A stretch of 64,000 nucleotides of DNA from Octopus sinensis (GCF_006345805.1 NC_042999.1:13206001-13270000); one strand, 5' to 3'; positions 1 to 64,000 are shown, numbered from the stretch's first letter. Notes: generated from the letters alone by a model not told the origin. A program made the numbers and translations.

Positions 1-199
1 CTGGGAGTAACGAACTCTGGGGTCTACGACAAAATAAATGGTATGTATCGACTTGTCACTTGGCCGTCACAACTGGGGAAATATCGTTCCAAATTCATGA
101 TGTATGTTCAATCTGCATGGCTGGCGAATGAAAGAACCGAGATGGAAGTTGTTACAGCAACTGTCTTAACATTCTGAAGCTACCCTTCCAAAACCCGCC

Positions 200-425
200 T
201 TTTATGACTCATTAGAAGGTTCTAGAAGGTTGAATCAGGTAATGGCTCGACGCTGATTGATCGGTTAATCGGTGGACCACGTGAAACTACAGTAATCTCA
301 ACATGACATTCGCACAGCTGTCCAGCGATTCGGTTTCGAATCTGCTATAAGTTCACAGTTAAATAAAAATACAAACGAGCAGTTTGGGCGCAGCTTGTGT
401 GTAAGATGTAACCAAAATTTTCTAT
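200..425 (-). repeat. Unclassified dispersed repeat, diverged copy also at about 29100-29330 (opposite strand)
   Basis: Reverse complement shares GTAGTTTCACGTG, AATCAGCGTC, ATTCGAA.CCGAA and TTCTAGAAC.TTCT in the same order with 29170-29325. Confidence 0.5.
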
Positions 426-799
426 AAACTGAAAAAGGGGATATGATTGCTGTAATGGAAGTTTACAAATACACACACACACACACATACACACCCATAC
501 AAACATACAAACACACATGCATATATACATGCATACATACATTTAGCTATATATAGACGAATGTATGTTGTGTGTTTATATGAACTTATTAATATATATA
601 TATATATAAATATATATATATAATGTATGTGTGTGTTTGTATGTAGATACAGGTATCTATATAAATATACAAATATACATACATGCATAAATACATACAT
701 ACGTAAATATATACACACATCCATACAAGCACACATGCATAAACGCTCATACACACATACATATACAAACACATACACATATGAACACATACACATGTA

Positions 800-1770
800 T
801 ATATACATACACACAGATACATACATACATACATACATTCATACATACATTCATACATACATACATACATACCTACATACATACATACATACGTACATAC
901 ATACATACATACATACATACATACATACATTCATACATACATACATACATACATACATACATACATACATACGTACATACATACGTACATACATACATAC
1001 ATACATTCATACATACATTCATACATACATACATACATACATACATACATACATACATACGTACATACATACATACATACATGCATACATACATACATAC
1101 ATACATTCATACATACATTCATACATACATTCATACATACATACATACATACATACATACATACATACATACATACATACATACATACATACATACGTAC
1201 ATACATACATACATACATACATTCATACATACATTCATACATACATACATACATACATACATACATACATACGTACATACATACATACATACATACATAC
1301 ATACATTCATACATACATTCATACATACATACATACATACATACATACATACATACATACATACATACATACATACATACACACATACATACATACATAC
1401 ACACATACATACATACATACATACGTACATACATACATACATACATACATACATACATACATACATACATACATACACACATACATACATACATACACAC
1501 ATACATACATACATACGTACATACATACATACATACATACACATATACATACATACATACATACATACACACATACATACATACATGCATACATACATAC
1601 ATACATACATTCATACATACATTCATACATACATACATACATACGTACATACATACATACATACATACATACATACATACATACATACATACATACACAC
1701 ATACATACATACATACGTACATACATACATACATACATACATACATACGTACATACATACATACATACAT
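800..1770 (+). repeat. (CATA)n microsatellite, about 1 kb, with degenerate TA/CA-rich flank from about 460
   Basis: Direct reading; source of the YIHT/MYVC pseudo-ORFs. Confidence 0.97.
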
Positions 1771-2190
1771 GTATTTGAAACCAGATGCTTGGTAGATGCC
1801 AAAATAATGTTAAAGGATGGTGAAAAAGAGAACATTTTTGCCAGACTGATAAGAAATGTCTAGTTCCTCCATCCTGGGTTATAATTTAAGGTTTCTGCCA
1901 ATGGTTATTGGAGCATATGGCTACGTGACTACGAGCACATGGCTAACTGACTCGGAGCACTCGGCCACGTAGCCTCATTTATCAGTGTTGAGAAGCCGTG
2001 ATTCACAAAACCAGAGAAAGGATGCCTAATCAGATGATGACGTCTACAAGCGGTCAAAGGTACAATAAAAATATGTAAAGCATTCAGAAAATGCAGTATG
2101 TAATAAGATCTACATGTGCAATACCATCTAGGCCTGAGCTGATGTGTACAAGTGCACGTATGTATGCATATGCATACATACGCATGTGCA
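1771..2190 (+). mobile_element. Highly decayed 3' end of RLE non-LTR retrotransposon, (CATA)n-associated family, diverged subfamily
   Basis: Broken translation CLVDAKIMLKDGEKENIFARLIRNV..FLHP..F.FLPMVIGAYGYVT...FTKPEK...GTIKICKAF parallels the C-terminus of the copies at 20627 and 34421. Confidence 0.7.
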
Positions 2191-2230
2191 TATACACATA
2201 TCCATTTATGTATGTATGTATGTATGTATG

Positions 2231-2295
<65 letters not shown>

Positions 2296-2366
2296 ATATA
2301 TATGTATATATATGAAAAAACAAGTCAAAAATAGAAAATGCTAAGATGATTTTATAGTGAATCTTT

Positions 2367-2404
2367 CAGTACCGGTTTCCGTCATTTTGAGACCTTTTCA
2401 ACTG
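2367..2404 (-). ncRNA. Degenerate minimal hammerhead ribozyme motif (Penelope-like terminal repeat remnant)
   Basis: Minus strand reads cag-TTGAAAA-ggtc-tcaaaat-gacg-GAAA-ccgg-TA-ctg: stem I cag/ctg, palindromic stem III ACCGGT, two core mismatches to CTGAAGA. Confidence 0.5.
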
Positions 2405-3069
2405 TAACGATTAAATAATTAAATTTAGAAAAATTAGAAGAAAAGTTTTTTTAAAAGAATATTTCTGTAGTAGTGTTCAGATATAAGTAGCATTCTGCCT
2501 TTCTCTGACTCCCTTGTTTGCACTTGTGTGTTCGAGGTATATATATATATATATATATAATATATATATATACATACATACATATATATATATTATATAT
2601 ATATATATATTATATATATATATATATACTATATATACGTTTAAATATTTGTTGTGCAAGATTTTTTATGTGAAGTCGTGTGTTGAAACAGATATTGTTA
2701 TATTTAGGAATGGTCATATTGCCAGTTTAGCAAAATAACACCAAATATATAGTGCGTGTGTTTTTATTGGCTAAACTGGCAATATGACCATTCCTAAATA
2801 TAACAATATACTATATATACATATATACATACATACACATGTACAAATACACACATCTCGCTCTACTTTGTATTTTGTCCCATCTGTGCTCAGCCCTTTG
2901 TGGCCAATAAAGAAACACACACACACACATACACACACACATACACATTCACCTCATGAGATAATTAAGAAAACTCTGGTGTCAAGTAGAATCCACTGGA
3001 AGTGATACTCCAACATGACCGTTGCCGAATGGCAGAAACAAGGTATGTATGAGATAGATAGATAGATAA

Positions 3070-3108
<39 letters not shown>

Positions 3109-3640
3109 AAGTGGGAGAGAGACAGACAGACAAAGAGAGAGTGAGAACACCTGTGGTTCTCTATGGCATCGAAGCTAAACGCAACTTAATTAAAGTCGAA
3201 ATGGTGATGCCTTAATGATAACGTCAAATCGAAGAGTTGTAGCTTTAAAAGTGACTTCAATCAAGACTGCAAATGCTTTCTCAAATTTTAATCTCGTTTA
3301 CAATAACGTCAGAGAACAATCAGTTCATTATTTCATCCATTAGTCGTTTGCTGACCTCCATAATTAAGGATACGTGTACCAAATGCAAGATTCGTATCTG
3401 ATTTCAGTTTTGATTAAGATGGCGTTTTCTCATTACAGTGGACAGTATTACGGGAGCCATCTCAATTCAGCAATGACGCTAATACGTTTGTGCATGTAAA
3501 TGGAATAACGATAAATATCAATTACATTAGCATAAGCATTGAGAGGTGATTGTTTTTCCTGCTTCTTGTTTCTATGTCCTGCGGAAAATTTTAATCAAAT
3601 ATGTGAAATTTTGAAAAATTAGAAAAGAAAAAAAAAAAAC

Positions 3641-4059
3641 CTTTACTCTTTTACTCTTTTACTTGTTTCAGTCATTTGACTGTGGCCATGCTGGAGCACC
3701 GCCTTTAGTCGAGAAAATCGACCCCGGGACTTATTCTTTGTAAGCCCAGTACTTATTCTATCGGTCTCTTTTGCCGAACCGCTAGATGACGGGCACGTAA
3801 ACACACCAGCATCGGTTGTCAAGCAATGCTAGAGGGACAAACACAGACACACGAACATATACATACACATACATATATATATATATACATATATACGACA
3901 GGATTCTTTCAGTTTCCGTCTACCAAATCCACTCACAAGGCTTTGGTCGGCCCGAGGCTATAGCAGAAGACACTTGCCCAAGATGCCACGCAGTGGGACT
4001 GAACCCAGAACCATGTGGCTGATTAGCAAGCTACTTACCACACAGCCACTCCTGCGCCT
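3641..4059 (-). mobile_element. SINE family A (tRNA-like head GGCGCAGGAGTGGCTGTGTGG, internal microsatellite, CCAGCATGGCC tail), full length
   Basis: Near-identical to copies at 20020 and 60205; A/B-box-like head; (AAAAGAGT)n tail. Confidence 0.9.
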
Positions 4060-4069
4060 ATTTCCTTAC

Positions 4070-4500
4070 ATTGACTTATTTTTGTGTTTTCTAAACCGAG
4101 ATAATATGCTGTCTTGCAAGTGCTACCAGTCAAAAACTCCGCATACCGGAAACCAGCAAGTGTATGGGGCCATCAGGAGAGAATGCGTACTGTTTCGGGG
4201 CCTATGTCTCGACGGCATCAATGCGCACAGGACCCCCTCACTGATATGAGGCCCCGCTTGCTAGATCAGCTGGTTATCAAATAAAGCTCAATATTCTTCT
4301 AGCCATCGCTCATCTCTTTTTAACCAAATCCTGTGGCTAGCCTTCTCTACTTTAGTTTGGATATCGGTCATGGTGGTATTGACTTTACGATGAGTTAGGC
4401 CTAACGATAACAACAGTCGTCTCACACTGTGTCCAACGAACCCTCTACATCCGACTTCGATTAAGAACTGAAATATTATACTAATTGTGCCCGTGGAAAT
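4070..4500 (-). mobile_element. 3' end of HERO-type RLE non-LTR retrotransposon (ORF C-terminus plus 3' UTR)
   Basis: ORF 4288-4530 contains IEVGCRGFVGHSVRRLLLSLG...EKASHRIWLKRDERW, matching the HERO C-terminal pattern PVEVGCRGF...WLWLKR. Confidence 0.75.
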
Positions 4501-4577
4501 TCCGCGGTCCATATCGTGATACAGCATCATTCATAAATATCTCCCCACCTGGGGAATAATACCCTCAATAATAATCA

Positions 4578-4752
4578 TGAAATTTTAGGGGAGAGGAGCA
4601 GTCGATTACCTCGACCTGTGTTCAACTGGTACTTAATTTATCGACTCTGAAAGGTTGAAAGACAAAGTCGACCTCAGCGGAATTTGAACTCAGACGAGTG
4701 AAATACCGTGAATCATTTCGCCCGGTGTGCTAAGGATTCTGCCAGCTCGCTA
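4578..4752 (-). mobile_element. SINE family B (AAGGCGGCGAGCTGGCAGAA head, Nin-domain-like core), partial
   Basis: Core GAGGTCGACTTTG.CTTTCA.CCTTTC.GAGTCGATAAATTAAGTACCAGT on minus strand. Confidence 0.8.
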
Positions 4753-4866
4753 CTGAATAATAATAATAATAACAATAATAATAATAATAATAATAATATT
4801 AATAATAATGATAATAATAATAATAATAAGACATTATCATAATAATGATAATAATAATAATAATAA

Positions 4867-6828
4867 GGATTGACTACAAAAAGGCGTTTGATAGCATCCC
4901 CCACACATGGATCCTCGAAACACTAGCCATTAACAAAGTAGCACCAACAATCATAAAATTCATAGAGCACTCTATGAATAAATGGCTAACAGTCCTACAC
5001 CTCCAAACAAAAGAGGGACTCATGAAAACCAAAGACATCCCCATTAGAAGAGGAATATTCCAGGGAGACACGCTCTCTCCACTCCTTTTCTGCTTGGCAC
5101 TGTCACCTCTATCTGATATGCTAAATAGAACTGGATGCGGATATAAATGTTACGGCAAAACGATCAGCCACCTTTTATATATGGATGACCTAAAACTATA
5201 CGCTGCAAATGACAAACAGCTGGAAACACTATTAAAGACAGTTCATGGATTTACCAAAGAAATAGATATGAAATTTGAATTAGAAAAATGCGCCAAAGTA
5301 ACCATGAAAAGAGGAAAACTAGTTAAGAGTAACAACATCACACTAGATAAACCAATGAAATAAAAGAATTAGACCAAAGCCAAACTTACAAATACTTAGG
5401 AATCCATGAACTAGATAAGACACAACACACACAAATGAAAGAGAAAATAAAAAAAGAATATTATAGACGAGTTAGATCAATACTAAAAACAGAGCTCAAT
5501 GCTAAAAACAAGATAATAGGTATCAACACTTTAGCTGTCCCAGTTATAAGTTACAGCTACAATATCCTTAACTGGACACGAAATGAACTGTCCAAAATAG
5601 ATAGGAAAACAAGAAAAATACTGACAGGATCTAGGATGCATCACCCAAAATCTGACATAGAAAGACTATATATACAACGTATAGAAGGTGGTAGAGGCCT
5701 TATACAGCTGGAAAACTACTATAAAATAACCACCATAGGACTGCAAAAATACCTACTTCAGAAGGAAGGAAAACTGATCCAGACAGCAGCAAAACACGAG
5801 CAAAACAAAAACCTGTTCTCAGTATTTAAGGAAGCTGACAAATACAAACAAGAAATCATACCACCTAATAAACACAAAGAAGAAGAAGAAGATGATGAAG
5901 AAACAACAAAAGCTATAAAACAAATGAAATCCAAACTAAAAATAGAACAGCAACGAGCCATGACAAAACGATGGCAAGAAAAACCCCTTCATGGTAAATA
6001 CTGCACTAAACTAAACGCAAAAGAAATAGACAAAGAAAAATCCCAGCAATGGTTGAGAAGCTCAGGACTCAAAGCAGAAACAGGGATTTTTAATTGCAGC
6101 ACAAGACCAAAGCCTCCCCACCAGAAATTACCAAAAACATGTAATGAAAAGAAATATTACAAGTAACTGCAGAATATGTGGAGATGGACAAGAAACTAAA
6201 TCATATTATCTCTAGCTGCCCAGTCCTGCTAAGAAGGAATATATTCACAGACATGACAGAGTTGGAACCTACATACATTGGAAGCTATGCCAACATTATG
6301 GAATAACAACAGAAAAAAGATGGTATAGGCACACACCAGAAAAGGTCACAGAAAACGAGAAAGCAACCATACTCTGGGATATGCCGATACACACAGATAG
6401 AGAAATTAAGGCCAACAGACCAGATATAGTTGTCAGAGATCATGAAGAAAAAAAATGCTTTCTAATTGATGTATCAATACCGGCAGATAACAACGTGTCT
6501 CTAAAAGAAATGGAGAAACTCTCAAAATACAAAGACCTGGAAATAGAGGTAACTAGAATGTGGAATCTGAAAACAGAAACAATTCCTATCATAGTAGGTG
6601 CATTAGGCATGATAAAAAAATATTCAGACAAATACATAACAAAAACACCAGGACTTACAAACACATATAACATACAGAAAATTGCACTACTAGGCACTGC
6701 ACACATCCTACGCAGAACACTTTCCATGCAATAACCATCAGAGCATCACAACAAATCACAGCACATACCCAAGGCACACAGAGCTGCGCTCGGTAGTGAA
6801 GTGAAAGCACGCTATAAAAATAAAACTA

Positions 6829-6831
<3 letters not shown>
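4867..6831 (+). mobile_element. 5'-truncated R4/Dong-clade RLE LINE (RT, CCHC finger, RLE), frameshifted, embedded in (TAA)n
   Basis: IDYKKAFDSIPH, RGIFQGDTLSPLLF, HLLYMDDLK, HPKSDIERLY..GGRGL, CRICG, RHD, NRPDIVV..D..K across ORFs 4845-5363, 5435-6166 and 6381-6734; (TAA)n at 4755-4866 and 6832-6893. Confidence 0.93.
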
Positions 6832-6894
<63 letters not shown>

Positions 6895-7454
6895 CTGTCG
6901 TTTCTACCGTAATCATTTGATTCATTTCTAGGAAATCTTGTCTATCTTGAATTCTCTTCTGGTCTATTCTCTAATTCTGGCTTATACAAAACATCTCGGC
7001 CTGTCATCATCGTTCATATTCTGCCTTCTTGATTAACAATTCTCATTCTTTCTCATTAAGGACACCTAGCTCCATTTTTAGTTTTGTTGCGGTGGTCACC
7101 AATGTGAAGTTGCGATGCTGGATGTGTATTGTATTGTTAAAGATCATCGTCGTGTGGTTTAGCTGGTTGCATGTATAATACATGAAGCAAACTCACGAAT
7201 CTTTGACTTTTAACACACTTATTGCTGGACATGATTTCCTGCATTGGTTATTTACAAAAAGAAAGATGCTGATAATATAACCACTGACTAAAACCTCTGT
7301 ATTTTTTTTTAAGGCTAGCTGTGATAGAGTGTTTGGGAGTGTCTGAAGTTGTTTCTTGCTTGAAGTAGTCAGTTCGAATGCTCGAAGTGATCTGGTGTTA
7401 GCGGTCTGCCTTCTGTAAATGCTTTGTGCGCCAAACGGATTTTATAGGGTGAAA

Positions 7455-7778
7455 TTCCCAGACCGGGCGTTGTGAGTGTTTATTGGGCGAAAACACCTAA
7501 AGCTCCACGAGGCTCCGGCAGGGGATGGTGGTGATCCCTGCTGTACTCTTTCACCACAACTTTCTCTCGCTCTTACTTCCTGTTTCTGTTTATTGTACCT
7601 GTATTTCAAAGGGCCGGCCTTGTCACTCTCTGTGTCACGCTGAATATCCCCGAGAGCTACGTTAAGGGTACACGTGTCTGTGGAGTGCTCAGCCACTTAC
7701 ACGTTAATTTCACGAGCAGGCTGTTCCGTTGATTCGGATCGACCGGAACCCTCGTCGTCGTAACCGACGGAGTGCTTC
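7455..7778 (+). mobile_element. SINE family C (GTGGAGGCGCAATGGCCCAGTGG head type), head-truncated, tail type 1
   Basis: Shares body GAGCGAAAACACCTAAAGCTCCACGAGG with 12529 and 24465 copies; ends ...GTAACCGACGGAGTGC. Confidence 0.85.
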
Positions 7779-8384
7779 CACTTCCACATAGGGTGAAAAA
7801 GTGGGCGAATTTTGGCTCATTCGAGGAGTCATATCACGCCACAGCTTCACAATCATTGATCGACATGTAAATCAATCACGTAAAATTCTGGTAGCTTACT
7901 CGTGATCCCTAGATGAATATTTTGCAGTTGGGGTTTGAATCCCCACAGCATTAATTTCATTCCTTTCCTCCCGAGTTAATGCTTCTTGTCGTTCCTGATT
8001 CTCTTCTCTTTGTTCCTAATTCTTTTTTCTTCCGTTTAACCCTTTTCTTAAACTTTCTCTGTATTTCCTCTGCCTCTCTCGTTTCAGTTCTCGCGGTTGT
8101 GCTCTATGACCACTGTCCCCCGCAACACATCAAATTCTGTTTCTGTAACAAGACGATTTAAGAAGCACTTGATATATTATAGTTGCTAACACATGTCTCC
8201 AAGACGAAATTTAGGAACATGGTTGTTAATATAATACTTGAGGAAAATCCGCGTCTACGTGCACATACACATATACACACAGTTCCCACTCAAACGAACG
8301 CTAATGACGTGCTTACCTATATAAACGCACGCAACAGCTAATCGTCGTCTGTATGTGGGCGCGCGAATAGCCTCCTTATGTGCG

Positions 8385-9166
8385 TGTGTATGTATGTATG
8401 TATGTATGTATGTATGTATGTATGTATGTATGTATGTATGTATGCATGCATGTATGTATGTATGTACATATGTATGTAAATATGTATGTATGTATGCATG
8501 CATGCATGCATGTATGTATGTATGTATGTATGTATGCATGTATGTATGTATGTATGTATGCATGCATGTATGTATGCATGCATGTATGTATGTATGTATG
8601 TATGTATGCATGCATGTATGTATGTATGCATGTATGTATGTATGTATGTATGTATGTATGTATGTATGCATGCATGCATGTATGTATGCATGTATGTATG
8701 TATGTATGTATGTATGTATGTATGTATGTATGTACGTGTGCATGTATGTATGCATGTATGTATGCATGCATGTATGTATGTATGCATGCATGCATGTATG
8801 CATGCATGTATGTATGTATGTATGTATGCATGCATGTATGTATGTATGCATGCATGTATGTATGTATAAATGCATGTATGTATGCACGCATGCATGCATG
8901 TATGTATGCATGTATGTATGTATGTATGCATGCATGCATGTATGTATGCATGCATGTATGTATGTATGCATGCATGCATGCATGCATGTATGTATGTATG
9001 TATGTGTGCATGTATGTATGTATGTATGTATGTATGTATGTATGTGTGCATGTATGTATGTATGTATGTATGTGTGCATGTATGTATGTACATATGTATG
9101 TAAGTATGTATGTATGCATGCATGTATGTATGTATGTATGTATGTATGTATGTATGTATGTATGTA
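8385..9166 (+). repeat. (TATG)n microsatellite with TGCA variants, about 780 bp
   Basis: Direct reading. Confidence 0.97.
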
Positions 9167-9817
9167 TTCTTTCTTTCTTTCTCCTTCTCTCTGTCATATA
9201 CGCCTACATACTTTAATCTTCTTGCAGCATCACAGTTATTTTACACCACAGGAATCTATCGTTAGGACTTCAAAATAATAGAAAAACCAAATATAATTCC
9301 CTCAATTGAATCAGAACAGAATCACAGACTCTCTTGATCTACTGAATAATAATTTACGGTAACCGTCTTAGATTTTTTTTTAAAATTCGACACAAGACCA
9401 GTTATTACAGTATAAATATACACTCACTTAAACTGAAAATGCTTATTAGTGGTGCTAATTTTACTGATGCCCAGAGGGGAAAAAATGAAGAAGAAAATCG
9501 AGCTTGACAAGATTTTAAACAAAATACTTGGAGATAGTGAAGCAACTACAGTGAAAATTATGTCTAATGTTCTACTTATCTGTTTTCTATTTTAGCAGTT
9601 TTTTTGTTGCCTCTTTAGTTAGTGTTCTATTTATATTCTTAGAGTTGGGCAATCGGCCAGAAATAATACAATGCGTATTTTCTTTGATGAAGGAAGCTAG
9701 CAAAAGAACAGATGCCGGTGTTGGGGGGATGAGGACTATACTTGCTTTATCCAAATGAGAGAAAATGTATTGTCTTTGTAAAACGAGATTCATTTGCATA
9801 TAAAAGCTAACGCACTA

Positions 9818-9819
9818 CA

Positions 9820-9868
<49 letters not shown>

Positions 9869-9895
9869 ATAATAATAATAATAGTAATAATAATG

Positions 9896-9926
<31 letters not shown>

Positions 9927-9952
9927 TAATAATAATAATAATAATAATAATA

Positions 9953-9998
<46 letters not shown>
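9818..9998 (+). repeat. (CTA)n(TAA)n microsatellite
   Basis: Direct reading. Confidence 0.95.
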
Positions 9999-10563
9999 TG
10001 GTGGCTGATGATATGCCCATCTCTGATCACGAGACTCTCATGGCTTCTGGTCTTAACTGATTGGAAGCATTATCATGTACATTGTTTTGTCTTGGTATAA
10101 AAGACGGACTACAGCAAATATTCTTCTCAATACCACAGATTTACTCGTCAGTTGTTTGCCCTTAACCAGTTGAGCATGTCCCTTAGTGGCTGACGATATG
10201 TGCATCTCTGATCACAAGCAGAAGTAGAGGGGGAGCAACATAGCCATGTGTTGAGAGGGATTATTTGGGGTTTGAATAATTCACCCCTGGAAACATGGTT
10301 GTTTCGTTCAACGTCCTTAAACAACCCTTATTCAGAGACCTTTTGAGCGGGATAGGTTACCAGACCGGAAGAAAATTCTAATTGGGCCCCACCTGCAAGG
10401 TCATGTGCTGTTTATCTTGATATGAGATCACTATGTCGCGCACATATGGTTGTGATGCATGTGCCTGGTGTACCCTTATCAGACGGGTAGTCATGATGGG
10501 TATAGTGGGCTTCTTATATTTTACCCCAATGTCACTTTGATGGCATGCACTGCTCTCTCACTC
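9999..10563 (+). mobile_element. Non-coding element bounded by (TAA)n on both sides; probable LINE 3' UTR or non-autonomous retroelement
   Basis: No ORF; ends CTCTCTCACTC directly into (AAT)n; internal 35-bp duplication. Confidence 0.6.
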
Positions 10564-10585
10564 AATAATAATAATAATAATAATG

Positions 10586-10622
<37 letters not shown>

Positions 10623-10671
10623 TAATAATAATAATTAAAATAATAATAATAATAACAATAATAATCATAAT

Positions 10672-10884
10672 GGTTTCAAATTTTGCCAAAAGGGAAGCAA
10701 TTTTGTGGGAGGGGCGAATCGATTACATCGATTCCAGTGTTCAACTGGTACTTATTTTATAGATCTCGAAAGGATGAAAGGAAAAATCGACCTCGGCGGA
10801 ATTTGAACTTAGAACATAGCGATGGCTGAAATGCTGCTAAGCGTCTTGCATGCTGTGCTCACAATTCTGCCATCTCGCACCCTT
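10672..10884 (-). mobile_element. SINE family B, diverged, tail variant iii
   Basis: Core CGACCTCGGCGGAATTTGAACT; tail reads ...AAATTTGAAACCA on minus strand. Confidence 0.75.
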
Positions 10885-10939
10885 AATAAAAATGATGATG
10901 ATAATGATGATGATAACAATAATAATGACGATAATAATA

Positions 10940-11155
10940 ATCCTTTCTGCTGTAGGCACAAGGCCTGAATTTTTGGCGGATGGGACTAGTCGATTACATC
11001 GAACCCAGTGTTTCACTTGTACTTAATATATCGACCCCGAAAGGATAAAAAGCAAAGTCGACCTCGGCGGAATTTGAACTCAGAACGTAGCGGCAGACGA
11101 AATACCGCTGAGCAGTTTTGGCCGCCGTGCATACGATTCCACCAACTCGCCATCT
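10940..11155 (-). mobile_element. SINE family B, tail variant ii
   Basis: Core intact; tail GGCCTTGTGCCTACAGCAGAAAGG on minus strand. Confidence 0.85.
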
Positions 11156-11414
11156 TAACATCAATGATAATAACATCAATCAAATAAACAAATAGAACAA
11201 CCTGAAATAATAATAATAAACTTGTGCTACAAAGTCCACCATCTTATTTTCTATTCAATTGTAATCAATTATAGAATTGTGTTCTTGCAGAGATAATTTA
11301 ATCGAGTTTACTACAACGATATCTTCTTCACGGTTGATTTGGCCCTCTGAGGTAATTCTTCTTCACGGTTGATATCGCCCCTTGAGACAATTCTTCTTCT
11401 TCCATGGCTTCATC

Positions 11415-11572
11415 CATCGTGGCATTCCGTCGGTTACGACGATGAGGGTTCCAGTTGATCTGATCAACGGAACAGCCTGCTTGTGAAATTAACGTGCGAA
11501 GTGGTTGAGCACTCCACAGGCACGTGTACCCTTAACGTAGTTCTCGGGGGAGATTCAGCGTGACACCGAGTG

Positions 11573-11639
<67 letters not shown>

Positions 11640-12075
11640 TGATGATGATGATGATAAGTGTGCAAAAAACGACTCATGTACTGAGAAGAGCAATATCGCT
11701 GTGAAAACAACATTCATTTATTTATGTATTAATTTTTTAAATACATATTTTACCTGTTAATTTGCGTGTGTAATCTGGGAATGCATACAATGAGCTTCTC
11801 TGTACGCAAAACTCTCGGCGAGAAATAGAAGAAAATATGAAGAAAGAAGGAAAAAAAAATAATAGTGTGATAAGGTTAGCCCTTCGAAATACAGGTACAA
11901 CAGAAACAGGAAGAAAGAAAGTTGTGGTGAAAGAGTAGAGCAGGATTCGCCACCACCTCCAGCCGGGGCCTTGTGGAGCTTTAGGTGTTTTCGCTCAATA
12001 AACACTCACAATGCCCGATCTGGGAATCGAAACCGCGATCCCACTGCCCTAACCACTGAGCCATTGCGCCTCCAC
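11415..12075 (-). mobile_element. SINE family C (tail type 1) split by a 300-bp insertion at 11572-11872
   Basis: 3' part 11415-11572 and 5' part 11873-12075 join into the same sequence as the 7455 copy. Confidence 0.8.
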
Positions 12076-12109
12076 ACTTCAGCAATAATTAATTTACTTA
12101 AAAGAAGTA

Positions 12110-12325
12110 ATGGATCGACAGGATCGTCAGAGCGTCGTTCAAAATACTTTTCAGTAATTGTTCCGGCTCATTATATTCCGAGTTCGAATCGTGCCAGGAT
12201 CAGTTTTTGCCTTTCATCTCTCTGGGAGTCGATGCATGAAATATCAGAGTGGAACTGGAATCGATGGTACCACCTAACGACCCTCCTCTCAAAATTTCTG
12301 GCCTTGTGTCGGAAATAGAAATTAT
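12110..12325 (+). mobile_element. Old SINE family B copy
   Basis: TTTTGCCTTTCATCTCTCTGGGAGTCGAT core and AAATTTCTGGCCTTGTG tail. Confidence 0.55.
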
Positions 12326-12528
12326 TACTTACAATGACCAAGTAGTCGAGGTTAGACCTCAGTGTATCTTTGAACCGGTACCATACCAATAATTGTCGTC
12401 TCCTGATCTGCCTCTACAGAAGATTTGATTATAGCGATCAGCTACTTGTGCTGCACGTAAAGCCACCCCTTCCATAAAATCGATATTAGCTATACAGATG
12501 TAGAAGTGATCGTAGAGCAGCATCAGAT

Positions 12529-12930
12529 GTGGAGGCGCAATGGCCCAGTGGTTAGGGCATCGGACTCGCGGTCGGAGGATCTCGGTTTCGATTCCCAGAC
12601 TTGGCGTTGTGTGTGTTTATTGAGCGAAAACACCTAAAAAGCTCCACGAGGCTCCGGCAGGGTGTGGTGGCGACCCTTGTTGTACTCTTTCGCCCCAACT
12701 TCCTCTCACTCTTTCTTCCTGTTTCTTGTCCCCGACTTCCGACGCAACCGCTGAGCCTGGATGCGCATTCATCCATCCGTCGATACTCTCGGTGTCGGGG
12801 TTTGACCTGCTTTCTCTTCTGCGGGTTTTACGAAGAGCAAAGGACCACATTTCGGACTTCTCCCACTACAGAGGCGCGATCTTACGAGCTCTGGGACGAA
12901 GACCACTTCACTCAACAAACAAACAAGCAA
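12529..12930 (+). mobile_element. SINE family C, full head, tail type 2, (ACAA)n end
   Basis: GTGGAGGCGCAATGGCCCAGTGGTTAGGG head and B-box GTTTCGATTCCC; after CTTCCTGTTTCTTG it switches to a tail unrelated to the 7455 copy. Confidence 0.85.
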
Positions 12931-13195
12931 GTAGTATCAGATGACGTATTTTGCTCAAAAAGACAACATCCCGCTCGGTTCAGGAATTGAACCCACGATC
13001 GTCACATCATGAGTGCAGCACCCAAAACACTAGGCTGCACACCCTCACTATGTGCATATATATGCATATATATGCATATATGTCTGCATCAATAAACGAG
13101 TGAAAAGAAAATTGTTAAACAATCTCATTTTGCGGCATTTTCTTTTGCTAATGATGTGTTGGACTGGCCATGCCGAAGCAACGCTTTTTTCAATC

Positions 13196-13596
13196 TTTTT
13201 CTTTTACTTATTTCAGTCATTAGACTGCGTCCATGCTAGAGCACCACCTCGAAGAATTTTAGTCGAGTGAATCGACCCTAGTACTTATTTTATTTTAAGA
13301 CTGGTACTTATTCTATCGGGCGCTTGTGCCGAGCCGCTAAGTTACGGGGACGTAACCACACCAACATCGTTTTTCAAGCGATGGCTGGTGAGAAACACAG
13401 ACACACATGCACTCACACCCACACACACATATTTTTACGATGGGCTTCTATCAGTTTCCGTCTACCAAATCCACTCACAAAGCTTTGGTTGTCCCGAGTC
13501 TATAGAATACACTTGCCCAAGATGCCACGCAGTGGGACCGAACCCAGAACTATGTGGTTGGGAAGCAAGCTTCTTACCACACAGCTACTCCTGCGC
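13196..13596 (-). mobile_element. SINE family A
   Basis: Head, core and tail all recognisable. Confidence 0.85.
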
Positions 13597-13805
13597 GCAG
13601 AAACGTTAGCACGCTGGGCGAAATGCGTAGCTGTATTTCGTCTGCCGTTACGTTCTGAGTTCAAATTCCGCCGAGGTCGACTTTGCCTTTCATCCTTTCG
13701 GGGTCGATAAATTAAGTACTAGTTACGCACTGGGGTCGACGTAATCCGTTTGTCTGTCCTTATTTGTCCCCTCTGTGTGTAGCCCCTTGTGGGTAGTAAA
13801 GAAAT
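13597..13805 (+). mobile_element. SINE family B, tail variant i, abutting the head of the family A copy
   Basis: GCAGAAACGTTAGCACG...CCCTTGTGGGTAGTAAAGAAATA. Confidence 0.88.
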
Positions 13806-13839
13806 ATATATAACAATATATAACACTTGTTTTACAAAG

Positions 13840-14047
13840 TTATGAAGGTGATAGACTGAGTGGAAGACAATACTTGTGGCTATCTTCGGATATGGGTTTT
13901 CTCATTGGTGGAGGTTTATTATGGCTAACAGTGAAAACCGGATTTGCATTTTTCATTTTGGCTTTATACGGATGGGGCATAAACACGGGATTGGTCGGAC
14001 TTTTACAAAGAGCTATTTGTATTAGCATCCGTTTGCATTTAAGTTAA
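13840..14047 (+). CDS. Possible exon of a membrane protein (weak MFS-transporter-like pattern); unproven
   Basis: 68 stop-free codons YEGDRLSGRQYLWLSSDMGFLIGGGLLWLTVKTGFAFFILALYGWGINTGLVGLLQRAICISIRLHLS after a TTGTTTTACAAAG acceptor-like site; no good donor. Confidence 0.15.
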
Positions 14048-14231
14048 TCTTTAATAAGTTGTATTAATTTCATATTTCGCAGATGTGACTAGGCTATAAC
14101 GATGTTTGATGTGATTGTGCATTTTAAAACTTTATTTATTGTAGGTTACATCTGTAATTTACGTATCTTAATTTGAGCTGAACACACTATCCGTTAGAAG
14201 TAGATCCTTTCTCTGTCTGTCTCTCTCTCTC

Positions 14232-14307
<76 letters not shown>

Positions 14308-14539
14308 GAATATAATCAAAAAAGGGTAATAACATAGATTACTACCAGTGGCCCAGCACAAAAGACGAATTAGTCATTAGGATAAAATATTATTCATATA
14401 GAAATATAATTAAGGGCTCCCAAATAAGGATGTCAAGTGCTAGGGACACAAAAAGGGATAAATTCATCGAGAGTGAAAATCAAAAACATTTACCAATATA
14501 TATATATATATATATATATATAGTGCTTCTTTGTAAGAG

Positions 14540-14700
14540 GCTCAGGAGTGGGTGTGTGGTAAGAACCTTGCTAACCACACGGTTCCATGTTCAGTTCTTC
14601 TGCGTGTCACCTTGGGCAAGTGTCTTCTACTATATCCTCTGGCAGACCAAAACCTTGTGAGCGGATTTGGTAGACGGAAGCTGAAAGAAACCAGTTGTAT
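14540..14700 (+). mobile_element. SINE family A, 5' half
   Basis: CAGGAGTGGGTGTGTGGTAAG...GGTAGACGGAAGCTGAAAGAA. Confidence 0.8.
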
Positions 14701-15297
14701 ATACATATATATTTTATAATATATATGTATATCTTTTCATTTGTTTTGCTCGCTTACGTCCTGGCGTTTGCTAAATTTTCTTGAGAACATTCCTTTCTTA
14801 GTGGTGAGACCATAGGGGGTCGACCTCTAGCATATGGATGTCCACTTAGAGGTCATCCCTCTTATATGTATGTAATATATTTTTTCTGAATCTTCAGATT
14901 TTTCTATATGCTAGACCACTGGTTTTAAATTGATATTAATCAAATTAATATTCAATTTTTCACCCTTATTATTTTAAATTAAAATTTAAATAACTATGTT
15001 CTCTAACCGGCAAAATTCACAGCAGAGAATTATTTCCGGTATTTTGGCGCGCCAAAACGAAGACTTCATTTCACGTTGCTCCGATTCATTCAATTGTAGA
15101 TGAGTAACTCTGTGACAGACAAGCATCCCATGTAGGGGAAATGCTCTGGTCCCGAGGAACCGGAATTATGAATCCTACGACTCGAAGACAGAAATGGCCA
15201 AAAGACCTACTTCTACTCTTTTATATTATTCAAAAGATTTTTTCCTATTTTCCTGTTTTAGAAAATAGGTAAAATTTCCAAAATAGGAAGTTAAATA

Positions 15298-15510
15298 TCT
15301 TTTATCCTTTATTTGTTTCAGTAATTAGACTGGTCATGCTGAGGCACCGCTTGGAAGCATTTTAGTCGAGCGAATCGACCCTAGTACTGAAGTTTTAAAG
15401 CCTGGTACTATCGGTCGGTTTTGCAGAACCGATCAGTTACAGGAATATAAACACACAAACACAGGTTGTCAAGTGGTGGTGGTTGGGGTGGGGGCAAAGA
15501 CACACACTCA
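15298..15510 (-). mobile_element. SINE family A, 3' half (5' half at 16880-17057)
   Basis: Tail and body on minus strand, ending in the internal CA microsatellite. Confidence 0.75.
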
Positions 15511-16876
15511 AACGCAACATGGTTTCCGACCAGGAAGAAGCTGCCTAACTCAGCTCCTACAACACTATGACTGGGTGCTGAAACGACTGCTCAACCACTC
15601 AAATGTGGAAGTGATACATCTCGACTTTGCAAAGGCCTTTGATAAAGTCGGTCATTGAATGATATGTCACAAACTGCGTGATCTTGGCATAGTTGGAAAA
15701 TTGGGAGAATGGCTTCATGACTTTCTAAAGGATAGAAGCCAGGTGGTGGTAGCCAATGGGGCCACCTCCAATAACACGCAAATAGTGAGTGGTGTTCCGC
15801 AAGGCACTGCTTTGCGACCACTGCTGTTCATAATGGCCCTCTCAGACATGCCCTCAGCCACGCAGAGAGCCACGACCACAAGTTATGCAGATGATACAAA
15901 AGTTTCACGAGTAATACAAAACCCTGAAGACACTATGCACCTGCAATGTGAGCTGGACGAAATATACAAGTGGGCTGAAAATAATAGCATGCAGTTCAAT
16001 GCTGAAAAAATTTCAAGCTTTATGCTATCAGCATACAAAACTAAATATAATACCCAATAAATACACTGGACCTGGAGGGATTGCAATCCCAGAGGCATAA
16101 TCAGTGCGTGACCTGGGTATTTACATGAGTGATGATGCAACCTTTCATGTGCATGTTGCTAAATTGGCAATGAAATGTAGGCGGCTGACTGGATGGATTC
16201 TTAGAGCTTTTAGAACAAGAGATCAGGAAACTATGATGGTCTTCTGGAGGACACTTGTCCTAAGCCACTTTGACTATTGCTCTCAGCAATAGTTTTAAAT
16301 TAATCACAGAACTTGAGGCAAACCAACGAAGCTACACGAAGAAGATAGCCTCTGTGCGGCATATAAGCTATTGGGAAAGACTCAAGAGATTAAGACTCTA
16401 TTCCTTAGAGCGTAGGCGAGAAAGATATGCCATAATATACATCTGGAAGATCCTGGAAGTACTTGTCCCAAATTTTGGCATCGAGTGTTACACAAATACT
16501 AGAACTAGACGCCACTACATAGTGCCAAGGACTCCAAATTTGCCATCAAGATGTAGGACAAGATACTGCGATAACCTGGGCTTCAGAGGTCCACAGCTCT
16601 TCAATATCCTACCGAAGGACCCGAGAGACCTGCATGGGGTGGATGTAGATGTCTTTAAAATAAAACTGGACCTCCTCCTGTCAGGTGTCCCAAATGAAGT
16701 AACTTCACAGCAGGAGGTGCAGATGAGAGCAGCTGCATCAAACTCTCTCATGCACCAATTGTCAATTGCTAAAAAGCATTCGTGAAGTAAAATCATGTAG
16801 CAACACCGAATGGCGGTGCCCCAGCATGGCCATATTTCGTGAGCGGAAACTAGATGAAAATGAAAAATGAAAATGA
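15511..16876 (+). mobile_element. 5'-truncated CR1/L2-group (jockey-like RT) LINE, decayed
   Basis: QHGFRPGRSCLTQLL, LDFAKAFDKV, SGVPQGT, YADDTK, LRLYSLERRRERY, RGPQLFNILP; (TGAAAA)n tail. Confidence 0.9.
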
Positions 16877-16879
16877 TAG

Positions 16880-17057
16880 ACATGCATACATATATACATA
16901 TATAGACGACTGGCTTCATTCTGTTTCCGTATAACAAATCCACTCATAAAGCTTTGGTTGGCTCTAGGCTTTAAAGACAGTTGGGGAAGTTACCACGCAG
17001 TGCGACTGAACCCGGAACCATGTGGTTGGGAAGCAAGCTTCTTACCACCCAGCCACA
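16880..17057 (-). mobile_element. SINE family A, 5' half
   Basis: GTTTCCGT...AAATCCACTCA...GAACCCGGAACCATGTGGTTGGGAAGCAAGC. Confidence 0.78.
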
Positions 17058-17874
17058 TTTACAACGATCATTAATTTAAATGTTAATCTCTCTTCTTCTG
17101 GGACAAATCTTTCGACTATCCCTGTGAAATGAAATCGGTGTTGTGAAATTTAGCAATATGCCTACAACAAAGTTATTTTCAGCAATGTAAGTCATATAAA
17201 GCTTAATGCCAGATCCGAACTCATGTCTGGAGTCACGTAAGCAGTAATTCCTCTACAAACTATTGCATCATATATAGAATTAGTAACTATTTTACAAATA
17301 CTATGCTACCTAATTGTTGCTACTTCGATTGCCAAGCTACGAAGGAAAAGGAGGAGCGCAAATTAGCTGTTGTCGACCGCAAAAAAAAAATATTTTATTA
17401 CTTGCTGTAACGCAAACCAACGTTAAATATAAATTCTAAAGAAGTGTTGTTAGGACCGAGTGAGAATAAATAGAAACAAACTGCGAACAAAAATACATCA
17501 CAAATCCATTACTATTCTTACATTCTTTCGATTTCCTGTAATTCATATCTCCGAAAACAAATCACGCTTCAGTGAAATCTCGTGAAGTTTGTCTTGAAAA
17601 CATAGCATATGTAACTCGAATCCATCATTCACAACGTTTAGTTTGCAGGAAGTTAGCCATTATCTTACAGGACGAAAGCATCGCTAACTGCTGTCGTCTG
17701 GACGCCATCAAGAAGATATATTTTAAAATTGCATTCTTTAAGATTTTTACTGCCTCTACGAATTACGAGATCGAATTACGAGATCGATTTCATAAACAGA
17801 ACTAATAAAATTTTCAAGATGTAGCGCTTGTTTCGGAAGAAGTAGACCCAAATGTGAGATTTTTTAATATCTTT

Positions 17875-18345
17875 TTTATCTTTTGTCTTTTACTGGTTTC
17901 AGTAATTTGACTGCGGTCATGCTGGGGCACTACCTCGAAGAGTTTAGCTGAACAAATCGCCCCCAGGGTTTAATTTTTAAAGTATGGTACATATTCTATC
18001 AGTATAAGGCGGCGAGCTGGCAGAAACGTTAGTACGCCGGGCGAAATGCGTAGCCGTATTTGGTCTGCCGTTACGTTCTGAGTTCAAATTCCGCCGAGGT
18101 CGACTTTGCCTTTCGTCCTTTCGGGGATCGATAAATTAAGTACCAGTTACGCACTGTAATCGACTTAATCCGTTTGCCTGTCCTTGTTTGTCCTCTCTGT
18201 GTTTAGCCCCTTGTGGACAGTAAAGAAATAGGTACATATTCTATCAGTTTGTAACGCCGAACCGCTAAGTTATGTAGACGTAGCAAACAACGCCGGTTGT
18301 CAAGCTATCTAGGGATCAAGACAGTGAAACGCACGCACGCACACA
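17875..18345 (-). mobile_element. SINE family A 3' portion interrupted by a family B copy
   Basis: Body continues across the insertion. Confidence 0.75.
18004..18230 (+). mobile_element. SINE family B, full length, 18-bp target-site duplication
   Basis: GGTACATATTCTATCAGT at 17986-18003 and 18231-18248. Confidence 0.93.
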
Positions 18346-18612
18346 CAGACATTCACGCATATATATTAATATATATCGTTTCTGTTATGCAAAAGTGTCG
18401 TAAGTCCGAAACATCGCTTTTCCAGAAAACGAAACAATAATTTCACCATTCCTTAGCAAAACCGTTGTACTACGCTTTGACAATTTTTAATATCTTGGCA
18501 TCTGAGGCAGCTGAAGATACGATAGTTTGACCAAAAGAACCAACAATTAAATACTGAAAACAACATATTTGGCCAAATTTGGACATACGACAGTTTAACA
18601 TAATATCAACGA

Positions 18613-18650
<38 letters not shown>

Positions 18651-18653
<3 letters not shown>

Positions 18654-19097
18654 GTTGTTGTCGAATTACATCCTATCCGACTTACGACCGATCGACTTTA
18701 CGACGATTGGAGCGCCAGCTCCCGGCTGTAATAATACATAGTCCAACTGAAATCTAATGGGTTTAATTTCTGAGAAATTATCCCGCCTACGAATGATGTC
18801 AGCAAACAAACGCTTACCCTAGGTTTGGTTTTCGATCGCCACTGTGGTTATCCGAAGTGTTGGATGAATATCCTGTCGCGGAGACATCGAAACAGTTTCG
18901 TAGTTGTTTCTTAGACAACTGCTTGAGACTCCGAACAAATAACACTGTTGTAGTACAATACAAAATGCTGTGTGTGACTTTTACCTGAGAATGCACCTTA
19001 AGAATGTAAATATATAATGCAAAGCTATGTAGGCCTATAGGCCGAATTACGACCAGTCAGTCTGAACCAATAGTGATCATAAGTCGATGACGACCTG
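18651..19097. mobile_element. Tigger/pogo-like MITE
   Basis: TA|CAGGTTGTTGTCGAATTA ... TAAGTCGATGACGACCTG|TA terminal inverted repeats, in a TA tract. Confidence 0.65.
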
Positions 19098-19129
19098 TAT
19101 GTATATATATATATATATAATAAATATAT

Positions 19130-19319
19130 CGCCATGATTGACCGCTAGCTCCCAAAGTTTTTTTTATTCTCTTTCTGTTTACTTTCTCTTATTCCTTTCT
19201 GGTCAAGAGCATAGGCTCGAAACATAAAAGACTTTCTCACCTTTCCAAGCGTTAAACTAATACACCTGTTTGTTGTTTATATACCTGTCTTCGTCTTTTG
19301 TGCCTTTTTTGTAAATGTC

Positions 19320-19322
<3 letters not shown>
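19130..19322 (+). mobile_element. Penelope-like terminal-repeat fragment with degenerate hammerhead motif (19195-19230)
   Basis: cttt-CTGGTCA-A-GAGC-atag-GCTC-GAAA-CA-TA-aaag; homologous to 33175-33370 on the minus strand. Confidence 0.55.
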
Positions 19323-19370
<48 letters not shown>

Positions 19371-19377
19371 TATATGA

Positions 19378-19535
19378 GGGGCTTCCACACAGTTTCCGTC
19401 TTTGAACTACATTCTCAAGACTTTGTCGGCTCGGGACTATAAGCAGAAGTAACTTGTCCAAGGTACTGCGCAGAAGGACTGAACCCGAAACCACGTGATT
19501 GCGAAGCCAAATTCTTAACAACACACCCGTAGTTA
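19378..19535 (-). mobile_element. Old SINE family A 5' half
   Basis: CAGTTTCCGTC...GGACTGAACCCGAAACCACGTG. Confidence 0.6.
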
Positions 19536-19559
19536 CGCTCATGCACCTACGAGAAAAGG

Positions 19560-19770
19560 TGAATTGCAGTGTCTTTAAAGTGTCCAAACAATTTGGATGT
19601 TATTTTCTTCTTTGATAACTGTTGAAACATTTTCACCAAAGGCTTCGAAAAGATCTTGCAGCATGTAAAAATATTGACGTTTTTCTAAATCGTTGTTTTC
19701 CGCACGTAGAGCAAAAATAATTACATGTTTTTTCCGTTCTTGTACAAGCATTTCGTCTGCCATAGGGTAT
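19560..19770 (-). mobile_element. Tc1/mariner-like transposase N-terminal fragment
   Basis: ERKKHVIIFALRAENNDLE in ORF 19575-19931 resembles the HAIIVALRAE.SDLEIA start of Tc1-like transposases as I recall them. Confidence 0.45.
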
Positions 19771-20019
19771 CCGAAAGAAATAAAAACGTTTTGATTGGTT
19801 GTAAGTATACGCCATTGAAAAATCCTAAAAACACCGAATTGCGTCTCACTTTCTGATACGAGGAGGAATTTTCTTCTCTCTCTGTTATTTATTGTTCTTA
19901 ATCTCAGGACAAATGCTACAGTAACTGCCATAACTACAGTGCTTGTACTTTGAGTATACTATGTAGGTTACTTTAATTAAATGCTGTCTCGTTATATATA
20001 TATATATATATATATATAT

Positions 20020-20424
20020 AGGCGTAGGAGTGGCTGTGTGGTAAGTAGCTTGCTAACGAACCACATGATTCCGGGTTCAGTCCCACTGCGTGGCACCTTG
20101 GGTAAGTGTCTTCTACTATAGCCTCGGGCCGACCAAAGCCTTGTGAGTGGATTTGGTAGACGGAAACTGAAAGAAGCCCGTCGTATATATGTGTATATAT
20201 ATATGCGCGTGTGTGTTTGTGTCTGTGTTTGTCCCCCTAGCATTGCTTGACAACCGATGCTGGTGTGTTTATGTCCCCGTTACTTAGCAAAAGAGACCGA
20301 TAGAATAAGTACTGGGCTTACAAAAGAATAAGTCCCGGGGTCGAGATGCTCGATTAAAGGTGGTGCTCCAGCATGGCCGCAGTCAAATGACTGAAACAAG
20401 TAGAAGAGTAAAAGAGAGTAAAGA

Positions 20425-20425
<1 letters not shown>
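20020..20425 (+). mobile_element. SINE family A, full length
   Basis: Head GGCGTAGGAGTGGCTGTGTGG; tail GGTGGTGCTCCAGCATGGCC...(AAAAGAGT)n. Confidence 0.92.
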
Positions 20426-20517
<92 letters not shown>

Positions 20518-20520
20518 TAG

Positions 20521-20551
<31 letters not shown>

Positions 20552-20626
20552 GATAGATAGAGATATACATATACATATATAAAGATATAAATATACATAC
20601 ATACCTACATACATGCATACATTCAT

Positions 20627-21490
20627 ATTAGAAAGCTCCGTGTGGATAGTAACATCGACCATCAAAGCAGTTTATCGTGAACCAATAGCCGGATTACTAC
20701 CTCCCACTTTGAAGGGTAAACGTTTGTAATCCAGGAACAGGAAATATCAACCAAGTACCTGCTGCACAAAAGATGCAGGAAAAGCCGTAAAGTGTGACAA
20801 TCGATGCAGACTTTGTGGAGTTCACACTGAAGATATCACATTATACGTAGTTGTCCGAAAATGTCATCACGGTATAATCTCCCGATGAGACATGATGCTG
20901 TAGCTAGGTAATTCTATAATGAAATCCGTCTGAAGGATAATCCCAAAGACAAAGAAATAAGAACCCACAATATGGTAGAAGCCGTAACCACTCATAATAA
21001 AGAAGAATCCTGGTGGAATGTAACAGTGAAGACCTCAATAAAATGTAAGCACAACAGACCTGATACAATGATTTGGGATAGAGAAGAGAAACTGTGCACA
21101 GTTGTGGAAATTGGCTGTCCAGTGGATGTTAACATAAAGATGGAGATCAGTGTAAAAGAGAACACCTATGCTGAACTATTGAGAAATCTGCAATTACTCT
21201 ATCCAGATTACAAGTTCAGGTATATTCATGTAATTAATGGGGTCCTAAGATATGTAACACACTGCCAAAAAACCAATCTTGAGAAATTAGGCTTCACAAA
21301 ACCAGAAAGAAGAAAGCTAATCTGAAGACTGCAGATCCGATCCATCACTGGAACTGTAAAAATCTGTAAAACTTTCCAGAAGTTTATCATTTAAATATAT
21401 ATGAGCATGTGTAGATATGTAACTATATGCGTGGGAACACATACATAAAACATAGAAATCTGCATATACATACATACATACATACATACA

Positions 21491-21521
<31 letters not shown>

Positions 21522-21799
21522 CCAGTTGTTAATATTGAAATTCCAATGAAGGATCCATGGATCTAGGTTAGAAACCGGTTCTTTCTCTATTGGCAAGAAA
21601 TATTGAAATAAACTGAATAATGATATACACATACATACATACATACATACATACATACATACATACATACATAATACATACATACATACATACATATCCA
21701 GTTGTTAATATTGAAATTCCAATGAAGGATCCATGGATCTAGGTTAGAAACCGGTTCTTTCTCTATTGGCAAGAAATATTGAAATAAACTGAATAATGA
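20627..21799 (+). mobile_element. 5'-truncated RLE LINE of the (CATA)n-associated family, with duplicated 3' terminal module
   Basis: TSHFEG..IQEQEISTKYL, CRLCG.H.EDIT, RHD, WWNV.VKTSIKCKHNRPD, EIGCP.D..KE; (CATA)-like sequence at the 5' junction and (CATA)n after each 3' module. Confidence 0.88.
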
Positions 21800-23029
21800 T
21801 ATACACATACATACATACATACATACATACTACATACATACATACATACATACATACATACATACATACGTACATACATTTATACAAGGGCCGAATTTAT
21901 TTAGTCAACAATTTAATATACTATCTAAAAAGGATTCTCACCTTAAAAAGTAACATTTTAGCAGCAAAAGAAAAGGAAAAGAAAATTCTAAAGTTCTGAA
22001 AAATAGCCCTATCTAGTAACCCTGAATGGTTTCATTCATTGCCCTATGGCCATGCTGGAGCACCGTTTCTTTTGTTATAGGGAGGTCAATGACATTGATC
22101 TCACTACTTTATATTATTGACTGGCATTATGTCCAACAGACGACTGTTTCTGCCATACATTTATCCATCCGCCATTGTACTTCTCTTTTCGTTTTATTAT
22201 TTTATTTCCGATAAATATTTCCAGTATTAGCAGCTATTTTTTTTTTATTTAACATTACATTTCATGGAGAATGTTCCCATAAAAAAACAACAGCTATTTT
22301 CTGTTTATCAGTTGACGTCATTTCCGCTTTTGGATAATATTTCTCGAGAATATTACAGCATCAATCATTATTTTAAGAGAAGTTCCATAAAACCGGCTGC
22401 TGTCGTTTCGTTATTAATTTTATGCTCCTATTTCTGACTGAAACGAAAATGGCCATCAATAAATATTGCCAGAGACTTTAAAGAAATACTGTTTTGTATC
22501 ACGTTTTTCTATATTATCTAAGAACGGCCTTTACGGAAATAACCCAATACTTGAGCCGCTGTGAGAATCTTTCTGGGACGTTCAGCTGACATTAAAAAAA
22601 AGGAGGAAACTATACTATTGAAGGTCTTCTCACTGACCCTAATGTTTACTGAGAAGTTATGATGTTCATCCTTCATAGAAAATGCAGTTGTATAGGAACT
22701 GCTTACACAACTGCTCAACGACCGGTACATCGATAAGGAGCTCTGAGAGGCAAGGAAGGGCCCGTGAATATTTGCTGGGCGCCTCCTTTAAAAGGCAAAA
22801 TAAAAAAAAGACACGCACTTCGAGAGGGTATCGCCTTCTTGAGTCCAGAAAGCAGCCTTGAGACTCGTCTTGCCAAATTTCCCTCGGAATCTCAGCTCAT
22901 TATAGTAACTGTAGCGTAGCTAGGGGTGGATAAAGGAGACAGTTCCCATCAGACGGCGCTTTTTATGAGGGCGGTGATTTTGGGTCTGTTGTATCAGCCT
23001 GTATAGGCTTGGGAGTTCCGTGGGGATAG

Positions 23030-23540
23030 TGAAAACTGAAGGAGATCTTGTGCAACTGAAACCCAAGTGTATTTTTGGTTAGCTGAAAGCAGTTTTGACA
23101 CAACTTGGCAGACACACGTCTCATACCCAAATCTTCAGAGATAATAGACTGAATTGAACCGTAACTAATCTGCACATCCTCTGATAACTCACAGATGGTA
23201 TTTCGACGATTTCCCCTCAGAGTTGCACGCACATCTGCGATAATTTTGTCAGTTCTTCTGGTTGCGGGTCTCGTAGAACGTTCGTCAACATCGGCATTTT
23301 TTCGTCCGAATCCCTTGTACACTTGTGTGCGGCTCATACACTCCTCTCCATACACTTTCTGCAACTTTGCATGGGCCTCTGAGCAGGTATTACCAGGACA
23401 ACTTTCTCTGTCATGGTCAATATGACAATCACACTCTACACACCTTCCTTCCAAGCACTGCTGTAAACAACGGAAGTGAGCTACAACGTTAAAATTTAGT
23501 GCGCATGCACAGCAGAATTCAAGGTCAATCTGTACCAAGC
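23030..23540 (-). mobile_element. Mariner transposase 5' fragment (HTH region), decayed
   Basis: KLQKVYGEECMSRTQVY..DERSTRPAT...ELSEDVQISYGSIQSIISEDLGMRRVSAK. Confidence 0.85.
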
Positions 23541-24058
23541 GGCTTTACTCTGCGTGCTTTAGTTTCGTTACTAACAGCCTGGATATTTATTGATCAGCTC
23601 TCGTATACTACTCAACATCGTCGAAGGAAATGTTACTATCGGAGTGTTTCGGAAGCATTGAGATTTGACATTTGGATGAGATTGTTGTTGGTTTGTTGGA
23701 AGTTGGAAATCCGTTCAGGCTGCGACTCGTTTCCCGCATAAAACCCACCACACTATTCATATTCAGTGAATCATATTTATTTCCATATTGACGTTACTAA
23801 GGTTATTTGCCGAAAACTCTTATGCTCATTGACAGGGACTAGTGTGAGAAAATGTTTGGTGGGAGGAAAAATGTAAATCTCCGAGCTTAGTGAAGTAGTC
23901 TTTTAACACTAAGTCGAAGTAGCCTGACTGCTTGTTGGTCAAGAAAACCTTATCCGTCCTCTGCCAGCGTTCGCTCTCCTCTCTCTGTGGTTTGTATTTC
24001 CTGTACTTGTCAGTTTGTTGCCATTATCTGGCGCGAAACTGTATATAATTTCCCATTA

Positions 24059-24301
24059 TACCTACTCTTCGACTAACGACCGAGTCCCGTTCCGACTCAC
24101 TGGTCGTAAGTCGGATTTATATTTTTCACCAGTATTTTCATTCAACCGCAACTGATAGATTGAAAGCGAATGAGAGGCTTGCGTTGCCAGATGCTGTCAT
24201 AGTTATAAGTGCAGCTGCCCAACGTCCGAAAATCGATTATTTATTTATTTTTAAAAATTTGTGATCATAAGCCGCATAGGTCGTAAGTCGAGGAAATGGT
24301 G
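24059..24301. mobile_element. Tigger-like MITE, diverged
   Basis: CTCTTCGACTAACGACC ... GGTCGTAAGTCGAGGAAATGGTG|TA inverted ends. Confidence 0.45.
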
Positions 24302-24464
24302 TACTCTTTTCACCTATACAAATGTCGGGCAGCGACTGGCTAAAATGTAGCCTAGAATCACCTGATAGAATCACCATCGTTTGTTACTGGGCTGACGCGG
24401 TTTCGTTTCGTATACTGAGTGCCGCTATAAAAGGAAGGGAATGTCCCTCAACATATACATTTTT

Positions 24465-24780
24465 TTTTCATTTATGCGCCCTTTTCAAGCTTAGCCAGGC
24501 TCATGGGCCCGGTTTCCCGGTTTCTGTGGCGTATGCGTTCCCCCCACAGCTGGACGGGACGTCAGTCCATCGCAGCGTTACCCAAGAAACAGGAAAAGAG
24601 AGTGAGAGAAATTTGGGGCGAAAGAGTACAACAGGGGTCGCCACCACCCACTGCAGGAACCTCGTGGAGGTTTAGGTGTTTTCGCTCAATAAGCACGCAC
24701 AACGCCCGGTCTGGGAATCGAAACCGCGATCCTCCGACCGCGAGTCCGCTGCCCTAACCACTGGGCCATTGCGCCTCCAC
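24465..24780 (-). mobile_element. SINE family C, full head, tail type 3 (Meta-domain-like)
   Basis: Head as at 12529; tail GCTGCGATGGACTGACGTCCCGTCCAGCTG...GAAACCGGGAAACCGGGCCCATGAGCCTGGC. Confidence 0.88.
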
Positions 24781-25801
24781 ATATACGTATACATGCTATA
24801 TGTAAAATAATATAATGCACTAATAATCACAAACACGGCTTTTAAAATTGATTGAAGCCAGTGATATTCTCACGTGTTCTGTTGCCATCTGTTACTTTCT
24901 TTGACTCATTGGTTTTTTTTTTTTGTTAATTGAATCAAGGCCACACATCGAGGCAGACAGGCGGCTGCACGCATGCGTGCGAGAGCGTGCGCGCGCACAG
25001 GCAAACACAGAGAGAAGGAAAGAAAGAAAGAAGCGATGAAACAAAACCGTCATAGATGCATGAAGCAGAACAAGAAACAACAAACGATAATGAAATTTAT
25101 AAATGCGATTCGCAAACTGGGGAAGCAAAACTTTGTGTGACATATTTACTTAATACTCTGTATTTTGTAGCATCTGTATGATTCTGTGTGTGTGTGTGTA
25201 TGTGCGTGTGTGTGCGTGTGTGTGTGCATGTGTGTGTGTGGTGTGTGTGTGTGTGTGTTAAAGCAATGATCTCATCGTGTCACGCCCATGTGTACGTTGT
25301 GTGTTGTGTCGTTATGTGTGTGTATGTGTGGGCTATGCTTTGCGTGAGCGTGTTATATGTTGAATGCATGTGTATGTGAATGTCTGTGAGAGAGATAGAG
25401 ATAGAAATAAAGGAGAGAAAGGAGAGACAGAGAGACAGTAGAGGCGGAGAGAAAGGAGAGACGGAGAGAAAGGAGAGACAGAAAGGTAGAGAGAGAGGGA
25501 GGGAGAGAGAGGAGACAGACTGACGTACAGACAAACAGCGTGTGAGAGTGCGTATATTTGTGTGTGTGTGTATGTATGTGTATGCCTATATATGTGTGTC
25601 ACAAGTATGAATATATATCAAAGAGAGAGAGAGAGAGAGAGATAAAGAGAAAGAGAGAGAGAAAGTGAGAGAGATAAAGAGAGAGAGAAAGTGGAAGAAA
25701 TAGAGAAGGAGAATGAGAGCGGGAAGGAGAGAGAGAGAAAGGCAGAGAGAAAAAAGTTGTTGTTAGATGAATATTCTACATTTAACCTATAATTGTTACT
25801 A

Positions 25802-26002
25802 ATGTCAAAACATTTAACTCTGAATGACCCACTCCACCCGTCTGTTAATAGGTACCATGGTAAGGTTGATGAGAAAAGTTTCATTAAGTCTGTAATGTTA
25901 AGATTTTAAGCTCAAATCTTTCTCTGGTTTTCAGGAAACCAGTTGGAGATCAATTCAGAGATATTATGCGCCGTCTGTGATGCTCAAATTTACAGTGGAT
26001 AA
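25802..26002 (+). CDS. Possible two-exon micro-ORF (41 aa) with a 75-nt GT-AG intron; unproven
   Basis: Donor ATG|GTAAGG at 25859/60 and acceptor TTTCTCTGGTTTTCAG| at 25934; spliced product MSKHLTLNDPLHPSVNRYHGNQLEINSEILCAVCDAQIYSG. Confidence 0.15.
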
Positions 26003-26007
26003 AGATA

Positions 26008-26168
26008 GATGCAGGAGTGGCTGTGTGGTAAGAAGATTGCTTCCCAACTACATGGTTCTGTGTTCAGTCCCACTGTGTGGCACCTTGGGCAAGTGCCTTT
26101 TACTATAGCCTCGGGCCGACCAAAGCCTTGTGAGTGGATTTGGTAAACGGAAACTGAAAGAAGCCCGT

Positions 26169-26213
<45 letters not shown>

Positions 26214-26470
26214 GTGTGTGTGTGTGCGTGTATGTGTGTACGTGTGTGCGTGTGTGTATTTGTTCCCCCCACTATCGCTTGATAACCGATGTTGATGTGT
26301 TTACGTCCCCGTAACTCATCAATTGGCAAAAGAGACCGATAGAATAAGTACCAGGTTTTTTTTAAAAACTAAGTTTTGGTGTCGATTCGTTCTATTAAGA
26401 TTCTTCAAAGCAATGCCCCAGCATGGCCGCAATCTAATGACTGAAACAAGCAAAAGCTAAATGATAAACG
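26008..26470 (+). mobile_element. SINE family A
   Basis: Head, internal TA/TG microsatellite and tail. Confidence 0.88.
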
Positions 26471-26749
26471 ATAAAAGATATATTACTTGGTAATCAATTT
26501 GTTGTTTAGCTCCAAGTTAGCCTTGATCAGATTTAGAATACACAACCCTCAAAACGCTCTATATGGGGCCACATTATTCAATGTACCCTTCTTTTTATAG
26601 CATGTGATTCGAAAGAGATCCGACTGATTTTACTTGTAAGTCAAATGATAGCGTAGAATCTTCCTCGTTGTCTTACTGCCACCTATGTTTTGCAGGTATC
26701 TCACTTTTCAAGATCTTACGGAACCGGCTTGTCCTGTAATTTCAAAATA

Positions 26750-27645
26750 CAGGGTTATTCAAAAAGAATGAACCGATTTGATTATGCAATATTTTAATAA
26801 GAAAAAGCAATAGAAAACTCAAGCTGAGTCACAAGTATTTACTCACAATCAACTTTTATTTCCCGTCTTACAAGTGTTCAATGTGGCCACCACCTGCAGC
26901 ACAGGCAACATCAATGCAAATTGAGAATTCCTCCCAGATGCGTATCAGCATATCGTGATCCATTGAGTTGATTGCTGTTGTTATTCGATGTTGAAGGTCA
27001 TCGCGGTTAGTGGGTAGCGGTGGAACATAAACGCGATCTTTTACATATCCTACAAAAAATAATCACACACAGTGAGGTCTGGGGATTTCGCAGACCAAGC
27101 ACAAAGAGCAAGGTCTTGGGCCCCTTTCCGACCAATCCATCGCTGGGACACATTTTAAACCCCTTTGTTACCAACCCGGCTGAAACTGGCTCTGGTTCTG
27201 AGTACAAATGTCTTGCTTTCATAAGTTTTAAATTAAAATCTTCCACCAAACCTTAGTCACAATTAATGTTCCTAACACTAGCTGAATGATAACTAAGTCA
27301 TTTGACTAAATTCTTTGTTACATCAAAAATAATTGAAAGAAACACAGAGCATCTCAAAAGAAATACAGTAACGAAAGGGTTAAAAAAACAGCCGGAACCA
27401 TCAGGTGCCAATGGGGCAGTACTCTATCTTGTTGAAAAATGAAGTCACGCAAATCTGCTGGGAGGAATTCTCTTATCGCATTGATGTTGCCCGTGATGAA
27501 GATGTTGGTCACATTGAACACTTGTGAGACAGGAAATAAGAGTTGATTGTGAGTAAATACTTGTGACTCAGCTGGAGTTTTCTATTGCTTTTCCTTATTA
27601 AAATATTGCGTAATGAAATCGGTTCATTCTTTTTGAATAAGCCTG
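26750..27645 (-). mobile_element. Internally deleted Tc1/mariner element (DD37D/maT-like) with 188-bp inverted arms
   Basis: Minus strand: FIFQQD..PHWH...RWIGRKGP...SPDLT.CDYFL.GYVKDRVY...GGHIEHL*; arms 26750-26937 and 27458-27645 start CAGG.TTATTCAAAAAGAATGAACCG. Confidence 0.88.
27159..27379. mobile_element. piggyBac-type MITE nested in the mariner
   Basis: TTAA..CCCTTTGTTAC ... GTAACGAAAGGG|TTAA; removing it rejoins the transposase. Confidence 0.7.
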
Positions 27646-28555
27646 AAGTATTCGTGAAGCTTTTGCTTTCTTACAAGCTAACGTGGAACATCAGCTGTGT
27701 ATAAGGCCATCGTGAATCGGGTGAGTTTTACTTTACCGCTTGATAGTGGGGTTTGTTCTGTTGTTGGAAAGTCTGATAGAAAACCCATTACTCAAAACCC
27801 CCAATAGCCAAAACGTCGTGAGTAAGAAAACCCTTGGCCTCCGGAGAGCGACACGTTGTTGTCAGACGTTCTGATATAGAGGGCGATTTAATTAATGGTG
27901 ATTTGGCTGCTGTCACTAGCAAGTCAATTGATAGCGTAAAAGCGCCTGTTAGAAAGCTCTGGGTCTTCGGAGAGAGACACTGTTATGAGAAGGCGCGTTA
28001 TTCACAAACCCGTAAGTCAGAATATTATGTAAGATTTAGTGATTATTGTATTTCAACAATATTTTCTTATAAAACAATTATTTCCTTTTAAAATTCTCTG
28101 ATAGACACAATTACTGAAAATTGATGACAAAATGTCTGACAGCCTTCGAAAACTCGTTCAGGGTTGTGTCCCCGATGCCTTTTGAGACAACGAATCCGCG
28201 ATTCCAGTTGCCTCGATTTACGTTTGAGAGGAAGATATATATCTCCTTTGATAGCAGCGTCTTTCTGGAACTCCATGTTGGCAGGTGAATCCTTCTTTAA
28301 GTAAATAAATTACACAGAGTGATAGATAGCAAACACTCACAGATTGGTTAGCATCCCGGCTGAAGAGCGATAAAAGATAATTATCATTACAATTAGTGAT
28401 CCGTGATTGGAGTGATAGCTGGCATTATTCATAATCATTAAGAGTGAATAACACTGAATGCAACGAGAACTATACTCTGGAGGAAACATTAAATTAACTC
28501 ATTTTCCACATCAACGGCGAGTAGCTGCCATTACAGTAGTTAGTATCAATATATA

Positions 28556-28752
28556 CTCTCTTTACTCTTTTACTCTTTTGCTTGTTTCAGTCGTTTGACT
28601 GTGGCCATGCTGGAGCACCACCTTATTCTTTGTAAGCCGAGTACTTATTCTATCGGTCTCTTTTGCCGAACCGCTAAGTTACGGGGGACGTAAACACACC
28701 AGCGTCGGTTGTCAAGCGATGTTGGGAGGACAAACACAGACACACAAACATA

Positions 28753-28818
<66 letters not shown>

Positions 28819-28830
28819 CCATATATACGA
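28556..28830 (-). mobile_element. SINE family A, 3' half with small internal deletion
   Basis: Tail and body on minus strand. Confidence 0.82.
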
Positions 28831-30246
28831 AAGAAGTCTTGCAATACTGTCGAATGAGATGCTGTCTCATGTTCGATCCAGTTTTATCTTACAGCAGGCT
28901 GTAATATATAGCCAAGGGATAGAAATTTCCTGATACATTTTTATGTTTCCGGCTGTTTGGAATTTACCAGAGACACGAATGTAGAAAAGAAAGGTGAAAA
29001 ACCAACTCACGGAGTGAAAAGGCAGTTTCGTTTGAATGGATGGACGGATGGTTGAGTGAGTCAAGCCAGAGGCTGAGTTTGCCAAAATTTTGTGATTCTA
29101 AACCAAATTTTCCAGAACCCTCGATCAAGCTATTTGGCTGGAAAACTCATACACAGCCCTAATTACTGAAATAAGTTGTAGCAGCGATTCGAAGCCGAAC
29201 TGCTAGGTAACCGAGCAGACACCACAATCAAACCACAGTAGTTTCACGTGATCGGTCTGTTAAGCGACTAATCAGCGTCAAACCGTCACATGAAATGATT
29301 TTTCTAGAACTTTCTCATTGTACCCTATATAGAGGTTGGGTTTTTTATGGCAGTAATTGTAAAAAGCTGAACCATCCGCACAACGCCTCCATTCCCATCC
29401 TCACATCCAGCCGATGACAGATAGCAGAAAGGAATTTTCGTCACCAAGAATATAGCACAATTATTTTCCAGTTGTGATGGGCCAGCCAAAGATTCTTATA
29501 TCAGTTTTCGTAGATCTCAAGTACTATGTTTCTCCCATTATGCAATTGCTGCTGTTTGTATCTGTAAAAACATGAAATCTTTTGTTAATTGTTTGCGTGT
29601 GTTGTTAGTTATTTCTTTCCACTGCCCGAGAAATACATTTTCATTCATCATCACCAACAGCAACCATGACAACCACACTCGCGACAAACTAAAGTACTAA
29701 AAGTGCAAAAAGGAAAAAGATAAATGTATAAGACCAGTGTTTTTCAAAGCAGGGATGGGTGAGGTTCCGAGAAGTGGGGCAGAGACTGTGAAGTCTGAAA
29801 AGAGGGTGAACAAAATACTACATGTTAGAAAATTGTTTCTTTTTATAGCCATAACTCTGAGGAATCTGGGGGCCTGGCGAATGAAGAATTTTATAATTAA
29901 AAACACTTCCTATTAAAGAGGCGACGGTTTTAAAAAATCGACTTAAATTATTTGCGAATGGAGAAACGAGGAGATATGGCATTTGACTGTTTAAGAGGCG
30001 CTGAGATAGATATACAAGTTTGGTCTTCCATCAACCCAGTCCCTATTTAATAGCCGGTAAAATTAATTACAAAACCACTTCCTAAAACATAATGTATGCC
30101 ATTCACATATAAACCACTTGAAAAGATGATTATATAACATCTCTCTTCTCAAGATTTAGTGGGGTTTTCAACCCATATATCGTTCGCTGGTAAGTTCACA
30201 GCATTAGGCAGGGTACGTGAGAAAACAAGAATGATTACGTTAATGT

Positions 30247-30462
30247 TCTTTTCTACTCTAGGCACAAGGACCGAAATTTGTGGGGAGGGGCCCTAGTCGA
30301 TCATATCGACCTTAGTACGCAACTGGTACTTAATTTATCGACCCCGAAAGGTTGAAAGGTAAAGTTGACCTCGGCGGAATTTGAACTCAGAACGTAAAAG
30401 ACAGACGAAATACGATAACCATTTCGCCCTTCGTGCTAACGTCTCTGCCAGCTCGCCGCCTT
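30247..30462 (-). mobile_element. SINE family B, tail ii
   Basis: Full head and core. Confidence 0.88.
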
Positions 30463-30500
30463 AATCACTACGTTAATATTGGCATCATTTTCTTTTTTCA

Positions 30501-30703
30501 AAGCAGCGAGCTGGCAGAATCGTAACACATTGAGCGACATTTCGTCCGTCTTTACATTCTGAGGTCAAATTTCCCCCGTAATTGATTCTGTCTTTCATCT
30601 TTCTGGGACGGATAAAATCAGTACCAGTTGCGTATTGGGGTCGATGTAAACCACTTAACCCCTTCACCTGAAATTTCTGGCCTTGTATCAAAATTTTAAA
30701 CCA
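30501..30703 (+). mobile_element. SINE family B, older copy, tail iii
   Basis: AAGCAGCGAGCTGGCAGAATCG...TACCAGTTGCGTATTGGGGTCGATG. Confidence 0.75.
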
Positions 30704-31215
30704 ATATTTATACGACTTTTCGTTTTCAAATATACTATTAACCCGCATCGTTTATATTTAAATGTGAACATCTAAATAATTTAATAATTCTTCACACATG
30801 CTCATTACCTCTCAATAGGGTAACAATTAGCCCATTCACAGACACGCAATTATTGAAGTACTTTTTGAAAATGTTATGACATTTAAGTTAAGTCTCCATT
30901 GTAATTTTAACTAAATACTTAGTTCTGTGATGGTCGTAAGGGCCACGGCGACGAAACGTTATTCATTTAGAGCTCGCACATATAAAAGAGACCAGTAGGG
31001 GAGTTCACGAGTAACTGATCTGATTGCAAATAAAAGAAGCTATAATGAATAGAATAGTTACATAACTATAGGGAAAAAAGCAAATTTAAAGAGTTTTTAT
31101 GGCATTCAGACGATAAAATGTTGCACTTTTATGAGGTCTTCGATCCATTTGCAACATGACCTTGACGCCCTAAATTCTGTATTTTATTTTATTTTATTTT
31201 ATTTTTGTTCTATAG

Positions 31216-31622
31216 ACGCAGGCGTGGTTGTATGATTAAGAAGCTTGTTTCCCAACCATGTCACCATGAGTTCAGTCCTGTTGTGCGGCACCTTCAGTGT
31301 GTGTCTTCTACTATAGCCCCAGGGCGACGAAAACTTTGTGAGTGAATCTGGTAGTAGATGGAAAGTGAAAGAAAATCGTGATATATACTCTGTGTGGGGG
31401 TCGGTGGGGGTGGGGTGTCTTTGTGCTTATCCCCCGCCACCGCTTGACAACCGATGTTGGTTTGTTAACTTCTCCGTAAATCAGCGGTTCGGCAAAAGAG
31501 ACCGATAGAATAAGCACCAGGCTTAAAAATTAAGTACTGAGATCGATTTATTCGATTAAACCCTTCAGCGAGTCGGCTCAGTATGGCCGCAGTTCAATGA
31601 CTAAAATGAGTAAAAAGTAAGA
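31216..31622 (+). mobile_element. SINE family A, diverged
   Basis: GCAGGCGTGGTTG...CGGTTCGGCAAAAGAGACCGATAGAATAAG. Confidence 0.8.
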
Positions 31623-31639
31623 GACACTGTCACGGGCGA

Positions 31640-31812
31640 TGCGTTGTGTTCTTGAGCAAAACCCTTCATTTCACGTTGCTCCAATCCACTCAGATGACAA
31701 AAATGAGTAACGCTGCGATGGACTGGCGTCCCGTCCAGCTGGGGAAGACATATGTCATAGAAACCGGGAAACCGGGCCCATGAGCCTGGCTAGGCTTTAA
31801 AAGGGCGCATTT
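31640..31812 (+). mobile_element. Headless Meta-domain-like SINE sharing tail type 3
   Basis: GTTGTGTTCTTGAGCAAAAC...GCTGCGATGGACTGGCGTCCCGTCCAGCTGGGG...AAAAGGGCGCAT. Confidence 0.75.
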
Positions 31813-31846
31813 ATATATATATATATATATTATATATATATATATA

Positions 31847-31882
<36 letters not shown>

Positions 31883-32046
31883 ATGTGTGTGTATATATAC
31901 ACACATACATAAATATACATGTATGCATATTTATATACATACACCAACGCGCGCGCACACGCATGCATGCAGATACATATACGGAGCAGGAGAGTGCTTC
32001 TCTTTCTCTTTCTGTATATATTCACATTAGAATTTATCTGTCCGTT

Positions 32047-33115
32047 CATCATCATCATCATTGTTCAACCGTGGTCGAGACAATGTAATTTACCATGCTA
32101 CACCAGACTTCACTGTCCATCATGGCATTACGGAGGTCCTGTTGCTGGATGCCTGTATACCTGGAGATTACATCAGAGTAGGAGAGTGTGCGCCCTCTGG
32201 TATTGCGAGTAGATGGCTTCCAGAGGAGAAGAGTAGAAATTACCTCTTTTTCAGCTCTACAACAATGTCCAGCAAACTGGACTCTCTTACCTTTCACAAG
32301 AGATGACACAGGTGGTAGTTTCCCATATATTTGCATTTTGGTTGGATGGCGTTTCCACGAGAGATTTTGAGCTCTTATAAGGAGGCGAGTGTAGGTTCCA
32401 TCCAACCGCCTCTCAAGCTTCTTTGATAACGTCCGGGTTTCTGAGCCATATAGTAGAATTGGTTCGACTGTGGCTTTGAAGATTTCAAGTTTGAAGTCTC
32501 TACTTAGATTTGATGACCAGATCTTATGCATGTCATTACAGGCTGACCAGGCCATACCCTTTCTAGTTAGAAAGTCTTTTCCAGATGATGATATGTATGA
32601 CCCAAGATATTTGTAATCAGAAACCATATTTAAGGGCGCATTGTTGAGAGTATGGATGATGCAATTACTGTTGGACAGGCACTTGTTTATGTATTCAGTC
32701 TTGGCCTCATTGAGGTAAAGACCTACACAATTTGTGGCTTGTTCAAGAGATTGTAAAAGAGACTGGGCATTGGAGAGAGAATCACTGATAAGAGCGATGT
32801 CGTCAGCAAAGTCAGTGTCTGTCAAGTACTCAGCTGGGTGTCTGGAACTTCTTCTTGGTTTTATTTCAAAGACCTTGCCAGAGATAGTATCAACTTACAT
32901 ACGTAGCACATAATCAACAACAATGATGAAAAGAAATGACGCGAGTGTGTCTCCCTGCAGTATTCCGGCTTTGATTGAGAAAGATGATGTTTCTCCGTCA
33001 GGGGTTAAGATGGTTGAAGACGTATCTGTGAGGAGGACCTTGATGGCAGAAATTATTTTGTCTGGTATCCCATAGACCTTAAGGATTTCAAACATCTTGT
33101 ACCTATCCGTTAGAA
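32047..33115 (-). mobile_element. 5'-truncated RTE-clade LINE, nearly open RT frame with one in-frame stop
   Basis: YGIPDKII, AGILQGDTLA.FLFIIVVDY, DFADDIAL, YKYLGS, ILLYGSET, FAGHC; ORFs 32895-33230 and 32058-32825 share a frame; (TGA)n tail. Confidence 0.92.
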
Positions 33116-33174
33116 CGAATTGCCACATATCGAACAATGAGCTCACTGCTAGTATACAACGAAATAGAGCATTA

Positions 33175-33370
33175 TGTATAAAGAGAGAATTTACGAAAAA
33201 AAAAGACGAAGACGGGTGTGTAAACAACAAACAGATGTATTAGTTTAACGCTCGAGAAGTAAGAAAGTGTTTTATGTTTCGAGCCTACGCTCTTCGACAG
33301 AAAGGAACACACAAATAAATAAAGAGAGAAAATAAAAGGTTTGGTGGATAGCGATCTATCATGGCGACTA
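33175..33370 (-). mobile_element. Penelope-like terminal-repeat fragment with hammerhead-like motif (33269-33304)
   Basis: cttt-CTGTCGA-A-GAGC-gtag-GCTC-GAAA-CA-TA-aaac; homologous to 19130-19322. Confidence 0.6.
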
Positions 33371-33517
33371 TGCCTAATTGATCCGTACATTGTTCGTAAA
33401 AGAGATAACATTATAGCTTATTGAATGGATGGAGTAATCTCTAGTGGTTCGCAAGATGAAACGATGTGTTGCTTTCTTAATTATCTTACTATCTTCGCTC
33501 TCAGCTAGCTATATATA

Positions 33518-33571
<54 letters not shown>

Positions 33572-33620
33572 ATATATAATATATATATATATATTATATA
33601 TATATATATATTATATATAT

Positions 33621-33659
<39 letters not shown>

Positions 33660-33839
33660 TAGAGAGCTAAATCATTTGTCTGTTAATCCGGACTTTTCCC
33701 GGGAGACCAGTTTATCAGTCAGGTAGAGGTTTTGATAAAGTGGTCGCTAGGGAAATTCTAGTGTAACAGCCGAGTAATTCAACTGAAATCAATTATTTTA
33801 TTGTCCATACACTACCAGGCTACAATGGTACTATCCGTT

Positions 33840-34054
33840 ATTTCATATAAACACAAATATACACACACACACACACACACACACGTACACATACACGTAC
33901 ACACACACATACACACACACATACATGTACATGTATACATGCATATAGTTAACGATAGATAAATGAAATATGTGCATGTACATATGTTAAGGTATATATA
34001 TACACACACACATACACACATATGTATGTATATATATGTATATGTATGTATGTA

Positions 34055-34087
<33 letters not shown>

Positions 34088-34319
34088 ATATATATATGTA
34101 TATATATAAATGTGTATGTGTATATATATATATGTATATATATTTGTGTATATATATATATGTATATATATGAATGTATATATATATACATATATATGTA
34201 TGTATTATATATATGTATACATGAATCGATTAATTCATACGAGCATGCATGCATACATACATACATATTACATACATACATATTACATACATACATACAT
34301 ACGAACATACATACATGCA

Positions 34320-34353
<34 letters not shown>

Positions 34354-34391
34354 CATACATACATACATACATACATACATACATACATACA

Positions 34392-34420
<29 letters not shown>
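33840..34420 (+). repeat. Compound CA/TA/TATG/(CATA)n microsatellite
   Basis: Direct reading; pure (CATA)n at about 34250-34420. Confidence 0.95.
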
Positions 34421-34423
<3 letters not shown>

Positions 34424-35587
34424 CCAAAATGCCTTTGAATGTCGCATTATAGCCCTTCGGCAACATCTTTTAACCACTAAATATCGAAGTGCATCCCTTG
34501 ACCAAGTTTGCACACATGAGGCTGATAATTTTATAAGACTTGGAACGCAGCTACTTGAGCAACACTCTTTGTCTGATAACCTAGATTACATGCCCCAAGA
34601 AGTCGCACGACTCTACCGCAGAGTATCTTCAGATGAAAGAATGAGCCTGTATGAGCAGAAGACTATGCATGGATATGTTAGTAGAACGCTCTGTGATGAT
34701 ACAAAGCTCCGTGGAGTGTTTGCAATCCAAGAACAGGAAATATCAACCAAGTACCTGATGCACAAAAGATGCAGGAAAAGCTGTAAAGTGTGACAACCGA
34801 TGCAGACTTTGAGGAGTTCACGCTGAAGATATCACCCACATTATAAGCAGTTATCCGAAAATGTCATCACGGTATAATCTCTCGATGGGACATGATGTTG
34901 TAGCTAGGACATTCTATAATGAAATCCGTCGCAAGGATAATTCCCAGGACAAAGAAATAAGAATCTGCAATATGGTAGAAGCCACAGCCATTCATAATAA
35001 AAAGGAATACTGGTGGAATGTTCCAGTGAAGACCTCAATAAAATGTAAGCACAACAGACCTGATAAATTGATTTGGGATAGAGAAGAGAAACTGTGCCCA
35101 GCAGATGTTAGCATAAAGCTGAAGATTATTGAAAAAGAGAACACCTATGCTGAACTATTGAGAAATCTGAAGTTACTCTTTCCAGATTACAAGTTCAGGT
35201 TTATACCCGTAATTACTAGGGCCCTGAGATATGTAACACACTGCCCAAATACCAATCTTGAGAAGTTAAGATTCTCAAAACAAGAAAGGAGAAAGCTAAT
35301 TCGAAGACTATAGATCTGATCCATCACTGGAACTGTAAAAATCTGTAAAACTTTCCAGAAGTTTATCATTTAAATATATATGAGCATGTCTAGGTATGTA
35401 ACTATATGCATGAGAATACATACATAAAACATACAAATCTGCACATACATACATACATACATACATACATACATACAAAAAATATCCTGTTTTTGATGTT
35501 GAAATTGCAATGAGGGAGGCTTGGATCTAGGTTAGAAACCGGTTCTTTCTCTATTGGCAAGCAATCTTGAAATAAATTGAATAATGA
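34421..35587 (+). mobile_element. 5'-truncated RLE LINE of the (CATA)n-associated family (longest copy)
   Basis: KTMHGY, FAIQEQEISTKYL, CRL..EDITHII..PKMSSRY..HDVVAR, WWNVPVKTSIKCKHNRPD; (CATA)n at the 5' junction, inside the 3' UTR and after the terminal AATAAATTGAATAATGA. Confidence 0.9.
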
Positions 35588-35633
35588 CATACATACATCC
35601 ATACATTCATACATGTATATGTGATGTATGTCC

Positions 35634-35697
<64 letters not shown>

Positions 35698-36078
35698 ATA
35701 TATATATATATATATATATAAACTTGGTACGACTCTACAACACTGTCTCTCTCCCCCTCCCCTACATTTCTTTGCCTTTCTTACTTTGCACTTCACTTTG
35801 TCCCTGATCTTTTTCTTGCTCTCTCTCTCTCTTCTCCTTCTCCTTAATTCCTTGTTACTCTTTTTCTTTCTCTTTTCCCCCTCCTTAATTCCTCTGTCCC
35901 TCTTTTCCTCTCTCTTCTCTTCACACGTGACTGACTGACCGACTACTGGCCTTTTGGGTCTGGCAACGGTCGTGGTAACATCAACATTTTTTTCTCTGCC
36001 CCAAGGCACATTCCTAACACGCCAGCTGAGTTTAATACGTCTCAGTCGAAAGACGCCTGTTGTGATGTCCTATTATTG

Positions 36079-36128
<50 letters not shown>

Positions 36129-36129
36129 G

Positions 36130-36390
36130 ATTTTACCTATTATTTTTGTATTCATATTCGTGTAACATCGTCCGTTTTCCGCCCTTGTCTCGTATACATT
36201 CGAAGCTTTTCCCCAAGGAATCTAATGCGCTTAGCTTAGTTTTTCCTTGGGACTGGCCAGATTGGAGCAATCTCAAGATTGATCAGCCGAAATTGCGAGG
36301 ATGATCTGGTTCTTGACTGAAGACTGAAGGCTTCGAATGTCCCGTCCGTGTTTTTTGTATCGTCTTCTAAATGTTATGTATTCTTGTCCC
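36130..36390 (-). repeat. Unclassified repeat ending in (TAA)n on the minus strand, with internal 10-bp inverted repeat
   Basis: CATTCGAAGC (about 36197) and GCTTCGAATG (about 36320); adjoins the (TTA)n tract at 36080-36128. Confidence 0.35.
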
Positions 36391-37059
36391 AGTTTGTATT
36401 TTTATATATATATATAGGAATGTATGTATGTATGTATGTAGTATGTATGTATGTATGTATGTATGTATGTATGTATGTATGTATGCATGTATGTATCTAT
36501 ATGTGTATTTGTAAATTCAGACAATATCATAATTTTGAGGACAACATCAGTATTTCGGGAGCAATAACTCTTGATAATTTTCGTAACAATTTCTGCAAGA
36601 GCGACGACATATAAAGTACGTACAACCTTTCAAGTGGATGCAGTAATAACATAGAAAGCCATCAGATAGATTGTAAGATAGAGGCAAGAGGAGGATGGAG
36701 GGGGGAAGTGATAGGAGAAAAAGAAAGCAGAGATTATCACGAGAACTGACTGTGGGAGGGAGGTAGTGAGGGATAGTGAAAGAGAGCGTGAGAGAGAGAG
36801 AGGGGTGTGTGTGAGTAACTCCCAAGAGACAGAGAGAGAGAGATTGTTATATAAGTGTCGGTGTTGTCTGGCTGCATGTTTTTTTGCTAAAAGAAGCAGG
36901 GCAGTGTGCTACTGAGTAATAACCGGAATATTTTGAACATGAATCAAACTGATTTTGCCACAGAACGAAAACTGGATGAGGTTTGCAGAAGAAGGGGAAA
37001 AAAAGAAGATTAGAAAAAGATGCAAATGAGATTCGAAACCGTATTGTGAATTCAGTGAC

Positions 37060-37150
37060 GTAGCTAGAGAGAGGGGGATGAGGGAGAGAGAGAAAGAGAG
37101 AGAAAGAGAAAGAGAGTGAGAGAGAGAGAGGAAGAGAGAGAGAAAGAGAG

Positions 37151-37181
<31 letters not shown>

Positions 37182-37310
37182 AACAGAAAGAGAGAGAGAG
37201 AAAGAGAGAGAAAGGGAGAGAAAGAGAGAGAGAGAAAGAGAGAGAAAGGGAGAGAAAGAAAGAAAGAGAGAGAGTGAAAGAGAAAAAGAGAAAGGGAGAG
37301 AGAGAGTGTG
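37060..37310 (+). repeat. (GA)n/(GAAA)n purine tract
   Basis: Direct reading. Confidence 0.93.
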
Positions 37311-37707
37311 TGATTTGGGCAGGTCTTCAGTTTGCCACTCTCCTTGGACTATAAAAGTCAACGCAAGCATTTTACAGAAAACTCAACAAAATCGCTGCCC
37401 TTATAAAAGCATCGCAAGTGGTTGACTCTTCCTATGCTCCTCCTACTTCTGCTATTTCGTGATTTTCTGTTTCGATATCAGGTTGAAGCGATTTCATTTC
37501 CTTCAAAGTGGTTAATGATCTCAGAAAAGCTTGAATATCAAACAGTCATATTTACATTTCTCTGTAAATCTCAAGTTTCATGTTAAGATAAAATAAGAAA
37601 GCAAATTACCGTATTCACTCGTGCATAAGCCACACTTGTGTATAAGTCGTATCCCTAATTTTGTGTTAAGTCTAGGTACAATTCTTTTCCTTTCGGGAAT
37701 GGCCATA

Positions 37708-38282
<575 letters not shown>

Positions 38283-39250
38283 GACTTTTGTAGGTAATTA
38301 AAACCATATTGCTGATTAATTAAGCACTGAACATGCAGAAGTTGTAATAATGATTTATTATATAATTCTGAGCAGTCACTGTAAATATAATAAATATACT
38401 TTCTTGGCATAAGCCAGTGATGATATAGAAACTGCTATGTGAAGACGGAGTGATCAGGAGATGAATATAAAAATACCAACTGAAAAAAAAAGATATAAAA
38501 TGTTAAAAAGAATGTAAGGTGAAAGATTTCTATAAGTATGAAGAGAAAAGAGAAGAACATGGAAGAAAAGATAGAATGATGGTATTTTTATCAGATATTC
38601 GCAATATAATATTTCTGACGAAACGTCTAGGAACGATTTCATAATCTTTGTCATCTCTTCTGATCGTGGAAATATAGTTTCCTGCACGTGCATCGACACG
38701 CATATGTACATGTTACCGTCTCTCGTGCACACATGCAAAGGAAAATATAACGATAAACCATTAACAGTTTCGCTCATCACCCACTGGATACATGGGTTTT
38801 AACTTTTAACTGCAATGTTCTCTACGGCATCTAGGCTTCACACGATCAGATCTTCTTTCTTCCAGACTTTGTCTACGTGAATAAATCATGCGAAGCGTCT
38901 TAAGAAGCAGGAATAAAATTACCGTTGCAAATTTGGCTCGACTCAAGATTGCCACCATGTTATGAGGCCGCTTGCAGCGTTGCAAATATAGAATGATAAA
39001 AATATTCTGCAATAAGAGAAATGCAAGATGATTCTCCTTTCCTCATTTTCCTTTCTCTTGTAAAGCAGTTTCGATCCTGGTTGAAGTTGAATTATATACT
39101 TTAATTCGCTTAAATCTGCTAATGTTCTTCTGGAAAATCATGCATATTACAGCATTGAATACTGCCTCTATTCTAAAAGAATGGAACCTTATAACGTTTC
39201 AGAAAATAAAACTGGATAGCTGTGTTTGGTCATATATATAAAAGTATTAA

Positions 39251-39627
39251 TCTCTCTATATATTAAGCTGAAGTTGTCTGTGTATGGCAGGTTTGGTAGC
39301 CTTCGACTAACACTATCTCCTCCGAGACCTTGCGGTGCAAGTTAACCAAAATTGAGAATATGATAGAAGAAGGCTTGCTCTTCCTTCCGTAGAAGAAAAA
39401 CTTCAAATCGGACCATGTTAACATCAAAAAGGTGCTTTTTTTCTATGTAAATCCCTATATTTTACGATTTTTTGACTGCTATGTTGCCATTTTTCGGTGT
39501 ATTTCAACCAGAAAAAATGTTCACTGAAAGAGAATAACAAGCTACATAATGCAAAATGTTTACTTTTCAAAAATTCCAATTCTAAAGGGTCGAAACAAAC
39601 CCGAGCACCGCCGGGCGATACTGCTTG
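39251..39627 (+). mobile_element. Non-autonomous Helitron
   Basis: A|TCTCTCTATATATTAAG 5' end; 3' hairpin CCCGAGCACCGCCGGG then CTTG|T. Confidence 0.7.
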
Positions 39628-40771
39628 TCAAAAATAATACTTAAACCGTATAATTTCGGAACATTGCTTAAATAGCAACACAATTTCATGATTTTGATTG
39701 TATGGCGTTTACGACCTTTTTTTTTATTAAAATGTTAGCAGAAACATCCGTCACTGACTGAGTTGAAAAATAGCTGCCAAAATTATACTATGAATAATGA
39801 AAGTTATTCACTTAGATTGTATTGAACATAAATCTCTTATTATAAAAGGCAGATTTTATCTGCCTCCCTTTGTCAGTTATAGAAATCTACAATATAGGAT
39901 TTCTTCAATTACAATTTACCTAGCATTTTTAAGAGTAGAATGCATCGGGTCATGCCAGGTCCAGTTTTTAAAATTTAAACTCCAATTAAGCAAAATTTAC
40001 AGAAAACTCACATTCTGGTGTGTATGTCAAATGCCTTTCTTAATGTGGTTTACACCACACGCATACGCACACACACACAAACGGAGCGAACTGTTTCACT
40101 GACGCTATCACCCTAATTTCTCCTTTCTCTTTGCAAGTCTACCTTAGAACACTACTCAAAAAAAAAAGAAAGCAGCAAACAGAAACAAATAAATACATAA
40201 CGATTTACTCCTCACACAATTTCTTCAATTAGACTTTACCTATGATTTTTCAAAGAACTTCCATTGGGTCATGCCATACAAAATTTCTTTCAATTTCACC
40301 CCCAATTAAGACAAAATTCGAGAAAACTCAATATTTTAACATTTCACTTTGAAGCCTTTACTCTGCCTATTACTCCCACTTCCTCTTTAGACACATAGAC
40401 ACGCTAATATATACGACAGTGTCAATTGTTGACAGACATTGTAAGCTAACGTGTGTGTGTGTGCGTGTGTGTCTCTGTGTGTGTGTGTGTGTGTGTGCGT
40501 GTGTGTGAGGGTGCGTGTGTGTGAAGGTGCGTGTGTGTGTGTGTGACAGGGATGACCCATTCAGACTGGTCATCCTTTTTGCTAGAAGATCACCTATGCT
40601 ACACCACTGGTTTTCAGTTCATATTAATCAAATTAATATTCACAAGAAGAAGGACTATTCATTATAATACATAAGTTCCATCGGACAACTGCACAAACAT
40701 TTGCCATTTTACACATGTATGTAAACAAATTCCTTTCTTTTAGAATTTCAATTCATTTTCTTTTTCAATTT

Positions 40772-41425
40772 ATACAAAGTTATTTAGGACGAATATAACA
40801 TCTAAAGTTATCTCTAAGAGCAGAAAGATCGCCCAAAAGTGTATATAGATATTTAAATGTATTTATATATTCATCTATGCACACATGTATGTATAACGTG
40901 TGTGTATATATTTCCATAGAGGTAACCATTCACTCCGCACAAAGTTTTTTAGGACGAAAATAACATCTAAAGTTATCTCTAAGTAGCAGTCGCCCAAAAG
41001 TGTATATAGACACACACATGTATGTATAATGTGTGTGTATATATTTCCATAGAGGTAACCATTCACTCCATACAAAGTTATTTAGGACGAATATAAGAAC
41101 TAAAGTTATCTCTAAGAAACAGAAAGATCGCCCAAAAGTGTATATAGATATTTAAATGTATTTATATATTCATCTATACACACATGTATGTATAATGTGT
41201 GTGTATATATTTCCATAGAGGTAACCATTCACTCCGCACAAAGTTTTTTAGGACGAAAATAACATCTAAAGTTATCTCTAAGAAGCAGAAAGATCGCCCA
41301 AAAGTGTATATAGATATTTAAATGTATTTATATATTCATCTATGCACACATGTATGTATAACGTGTGTGTATATATTTCCATAGAGGTAACCATTCACTC
41401 CATACAAAGTTTTTTAGGACGAAAA
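40772..41425 (+). repeat. Tandem array of a 165-bp unit (4 units plus a partial; second unit 133 bp)
   Basis: AAAGTT.TTTAGGACGAA recurs at 40776, 40941, 41074, 41240 and 41406. Confidence 0.93.
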
Positions 41426-42271
41426 TCTTTATACATAAAAGAAAGGTTGTGTGTCTGTCTACTCCGATTTAGATTCCTAACTACTCCCACATTTTGCGAT
41501 GCAGTTTAACCAAAACCGAGTATCTTATAGTCGTGATTCATATCGAGCCCTTCTGGGTATTAGCGCGCGTCTACGATGAGTCTACGATTTTACAAATAAT
41601 TTACCATCATTTTTCCCCATTTTAATGCATTTTTAAAAAATAAATGGAAGTAACTCTCAAACTTCACACCAATATGCGTGCTCATATGCGACGTAATATC
41701 ACATCAGCAGCATTTCCTCACACCCTCATTGCACTTGGCGAAGGTAAAATACCAGGGGATGAAAATGGTAATATTGCCATCGATTCCATTTGTACCATTG
41801 TTAAGACGCCTTCTGATCTCAGAGATGCAGTGTTCCAAGATCTACAAGCTAATTATCAGAATATGGATTGGATTGGCAAAAAGGCTATACTGGCCCCAAG
41901 GAATAAAACTGTTCACCATATTAATGATGAAATGCTAAAACTCATTCCTGGGGAAGTCTATGTATATCAGTCTATCGATACAACTCCTGACCCAGAGGAC
42001 GTCATCAGCTATCCAATAGAGGTACTCAATTCCTTTGAGCACCCCGGAATACCACCACACTTTCTCAAACTTAAAGTTGGTGCCCCTATAATGCTCATCA
42101 GAAATTTGGTTCCCCCAAAACAATGCAATGGCACACGTTTGATCGTTAAGTCCTTATCTCCCAGCGTAAACTTATATCAATATTTGCCTGAATAATCATC
42201 ATCATTCAGTGCAATCATTAACAGTACTTTCAAGTAATTCAGCCCCGAGCAACACCGGGCAATTCTGCTAG
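41426..42271 (+). mobile_element. Deleted Helitron retaining an open PIF1-type helicase fragment (ORF 41644-42195)
   Basis: A|TCTTTATACATAAAAG 5' end; GCCCCGAGCAACACCGGGC hairpin then CTAG|T; ILAPRN..V..IN, YP.E.LNS..PG.PPH.LKLKVGAPIMLIRNL..CNGTRL. Confidence 0.92.
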
Positions 42272-42294
42272 TATTATATAAAAAAAGGAATTTC

Positions 42295-43500
42295 GATTTT
42301 TTAGTGTGAAATAAAAAGTCATCTTTTTTTCATAAAAAGAATGAACTTTATCAATTATATATTTTCCATTCTATTCGATGACATTTTACCATCTTTCTGG
42401 CAACTTCATAATTCCGCGCTCATAGAACTTATGGTCCTTATCAGCCAAAAATTGAAACAAGTGCAATTTCAGGTCATCATCATTAATTGAAAGTTTTCTA
42501 ATTCAAAGAATTTTTAAAACTTTGAAATAAATGGTAATCTGATGGTGCAAGGTCAGGGCTATGTGGTGGATGTGACATCACTTCCCAACCAAGCTCAAAT
42601 AATTTTTCACGAGTTAGCAAAGACGTGTATGGTCTAGCGTTGTAATGGTGGAACATGATTCCTTTACAATTTGCCAATTATGGCCGTTTTTCTTTTATCG
42701 CTTTCTCCAGTTTTATTAGTTGTTGACAGTAAATATCTGACTTGATCGTTTGGTTCCTTGAAAGCAGCTCAAAATACACAACACCTCTGTAATTCCACAT
42801 CAAATACAATTCAGCATTTGATGTGGTTTGTGCTAGTTCATTACGCTTGGAGCATGATCGTTTTCAATTGATATTATTGTAGACAATCCATTTTCCATCA
42901 CCAGTGATGATTCATTTAAAAAAAAAGATCAATTTCATTGCATTTGAAATGCAAATCACAAATATTGATTTGTTGCATTAAGTGAATCGCTTTCAATTTA
43001 TGTGGAACCTAAATATCGAGCTTCTGAATGAGTCCAAAGCATTTTAAGTGATTTTCAATTGTTGCGTGTGATACATTTAACCTCGCTGTAATCTCTCACA
43101 CAGTTATATGACAATCAGATTCAATTATGGCTTTAATTCGGTCATCGTCAACTTCAGAAGGTCGACCAGAACGTTGGTCATCTTTGACTGAAAAACCTCC
43201 AGAATGGAATTTTAAAAACCATTTCTGACATGTTCGTTCTGTTAAGCAATCAACACTATCAACTTCACATATCTCTCTGTGAATCTCAGCAGCTTTCTTG
43301 CCTTTACGGAAATAAAAAAGCAAAATATGGCGAAAATGTTCGTTTTTGCACTCCATGCTCGAAGAATTTCACGTTTTGTCGCCCAAATGGCTTCTTTTTT
43401 TATATCTAGCACTGCCTTTCTCCATTTCTAAGAGAAGATTAACGCCGAACGAAAATAAATGAACTGCGACCGGGCTCAACAAAAGGATCCTATGTTATTG
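42295..43500 (-). mobile_element. Near full-length decayed mariner (Mos1/SETMAR-like)
   Basis: EHFRHILLFYFRKGKKA...WF.KF..G.FS.KD..RSGRP; HPP.SPDLAPSDYHLF; FYERGIMKLPERW. Confidence 0.85.
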
Positions 43501-43620
43501 GCAGTAATTACATACTTGTAGTCAGTGGTGGCAGAAATTAAATCAACTTGCAAATACACGTTCACTTTACTGAATTTATACTCGGGCTAAGCCTGAACAG
43601 CCCGAATGCCGAAGTCGCCA

Positions 43621-43686
<66 letters not shown>

Positions 43687-43759
43687 CTATATATATATAT
43701 ATATACATACATACATACATACATACATACATACATACATACATACATACATACATACA

Positions 43760-44930
43760 AAGGTCGGTTTGTCAAGAAGACACTCCAGTTTCCTCTATGT
43801 TGTGCTGCATTCATGCAAGTGGCCAGGCTCTTGTTTCTGGGTCATTCTTTGATGTCGTCAATCCAAAAATATCATTGATTGGCCACTTACTCTCTTCCCT
43901 TCAACACATTCTGTGAGGATGGTTTTGGGCAGTCACACGTAGCTCATTAAATGTCCAAAGTATGATAGCTCCGTAGATATACTTTTCTACAATAGAAGTA
44001 TTTGGGTCATCAGCTTTTCAACAACTGCAGCATTTGTTACAATGTTTGGATCTTTTCCCTTTGACCGGCAGATTTTTCATATAATTTCTTTGTAACTAAA
44101 CACTTTTAAACTTCGTATACTGGTAGAATGTGTTTATAAAATATCTTTTTCTCTTGGCTTTCTTGAGATAATTCTGTAGTTTGTAAGCTATTTGTTGTTT
44201 AATTTCTTGCATTTCGGCAATTTCAACCAATCAATGACGTCTATTGAGGTGAATACAATTTCTGCCGTAGTGTGTCAACAACAATTATTTGCGGTGTCAT
44301 ATGAATTTAGGAACGGTTTTGTTATCCAGCTCTGTTATCCCCTCAGTTTATGACCACATGGTATCTTTTTTCTCATAAATAACAGTGACAAATTCATATG
44401 ACACCGCAAATAATTGTTGTTGACACACTACGGCAGAAATTGTATTCACCTCAATAGACGTCATTGATTGGTTGAAATTGCCGACATGCAAGAAACTAAA
44501 CAACAAATAGCTTACAAACTACAGAATTTTCTCAAGAAAGCCAAGAGAAAAAGATGTTTTATGTAACACATTCTACCAGTATACGAAGTTTAAAAGTGTT
44601 TAGTTACAAAGAAATTATTTTTAAAATCTGCCGGTCAAAGTGAAAAGATCCCCGTGTCTTTTTCAACATATTCAGTCCAATCTTCGCAAGATCTATTGCA
44701 CAAAAGACATCTTTTTTTTTGCCATTACTCTGTACATAATCCAAGTTTCTACCTTGTAGAGCACAGCTAGATTATTATAAACTTCTTAGCCACAAGTTTA
44801 ATGGTAGTGTTGTCTTTTTGAGTTAATAATCTTTTTCACTTTCATAAATGTTGTTTTAACCTTCGTTGTTCTTTGAGTAACTTCTACCACGGCGACCTTT
44901 ATGAATTATTATTTGTCCTAAATACTTGAA
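43760..44930 (-). mobile_element. Decayed RTE-clade LINE 3' fragment interrupted by a fold-back element
   Basis: Minus strand: LYKVETW...VTNAAV..YFGHLM...EGKR...WIDDIKE...AQHRGNW; microsatellite tail at 43622-43759. Confidence 0.65.
44048..44651. mobile_element. Fold-back/MITE-like element with 260-bp inverted arms and 81-bp spacer
   Basis: Arms 44048-44308 and 44390-44651 are near-perfect reverse complements (GGATCTTTTC.CTTTGACCGGCAG ... CTGCCGGTCAAAG.GAAAAGATCC). Confidence 0.93.
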
Positions 44931-44992
44931 GTCTTTTCTTTGTAATTTGTTCATGCTTTTGTCCATCTACCTTCATATTTGCTTCCTACATC

Positions 44993-45045
<53 letters not shown>

Positions 45046-45269
45046 GTGTTTACTAACGGCTTGTTTCCTCTCTTAGATTATTATTTTGCAGTTTACAAAC
45101 TGCTTATTTCCTGCCAGAGGGATTCATATTTCTGCAGTTTACTAATAGCTTTCTTCCTGGCTTGCAAGAGTAATATCTACCGTAGCAATTCTTGTACCGA
45201 AAGAGGAGCAATGGCGAAGTGTTAAATAGAAACAGCTGCGTTACAGCAACAGGTGATGTTATCATATTA

Positions 45270-46056
45270 AAAGTATTAACAGAGAGGGGGGAGAGGGGGA
45301 GAGATAGGGAGAGAGAGGTGAGTGCCGAGAGGGAGGGTAGGGACCTATTTGTGTAGGTGCATGAGGAGGGAGTTGCTAAAAGAAGAAGGGAGAGGAGAGG
45401 AAGAAACGAGGTAAATGTGTACGAGAGAATGGGGAGAGAGAGAGAGAGAGAGAGAGTAAAAGAGTGAAAGAGGAGGAAAAGAGAGAGAGAGAGAGAGAGG
45501 TGAGGGTGGAGAGTGCGAGAGTGGATGAGAAAAGAGTGGCTGAAAGAGGTATAGAAAGAAGGGAGAGAAAACGGGAGAGAGAGAGAGAGAGCAGAGTGAG
45601 AGACGGGAGAGGGAGAGGTGGAGAGATAAGAACAGTCAGAAATGGAAGAAAAACGGAACAATAATAACCCAGATGTTATATTTAACCCTGAGTCGATTCT
45701 GACAAAGCAAAGCTACGTTTAAAAGGCGTGCCACCCATGGCCAATTGTACTTTTTCGTTCAAGATGTGGACAATTAGCAGAACATGATTTAAGGGAAATT
45801 TGGTGGTAGTTTCTAGCAAGACGAGAGAGAAGTCAAGATTCGAGTAAAAAAAAATTCAGGAATTGAATGTAGGTTAAGAGTAGAGCGATGAAGGGGTAGA
45901 GGTAAATGAGGAGGAAAGAGAAAGAGAAAGATGGAGAGAGACTAAGACAAAGGAAAGAGAGTTATAGTATGAGTAGAGAGAAGAGAGAGAGAGAGGGGGG
46001 ATAGAAAAATATAGACAGACAGACAGACAGAAAGAAAGATAGATAGATAGATAGAT

Positions 46057-46116
<60 letters not shown>

Positions 46117-46148
46117 ATAGATATAGATAGATAGATAGATATATAGAT

Positions 46149-46207
<59 letters not shown>

Positions 46208-46495
46208 TAGATAGATAGATATATAGATATAGATAGATAGATAGATACATACATACATACATGCATACATACATGCATACATACATACATACATACATAC
46301 ATACATACATACATACATACATACATACATACATACATAAACAGACAGAGAGACAGAAAGATAGATAGATGGATGGACAAACAGACAGACAGAAAGATAG
46401 ATAGATAGACAGACAGACAATCAGACAGATAGACTGACCAGAGACAGAGGAGGAGGGAGGGAGAGAGGCAGACAGGTAGATAGATAGATAAATAG

Positions 46496-46550
<55 letters not shown>

Positions 46551-46714
46551 AAGATAGACGTACAGACAGACAAATTGGCCAGAGACCGACAGACAGACAG
46601 AGGGGGAGGGATGGAGAGGGGCAAACAGATAGATAAATAAATAGATAGATAGATTGAGAGAGAGAGAGAGAGACAGACAGAGAGAGACAGACAGACAGAC
46701 AGATAGATAGATAG

Positions 46715-46757
<43 letters not shown>

Positions 46758-46766
46758 TAGATAGAC

Positions 46767-46820
<54 letters not shown>
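45270..46820 (+). repeat. Compound (GA)n/(GATA)n/(CATA)n/(GACA)n tracts
   Basis: Direct reading. Confidence 0.92.
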
Positions 46821-47204
46821 AGAACAAATAAAAAATGCAGCAATTAGAACTCGGCAAAGAATGATATGATAGGTGGGAAGATCTTATAACGATATATGTC
46901 AGCCGCCTCCCTCCACCCCACCCCACCCCATCCCATCAAACTATACTGAAAGACAAAGCGAAGAAAAAAGTAGAGTGAGAGAGAGAGAGAAGGAAATGAA
47001 GATAAGGACAAAATTACTGAGAAATTATAGAAAAGTAGGGAAAAACCCTGATATTCTCGGCCTTATACATATTAATGCGAAGAAGATTTGTTAAATTTAA
47101 TGTCAAGGACGAAATATGAGATTTCAGCTCTTCACCCGAGTAGAATTGCTATTACAACACTCAGCCTTCAACAGACACATAGACACACTGACACACAGAT
47201 GTAC

Positions 47205-48254
47205 CTTTATACATACATACGTACGTACATACATACATACACACAAACATTCATACATACAACAGCATGCATACATACATACATGCATACATACATACAT
47301 ACATACATACATACATACATACATACATACATACATACATACATACATACATACATAAATACATATATACATACATACATACATACATACATACACACAG
47401 ATACGCACACACACATACATACATACATACGTACATACACACATACATACATACATACATGCATGCATGCATACATACATACACACACATACATACATAC
47501 ATACATACATACATACGTACGTACGTACATACATACATACATACATACACACACACATACATACATACACACATTCATACATACATACATACATACATAC
47601 ATACATACATGCATACATACATACATACATGCATGCATGCATGCATACATACATAGATAGATACATACATACATACATACATGCATGCATACATACATAC
47701 ATGCATGCATACATACATACACACACACACATACATACATACATACATAAATACACACAGATACGCACACGCACATACATACATACATACATACATACAT
47801 ACATACATACGTACATACATACACACACATATACATACATACATACATACATACATACATACATACATGCATGCATACATACATACACACACATACATAC
47901 GTACATACATACGTACATACGTACGTACATACATACATACGTACGTACGTACATACATACATACATACATGCATACAGACATACACACACACATACATAT
48001 ATACATACATACTTACATACATACATGCATACACACATACATACATACACATACATACATACATACATACATACATACATACATACATACATACACACAT
48101 ACATACACACACATACACACAAATACATACATACATACACACACACATACATACATACATACATACGTATGTACGTACATACATACATACATACGTACAT
48201 ACATACATACACACACATACATACATACATACACACATATATACATACATACAC

Positions 48255-48288
<34 letters not shown>

Positions 48289-48358
48289 GCATACATACAT
48301 ACATACATACATACATACATACATACATACATACATACATACATACATACATACATAG
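47205..48358 (+). repeat. (CATA)n/(CA)n microsatellite, about 1.15 kb
   Basis: Direct reading; source of the 316-410 aa pseudo-ORFs. Confidence 0.97.
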
Positions 48359-48657
48359 ACTCAGATACACTGTTACTAACACGCTATCTTAAAGACAGCA
48401 CTTTGCCAGTGACGTGAACTTTTATATCATGAGGTCATTCATAGTGTAGCGACCGTATGATGAGGTGGTGGCGGGAATGGCCCTTTACAACAACATACGG
48501 TCGATACAATAAATATAAATTGAATAGTATATATAAGTGACAGGAGGAAAAAGAAACACAACTGCGTAGAATGATTAAGAGAAGATTTATTGATATAATA
48601 ACAGGTGTGTGTGTATGTGTGTGTGTGTGTGTGTGTTTGTGTGAGTCATGGATACAG

Positions 48658-48893
48658 AATTATATTTCTTTACTGCCCACAAGGGGCTAAACATAGAGGG
48701 GACAAAGAAGGACAGACAAAGGGATTAAGTCGATTACATCGACCCCAGAGCGAAACTGGTACTTTATTTATCGACCCCGAAAGAATGAAAGGCAACGTCG
48801 ACCTCGGCGGAATTTGAACTCAGAACGTAACGGCAGACGAAATACGGCTACGCATTTCGCCCGGCGTTCTACGTTTCTGCCAGCTCGCCGCCT
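48658..48893 (-). mobile_element. SINE family B, tail i
   Basis: Full head, core and tail. Confidence 0.9.
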
Positions 48894-50049
48894 TAGATTA
48901 TTAACGTGTGTGTATGTGTGTGTGTTGTGTGTGTGTGTGTGTGTGTGTGTGGGTGTGTGGTGTGTCAAGAACAGAAATAAATGACAGGCCGTCGTGAGAG
49001 AGAGTTTATGCGTGTATGTGTATATAGGCATGGATGTGTGTGCGAGTTGTGTACGTCTGGGGATGTTGATAAGTAGACAGTGAAAAAGTCTATAAAGAGA
49101 AGCTAGAAGAATGTTCATAGACACAAGATAAATAATACCAGTTCATAGTCATTAGTACACGGGAGTTGAAATACTGTATCAAGACGTTGCGGCCATGATG
49201 CTGAGCCGGTTGCCGGTACATATCGTACGTGAAGTCGTGACTCTGATGCTGCGGCCTGGGTCACTTGGTACGGGAGTTCTTGCTGGTTGTATATTTATTG
49301 TTGATCCATTGTGAAGTAATTCACGAACAGAGAAGTGTTGGAACCTGGGCGAGTTGCTTGCTGAGCTGTGTACGTAGAGATATGATGTTGACGACATTGT
49401 AAACACTACGGTGGTGACGAAGAAGGAGACTGCCGTAATGCTGTTGGACGAAGTTGGTAAGTCTCAACGTGGCTGCTGTGGTGTCGCCGCTGCAACTGGC
49501 TATGTCTTGTGTAGTCAGTGGCTAGGCCTAAAAAGGTCTGGAACCGAAAGACATGTATTGAGGAAAAACCTGGTTTTTTATAGAAAGCTGTAGACTCGAA
49601 ATAGGATTCGCAAAAGGTTGTTTACGTGATGCTGTGTAAAGTCTCTGGCTATCTGCGGTCAGTTGGCACAACAGAGTAGGAGACAAATTGCCCTCAGACC
49701 AACCAATCAGAGTAGTGGATACAATGGGATACAAACAGCGGCCGAAGGCCAGTTGATTCCTGCTACGTTCGAATGCATGTGTATATAGAGTCTACACTAC
49801 AATAGTATACAATTACAGAGGAGTAAGGAACAGAAAAAAACATAGGAAATTAAATAGGAAGAACGTAAATGATAGAACAAGGGTCGAGAATCACTGAACA
49901 GAGATTTCTTTGTTGGATGGAAACATAACCCTCCCCACCCCACCGGCTCAGTTGTAACTGAGCAGACATTTTGCGAAATCCTTCCAACCGTAATTATTCG
50001 TCTCTTTATACCTGTTACAACATTCCAATATCACGTCATCTTTTAAGGC

Positions 50050-50081
<32 letters not shown>

Positions 50082-50448
50082 TATATATATATATATATAT
50101 AGCAAATGAAAGACGGAAGATGGAATATACGAGAATTTATTATTAATCACGACAATTGTTTCGACACATCTAGCTTCGATTCCTCTTGGGTGGGACACTC
50201 AACAACTGGTTCAGGAGCACCCGGCGGTGCAGATGTATCTTGTTGGGTGATAAATAGATACAACTCGTTAAAATGACTGTTTCGCAATGTAACTTCCCGT
50301 TTTGTAGAGAGAAAAGCAGACATACGGAGGAAATGTCTTCATTTATATAAAAGATCAAGAATAAAATCGCAGATGGCAAAACAAGAAACGAACACGCAAT
50401 CCAGCGAGAAAAATATTAAAAATAACTGTTAACAGTTATATATATATA

Positions 50449-50645
50449 TCATATAAAATCCGTTCTGTCTGTCTCTGTATGTGTCTTCTAGGATCTCGGG
50501 CGTCCTCCAACCGATTGCGCTCAAATTTGATATGTAGATACCGACAGTATCAGAGCGTGCATAAATCTTGAAAAAATTACAAACATCGATTCCAAGCGAG
50601 AATGCAATCGATAAAGCCGTGGGAACGTGCATTTGTACGCGCAAG
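50449..50645 (+). mobile_element. Possible short Helitron derivative
   Basis: TC..ATAAAA..CGTTCTGTCTGTCT...CCGATTGCGCTCAAATTTG is Helitron-5'-like; 3' end unconvincing. Confidence 0.3.
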
Positions 50646-51453
50646 TACATAAAAAGTCTATCTTTATTTCTTCTTTTACTTGTCTCAAATTTAGGTTAAA
50701 TCAGAGTTTCTCAAAGGGGAGGCCTATGGGACGGTCGGACAATTTGTTTTGAGAAAATTTGGTTTAAATGTTTGACAACTCAGCACCGACCATTGGACGA
50801 GAGGCGTGTATATATATATCAGTTTAAAATAATGGTCCTAACATATTTTTCTTTATTGGAGCAAATTTGGCTTCCAGTAATCATCATAGGTACATTGCTG
50901 ATAGTAATTTACCTACAATGGGTACTGGAAACAGCTGTAAGCCAAATTTGCTATAATAAAGGGATCATATGTAATGACCATCATTTTAACTCGTCTCTTA
51001 TATATCACTCAGTATAAAAACCAGTTTATCTGAAGCTCTTCCATGGATTTACAATATAGAATTGTGATGAACCATAACCTTTGACCTTACCACAAGATTA
51101 CCTGGAGTTCTTCACTAATCCAAGTAATATTGTTAGCCTGATGTGCCAAGAGAGAGCTTGTGAAGTATTTTGCCCCGGATTGATAACCCTTCATTAGTTG
51201 TCCTATATATATGCGCGCGTGTGTGTGTGTGCATGAGTGCGAATGTATGTGTGCATATGTATATGTATCGGCATCTGTTTCAACACACAATTTCACATCA
51301 GGTATCCTGCAAAACAAATACACAAACGTATATATAGTTTACTGTTCCGTTAAGGTTACGTCAACAAAAAAAGTATCCCATCCAGTGAGAGATAAACATT
51401 GTCTAATGTACACAATATATAGTTATGATCTAGTAATAGCAGGCGGCTTATAA

Positions 51454-52110
51454 TAACACGCCTAGTGTCTCCAAGCAAACCCAAGGCTCTGAGCACATGG
51501 CGGATACAACTCATAAATCAGAACAAGAGAAATCATAAGATGGAACTTGAAGACCAACTCCACGCCACATACGATAAAGAAGGAAATCGTAGAGAAATCC
51601 ATGCCATATGCTAATGGATCTATGCGTAAATGCCATATGCGTAAATGAAAGATCGCATATCCACCGGACTGCTGAAATCCAGATTAGAATTTTTCAACAA
51701 AAGTAAACATATGGACAAATTTCTATTGTCGAATTGGCGAACACCTGCCGCTCTGGACTGGGCAGCTGCATCACAGACTTTAGACTCCTTCCGTTGATTC
51801 TATATTAACTAGATTTATCTTTTTATGGTTACAGGGAATAGAACTTCAATTCTCTTCTTTTTACCTTTCTTTTTCTGTTTTTTTTTTTGGTTCACCCTTC
51901 CACCTTTTATATCTACCTTTCTCTCGTGTTTTCTCATGGTTTCTCTTGTTTAATTTTCCTGATTTGAAATTTATATAGGTCATGTGCTGAGAGCCTTGTG
52001 TCTCCAAGTCTGACGATTGCTTGGAGACACTAGGCGTGTTAGTAAAACCTGCATAAACTATCTCCAGTGTATGAAACTATTAGTAGTTCATAACTATGTA
52101 CTGAATACAT
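51454..52110 (+). mobile_element. Penelope-like (probably Naiad-type) 3' fragment with inverted terminal-repeat copy at its 5' end
   Basis: WNLKTNSTPHTIK.EIVEKSMPYANGS..C...EK.IA.STGLLKSRLEF..KSKHMDKFLLSNW at 51520-51795; 51454-51499 is an inverted copy of 51981-52041. Confidence 0.7.
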
Positions 52111-52119
52111 TAAACAATA

Positions 52120-52300
52120 TTATACATGTGTGTGTGTGCGTCTGTGTGTAAATATATATACATACATATACACGCACGCGCGCGTGCACACACACACATA
52201 CACATACATATATATATACATATATGTGTGTGTTTAAACGTAAATATGAAAAAATATACATATTCAAACACATGCACACATACATACATACATACATACA

Positions 52301-52332
<32 letters not shown>

Positions 52333-52381
52333 CATACATATATATATATATAAATATATACATATATACATACATGCATAC

Positions 52382-52428
<47 letters not shown>

Positions 52429-52436
52429 ATATATAA

Positions 52437-52490
<54 letters not shown>

Positions 52491-52581
52491 TATATATATA
52501 TATATATACAAACACACGTGCATACAGGCATACATACATACGTACAAACATATATACGTATATTGTACATATATATGTATG

Positions 52582-52626
<45 letters not shown>

Positions 52627-53206
52627 TAGTGTTTGTAGTTACAAATATGCATGCTGTGTTGTGTCACAGATTAAAGTGCGTAGGCGACTCTATTGACGCA
52701 GCCACGGCCTCTGGATCCTAGCAGTATATATATATGAGTTTATGTTTGCACAAGTGCTGCATAATACACCCGTGTCTAATCTATACTTTGTCACTGACAA
52801 AACGTGGAATAGTACAAAAGGTTATGAAATAAAACAAACAGGGTTGGAGCTAACACAGTGGTATTTTGTTGGAGAACAAACGAGAAACAATAATGCCGTT
52901 AATAAATACAGAACACATGCGTTTCTTGGCGAATATTCCAAATACCTTTGGTAAATCTCGTTGCTCGTTCAGCCCAGTCGTGTGTTATACAACAGCAGCA
53001 GCATGTATGGTTCAAGTTCATCCCATACGCGCCGCACACATACATACATACATAATACATACCTACATATATACATATATACATATATACATACATATAT
53101 ACATACACACACACACACACACACACATACACACACACACACACACACACAACACACACACACACACACATACACACACACACACACACCACACACACAC
53201 ACACAC

Positions 53207-53283
<77 letters not shown>
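52120..53283 (+). repeat. Two compound TA/CA/CATA microsatellite blocks (52120-52625 and 53035-53283)
   Basis: Direct reading. Confidence 0.9.
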
Positions 53284-53286
<3 letters not shown>

Positions 53287-53516
53287 GCGGCGAGCTGGCA
53301 GAACCGTTAGCACGCCGGGCGAAATGCGTAGCCGTATTTCGTCTGCCGTTACGTTCTGAGTTCAAATTCCGCCGAGGTCGACTTTGCCTTTCATCCTTTC
53401 GGGGTCGATAAATTAAGTACCAGTTACGCACTGGGGTCGATAGAATCGACTTAATCCGTTTGTCTGTCCTTGTTTGTCCCCTCTGTGTTTAGCCCCTTGT
53501 GGGTAGTAAAGAAATA
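53284..53516 (+). mobile_element. SINE family B, tail i, full length
   Basis: Matches the 18004 copy closely. Confidence 0.92.
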
Positions 53517-53524
53517 TATATATA

Positions 53525-53767
53525 TATTTCTTTATTGCCCACAGGGGGCTAGGGGGCTAAACAAGGAAGGCACAAACAAGGAAGGACAAAGGGATTAAGT
53601 TGATTATATCGACTCCCCAGTGAGTAACTGGTACTTATTTAATCGACCCCGAAAGGATGAAAGGCAAAGTCGACCTCGGCGGAATTTGAACTCAGAACGT
53701 AAAAACAAACGAAATGCCTCCAAGCATTTCGCCCGGCGTGCTAACGTTTCTGCCAGCTCGCCGCCTT
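53525..53767 (-). mobile_element. SINE family B, tail i, full length, tail-to-tail with the previous copy
   Basis: Reverse complement of the family B sequence. Confidence 0.9.
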
Positions 53768-54077
53768 AACAACAACAACAACAACAACATCAACAACAAT
53801 AGTAATCCTTGTGTTCATGCGTGTGCATTTGTGAGTGTCATTTATATGACTGTAGTGATTTGTTTATATTTTCAGAAAGAAAACGTTGAGTTTTAAAATA
53901 AAGTGTTTCCTAAAATGTCTGCGTGATTCTGGCCTCAGCTGCACACATGTATGCGTCTGTTTATGCATACTTGCACATAAACCTGTTAGCGCACTTATAT
54001 ACTCACCTGCTTACGTACATACACACATACATACGCAACACATACTCACCACACACATTATAAAAGTATAAATATTA

Positions 54078-54140
<63 letters not shown>

Positions 54141-54141
54141 G

Positions 54142-54223
<82 letters not shown>

Positions 54224-54278
54224 CATTTATCTCTCTATCTATCTCTCTATCTATCTCACACACGTACACATACACACA

Positions 54279-54420
54279 CACTCTAGTGTAGCTACGAGGG
54301 GTGGTAGGGGCGGTCCATCCCAGGCGGCACTTTTAAAGGGGCGGTACTTTTGGGTCTGCTGTAGGCAATATGTGTTTTTTGTGGAGCCCGGGGGCGGCAC
54401 AGACTTTAGCTGCACTAGTG
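54279..54420. mobile_element. hAT-like MITE (related fragments at 22909-23030 and 59225-59405)
   Basis: CACT(CT)AGTGTAGCTA ... TAGCTGCACTAGTG inverted ends; flanks TACACACA/CACACACA (8 bp); shared GGCG.C.CTTTT.....GGGCGG internal motif. Confidence 0.5.
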
Positions 54421-55131
54421 CACACACAGAACAATATACAAAAATGTATACAAACTTTTACAACCCATAACTTACTAAAACTATTTTATTTTCTTTTATT
54501 TATTTATTTTTTTGTTTGTTTCAGACTCGAACGATTGTAAATAACGGTCAAAATAATACAAAACTTTGGAAAAAATGGAAATTATTTTCAAGAGGTTCCA
54601 GAAGTGTGGGAACGAAACTGAAGTACGAAGACGTTTGAGAACGAAAATTCAAACAGATCCACCAACGTGAGTCATCGTTGGTTTCATAGAAACGAGTTTG
54701 ATACAGAAAGAACTAAGGACAACAAAACCATCAGAATTCTGGAAGACCGCACACTTTCACGATCATCTACAAACCCCACGAGAGAAAAAATAAAAAAATA
54801 AATAAATAAACTGCTGAAAACTTGCCATCGATTCTAAGTTAGACCATTCTTCTTCGACAGCATTTGTGTCTCTCCATAAAATTCAAATGTGTTTTTAAAT
54901 CCTTTTTTTCCTTATTTCTACATTTTACCTGTTTGCTTTTTTAAAAAAAAAATATGTTGAACTATAAAAGCTTCAGATTTAGTAATGGTGACTGGATTTG
55001 AATGATTTTTGAATGCTGTAAATAAAAAAAAAACAATGTATCAAGCTTAACTCGGAGTGATGGACTTTGAATCGAATGTTTCAAATTTTGAAATGTGGAA
55101 ATATCCAACAACTGTAGTAAAAACGGCGATT

Positions 55132-55500
55132 TCTTTTCTAGGCACAAGGCCCGAAATTTGGGGGTGGGAGACCAGTTGATTAGATTGATCCCGGTACTTA
55201 ATTTATCGACCCCGAAAGCAAAGTCGATCTTGGCGGAATTTGAACTCAGAACGTAAAGACAGACGAAATATCTATTTCTTTACTACCCTCAAGGGGCTAG
55301 ACACAGAGGGGACAAACAAGGACAGACACACGGATTAAGTCAATTAATTTACCGACCCCGAAAGGATGAAATTTACCGACCCCGAAAGGATGAAAGGCAA
55401 AGTCGACCTCGGCGGAATTTGAAATCAGAACGTAACGGCAGACGAAATACCGCTAAGCATTTCGCCCGGCGTGCTAACGTTTCTGCCAGCTCGCCGCCTT
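55132..55500 (-). mobile_element. Two tandem SINE family B copies (tail ii head-truncated; tail i with a 26-bp internal duplication)
   Basis: Both tails present; AATTTACCGACCCCGAAAGGATGAAA occurs twice. Confidence 0.8.
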
Positions 55501-56567
55501 AAATGTGGTGATTTCTATAAAGATAATGGTGTGAAAACTTATAAAATCAAAATATTTCACTTTTATAATTTGTAGAAGAAAAAAAATCTTCAAATTTTCA
55601 GTAGATGGAGAGGGTGGTAGTAAAGGGGAAGATAAGTAAATTTATAGAAAGACAAACTTGTGGTCTGGTAATCCGTGCAATGAATGTCCGAAGGTTATAC
55701 AAAATGTATACAAAGAACCCAAGCGGAAAAGGCCTCACGGCTAAACCAAATAGTTGAACAATTTAAAAGACACACACATATACGCACACAAGCACCCTTA
55801 AAAGTTTGGTTTCTCATTACATTTCATTCGATATAACCTAGACATCATTTGGAAGCTCACAGTTGCCATCATCAGAATTCTGGAAGTCCCTCCCTTCACC
55901 AGCATGACCCCGGTCATGTTCTATCCTATAATTTCTATCCTATAATTTCACATCCATGATAAGCTTCCATTTTGACCCTCTTTTCAGAAATGAAGAACGG
56001 GTCCTACGTTCTTAATAGCAGCTCTACAATTTTTTTTTGTAATGTAGGAAATATTAGACGAAAATGTTTAGCATCAATATAATGTTTGTTTCCAACCAAA
56101 ATCTTCATATATATACCTCGACATTTATGGTACTTCGACTCAACAGACGAAACGATTCTCAACCGATTTTTGCTTGTTTGCTGTCGACATCAATACTGAA
56201 AATAGAATCTCCTTCCATAGAAACTGGAATATCGAAAGTTTAATGAGCTGCAGAACCGCTTTTATAGAACAATAAACGCAGCCATTCCTGTAGAACAACA
56301 CTGAGAACTGGTTGATCCAGTATGGTGTCAAAAACATGTCGTTAACCTTCGATATTTCGTTCAATATTTCTTTACGATTGCTTGCATCAGTTTTTCGTTA
56401 GTTGTTGTTGTTTTTGGCGGTGTCGGGAGGTCAGTGAAGAAACTTAGTTGCATCTGGTACAGAAAAGTGTAGAAATATAATTTTAGGACAACATTTTTTC
56501 GGTGGGGGGATAAAATATCAAGTAGAACATAATACCGTGCCTACAAATACAAGTGCAGACGATGCCG

Positions 56568-56777
56568 CGGCCATTCTGGAGCACCGTCTTGAAGAATTTT
56601 AGTCGAACGAATCGACACTAGTACTTATATTTGTTAAAGTCTGGCACTTATTTTGTCGTTCTCTTTTGCCGAACTGCGATGTTACGGAGGTATAAACACA
56701 CCAACACCGGTTGCCAAGCGGTGCTGGAGGACAAATAGACACAAAGGTACACAAAGATACACACACACATATCGTGA

Positions 56778-56830
<53 letters not shown>

Positions 56831-57145
56831 ACTTAGGGTATCTACGAGATACCGCCATGCTGAAGATAGCAGCCAGGATCTGACTCTAAAACTACATTAA
56901 GTGTTCATATAGCATAAGGAGAGAAGACAAAAAGACAATATAAAACTAGTAAAAAATTACTGGATAATTCCAGATCCCGAATTTCTGACTTTGCATTTAG
57001 AAATGCTTTGCCTCATCAGTGGAATATACGCAGAGAGAAACATAAATACATACATATATATATAACATATGAATACTTACATATACGAATGTATGCATAC
57101 ATATATATGCCCGTATGCAACATGACCAGTTTCAAATGCCCGCTC

Positions 57146-57201
<56 letters not shown>

Positions 57202-57363
57202 GATGAACTTCTTTCAGTTTCCGTCCACCCAAATCCTCTCACAGGGCTTTGGTCAATCCGAGGCTATATAGAAGACACTTACTCAAGGTTCCATGCAGTG
57301 GGACTGAACCCAGAACCATGTGGCTGGGAAACAAACTTCGTACCACACAGCCACGCTTTCGCC
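56568..57363 (-). mobile_element. SINE family A split within its internal microsatellite (3' half 56568-56770, 5' half 57200-57363)
   Basis: Both halves recognisable; about 210 bp of unrelated sequence lies between TA tracts. Confidence 0.78.
56967..57025 (-). ncRNA. Minimal type I hammerhead ribozyme with intact catalytic core
   Basis: attcca-CTGATGA-ggc-aaa-gcattt-ct-aaatgc-aaa-gtc-a-GAAA-ttcggg-ATC-tggaat: perfect 6-bp stem I, AUC cleavage triplet, near-palindromic stem III. Confidence 0.7.
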
Positions 57364-57539
57364 TATATTACAAAAATTAAGAATTGATCATAAAATATAG
57401 TTTAGTATAATTTTAGTAAATCCTTACAAAATGAAATGACCAGTTTATTAAATCTTGTTTATTATAATGTTTTTTTTTAAGTATAATAGAAACTGAAAGA
57501 TTTATTATATTTGCGCTTTCAGCACTGAAAACAGATGAT

Positions 57540-58490
57540 ACTTATTTCCTCGATTTAATCGAAAAATATTTTGGTAACCAATATGACTAGATGAAATAAA
57601 ATCGAGACAGTTAATGCGTGGGCGATAGCATCGCTTCGGTGTGGAGTGGGAATTATAAAATGGCAAAAGAGAGAAATGAAGAAAATGGATATCAAGACCA
57701 GAAAAAAAGATGCCGCGGAACCACTGTTGAAACACACGAAGAAGGCTGGTATCATCAAAACTGAACATTGTGTAACTAAAGAAAAGTTTAAACAAGAAAT
57801 GAACAAAAAAAAGAAGAGAAAAGCGTGGAAAGAAAAGAAAACGTAAGGCCAGTTTGCAAAAATATGTGAACGCCAAGAAATTAAAGTCAAGGTCAGCGAG
57901 GCGTATCAAAAAAGGATGAAGATGGTGTTGAAATCCAACCTGAATGCTAAACATTTTATTACAGCAATGAATACTGGGCAGTTGCGGTGATCAGATATAG
58001 TGCGTCCATCCTCAAATGGATTAAGGAGGAAATATCAACACTGGATAGAAAGACGAGAAAGTTGATGACGCTGCATAGGGCGCTACACTCTAAAGCAAAC
58101 GTAAACAGACTGTATATGAAAAGAAAGATGAGTAATTAGTACAGACCATTGTATAAGGAGTGAAAGGAGAACGCATGCCAGGTATTTGATATATATAGTG
58201 ATGAAGACCTGCTGCAGTATGTCGCGAAAGATATGGGTGTAAATGCAGATGAAATGATGGTCAAGGAAGAGTTAAGGATAATGAGGGGAAAGGAAGAGGT
58301 TAAGGATAATACATCATCGTGGGCATGGCTTGAGCGAGGTGATTTGAAGCATACCACAGAAAGCCTGATCATTGCTGCACAAGACCAGGCTCTCGCTACC
58401 AATTCAGTGAAGTATAACATCTATAAAAATTCTGACACCCAGAAATACAGAGTCTGTGGAAAAGAGTGTGGAAAATGTGACCCACTCTAA
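57540..58490 (+). mobile_element. Two scrambled, old R4/Dong-like LINE fragments
   Basis: IETVNAWAIASLR.GVGIIKW...MDIKTRK; VLKSNLNAK...IRYSASILKW..EISTLDRKTRKLMT..ALH.KANVNRLY; WL.RGDLKHTTESLIIAAQDQAL. Confidence 0.75.
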
Positions 58491-58759
58491 TTATTCATTA
58501 TCGTCGTTAGAATGTTTCAGTCCGTTATCATCAGCCATAGTCAACTTGTGGAATTATCAATTCGTGGTATAAATTATCAATTCCTGTCATAAACCACTTG
58601 GAATATTCAAGTAACCCCAACTGGCCCGAAATTTCGCAAAATAACTTCGTTAACATAAACAGATCTTGAATAGAGATATGGCACGGGGCTTAAATTAACA
58701 GACATCATTAATGTTTAAAAGTCGCATGAGAAGGTGTGTGCTCCATGTGTGCCCTATGT

Positions 58760-59095
58760 GAAGGCGCATGGCTCAGTGGTTAGAGCGTCGAGCTTACGAT
58801 GGTGAGGTTGTGAGTTCGAATCCCGGACCGGGCTGCGTGTTGTGTTCTTGAGCAACACACTTTATTTCACGTTGCTCCAGTTCACTCAGCTGCAGAAATG
58901 AGCTGCGACGTCACAGGTGCCAAGCTGTATCGGCCCCTTTTCCTTTCCCTTGGATAACACTGGTGACGTGGAGAGGGGAGGCCGGTATGCAAGGGCAACT
59001 GCTGGTCTTCCATAAACAACCTTGCCCGGACTTGTGCCTGGGAAAGTAACTTTCTAGGTGCAATCCCATGGTCATTCATGACCGAAGGGGCCCTC
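58760..59095 (+). mobile_element. tRNA-headed Meta-domain-like SINE with a distinct tail
   Basis: A-box TGGCTCAGTGG, B-box GTTCGAATCCC, GTTGTGTTCTTGAGCAA core shared with 31640. Confidence 0.85.
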
Positions 59096-59452
59096 AGCAG
59101 TTTTTAAAATTTATAAGACTTGATAAAGTTCATATTTAAAGCTATATCGTGAGACATTGCTCTTCGCCCATTTTTTGTAGCTTTTGAAATGATCATTATC
59201 TCTGATCTTTAATGGCTTCCTCAGCAGTAACGTCACTAGGGAGGAGAGAAGAAGGAGGGCAAAGATGTCGTCCGTCCCGGCGACGCTTTTATAGACACGG
59301 CATTTTTCAGCCAGCTGTTTTAGCCCGTGTAGGCTCGGGAACCCGGGAACAACAAACTCAAGGGCTTCCACATGGAGCTGGATAATCACCCGAAACTCAC
59401 CACTGGTATGTTATTAATTCGGTGGCCATGTCACTCAAATTCAAAATAGTCT

Positions 59453-61100
59453 AAGTCCACCTAGCTTCAGAGAGACATGGCATAGCAATAATAATGAACG
59501 AAAATAAAGTTATTGGGAAACAGTCACAATTTTGACTATGAAAAAGTATTATATTTCGTTTAAATACCATAAATAATAGCTAAAGTAATAAAAACTTTTA
59601 TCGCTTATTAACGGATTTATGTCTCGTACAAAAATGGCAACATAATTTGTATGATGGTCGTTATGTGTTTGATAAAAACATCATTTTGTTCTTAATGGAT
59701 ATTTTAATTAAAACAAGGAAATAAGGCAGAAACATTAAATCAATTACTTATTAATTCTTCTTGTGATTCTTCGTCCTCTGAATTTGCAAAGACAGCTTTC
59801 TTCACCAAACGGACACTTAAAGTTGAGATAGAATAAGTCCACATAGCTTCAGAGAGAGGGGGAGGGTTGGGAAAGGAGAGTGACATAGAGAGACAGACAA
59901 AGTGACAGAGAGACAGAGAGACAGAGAGAGAGACTGAGAGAGACAGAGACAGAGACAGAGATAGAGAGAGAGAGAGAGGGAGAGAGAGTGCATGGCAAGA
60001 AACGGAAAAAGTGACGAGAAAAAGTCACAATTTTGACTAGGAAAAAATGTCACATTACATTTAAATAAAATAAATAATAGTGAGGTTAATATATCTTATT
60101 TTAAATCGCTTATTAAGTGATTTATGACTCTTTCGAAATGACAACATAATTAATATGATGGCTATTATGCGTGCGATACAAAGTATTTCTTTAAAATTCG
60201 ATATAGGCGCAGGAGTGGCTGCGTGGTAAGTAGCTTGTTTACCAACCACATGGTTCCGGGTTCAGTCCTACTGCGTGGCACCTTGGGCAAGTGTCTTCTA
60301 CTATAGCCTCGGGCCAACCAATGCCTTGTGAGTGGATTTGGTAGACGGAAACTGAAAGAAGCCCGTCGTATATATGCATATATATATATGTGTATGTGTG
60401 TCTGTGTGTTTGTGTGTCTGTGTTTGTCCCCCTAGCATTGCTTGACAACCGATGCTGGTGTTTTTATGTCCCCGTTACTTAGCGGTTCAGCAAAAGAGAC
60501 CGATAGAATCAGTACTGGGCTTACAAAAGAATAAGTCCCGGGGTCGAGTTGCTCGATTAAAGGCGGTGCTCCAGCATGGCCGCAGTCAAATGACTGAAAC
60601 AAGTAAAAGAGTATCTTAATTAAAACAATGAGACAAAACAAACGTTAAATCAGTCATTCATTATTTTTTTGCTGTAATTTTTAAACCCTAGGCTTGCAAG
60701 AATAGCTCCCTTCTGCAAGCGGACACTTAAATTTGAAGACGGTTAAATCTACATAATTTCAGAAAAAGATAATACATGACAATAATTGAGAATAGAAATA
60801 AAGTCATAGGGAAAAACATCACAATTTTGACTACAAAAAATGTCACATTTTATTTAAATAACCATAAATAATAGTTGAAGTAATAAAACATTTATTTTAA
60901 ATCGTTTATTATTTATGACTCCTGCGAATTTAATTCATATGACGGTCGCTATGCGTGTGATAAAGGCATCAATTTTCATTTGATATCTAAATTAATACAA
61001 TGAAACAAAGCTAATATCATATCAATCATTTATTTTATTTTTCTTATGATTTTTTTTTACCTGAATTAGCAAGAAGACTTACTGTCTACAAGCGACAACA
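59453..61100 (+). repeat. Three diverged tandem copies of a 380-bp AT-rich unit
   Basis: AAGTCCAC.TAGCTTCAGAG at 59453 and 59835 (AAATCTACATAATTTCAGA at 60745); TCACAATTTTGACTA and CGGACACTTAAA recur. Confidence 0.8.
60205..60612 (+). mobile_element. SINE family A, full length, inserted in the second satellite unit
   Basis: Complete head, body and tail. Confidence 0.93.
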
Positions 61101-61229
61101 ACATAAACTAACGAATGTTTCATCAGAAATATTGACCTACACTTCTCTTTAAGTCTGGAAATGATATCTTCATAAAGATATCATTTCTGTACTTTGTTTC
61201 TCGCAATAGCCTTTGTTATCCCCAGTTTC

Positions 61230-62230
61230 CTGTAATTCAGTCCAGTAATGTGATCAGCTCGAAAATGGTTTAAATGATTTCGCAGTGGAGACCCGAGCCT
61301 TGAAACCTGTGAGCGTAGTGGACGCCCAACTGTCATGGATTACGGTCAATTGATGACTGTCATTGAGAAAAATCCACGCAAAACCACTCGAGAAATGGCA
61401 AAAGAACTTCAAGTTAAGCAGAAAACTACCTGCAACAATTTGCATGCGATCAGAAAATCAAAAAAGCTCGACAAATGAGTACCACACAATGTGAATGAAA
61501 ATCAGAAAATGCGGAGATATGAAATTTGCTCGTGGCTTCTTCTCCGTAACCACACCGATCCCTTTCTCGACCGTATTGTAACTTGTGATGAAAAGTGGAT
61601 TCTGTAGAATAAGAAAAATCGTTCTTCACAGTGGTTGGACCAAAATGAAACACCGAAAACCTTCCCTAAACTTGAGCACTTAAAAAAGAAGGTTACGGTG
61701 AATGTTTGGAAGTGTACTGCTGGACTCATCCACTATAACTTCTTAATACCGGAAACAATATTACTGCAGAAACATATTGTCATGAACTTGCCAAAAGGAA
61801 CGAAAGACTGCTACTCCTCCGTCCCAGACTGGTCAACAGAAGAGGGTCAATCATTCTTCTTGACAATGCTTGACCACACATTTCATTAATGACACTCCAG
61901 AAGATGAAGGAACTTGGGTACAAAGTTCTTCCCCACCCAGATTATTCCCAATACTTTTCTTCTACCAACAACCACTTATTCAATTACCCTGATGGTTTCC
62001 TGCAAGAGACGGAGTTCAAAAATCAAACCGTTGCTGAAAGTTCGTTCAAAAAGTTCATCAGCTCCAAAATTTCAGATTTTTATGTTACCGGATAAACAAA
62101 CTTGTAACTCGTTAGCAAATGTGTTGCTTGTAATGGTACTTACTTTGATGAATAAAATTTCTGCATTGTTGAACTATTTTGTGATGGATTTCATGTTTCA
62201 AAATGTTGCATGCTTTTTACTCAGCCTGAT
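61230..62230 (+). mobile_element. 5'-truncated decayed mariner with right TIR
   Basis: RSGRP..MD..L..IEKNPRKTTREMAKEL, FLDRIVTCDEKWI, KKV.V.VW, GYKVLPHP.YS; ends ...TTTTTACTCAGCCTGA|TA. Confidence 0.85.
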
Positions 62231-62260
62231 ATACATACATACATACATACACACACACAA

Positions 62261-62292
<32 letters not shown>

Positions 62293-62394
62293 GCTATATA
62301 TATATTATATATATATATATGTGTGTGTGTGTGTTGTATATATATATATATATTATATTATATATATAAAGAGAGAGAGAGAGAGAGAGAGAGT

Positions 62395-62569
62395 ATAGCA
62401 GGGAGTGGCTGTATGGTAAAAAGTTTGCTGCCCACCTACATGGTTCCGGGTTCAGCCCCACTGCATGGCATCTTGAGCAAATGTCTTCTACTATAGCCTC
62501 GGGTTCACCAAAACATTGTGAGTGGTTTGGTAGAAAGAAACTGAAAGAAGCCCGTCGTATATATATATA

Positions 62570-62601
<32 letters not shown>

Positions 62602-62613
62602 TTTTGTATATAT

Positions 62614-62666
<53 letters not shown>

Positions 62667-62912
62667 ATATATATATATATATATATATAGGGGGGGTGTC
62701 TGTGTGTGTGTGTCTTTGTGCCTGTGCTTGTACCCCATTGCTGCTGGATAACTGTTGTTGGTGTGTTTATGTCCTCGTAACTTAGCATTTCGGGAGAAGA
62801 AACCGATAAAATATTACCAGGCTTTAAAAATAGGTACAGGGGTCGTTCCGTTCGACTAAAATTCCAGGCGGTGACCCTGTATGACTGCCGTCAAATGACT
62901 GAAACAAGTATA
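62395..62912 (+). mobile_element. SINE family A, diverged, expanded internal (TA)n
   Basis: GCAGGGAGTGGCTGTATGG head; CAAATGACTGAAACAAG tail. Confidence 0.82.
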
Positions 62913-63774
62913 AGAATATGCATGTGTGTGTGTGTGTGTGTGTGTGTGTACGTACTGGGTGCGGTATATTTCATAAAATAAAATGTTTTATGTTCTGATT
63001 AGTGAAAACTGATTATTATATTTATTATCAATGTTTTATATTTATCTACAATTGAAAATGGACACCCCTTACTTCCACCATCGCCCTTAATCTTTTCTCA
63101 TCTGAAGTGCATGACTTCTTCTCCACCTCTTCGTTCAGTCTAGCGGCGTCAATGATTCTCCTGGTACGAAGTGAATGGTGTCTTCCTGAAATTAAATTTG
63201 TTGAGGTTGTTTGCACCTATTGATATATTTTCCAAGCATTCAAAACAGTTCTTTTCTGCAAATATTCAACTGTTTTATCACCTCACAATTCTTTATACCA
63301 GCCATTTTCAATGCCATTATTCGTTTACGTTTTTGTCTGAGCTAGCGTATATAATTAAGAATAAGCAATAAAACAAAAGAATGTCAGGAAACATTATACA
63401 ACACTGGCAGCCACTTTGGCATATAAGAATGCGTCGGTTTATGTCTGAATAATGGGTAAATCATGTTTAAACAATTGGTAAATGCACATACCGCGCCGCT
63501 ATGTATACGTACATCATTTAATAACACAATCACAAAAGAGCCAGTAATAGTTTCATGCTTTAAGATACATCAAATTGATAGAATTATATAACATGCCATA
63601 TATCTCCAATCAAATGTATTTGAAAAACAGGACGCTGGTCTATATGAAATCATAACAAAAAAAATACAAGAGAAGATAAAACGAGATAATGGTTGATACA
63701 GAAAGTAGAAAGAAAACCAAAGTTTGTGAGATTTAATTTGACAAAAGATTCCCGGCATGGAAACGCATATTTAG

Positions 63775-63930
63775 GCGCAGGTGTGGCTGTATAGTAAGAC
63801 GTTTTCTTCCCAACCACATCGATTCGGGTTCAGTCCCACTGCAGGGCACCTTAGCAAGTCTCTTTTACCATAGCGTCAGGCTGACCAAAGCCTTGTGAGT
63901 GGAATTGGTAGACGGAAACTGAAACAAGCA
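63775..63930 (+). mobile_element. SINE family A, 5' half
   Basis: GGCGCAGGTGTGGCTGTATAG...GGTAGACGGAAACTGAAA. Confidence 0.82.
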
Positions 63931-63936
63931 CAACGC

Positions 63937-63992
<56 letters not shown>

Positions 63993-64000
63993 CCACAAAC

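Follow-up and report, generated by a model that had tools for sequence, protein, structure and literature searches.

In a 64,000-nt stretch of the Octopus sinensis genome (GCF_006345805.1 NC_042999.1:13206001-13270000, referred to here as the window), remnants of a retrotransposon stand directly behind arrays of the CATA repeat, and the question raised by this arrangement is whether such elements insert specifically into that microsatellite or whether the repeat is simply a tail encoded by the elements themselves. Simple repeats are extremely abundant in the window, and CATA-class arrays form the largest class of them with ~4 kb (tandem-repeat scan and TRF), as the initial annotation of this DNA had stated. 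The same annotation had proposed three 5'-truncated copies of one family, each lying directly after a CATA array on the sense strand, and the coordinates and translations obtained here confirm these three copies, designated c1, c2 and c3.

Copies c1, c2 and c3 and the arrays upstream of them

The copies, the arrays that precede them and the coding remnants that they contain are as follows:

667-1770 (+): (ATAC)276 array of 1.1 kb, directly upstream of c1
1771-2200 (+): c1, comprising the last ~105 codons, UTR and a degenerate CATA-like stretch
20566-20626 (+): degenerate CATA array directly upstream of c2
20627-21394 (+): c2 ORF remnant, 5'-truncated and decayed (translation, local BLAST)
34244-34421 (+): (CATA)45 array, presumed target of c3 (TRF row, sequence)
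34422-35373 (+): c3 ORF remnant with post-RT linker, CCHC and RLE (three-frame translation)
34789-34857 (+): c3 CCHC zinc-knuckle remnant, C..C....H....C (weak Pfam zf-RVT match; aligns to the R2 CCHC)
35047-35145 (+): c3 RLE remnant, KHNRPD... (translation, alignment)

The whole c3 element occupies 34422-35615, with its first base directly after (CATA)45, and its 5'-truncated, decayed ORF closes with a stop codon at 35371-35373. There is a frameshift near 34790, the CCHC remnant reads CRL*GVHAEDITHIISSYP, with an in-frame stop and a C-to-Y change, and the RLE has lost its E-bearing strand, ~21 nt being deleted relative to c2. The whole c2 element (20627-21879) abuts the degenerate CATA array with its 5' end, and its ORF, in which several stops and frameshifts are found, retains the CCHC near 20793-20865, the RLE at 21047-21170 and the stop codon at 21392-21394. 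The motifs CRLCGVHTEDITHIISSCP and KHNRPD..E..K can be recognised in the c2/c3 translations, for whose composite Pfam gives a weak zf-RVT match only. All copies in the window are dead, c2 and c3 through stops and frameshifts and c3 also through the nuclease deletion. The best protein match of the element is P0001, an Octopus bimaculoides gene model with 73% amino acid identity to c3, and at the nucleotide level c3 is 87% identical to a copy from the same species (L001).

Local BLAST aligns c2 and c3 over 935 bp with 86% identity. The 5' truncation of c2 lies ~300 nt further in than that of c3 and the outer flanks of the two are unrelated, and they are therefore separate insertions of one family, as had been proposed, a segmental duplication being ruled out on the same grounds. 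Copy c1, which begins at 1771 right behind (ATAC)276 and has its stop codon at 2101-2103, ends in no more than a degenerate CATA-like stretch of ~35 nt (about 2163-2192), after which come ATCCATTT, also present at the beginning of the c2/c3 unit described below, and then other microsatellites. It shares 58% nucleotide and about 32-35% amino acid identity with c2/c3, and its best matches fall in the same lineage. Judged by these matches c1 is a distant member of the lineage, belonging to a different family, and the initial grouping of all three copies into one family stands for c2 and c3 and has to be given up for c1.

In a simulation within the window, in which an element is randomly placed and randomly oriented, the probability of starting at most 3 bp from the 3' edge of a sense CATA array was ~5.6e-4, and the same chance was ~3e-7 for two copies and ~2e-10 for all three. 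Several CATA arrays of 60-1150 bp in the window are unoccupied. Upstream of the other CATA arrays of the window neither a tRNA-derived SINE nor any shared sequence was found, and nhmmer detected no solitary 3' units elsewhere in it. Weak RT matches at 15500-16009, 32451-33098 (minus strand) and 57975-58133 belong to other LINEs (21-41% identity) and were excluded.

Relatives: domain content and flanking repeats

The truncation points of the window copies all lie downstream of the RT. A full-length element of the lineage measures ~3.7-4.4 kb and consists of a short 5'UTR and a single ORF of about 1100-1200 aa, in which a ~450-aa N-terminal region is followed by RVT_1, a CCHC knuckle and a PD..E..K nuclease. 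RVT_1 was identified by Pfam in L007, L009, L010, L013 and P0012 with E-values of 1e-23 to 1e-27, and zf-RVT matches fell below the Pfam cut-off. The CCHC motif, C..C..E..H....C, is located between the RT and the endonuclease and its columns are invariant in alignment A1, as are columns P188, D189, E204 and K220 of the predicted nuclease (R/KPD...E...K). Solved R2 proteins can be aligned to the full-length relatives over the region from the RT to the CCHC inclusive (9nl2, E 4e-27), and Pfam found no Exo_endo_phos (APE) domain in these relatives. Since RVT_1 and zf-RVT occur without Exo_endo_phos and no solved proteins match better than those of R2, the endonuclease is RLE-type and not APE-type, which agrees with the initial assignment, and by the sequence of its RT, CCHC and PD-(D/E)xK domains the lineage is classed as an RLE-type (R2 supergroup) non-LTR retrotransposon.

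Two further clade markers were looked for. Pfam found no Ulp1-type protease (Peptidase_C48), the marker of NeSL, in the full-length ORFs; a protease-bearing protein, P0324, is a remote match only (27% identity, E 7e-26). Neither a zinc finger nor a Myb domain, as expected N-terminally in the R2 clade, was found by Pfam, a regex scan or a PDB profile search. The inspection of the N-terminal region that had been recommended with the initial annotation thus yielded no such domain and instead revealed a conserved motif, RPNRDY..W.YEL..GYMKRLK..WD..HPE, which the lineage has in common with its TAA-tailed sister group. By eye this motif looked like Myb, an assignment that was dropped as neither Pfam nor PDB profiles matched it (best E 0.57), and for that reason no fold is claimed for it. 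Five full-length or near-full-length loci were also scanned against Rfam by E-value; their 5' regions gave no match to a ribozyme, HDV-like or otherwise, and the only matches were spurious ones of miRNAs on repeats. The names given to homologues in the source records were uninformative for the clade of the lineage.

Relatives were fetched by protein similarity alone and their flanks were ignored in doing so, which makes these flanks an unbiased sample. Scanned viral contigs contained no relatives. At L002, (CATA)~50 is followed by a 5'-truncated copy with an intact C-terminal ORF and then by (CATA)3, and at L010 and L013 the element is intact and complete, with an ORF of 1179 aa in the former and 1217 aa in the latter and with (CATA)18-28 at both contig ends. 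At L004, L005, L016 and L021 the contig stops within the CATA tail; short-read contigs tend to break at repeats, so that cases with a tail at the contig end are inflated. A full-length relative belongs to Argonauta hians, and the most instructive locus of all is L022 of the same species, where seven copies are arranged within ~7.7 kb on the same strand with (CATA)n between all of them. The L022 copies, each truncated at a different place, are 43%, 53%, 62%, 74% and 97-100% identical in amino acid sequence to P0212, and this spread indicates that they belong to several families.

In a sister branch the repeat is a different one: L003, L006 and L019 are bordered by (CTTA)n on both sides and L007 and L014 by (CTTA)n on the 5' side, and in the tail of L006 an extra 110-nt 3' unit from another subfamily is nested. 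Two exceptions were encountered, namely L011, with (ATA)17 on its 5' side as against (CTTA)7 on the far 3' side, and L001 from O. bimaculoides, a fragment cut at both ends and with no CATA at either. L001 sits inside a zinc-finger gene cluster.

The whole sample of about 20 copies, drawn from the window and 12 loci, comprises ~14 that are clearly concordant, 4 partial cases, 1 discordant copy and 1 that is repeat-free, and the matching repeat is present at the 5' junction, base for base, in ~14 of the 16 informative copies. All copies have one orientation, with C(A/T)TA on the sense strand, and by a simple binomial estimate a shared orientation of ~18 copies would arise at random with P ~4e-6. 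The same repeat is thus found on the same strand at both ends of independent copies, the hallmark of a microsatellite-specific LINE. The initial annotation had stated that its reading would fall if most 5' junctions lay outside CATA or if their polarity were random; in the window and at L002, L010, L013 and L022 the 5' junctions lie in sense CATA and the repeat is not confined to the tails, the CTTA sister branch behaves correspondingly, and the polarity is not random.

Since the dead octopus copies point in the same direction and the relatives are alike, insertion specifically into the CATACATA repeat is very probable. The best explanation, to which we assign a probability of roughly 0.8, is that a lineage of single-ORF R2-type LINEs integrates via TPRT into C(A/T)TA microsatellites in a fixed orientation. 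From its sequences this appears to be a real microsatellite-specific RLE lineage of the Dong-like kind with a new repeat target.

The 3' end, its hairpin and the choice of repeat

Copies c2 and c3 had been described as ending directly in (CATA)n, and this holds for both, c2 closing with (CATA)19 and c3 with a degenerate (CATA)~7. Their 3' ends are composite, the stop codon being followed by a proximal UTR (~70 nt), an internal (CATA)n array, a unit of 110 nt and the terminal (CATA)n:

21395-21879 (+): c2 3' end, with the proximal UTR first and then (CATA)14 at 21466-21520
21521-21628 (+): c2 unit 1 (hairpin 21555-21578), followed by (CATA)17
21697-21804 (+): c2 unit 2, followed by the terminal (CATA)19 at 21805-21879
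35374-35441 (+): c3 proximal 3'UTR (alignments)
35442-35477 (+): c3 internal (CATA)9, splitting the 3'UTR (TRF, sequence)
35478-35587 (+): c3 distal 3'UTR unit with the hairpin at 35519-35542 (nhmmer, RNAalifold, pair counts)
35588-35615 (+): c3 terminal degenerate (CATA)~7 tail

In c2 the block of unit plus (CATA)n is tandemly duplicated with a period of 176 and 98% identity. In nhmmer the 110-nt unit proves homologous to the terminal 3'UTR of all relatives that were fetched, and an Argonauta copy, D, has a homologous UTR from which the internal (CATA)n array is absent. This identifies the unit as the true distal 3'UTR and, to judge from the alignment with copy D, makes the internal array a peculiarity of the c2/c3 family. 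The possibility that the unit is a separate SINE-like element was dropped on both of these grounds.

A hairpin common to all families lies 42-55 nt upstream of the tail and has the form CC-UU-G-5 bp-loop NGGUN-5 bp-C-GG, with stems such as GTTCTA/TAGAAC, GCTATA/TATAGC, GCTGTA/TACAGC, GCCACC/GGTGGC and GTTACT/AGTAAC. RNAalifold on 16 sequences gave 9 pairs, 8 of which show compensatory double changes. In the set of the first 10 sequences pairing extends to 92% of cells, the covariation score was reached in 0 of 500 shuffles and the signal collapses when partner columns are slid. The R2 protein recognises its own 3'UTR RNA, and in the stringent-type L2 LINEs (eel UnaL2, zebrafish ZfL2) a 3' stem-loop and a short-repeat tail are both needed for recognition by the RT. 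With these two systems as a model, the hairpin is the best candidate for the recognition site of the element's protein. UnaL2 and ZfL2 have in common with the present lineage a conserved 3' stem-loop situated a short distance upstream of a short-repeat tail, but they are of the APE type, have no target specificity and their hairpin sequences are unrelated.

The CATA and CTTA units are one base apart. Over the CCHC-RLE region P0004, with CATA flanks, and P0005, with CTTA flanks, have 85% of residues in common, and P0189 and P0201, longer members of the same two clusters, share 87% identity over 677 aa; families associated with the two repeats being 85-87% identical in protein, flank and tail switch together. 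The phase of the UTR/tail junction is the same in all families (...A|CATACATA and ...A|CTTACTTA). In a neighbour-joining tree without support values, CATA-tailed families are basal and the CTTA clade is derived within them, and the CATA-flanked P0004 falls inside this CTTA clade. The CATA/CTTA switch could not be assigned to any residue. The occurrence of the lineage outside this genome, the conserved 3'UTR hairpin and the CATA/CTTA switching all go beyond what had been noted initially.

If integration proceeds via TPRT as proposed, the protein would bind its own RNA through the 3'UTR hairpin and its RLE would nick a (CATA)n array on its (TATG)n strand, whereupon the freed DNA 3' end could pair with the (CAUA)n tail of the RNA and prime cDNA synthesis. 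This synthesis would often abort, giving rise to 5'-truncated copies, and joining of the 5' end within the array would leave the repeat on both flanks. New tails might then serve as targets themselves, which would account for the chains seen in L022, L006 and c2. That tail-target pairing has a share in selecting the repeat is plausible because the tail and flank differ by one base between families, the proteins are 85-87% identical and the junction phase is fixed. A stronger version, in which the repeat is chosen largely by pairing of the RNA tail with its target and the protein provides only a relaxed preference for C(A/T)TA-like sequence, is possible, though we would lean against it. Were it true, a one-base change of the tail (CATA to CTTA) would suffice to retarget a family, and the lineage would be a naturally RNA-programmable site-specific LINE with the hairpin as the only protein-recognition element.

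The opposite extreme is a serious though less probable alternative: targeting may be set wholly by the protein, through its N-terminal domain, CCHC or RLE, so that the RNA tail is a mere copy of the target produced by read-through or slippage. It is in keeping with the N-terminal motif shared with the TAA-tailed sister group, with the 13-15% of residues at which CATA and CTTA families still differ, and with R2, whose nuclease is positioned by protein domains according to established knowledge and the structures matched here. It accommodates less easily that close relatives have changed their repeat at least twice (P0004 falling in the CTTA clade of the tree, which has no support values), that the switch is a single base with the tail phase unchanged, and that no residue accompanies it.

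Other possible origins of the flanking arrays and comparison with known LINEs

For the preferred reading, insertion into existing C(A/T)TA microsatellites, it also matters how the arrays reached their present length. A short CATA site might suffice for insertion, with long arrays growing later from the tail and the target-site duplication; microsatellites can be born from LINE tails (PMC3812793), array lengths are as unequal as the (CATA)50 and (CATA)3 of L002, and some junction arrays in L022 count merely 4-5 units. An array upstream of a 5'-truncated copy, however, cannot stem from the tail of that copy, and the unoccupied arrays of the window demonstrate that long ones exist independently of elements, for which reasons growth from a short seed is improbable; if true, it would still amount to sequence-specific insertion.

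More improbable still is that there is no target specificity, the LINE encoding its (CATA)n tail and the upstream arrays being earlier tails or products of slippage growth. The conserved phase of the UTR/tail junction does make the tails part of the element, the array upstream of L003 and L006 is the tail of a SINE, and the block of unit and tail in c2 is locally duplicated. Random insertion, however, would leave mostly non-repeat 5' flanks, and no 3'UTR unit was found upstream of the 1.1-kb, 178-bp and 200-bp arrays that precede c1, c3 and the L002 copy, respectively; a preference for earlier tails would itself be repeat targeting. Because the 5' junctions lie in the matching repeat, this explanation is rejected. 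Passive accumulation or retention in repeat-rich, low-recombination DNA, or segmental duplication, without any insertion preference, which has been offered for Waldo-A and Waldo-B near CA repeats (PMC3812793) and would suit the repeat richness of the window, is rejected as having a negligible likelihood because the junctions are base-precise and the orientation uniform, and also in view of the differing truncation points, families and outer flanks and the recurrence of the pattern in unrelated assemblies.

Dong, which targets (TAA)n, was established as a microsatellite-specific RLE element between 1993 and 2004, and the CATA/CTTA lineage is accordingly not a new principle. The sister group nearest to the lineage has (AAT)n tails (L017) and ~30-35% amino acid identity to it, and a representative is present in the window:

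4867-6831: TAA-type element between (AAT)36 and (AAT)21

Dong itself is an R4-clade RLE LINE found in (TAA)n of Bombyx, Anopheles and the snail Biomphalaria, and the (AAT)-flanked copy of the window has exactly the anatomy described for it (PMC3812793). Like Dong, the CATA/CTTA lineage consists of single-ORF RLE LINEs with the tail microsatellite on both flanks; unlike Dong, its flanks and tails are not (TAA)n but the tetranucleotides CATA and CTTA, with L011 as the one exception. Membership of R4/Dong is possible, the one indication of it being the sister relation to (TAA)n-tailed elements, and HERO is the other candidate clade.

Several other microsatellite-specific LINEs have been described, including Waldo, Mino, Kibi, Koshi, Togen and some HERO families besides Dong (PMC3812793, PMC4640811). 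Waldo, of the R1 clade, targets ACAY repeats, a class that includes ACAT (PMC3812793), but has an N-terminal APE and two ORFs, whereas the present lineage has a C-terminal CCHC and PD-(D/E)xK nuclease; given these APE and RLE architectures, the target that they share is convergent. Togen, specific for (TG)n, and the microsatellite-specific HERO families are RLE LINEs outside R4 (PMC4640811), which means that the microsatellite strategy recurs; the repeats that they use are different ones. R2, whose proteins are the best structural relatives, has the same domain order of RT, linker, CCHC and RLE, but hits a unique 28S rDNA site and carries an N-terminal zinc finger and Myb, in contrast with the microsatellite flanks seen here. 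An RLE element specific for (ACAT)n/(CATA)n or (CTTA)n was not found in the literature searched (Repbase Reports excluded), which is no proof of novelty.

LINEs classed as 'Dong-R4' are reported to be abundant and possibly active in octopuses, which also have some 'Hero' LINEs, and within the molluscs the cephalopods show an enrichment of R2-superfamily LINEs (PMC13282606, PMC8967140, PMC10294476); octopus 'Dong-R4' families have already been annotated in bulk (PMC13282606, PMC8967140). Site-specific RLE LINEs, R2 foremost, are under development as gene-insertion tools (PMC13586686, PMC13580325), and a lineage directed to a tetranucleotide repeat that is abundant and non-coding would offer them a safe-harbour target of a different type. 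What most deserves follow-up is the coupled switching of tail and target, together with the covarying hairpin. A compact, well-defined candidate 3' recognition hairpin combined with natural target switches may provide a tractable test of the shares of RNA and protein in targeting. For the cephalopods themselves, a CATA-targeting lineage would link part of their unusually large burden of R2-superfamily LINEs to the unusual abundance of CATA-class microsatellites, and would account for the LINE-repeat-LINE chains, a source of confusion in repeat annotation and assembly.

Stacked and chained copies

Copies or 3' units of the C(A/T)TA-associated R2-type lineage lie in series at the following places, where loci with the prefix L are those of relatives retrieved by protein similarity:

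L022, Argonauta hians BAAFZT010000002.1, 71-7778: chain of seven lineage copies belonging to several families
Window copy c2, 21466-21879: tandem duplication of a block made up of the 110-nt 3' unit and (CATA)n, period 176, 98% identity
L020, TARA metagenome scaffold, 870-1414: ~200-nt 3' unit, present 3' of the ORF as a tandem series of three diverged copies

In the Argonauta chain, a (CATA)n array separates all neighbouring copies, the point of 5' truncation differs from copy to copy and all seven occupy a single strand, including a near-full-length copy (at about 3740-7377) whose N-terminal motif is interrupted by a stop. The high identity of the c2 blocks (98%) points to a local duplication rather than to a second insertion, and these near-identical blocks contrast with the diverged nested 3' unit of L006, a locus of the CTTA-type sister branch. 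In L020, each of the three units is closed by a (TGTT)n-like run, which may constitute a third type of tail, with stacking as in other families.

Loci departing from the repeat pattern, and an assembly artefact

Only one locus, L011, was discordant, having (ATA)17 5' of the element (1-160) and (CTTA)7 at its far 3' side (4134-4161), with 850 nt between the stop codon and the hairpin-bearing 3' end that carries the (CTTA)7; L011 could be two stacked elements. One copy of the window family lies within a gene cluster:

L001, O. bimaculoides CM046628.1, 9900-10866: copy within a C2H2 zinc-finger gene cluster

Both ends of this copy are cut and both lack CATA, and its annotation is that of a protein-coding gene (LOC106878562). 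At 1021-1114 of L021, the CATA tail passes directly into Nextera adapter sequence (CTGTCTCTTATACACATCT...) and homopolymers, an artefact of assembly in the publicly deposited contig.

Other repeats in the window

4756-6894: Dong-like RLE LINE, with (AAT)36 upstream and (AAT)21 downstream
1911-1960: 22-bp tandem duplication (2.3 copies) within the ORF remnant of c1
40880-41426: tandem repeat with no relation to the LINE lineage (identity 89-95%, periods 133 and 166 bp)
15500-16009 (+), 32451-33098 (-) and 57975-58133 (+): reverse-transcriptase fragments, all weak hits, that belong to other types of LINE

The Dong-like LINE is 5'-truncated within the RT, its first sequence being IDYKKAFDSIPH at 4869, and its nearest full-length relative (protein P0032, locus L017) likewise ends 3' in (AAT)n. 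The three reverse-transcriptase fragments share 21-41% amino acid identity with the lineage.

Associated SINEs and a 5'UTR motif

L003 3540-3895; L006 3630-3965: tRNA-derived SINE with a (CTTA)n tail, directly 5' of a CTTA-type LINE copy
L010 116-260; L013 73-216; L007 129-285: 5'UTR motif GGATTAYCGCT in full-length elements of different families

The hairpin of the LINE lineage is not visible in the SINE of L003 and L006; the SINE may be a non-autonomous partner that has its tail in common with the CTTA-type LINE. A longer version of the 5'UTR motif, AGGACGTGTGGATTAYCGCTCT, is common to L010 and L013, and Rfam returned no ribozyme in the 5'UTRs of L010, L013 and L007. The motif may serve as an internal promoter or as an RNA-processing element.
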